Under the pieces are notes generated by a model. The model did not search any database. It saw only the letters and a program-made list of their open reading frames with translations, and was not told where the DNA came from. A stretch of 10,064 bases of DNA from assembly GCF_006345805.1 (NCBI RefSeq), contig NW_021827697.1, positions 1 through 10,064 of the forward strand, given 5' to 3'. The stretch is from Octopus sinensis. Taxonomy: Eukaryota. A program made the position numbers and the translations under genes. Within the stretch, counting starts at the first letter, position 1. The number at the start of each line of letters is the position of its first letter. This document shows, one piece after another, positions 1 to 10,064 of this stretch.

Positions 1-1
1 A

Positions 2-355
2 AGGCTGCTGCGTGAGGCCGGCCGCGAGGTGTTCCCTACTGCGGCCGGTCAAGTGTGTCCGGTGATGCACGAGGCCCGGATGGGAGGCGGCCGCTGCCGC
101 CGCTGCTGCCGCAGACACATGAGAAGACAAGAGGGCCGATGTGGTGTGCAATGTGTATCGAGAATCGTCCACCAGTAATGCTGCATCCTCGTTGTTTACC
201 ATACCAAGAATATTTCGAATGGAATGTGGCGTTGGTTGTTTGGGAGGTTTTTCGTAAATGTGTGGATGCCAAGTCCGAGGGGTTGTGTACAGTTTTGGGG
301 TCGCACCGAACATGTGCGATAGGCCCATTGCGTGAGGATCTATCCCACAATACAT
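2..355 (-). CDS. 5' part of a coding exon (runs off the window) of a probable developmental transcriptional repressor, likely homeobox (ANTP/NKL-like); family not assigned
   Basis: Hand translation from ATG at 355 gives 118 stop-free codons: MYCGIDPHAMGLSHMFGATPKLYTTPRTWHPHIYEKPPKQPTPHSIRNILGMVNNEDAALLVDDSRYTLHTTSALLSSHVSAAAAAAAAASHPGLVHHRTHLTGRSREHLAAGLTQQP. An in-frame TAA lies upstream at 403-401. GC rises sharply below 355. PTPHSIRNILG resembles the eh1 Groucho-binding motif, and a mixed-codon Ala9 run is present. No homeodomain is visible inside the window. Confidence 0.75.
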   Translation of the reverse strand, partial: MYCGIDPHAMGLSHMFGATPKLYTTPRTWHPHIYEKPPKQPTPHSIRNILGMVNNEDAALLVDDSRYTLHTTSALLSSHVSAAAAAAAAASHPGLVHHRTHLTGRSREHLAAGLTQQP

Positions 356-927
356 TATGATTAATATTGTTATTAGTATTATTATAAATGATAATTCTTT
401 TTAACCTGAATTTACAAATTTTGCTTCTTTCAATTAAATTAATGTTATTATTATTATTATTATTATTACAATATTATTTCTTTGAATTTTTATATATTAT
501 CTCGGTTCTTTCATTTTAATAACATTTTTCAGAGAGCCTTTCAAATTATTCTTTATGAGGTCCTTTAGAATGAAGGCCTCCCTTGTTATATAATGATTTT
601 GATTTTTTTCTCTTTATGTAGTTCTTTCTTTGATTATTGTTTTGTTAAGGTTATTCATATATGCTCTATATGTCTGTGTAAATAACCTTTGTGGTTTTAA
701 ATATACGCATAGATATGTTTATAGATATATATTTATATATAATATTATATTATATTACATTATCGTATATTACATTGCATTATATTTTACATATAGTTAT
801 ATTGATCCGCTGTTTTTTTTGTTGTGTTTTTTTTTTTCTTTAGTTATCCGGATGGCTTCAAAAGGCTACGGGCGTGATCCTCTCTTCCTGGGAGTGATTC
901 GTATGTTGAAATATAGAGGAAATAGAC

Positions 928-952
928 CTGAAACGAAAGGAAAGAAGAAAAA
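928..952 (-). other. Candidate 3' splice acceptor upstream of the minus-strand CDS (putative 5'UTR exon starting at 927)
   Basis: Minus strand reads TTTTTCTTCTTTCCTTTCGTTTCAG|GTCTAT, a long pyrimidine tract plus CAG. The next ~90 nt are higher complexity and contain no ATG. Confidence 0.45.
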
Positions 953-1154
953 TTATAAACAACAGAAAACGCATTAAGGATTTGGTTGAATGTGGGCGTG
1001 TGTGAGTTTGAATTTGTGTTGGAGTGTGTATATGTAACAGTGTTTTGAGTGTACACGAGTGTATGTATATATATATATATTATACATACATATATATATA
1101 TTATACATACATACATATATGTGTATGTGAGTGTATGCATGCATGTATGTATGC

Positions 1155-1542
1155 ATGTATATAAAAGGTAATACAAAAAATGGGACAAGAACGCAAAACA
1201 TCCAGACAGATGATACAAAAAGGACAAGAAAAACAAGGACGGGTCCTTCGGAGCTTTCGTTCCTCAGTCGAGTTCCAGATTATCTTTGCAATTTCGGCTG
1301 GTTATACTCGAAATTGCTCCAATCTGGCCAGCCCCAAGGAAAAACTAAGCTAAAAGCACTGGCCAGATTGGGGCAATCTCAAGTATAACCACCCGAAATT
1401 GCAAAGATGATTTGGAACTCTACTGAGGAAAGAAAACTACGAATGACCCGTCCTTGTTTTTTCTTGTCCCTTTTTTTGTAGCTTCTAGCAGTCTGGATGT
1501 TTTGCGTTCTTGCTCCATTTTTCTATTCCCTTTTATATACAT
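1155..1542. mobile_element. Foldback / MITE-like long inverted repeat (arms ~1155-1331 and ~1359-1542, 27-nt loop)
   Basis: The inner 101 bp of the arms align with 11 mismatches (AAACAAGGACGGGTC...CAATCTGGCCAG). The outer parts align with small indels. Ends are ATGTATATAAAAGG...CCTTTTATATACAT, embedded in TA/TATG repeats. The inverted repeat is certain; the element class is inference. Confidence 0.8.
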
Positions 1543-1570
1543 ATGGCGGCATACGTACACTTTGGTCTCA

Positions 1571-1640
1571 TATGTATGTATGTATTATGTATGTATGTAT
1601 GTATGTATGTATGTATGTATGTATGTATGTATGTATGTAT
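1571..1640. repeat. (TATG)n microsatellite
   Basis: Direct reading. Confidence 0.95.
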
Positions 1641-1729
1641 ATAGAATTCAGCATGTGCAACGGTTAATTCCGACACATTTTCCCTCACTCCGTTTATATA
1701 TATATTTTCATTCTGTTTTCTCTTCTCAT

Positions 1730-1768
1730 TCTTTTCTGTAGAGGAACTTAGGCTCGAAACGTCAAAGA
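1730..1768 (+). ncRNA. Degenerate minimal hammerhead-like motif (Penelope pLTR type)
   Basis: CTGTAGA-G-GAAC-TTAG-GCTC-GAAA-CG-TC-AAAG. The core is close to CUGANGA...GAAA, with palindromic ACGT at helix III and TTTT/AAAG as helix I. A6 is substituted and helix II is imperfect. Confidence 0.3.
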
Positions 1769-1858
1769 CTTCTTTAATTTCTCCAGAGTGTCAAACTGAT
1801 TCACTTTGTTGTTTCCTCACCCGTCTCTGTCTATCGTTTTGTTTGTACCACTATGAAC

Positions 1859-1861
<3 letters not shown>

Positions 1862-1944
<83 letters not shown>
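1862..1944. repeat. (TA)n microsatellite
   Basis: Direct reading. Confidence 0.95.
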
Positions 1945-1947
<3 letters not shown>

Positions 1948-2211
1948 GGTGCATGACTCCGTGGTTAGAGCACCGGGCTCATTATCATGAGTTAGTGAGT
2001 TCAATTCTGGATTGGCTCGTGTGTTGCTCCAGTTCACTGAGCTTTAGAAATAAGTTGCATCGGTTTTTGTCGTTCCCTTGGGTAACATTGGTGACGAGGA
2101 GGAGAGAGGCTGGAATGCATGGGCGATTGCTGGTCTTCCATAAACAACCTTACCTGGACTTGTGCCTCGGAAGGTAACTTTCTAGGTGCAATCTCATGGT
2201 CGTTCATGACC
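1948..2211 (+). mobile_element. tRNA-derived SINE
   Basis: A-box-like TGACTCCGTGGTTAGAG (1954-1970) and B-box-like GAGTTCAATTC (1997-2007). The body matches my recollection of an abundant octopus SINE (not database-checked). Confidence 0.7.
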
Positions 2212-2234
2212 ATGGGATTGCACCTGGACAAACT

Positions 2235-2375
2235 GATAAAAATGTGGTTCGCAACCACGAGGACCTGGGTTCGATTCTACAGCGTGAAATCTTGAACAAA
2301 TATCCTTTTCGATGACCTCTAGTTGACCAAGATGTTGTGAGAGAAACTGGGTAGACAGCTACTGTATAGACGACC
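2235..2375 (+). mobile_element. Decayed tRNA-derived SINE fragment
   Basis: B-box-like GGTTCGATTC (~2268-2277). The body loosely matches the reverse complement of 9990-10064. Confidence 0.45.
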
Positions 2376-2723
2376 CTCGGGTACTTTCTACCCGTAAATT
2401 CAATGATTACAGCCTTGTCACACTCTGTCACGCTGATTCAATAAGAGAATTATACTAAGGGTACATTATGGGTAGATTAAGGTTAAACAACCAAAGAAAT
2501 GTATTCAGGAGAGTGCCCAGACATAGATGCGGCCCGGTGTCCTCAGAATGTTGAGAGTTAAGAGCAGAAACACTTGCATGAGGGTCTTTTTTTTCTATGA
2601 ATCCCTTCAGTTGTCCAGCTCTCCTTAGCATTCCTCAGTGTCGACAGGAGTAAGATAAATCAGTTGAACGTGTATCAAAAAGAAGCCACATCGGAGATTC
2701 GCCATTTATAGCGTCTATATATG

Positions 2724-2725
<2 letters not shown>

Positions 2726-2759
<34 letters not shown>
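2726..2759. repeat. (GT)n microsatellite
   Basis: Direct reading. Confidence 0.95.
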
Positions 2760-2762
<3 letters not shown>

Positions 2763-2852
2763 ACGAGTAACGGATGACAGAAATAGGGAGTACCACGAAT
2801 GATACCTCCTCCAAAACTAGTTACATATACTAGTTTTGACCAGTTTTTTTTT

Positions 2853-3075
2853 CTACCCACAAGGGGCTAAACACAGAGAGCGCAAACAAGGACAGACAAA
2901 CGGATTAAGTCGATTATATCGACCCCAGTGCGTAACCGGTACTTATTTAATCGACCCCGAAAGGATGAAAAGCAAAATCGACCTCGGCGGAATTTGAACT
3001 CAGAACGTAACGGCAGAAGAAATACCGCTAAGCATTTCGTTCGGCGTGCTAACGCTTCTGTCAGCTCACCGCCTT
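2853..3075 (-). mobile_element. tRNA-derived SINE, near full length
   Basis: The minus strand starts AAGGCGGTGAGCTGACAGAAGCGTTAGCA (A-box-like), carries B-box GAGTTCAAATTCC (3001-2989), and ends before an A-run. It is homologous to copies at 3230-3321 and 3444-3606 in this window. Confidence 0.8.
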
Positions 3076-3229
3076 ACACATACGAAACACGTATGTTATC
3101 AGCTGTGCCATGATAAAATGACCATTATGGTGATGGCATCGATTACACAACAAGAATAGCAACAACAACAATAACAATATTAAATAACTATTGTCTGTAA
3201 TTTAAGCACGAGGCCAGCAATTTCCACTT

Positions 3230-3321
3230 CAATCAACTCCAGTACATGTCTGGTACTTTGTTTTATCGACCTCAGAATGAAGAGTACAACAGATGATCAC
3301 GGCGGAATTTGTACCCAGATC
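3230..3321 (-). mobile_element. SINE fragment related to 2853-3075
   Basis: CCAGTACATGTCTGGTACTTTGTTTTATCGACC...GGCGGAATTTGTACCCAGA aligns with CCAGTGCGTAACCGGTACTTATTTAATCGACC...GGCGGAATTTGAACTCAGA. Confidence 0.6.
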
Positions 3322-3443
3322 ATGAAAAGCAAACTCTGCGATGTATTTTTTTTCGGCGCTCAACTGATTCTGCCAAATCAATCCCTCATAATAATAATTC
3401 TTCCCAGTTTTGCCAGAAAGTCAATAAATTTGAAGGGAAAAGT

Positions 3444-3606
3444 ATATCGATTATATCGTCCCCTGAATTGTCACTGGTGCTTTATTTTTATCAACTTCGA
3501 AAGATGGAAGGCAAAGTTGACATTTGGCGGGATTCGAACTCAGAATGTAACGAGCCAGACGATATGCTGCCAAACATTTTGTCCGATGCGCGAGCGATTC
3601 TCCCAA
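3444..3606 (-). mobile_element. Diverged SINE copy related to 2853-3075, truncated just before its 5' end
   Basis: ATCGATTATATCG...GGCGGGATTCGAACTCAGAATGTAA...AAACATTTTGTCCG aligns with the 2853-3075 copy; similarity stops at ~3606. Confidence 0.65.
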
Positions 3607-6320
3607 GAGGTAGCTTGGATTAAGAAGAACATCCTGGCAGAGGTACAACTGGTGTAGATGTTGCTGAACCATTTTTGCGAAGTGAAACACTGAATTTGGA
3701 ATGTCCGAGCTAAGACACCATCCCTTAGATGCAAAGGCGTGACGGACGGCCATGTGACAGCCATTTCATAAGTTCATATGGCAGAACCACGATGTTAAAC
3801 AAGCGAAGCTACAATGCAGTCTCTGACGGACCATGATTGGTACATGTCATGTAAATCAAGACGGTTTGTCAGAGACTCTCTGGGGAAAAGCGGCCGAATG
3901 GAGATGCTGGGCGTCTGTGTCTATCTGACGCGAATATCACCGGAGAGAGCAGAGAGCTGTGAAAATCAGACACAGAGAACTGAGTCACGTGAGTCGATGA
4001 GAAGTTATCGTAGGGGGATCTATTCGTCTAGCTTCAATGGCTTGCTCTATAAATTTTACACATACGTGAACAGCTAGACTTTGTTGACGTTCTGGAGCTG
4101 TTGTAATGTGATGCGATCTGTCAAAGTACCGTTAATATTTTCAGGCCCGTAACTCTGCTGAGTGACAGTTTAAGAATTTGGTCAATATCTGCCGCAGAAG
4201 TTACTGTTTGTCGTTGACAAATCGCCGGGAATGCACAGAACTGTTTATATCCCGAAAGCTCCATCAATCCATGACAAACTTCAATTTATGCAATGAATAG
4301 CAGATACGACAGGTAACAAACGTAACTTGGATAGTCTCCGTTCAATTCGGACCAATCGAAATTTTTGACTTTGTTGAGTGACCATTGCTACCTTGTGGCT
4401 ATCCTCAGTGCAGCTGGCTTTAGTCCTAATATCAGGTGCCAGATCGCGGCTTTCTATATTGTCATTGGCTTGGTGGTCAGAATAAACTACCATCAATTGG
4501 ATTGGTTCGAATCACACGCTCTCTTCGTCAAGTTTGTCCTTTCTCTTCATTTCTGAAAGTTTCGACTCCTAAACCAGGAGATATTGAAAAGTAACCCACA
4601 GGAACTTAAATTCGAGCTTTTCTCGAATGTGTGCCCGCGTGAACGACAGCGTGATAGAATCCTAGAATACTTGGTAATAGGTACCGTATTGAAAGAATTC
4701 AATGGTAGGGATTAGCATTAGAAGCACGTTTATTCCAGGGATTGTAAACCCGGCAAGTGATTTTGTAACTCGACATCCAGAGAAACAAAACCCAGAAGAC
4801 ACATAAATCACTGAATCGAAATTCTGGTTACAAGGAATTTAGTTTGACCTGGGCTTCCAGGTGGAAAAAGGTCGAGGTTATAAACAGGATGTGTAGTCTT
4901 TCTCAGAAATAAGCAGAGAGCAAGATTTCATTGAAAAGTCGGACAAGAGGTAAAGAATACTTATATCGCCACCTTTATATTATTTAGCACGTTAATGCCA
5001 TGTCTTGTTTTTGTTCACGTCTGACCAGATGAGAACCTATGTCCTTTCACTTCTTGTGGAAGAAAGGAGTTCCATCAATGGTTTGGTGCTTCATCTACTG
5101 CCAACATCTGGGGGTTCATCTTCTGCAGACATCAGTACGGTGAACCCCGTGGCTGGAACTGCGCATCTATACGCTGAAGCTGCGGTTCCTGATAAGCAAC
5201 AGGCGTGGTTACCGTTTGTCAGTTACGTCTTCTTACAGATCCTCTCTTTGACGGAGCTACAATCCTGATTTTATAGACGACTAAGATTGAGCTTATGACG
5301 TCTAGAATCTTACCAAGCGTCCTAAGTCCTCAATCCGTTGGATGATGCTACTGCTGAAGGTCGACGTTTCCATTGTACAGAGAACTGATAAAACTGATAT
5401 AAGCGATAAAACTTTGGGGAAATTCTGGACGAAAATGAACTGAACTATGTTTACCCAAAATCTTTTTGCTCGGACTATTTCCAGAACATTCTGACCTGGC
5501 AGTGCTACCAGGGCATTTTAAAGGAAGTACCGAATCAGTGTACCGTTAAGCGAACTCTATCCGCGATGTGTGGAGGGCGACAAAACCATCAGTGCACCTA
5601 TGTCGTAAGAGTGTCCAAGTATCGTTTAAACGTGGAGCTAATTGCAACTTGTAGGACAACTACAGCCGAGTTGATGTTTAGGATTGCTCTGCCATCTTTT
5701 CCACCGGAGTGGGGACAGTTTTCGTCAGCCTGATCGCTCTACAATTAAGCGGTACTTGGACATTGTTACGAGATACGTGCACTGGCGGTTTCTTCGTCCA
5801 GCGCACATCGCGGATGATGTCCTCTTAACGGTACAGTGATGGGAAAGTTCCTTCAGCGTGACCTAGTAGCACTGCCAGGTCAGAACTTTCTGGAAATTGT
5901 GAAAGAGTAATGTGAATGAAGTCTCTATGCCATATACTTTCTTTTTCGACTCAGCATTTCACCAAATTTATCAAGCACAACTCGGAAAGAAGGAAGTGAC
6001 CGTGAGGAGGGCAGTACAGCCGTCCATTATATTTGGTTTAGGTTGGTAAGAAGGGCGGGTGCGGCCCATATGAATAGATTTATGTACCTGTATATCGGAG
6101 ACTAGCGTTAGCGGTAGGGAGAGGTTTCTCGATAGCAAGACGAATTCGAAATACGCTGGGTTACTCGACTCGAGCAACATTATCGAACTTGCTAGTCGCT
6201 CATTGGGAGGCATTTTTCTTTCATGCTCCCGAATAAAGTTTACAAGTATCGGTGGGAACTTGTAAATGTTATGGGCACAGCTCCTTCTTCCTCCAGACTT
6301 AGACTTAGCCCCACAAAAAT
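3607..6320. other. High-complexity island of unknown origin (possibly a very old decayed retroelement)
   Basis: Roughly 40-50% GC by eye, CpG-rich and microsatellite-free, unlike its flanks. All frames are broken by stops. Only weak retroelement-like peptide fragments are visible, e.g. FIPGIVNPASDFVTRHP at 4729-4779. Confidence 0.5.
5474..5900. repeat. Gap-free diverged inverted repeat: 167-bp arms (5474-5640, 5734-5900), 93-nt spacer
   Basis: Base-by-base alignment: position i pairs with 11374-i throughout, with 38 mismatches in 167 (77% identity) and no indels. Confidence 0.95.
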
Positions 6321-6456
6321 GTAAAACTAACAAAAAGGCAACAAAGACAAAAGGTGAAAAGAAAATGTGAAATTTACTTTCATATTTTGTATCAGATGAC
6401 TAACCCCACCGTTAGACTCCACCGAAAAATAATTTGCCTTGTGGCAGTAGTAGAGA

Positions 6457-6524
6457 ACTACTACTACTACTACCAATACTACTACTACTGCTACAGCCGC
6501 TGCTACTGCTGCTGTTGTTGTTGT
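6457..6524. repeat. Compound (TAC)n/(TGC)n/(TGT)n microsatellite
   Basis: Direct reading. Confidence 0.9.
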
Positions 6525-6883
6525 CAAGTTTACGATTACAACATGCAACAATAAAAAAATTACAATGATAAAGGTGCTGATAATCACACACACACACGCA
6601 CGCACTCACAGACACACACACGTACACAAGCTTATGTAGTTTCAAATATTGGTTTAGTTTTACTTTATACACATTTTATGCGTGCGAACAAGTCCGAAAA
6701 TACATATACATATATTACATTATACATGTATATAATTCTTCACATGGACCTCGAACCCACAAGAGTAAACAAGAGAGACAGAGAAAGGCAGAAACAAGGA
6801 AAATGCCACTTGTATTTGAACACTATACAAATATTCTTTTAAAAAAAGTTTTCTTTTGATTCTTCTAAATTTAATTATTTAAT

Positions 6884-6930
6884 CGTTACAGTTGAAAAGG
6901 TCTCAAATGACCGAAAACGGTACTGAAATG
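6884..6930 (+). ncRNA. Degenerate minimal type-I hammerhead-like motif (Penelope type)
   Basis: Helix I CGTTACAG/CTGAAATG (7 of 8 pairs), core TTGAAAA (vs CUGANGA), helix II GGTC-TCAAAT-GACC, then GAAA-ACGG-T-A. Topology is complete, with two core substitutions (C3, G8). Confidence 0.5.
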
Positions 6931-6974
6931 TTCTTTATAAAATTATTTTAGCATTTTCTATCTTGACTTGTTTT

Positions 6975-6978
<4 letters not shown>

Positions 6979-7029
<51 letters not shown>

Positions 7030-7064
7030 ATATATATATACATATTTATATATATATGTATATA

Positions 7065-7123
<59 letters not shown>

Positions 7124-7387
7124 TTATTATATATGTATATATATATCTTATACAGGCATACAAACATGCACACGTGTGAGTGTATGTCTGTATGTATATA
7201 TATATATATAATATGTGTGTGTGTGTGTGTGTATGTGTGTATTCTATCGCACACACGTGCAGATACATACATATAGCTATAGATGAAAATACGTGTATAC
7301 ATTCACCTTCCTTTGAGCATGACTGCGTGGTTAGTAATAAAAATAAATAATTATACATGCAGGCCTATATGTATATAATATATAATA

Positions 7388-7444
<57 letters not shown>

Positions 7445-7509
7445 CATATATAACACACACAAATATATACACATATATACTAAGACACACATATACACAT
7501 GCATTTCTC

Positions 7510-7557
<48 letters not shown>

Positions 7558-7623
7558 TATAATAATATTATATATTGTATATATATATATGTATAGACAT
7601 ACATACATACATACATACATACA

Positions 7624-7656
<33 letters not shown>

Positions 7657-7761
7657 TCATGATCATTTCATCCCTCCTTTTTCCCTCTTTCGCAAACACT
7701 GTCTCACCTCCTCCCTCCCTTCTCTCCTACCATTGTATTATCATTACTATTATCATTATCG

Positions 7762-7849
<88 letters not shown>

Positions 7850-8036
7850 CATTATTTTTCTTCCATTTTTTTTTCTTTTTTCACAATTTTTTCTCGTCAG
7901 TAAATTCTTTTCAGTGAAGAAATCAAACTTTGTTCCTTAAATGTCGTGCTATTTAAATTTGAAACGCTCACGAAAGCGTTTGTTAATTATCGCAATGCTG
8001 ATAATCATTATTATTCTAATGATGAACAATATTGAG

Positions 8037-8080
<44 letters not shown>

Positions 8081-8269
8081 TACAACGGAATATGCGAGCA
8101 TATATACATACATACAATGTGCGTGCGTGCGTGTGTGTGTGTGAGTGTGTATGTGTGCGTGTATGATTATATACTTAATACACACACACATACATTCATG
8201 TATATGTCATATGCAAATACGGATAGCTACATATATAAACACAAAACACAAACACTCGCACATTCTAAA

Positions 8270-8314
<45 letters not shown>

Positions 8315-8330
8315 CACACATTCACACACA

Positions 8331-8368
<38 letters not shown>

Positions 8369-9076
8369 CTACATACATATACATACATAGATACATACAT
8401 ATGCATACATACCTTGTGTTTATATAGATACATGTATTTACATACATATATTGATACATAGATAGATAGATAGACACAAACACATACACACACACACACA
8501 TACACACACACATATCCTATTTTTAAAGCGATTTTTTTCTTAATTTTTGTGGGTTTTCTGTTTGTATTTTCAGGTGGCTTTCGTCATCGTCATCGTCGTC
8601 ATCGTCATCGCCGTCGTCGTCATCGTTATCGTCGTTGTCGTGGTCGTCATCGTTGTCATGATTACCGTTCCTATTGTCATTATAATTATCGTTTTTGTTG
8701 TTTTGCTGCTGCTACTGTTGTTGTTGTTGCTGTTGTTATTGTTTTGCAGATTGTTGTATTACGTTTCGAGCAAGTACAACTTATTGATAATTTCTTAATT
8801 TCTCTCCTTTTTAAATGTTTCTTCTTTTTTCTTTTTTAAATTTTTGTCTCATGCTTTAAGAATAGCTTTTGTTAAACTGTGACATGCTTTTAAATTCGCG
8901 CACACACACACACACATACACACACATACACACACATACACATATATATAGAGAGAGCATGTATGCTATATGTAAATATATATATTATATATATATTATA
9001 TTTTTATATAAATATATATATTACATATATCTATATGTGTACATACATACATGTATGTATATATATATATATAATC

Positions 9077-9147
<71 letters not shown>

Positions 9148-9163
9148 CATACATACATGTATG

Positions 9164-9205
<42 letters not shown>

Positions 9206-9330
9206 ACACAACACTGCATGCATAATATGTATATGTATACATATACATCGACATACTTGGCCTTATTGCTATTGTTGCTGTTATTGTTACTGCTGCTGCT
9301 GCTGTTGTTGTTGTTGTTGTTGTTGTTGCT
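6979..9330. repeat. Microsatellite field: (TA)n, (TG)n, (CATA)n ~7597-7652, (ATT)n ~7763-7855, (CAT/CGT)n ~8581-8660, (GTT/GCT)n ~9262-9330
   Basis: Direct reading; only short unique spacers lie between the repeats. Confidence 0.95.
7317..7334 (+). mobile_element. SINE head stub (A-box only)
   Basis: GCATGACTGCGTGGTTAG matches 1951-1968 at 17 of 18 positions. Confidence 0.35.
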
Positions 9331-9732
9331 AACTCTATTGTTTCCGCTATATGCTAATTAATGCAAAGTTGCATTAATGTATTTCTGATGAGAACGCTTG
9401 CTCTATTTTTCTTTTCCTCCATCTTCCAGGCAAAACCCGATAACTGGGAGTACCAATGATTGTCGATAGATACTCCGAAGTACCACAGACTAACATACGC
9501 GGTGGCGGGGGTCGCTACCTTACATTCTGGGAGGTCACTTCCTGTTATAATGTTGCTTATTTATTTATGTATTTCTTCCTTAATCCCGTTTCTCGTGGAA
9601 AACTTAGAAATGGCTCAATATCACCTCAGCGAAATCTAAGGACTGCTGCCTTGCAAACAGGGCAGAGGAAATACATATTCATACTTATACATATATGTAT
9701 ATATATATATACATATATATATGTATATATAT

Positions 9733-9900
9733 CATTTACTTGTTTCAGTCATTTGACTGCGGCCATGCTGGGGCACCGCCTTGAAATTTTAGTCGAATAT
9801 ATCGACCCCAGTTCTTATGGTTTAAAGTTTGGTTCTTAGACTGTCGGTCTCTTGTGCTGAACCTCTAAGTTACGAGGGACTTAAACACACCGATTGTCAA
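9733..9900 (-). mobile_element. SINE 3' portion
   Basis: Shares the GTCGA(A/T)TATATCGACCCCAGT block with the 2853-3075 SINE. The remainder matches a recalled octopus SINE tail (not database-checked). Confidence 0.65.
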
Positions 9901-9950
9901 GCACTGGTGTTGGTGGGGCACATATTCACACAAAAGAAACTCACACTCCA

Positions 9951-9987
<37 letters not shown>

Positions 9988-9989
9988 CA

Positions 9990-10064
9990 TATAATCCACT
10001 TAAAAGGCTTCAGTCGGCCGAGGCTTATAGTAAAGACACTTGCCAAGGTGCCACACAGTGGGAC
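9990..10064 (-). mobile_element. SINE, truncated by window edge
   Basis: Minus strand GTCCCACTGTGTGGCACCTTGGCAAGTGTCTTTACTAT resembles the post-B-box body of tRNA SINEs and loosely matches 2274-2340. Confidence 0.55.

What the first reader, a model, noticed from the sequence alone, without database searches (positions are those of the whole stretch)
5474..5900. Old but indel-free 167-bp inverted repeat hidden in unique-looking DNA
The arms are 77% identical (38/167 mismatches) yet strictly gap-free, separated by 93 nt, and not annotated by any ORF (seen). 23% substitution with zero indels is unusual for neutrally decaying DNA in a slippage-prone genome, which suggests length constraint or a special origin (inference). 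Mismatches are about half transversions, and wobble-compatible changes favour neither strand (10 plus, 9 minus). Simple RNA-stem selection therefore does not explain it. Possible roles are a long hairpin RNA/endo-siRNA source, an editing substrate, or an invertible cassette.
Basis: seen in the sequence. Interest (0 to 1): 0.8.

Follow-up and report, generated by a model that had tools for sequence, protein, structure and literature searches.

The report
Old inverted duplication inside dead LINE
The 167-bp inverted repeat is real, but it is a decayed retrotransposon (LINE) fragment that long ago copied a piece of itself backwards onto its broken end; it is an ordinary relic of DNA repair or replication error, with no sign of function.

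Summary
The arms are 5474-5640 and 5734-5900, with 38/167 mismatches (19 transitions, 19 transversions), no gaps and a 93-nt spacer. G·U-compatible mismatches number 10 on the plus strand and 9 on the minus strand.

The DNA is not anonymous. A profile built from genomic copies of an APE-type LINE (Exo_endo_phos, RVT_1 and zf-RVT domains) aligns colinearly to the + strand from about 3664 to about 5733. That alignment runs through the left arm and the spacer. The right arm is the reverse complement of profile positions 1539-1707 only, and it starts where the + copy stops. DNA from 5901 onward is single-copy.

Against the family consensus, both arms share 37 substitutions, several indels (a net -14 nt frameshift) and an in-frame TAA. 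Private changes are balanced, 14 versus 11. No other copy of the arms was found in the 2.7-Gb genome.

The best reading is one local inverted duplication of an already dead LINE segment, by template switch or fold-back repair (four-point order 3-2-1-4), followed by neutral decay.

Zero indels is only mildly unusual. The same LINE copy shows 0.065 indels per substitution, so 2.5 indels are expected and P(0) is about 0.085. No evidence supports a hairpin-RNA, editing or invertible-cassette role, and expression could not be tested. Interest is low.

The parts
3664..5733 (+). Decayed APE-type LINE (non-LTR retrotransposon) ORF2 fragment, truncated at both the 5' and 3' ends. It contains the left arm and the spacer.
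   Evidence: An nhmmer profile of 11 family copies aligns colinearly: HMM 174-1833 to window 4130 to about 5740, E = 1.2e-123. An upstream profile hits 3664-3970, E = 8e-6, in the expected register. tblastn with a family ORF matches 5206-5514. Family copies carry Exo_endo_phos, RVT_1 and zf-RVT. The window copy is too decayed for Pfam itself. The 5' limit is approximate.
5474..5640 (+). Left arm. This is the original segment, the zf-RVT (CCHC) region of the LINE ORF2, profile positions about 1539-1707.
   Evidence: It is colinear with LINE sequence on both sides. Conceptual translation reads ...FQNILTWQCYQG... then, after a frameshift...YPRCVEGDKTISAPMS*ECPSIV.
5641..5733 (+). The 93-nt spacer. 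It is the continuation of the same + strand LINE copy (profile about 1708-1825), is not inverted, and would form the loop of the hairpin.
   Evidence: The real spacer adds 16.6 bits to the profile alignment compared with shuffled spacers. None of 200 shuffles reached the real score, and the alignment reaches HMM 1822 at window 5726. On its own the 93-nt piece is too short to score.
5734..5900 (-). Right arm. This is a reverse-complement copy of 5474-5640, attached where the + strand LINE copy ends.
   Evidence: The nhmmer minus-strand hit covers HMM 1539-1707 at 5900-5740, E = 5.6e-13, with the envelope ending at 5902 and 5733. With the left arm it shares 37 substitutions, the net -14 nt frameshift and a TAA stop relative to the family consensus.
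5901..6450 (.). Right flank. It is single-copy DNA with no LINE homology and marks the outer breakpoint (5900/5901) of the duplication.
   Evidence: No profile hit on either strand at E <= 10. A search of the genome found only the locus itself for 5901 to about 6450; the only other matches fall in the trinucleotide repeat at about 6455-6525.

Best explanation
A copy of an APE-type LINE inserted here on the + strand, about 3664-5733, and decayed. It acquired a frameshift and a stop codon in the zinc-knuckle (zf-RVT) part of ORF2.

Later, a single DNA-level event appended a reverse-complement copy of 167 nt lying 93 nt upstream (5474-5640). The copy was added at the point where the LINE copy now ends (5733/5734). 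The result joined to unrelated DNA at 5900/5901, and at least about 470 nt of the LINE 3' end is missing.

The geometry is L->1 (...5733), 2->3 (5640->5474, complemented), 4-> (5901...). This is the '3-2-1-4' template-switch pattern. Equivalently, it is a fold-back of a resected 3' end that primes on its own strand.

Since then both arms have decayed neutrally, to 23% raw difference (K2P 0.27). The hairpin potential is a by-product of the duplication.

What is shown: the LINE identity, the colinearity of the left arm and spacer, the inverted partial copy, the shared defects and the balanced private changes. What is inferred: the molecular mechanism (template switch versus break-induced fold-back), that loss of the 3' end was part of the same event, and the absence of function.
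For: The core 20-mer of the arms has 305 genomic matches at <=2 mismatches, against 0 for the reversed control. Family copies encode Exo_endo_phos, RVT_1 and zf-RVT. The profile aligns to the + strand at 4130 to about 5740 with E = 1.2e-123, and to the - strand at 5900-5740 for HMM 1539-1707 only. The upstream profile extends the + copy to 3664. The spacer is LINE-homologous in + orientation, with 0 of 200 shuffles reaching its score. The arms share 37 substitutions against the family consensus, and have 14 and 11 private changes. They share the frameshift (70 nt instead of 84 nt between LTWQCY and PRC) and a TAA stop. Against 28 other family copies the arms need 8-15 gaps to align, but none against each other. 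No other genomic copy of the arms or the whole element was found. The nearest relatives of the LINE copy are 67-89% identical over less than about 200 nt. The right flank is single-copy. The template-switch '3-2-1-4' type is described as creating inverted repeats (PMC5453318, read). Fold-back templated inverted insertions at breaks appear in PMC11724301, PMC3907307 and PMC7467729 (abstracts listed).
Against: No outgroup or empty-site sequence was available, so the state before duplication was not seen. Microhomology at the two junctions cannot be judged after 23% divergence. A copied tract of 167 nt is longer than the events of tens of bp in the cited template-switch and yeast fold-back work, and much shorter than the human kb-Mb fold-back duplications. 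Zero indels in the arms sits in the lower tail (P about 0.085; 2% of family pairs at 70-85% identity are gap-free). The contig is a 10-kb unplaced scaffold and read support was not checked. Transcription was not tested, so a secondary RNA role is not excluded.
Confidence: 0.78

Rival explanations
1. Two independent insertions of the same LINE subfamily landed in opposite orientation. Later deletions trimmed them to the present tail-to-tail pair.
For: The arms do belong to a dispersed family with hundreds of copies. Nested or inverted LINE fragments occur at other loci, L007 and L022. Some family copies are 3'-truncated: L008, L013, L017.
Against: Both arms share a frameshifting net -14 nt, an in-frame TAA and 37 substitutions that are absent from the family consensus. 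An active master element could not carry these defects. No third copy with these features was found in 2.7 Gb. The minus fragment has neither a 3' end nor any upstream sequence, and it begins within a few nt of where the + copy ends.
Confidence: 0.06
2. The inverted segment arose during retrotransposition, through a twin-priming-like event or a reverse-transcriptase template jump, from a transcript of an already defective LINE.
For: LINE insertions are known to carry inversions (twin priming; this is from my own knowledge, not tested here). A young head-to-head palindrome of the same family exists at L007.
Against: Twin priming gives 5' ends meeting head-to-head and keeps the 3' end. Here the 3' ends converge, neither part has the LINE 3' end, and 167 nt is duplicated. 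The bottom strand would need sense-strand LINE DNA to be made from a cDNA template before antisense synthesis.
Confidence: 0.05
3. The locus is a functional long-hairpin RNA locus (an endo-siRNA/hpRNA source or an ADAR editing substrate) whose length is under constraint.
For: The predicted hairpin is very stable on either strand. There are no indels in 167 nt despite 23% substitution.
Against: Thirty-eight mismatches interrupt the stem. G·U-compatible changes are symmetric, 10 vs 9. Private changes are balanced, as expected for neutral decay. The absence of indels is within chance (P about 0.085). There is no Rfam family. The hairpin is a direct by-product of the duplication.
Confidence: 0.05
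4. The repeat is an assembly or library artefact, such as a chimeric palindromic read, in a small unplaced contig.
For: The window is the whole of a 10,064-bp unplaced contig, C4168. L007 shows a 99%-identical palindrome of the kind artefacts can produce.
Against: Artefactual fold-backs give near-identical arms running to the end of the read, with indel-type errors. Here the arms are 167 nt long and 23% different, by substitutions only.
Confidence: 0.03

Closest known systems
Template-switch mutations, four-point model type '3-2-1-4' (Löytynoja & Goldman 2017, PMC5453318; also PMC8794818 on hairpin creation)
   Same: A reverse-complement copy of a nearby upstream tract is placed downstream. 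The spacer keeps its orientation, a new inverted repeat or hairpin appears in one step, and no selection is needed.
   Different: The copied tract is 167 nt, whereas the described events are mostly tens of bp. The return point lies outside the LINE, so at least about 470 nt of LINE 3' sequence is lost. The ancestral state was not observed here.
Fold-back (snap-back) inverted duplications at DNA breaks (PMC11724301 in yeast, mostly about 5-34 bp; PMC3907307 in human, large; PMC7467729)
   Same: An inverted duplication with a short single-copy spacer sits at a breakpoint, next to unrelated sequence (abstracts).
   Different: The size falls between the two documented classes. Junction microhomology cannot be tested after the arms have decayed.
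L1 5' inversions by twin priming (Ostertag & Kazazian 2001; from my own knowledge)
   Same: A LINE copy contains a segment in the opposite orientation.
   Different: Twin priming joins 5' ends head-to-head, keeps the 3' end and tail, and leaves at most a small overlap. Here the arrangement is tail-to-tail, there is no 3' end, and 167 nt is duplicated.
TE-derived hairpin RNA loci and inverted-repeat ADAR substrates (hpRNA loci, inverted Alu pairs; from my own knowledge)
   Same: Inverted TE-derived arms could fold into a long dsRNA.
   Different: There is no evidence of transcription. Pairing is only 77%, with no signature of maintenance.
MITE / foldback-type palindromic repeats, such as the element at window 1229-1461
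   Same: Two inverted arms separated by a short spacer.
   Different: The element at 1229-1461 is built from a unit of about 145 nt with at least 1858 first-look candidates genome-wide. The 5474-5900 structure occurs once, and its arms are internal LINE coding sequence with no target-site duplication.

Membership tests
Non-LTR retrotransposon (APE-type LINE) fragment | Colinear homology to ORF2 (reverse transcriptase through the zinc-knuckle region) of a dispersed family whose members carry Exo_endo_phos, RVT_1 and zf-RVT | tested here: met
   nhmmer E = 1.2e-123 over 4130 to about 5740; upstream extension to 3664; Pfam hits on family copies.
Non-LTR retrotransposon (APE-type LINE) fragment | A protein domain recognisable in the window's own translation | tested here: not met
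   Pfam finds nothing in the X-masked frames of 3600-5480 or in the arm translations. The copy is too decayed, and only tblastn and the DNA profile detect it.
Non-LTR retrotransposon (APE-type LINE) fragment | 3' end or tail present, as expected of a primary insertion | tested here: not met
   The + copy stops at about profile position 1825-1833, while family copies run to about 2200-2370. There is no LINE homology after 5900. It is therefore a truncated relic.
Template-switch / fold-back inverted duplication | The new tract is the reverse complement of a nearby tract, and the original is colinear with ancestral sequence on both sides | tested here: met
   The left arm and spacer are colinear with the LINE profile, and the right arm is the minus-strand copy of HMM 1539-1707 only.
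Template-switch / fold-back inverted duplication | The arms are each other's closest relatives (one event, not two insertions) | tested here: met
   37 shared derived substitutions, shared indels and a shared stop; 14 vs 11 private changes; 0 gaps between the arms versus 8-15 gaps to any other copy; no other copy in the genome.
Template-switch / fold-back inverted duplication | Microhomology at the switch points, and the pre-event state seen in an outgroup | not testable with these tools
   The junctions have diverged by 23%. The genome has no relatives in the collections (header).
MITE / foldback transposon | Multiple genomic copies with the same terminal inverted repeats and a target-site duplication | tested here: not met
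   Only the locus itself was found with the 427-nt and 167-nt queries. The flanks 5464-5473 and 5901-5910 share no direct repeat.
L1-type twin-priming inversion | Head-to-head junction of 5' ends, with the 3' segment keeping the element's 3' end | tested here: not met
   The arrangement is convergent (3' ends adjacent) and both parts lack the 3' end.
hpRNA / miRNA / known structured RNA | A match to a curated RNA family, or evidence that pairing is maintained | tested here: not met
   No Rfam hit at gathering threshold. Wobble-compatible changes are 10 vs 9, and 38 of 167 pairs are broken.
hpRNA / ADAR substrate | Transcription across the hairpin; small RNAs or A-to-G editing clusters | not testable with these tools
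Invertible DNA cassette | Near-identical inverted repeats able to recombine, with both orientations of the spacer present | tested here: not met
   The arms are 77% identical, and the longest perfect run is the core of about 20-26 nt. The spacer is in the ancestral LINE orientation. Read-level orientation was not testable.

The most novel reading that the evidence does not exclude
If this region is transcribed, the LINE-derived fold-back would make a hairpin of about 170 bp. This could plausibly happen in a large invertebrate genome with heavy RNA editing, but the organism was not identified with the tools. Such a hairpin could serve as a de novo source of endo-siRNA or as an ADAR substrate. 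The lack of indels would then reflect weak selection to keep the arms in register. That would make it an example of a template-switch event creating a regulatory hairpin from dead transposon sequence.
Probability: 0.04. Interest if true: 0.4.

Novelty: new member of a known kind. Interest (0 to 1): 0.12.

Why it matters
It matters little beyond annotation. The case shows that an apparently anonymous old inverted repeat can be resolved into a dead LINE fragment plus one inverted self-copy. It is a clean, datable example of a mid-sized (167-nt) template-switch or fold-back duplication, a size poorly covered by published surveys. It also warns that 'indel-free' arms delimited by ungapped extension are weak evidence for constraint. 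Such hairpins are raw material for new small-RNA or editing substrates, but nothing here indicates this one has been recruited.

Tried and rejected
1. Whole-genome DNA searches with the 427-nt element and with one arm found only the locus itself. A multi-copy mobile hairpin is therefore rejected.
2. Pfam on the window's own translations (arms, and three frames of 3600-5480) gave nothing. The LINE identity had to come from family copies and DNA profiles.
3. blastn of the window against 28 family loci matched only about 40 nt around the core, plus 4231-4486. The profile search was needed to see colinearity.
4. The spacer alone, the right flank and 3000-4129 gave no hit to the first profile. The spacer question was settled by a shuffle test and the upstream question by a second profile.
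5. A lenient gapped alignment 'extended' the repeat into 5308-5471 / 5901-6051 with many gaps. I rejected this as over-alignment, because the profile shows no minus-strand LINE homology beyond 5902.
6. Rfam found no family in the window.
7. Twin priming was rejected on geometry.
8. I tried to identify the organism from assembly statistics through the literature, without success. I suspect from memory that it is a cephalopod assembly, but this is untested and nothing rests on it.
9. The first alignment of the loci mixed strands, because minus-strand hits are not re-oriented. I redid it with the correct strands.

Full report
**Observation.** The inverted repeat is present as described. The repeat finder lists it as the longest inverted pair in the window: 5474-5638 and 5736-5900, 165 nt, 78% complementary. 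In the fixed register i + j = 11374 the arms run 5474-5640 and 5734-5900. That is 167 nt with 38 mismatches (19 transitions, 19 transversions) and a 93-nt spacer. An aligner with mild gap penalties also introduces no gap. G·U-compatible mismatches number 10 for the + strand RNA and 9 for the - strand RNA. The best ungapped inverted-repeat score in 4000-6500 is 54, against a mean of 11.5 and a maximum of 15 in 30 shuffles. Either strand folds into one long hairpin: -235 kcal/mol (z = -19.7) and -213 kcal/mol (z = -17.2).

**Context.** The window is the whole of contig C4168 (10,064 bp) of a 2.72-Gb assembly with 13,516 contigs. The genome is a microsatellite-rich eukaryote. The tools did not identify the organism.

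**What the arms are.** The most conserved 20-mer of the arms, TTCTGACCTGGCAGTGCTAC, has 305 matches with at most 2 mismatches in the genome. The reversed control has none. I examined 28 of those loci. They hold copies of one non-LTR retrotransposon family, most of them 5'-truncated and degenerate. Open frames from these copies hit three Pfam families:
- zf-RVT, E = 5e-9 and 1.4e-8, and RVT_1, E = 5e-11.
- Exo_endo_phos further upstream, E = 2.5e-10.

The arms correspond to the stretch ...NFQ.(S/F)L(T/A)WQCYR.ALPVRDKLYRHG...CPRC...DETV.HAL.QCP of ORF2. The window copy is too decayed for Pfam, but tblastn with a family ORF aligns 5206-5514 and 5528-5635 on the + strand, and 5898-5866 and 5813-5787 on the - strand.

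**Anatomy.**
- A DNA profile of 11 family copies aligns colinearly to the + strand from 4130 to about 5740 (profile 174-1833, E = 1.2e-123). On the - strand it aligns only from 5900 to 5740 (profile 1539-1707, E = 5.6e-13).
- A second profile of the region further upstream extends the + copy to 3664, in the expected register (E = 8e-6).
- The 93-nt spacer belongs to the + copy. With the real spacer the alignment scores 116.3 bits and reaches profile 1822 at window 5726. With 200 shuffled spacers the mean is 99.7 and the maximum 103.6.
- Beyond 5900 there is no LINE homology on either strand, and 5901 to about 6450 is single-copy.
- Most family copies (19 of the 28 loci) run on to profile positions of about 2130-2370, so the window copy lacks at least about 470 nt of its 3' end.

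The resulting structure is: dead LINE(+) about 3664-5733, then the reverse complement of its own 5474-5640 at 5734-5900, then unrelated DNA.

**One event or two insertions?** The arms were aligned with the 28 family copies and compared against confident consensus columns:

| Category | Positions |
|---|---|
| Identical in both arms and the consensus | 76 |
| Both arms share a state different from the consensus | 37 |
| Private to the left arm | 14 |
| Private to the right arm | 11 |
| All three differ | 5 |

- The arms also share every length difference from the family. There are 70 nt instead of 84 nt between the LTWQCY and PRC codons, which is a frameshift. Both carry the same in-frame TAA, reading ...PMS*ECPS and ...RIS*QCPS.
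- Against any other family copy each arm needs 8-15 gaps for 71-77% identity. Against each other they need none.
- Genome searches with the whole element, one arm, or the upstream 1.3 kb found no close relative. The best matches are 67-89% identical over less than about 200 nt.
- The same search method readily recovered dozens of copies (at least 1858 first-look candidates) of a different repeat in the window, so the negative result is meaningful.

The common ancestor of the arms was therefore an already defective, locus-specific sequence. The right arm is a local inverted duplicate of the left.

**Mechanism (inferred).** Reading left to right, the sequence follows the LINE to 5733. It then continues with the complement of 5640 back to 5474, and resumes in unrelated DNA at 5901. 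In the four-point description of template switching this is order 3-2-1-4. That type is reported to create an inverted repeat and, with its mirror case, made up 31% of high-confidence human-chimp events (PMC5453318). The same product is expected if a resected 3' end at a break folds back and primes on its own strand. This has been documented for short templated inverted insertions in yeast and for large human duplications (PMC11724301, PMC3907307, PMC7467729; abstracts). I cannot distinguish these variants, and microhomology at the junctions is unreadable after this much decay. Twin priming does not fit, because the 3' ends converge and neither part keeps the element's 3' end.

**Is 'no indels' remarkable?** Only mildly.
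- Over 4130-5473 the same LINE copy differs from its profile consensus by 493 substitutions and 32 indel events, a ratio of 0.065. The 38 substitutions between the arms therefore predict 2.5 indels, and P(0) is about 0.085.
- Among 221 pairs of family copies with 70-85% identity in the arm region, 2% were gap-free under the same aligner. Those pairs include differences between subfamilies.
- The arms were delimited by ungapped extension, which biases towards gap-free tracts.
- The transition:transversion ratio of 1:1 is somewhat lower than the 289:204 seen for the LINE copy against the profile. With 38 sites this means little.
- The balanced private changes (14 vs 11) and the strand-symmetric wobble counts point to neutral decay of both arms.
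- The K2P distance between the arms is 0.27, or about 0.14 per arm. The duplication is old, but younger than the decay that killed the LINE copy.

**Function.** No evidence for function was found. There is no Rfam family. The arms are too diverged for efficient homologous inversion, and the spacer sits in the ancestral orientation. The hairpin energy follows directly from the duplication. Whether the locus is transcribed, diced or edited cannot be addressed with the tools here. I give that reading about 4-5%.

**Verdict.** The 'special origin' is right, and RNA-stem selection is rightly excluded. The length constraint and the proposed functions are not supported. The feature is an ordinary, if neat, relic: a mid-sized inverted self-duplication at the truncated end of a dead LINE. 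It is a new instance of a known kind, and its interest is low.

Noticed in passing
window 1229-1331 / 1359-1461: A second inverted repeat: 103-nt arms, 89% complementary, 27-nt spacer. It is built from two inverted units of a very abundant repeat of about 145 nt (at least 1858 first-look candidates). Most copies are single units at 90-95% identity. The full palindromic form of about 260 nt also occurs at G000:C15:24344148, C13:44038079 and C4:56070082. It looks MITE- or SINE-like.
   Followed up: partly
L007 (G000:C3:54254260-54257279), locus coordinates about 816-2072: A young head-to-head palindrome of the same LINE family's 3' part plus flanking sequence. The arms are about 620 bp, with 608 matches, 6 mismatches and 3 gap events, and the spacer is 17 nt. 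A third copy lies 0.5 kb away. It is either a recent fold-back duplication or an assembly artefact.
   Followed up: partly
window 2845-3077 and 3417-3605: Copies of another dispersed short repeat. The motif GGCGGAATTTGAACTCAGAACGTAACG occurs three times, at 2986, 3301 and 3526. It matches non-LINE parts of loci L021, L023, L015 and L026 at 73-93% identity, so it is probably a SINE. No Rfam hit reached the gathering score (tRNA families included); no tRNA scan was run.
   Followed up: no
window 1-350: A GC-rich start of the contig (43% GC against 20-30% further on) with a (GCC)n-like tract at 84-112 and an open frame of about 110 codons. It could be an exon or CpG-island edge.
   Followed up: no
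window 6450-9330: The right part of the contig is mostly microsatellite: (TA)n, (TG)n/(CA)n, (ATT)n at about 7760-7850, (GTC/GTT)n, and (TACA)n. These generate most of the other 'inverted repeats' listed (I2-I25), which are low-complexity artefacts.
   Followed up: no
L022 (G000:C20:26287153-26290172): A nested or rearranged cluster of fragments of the same LINE family on both strands within 3 kb, so complex LINE-on-LINE arrangements are not rare in this genome.
   Followed up: no
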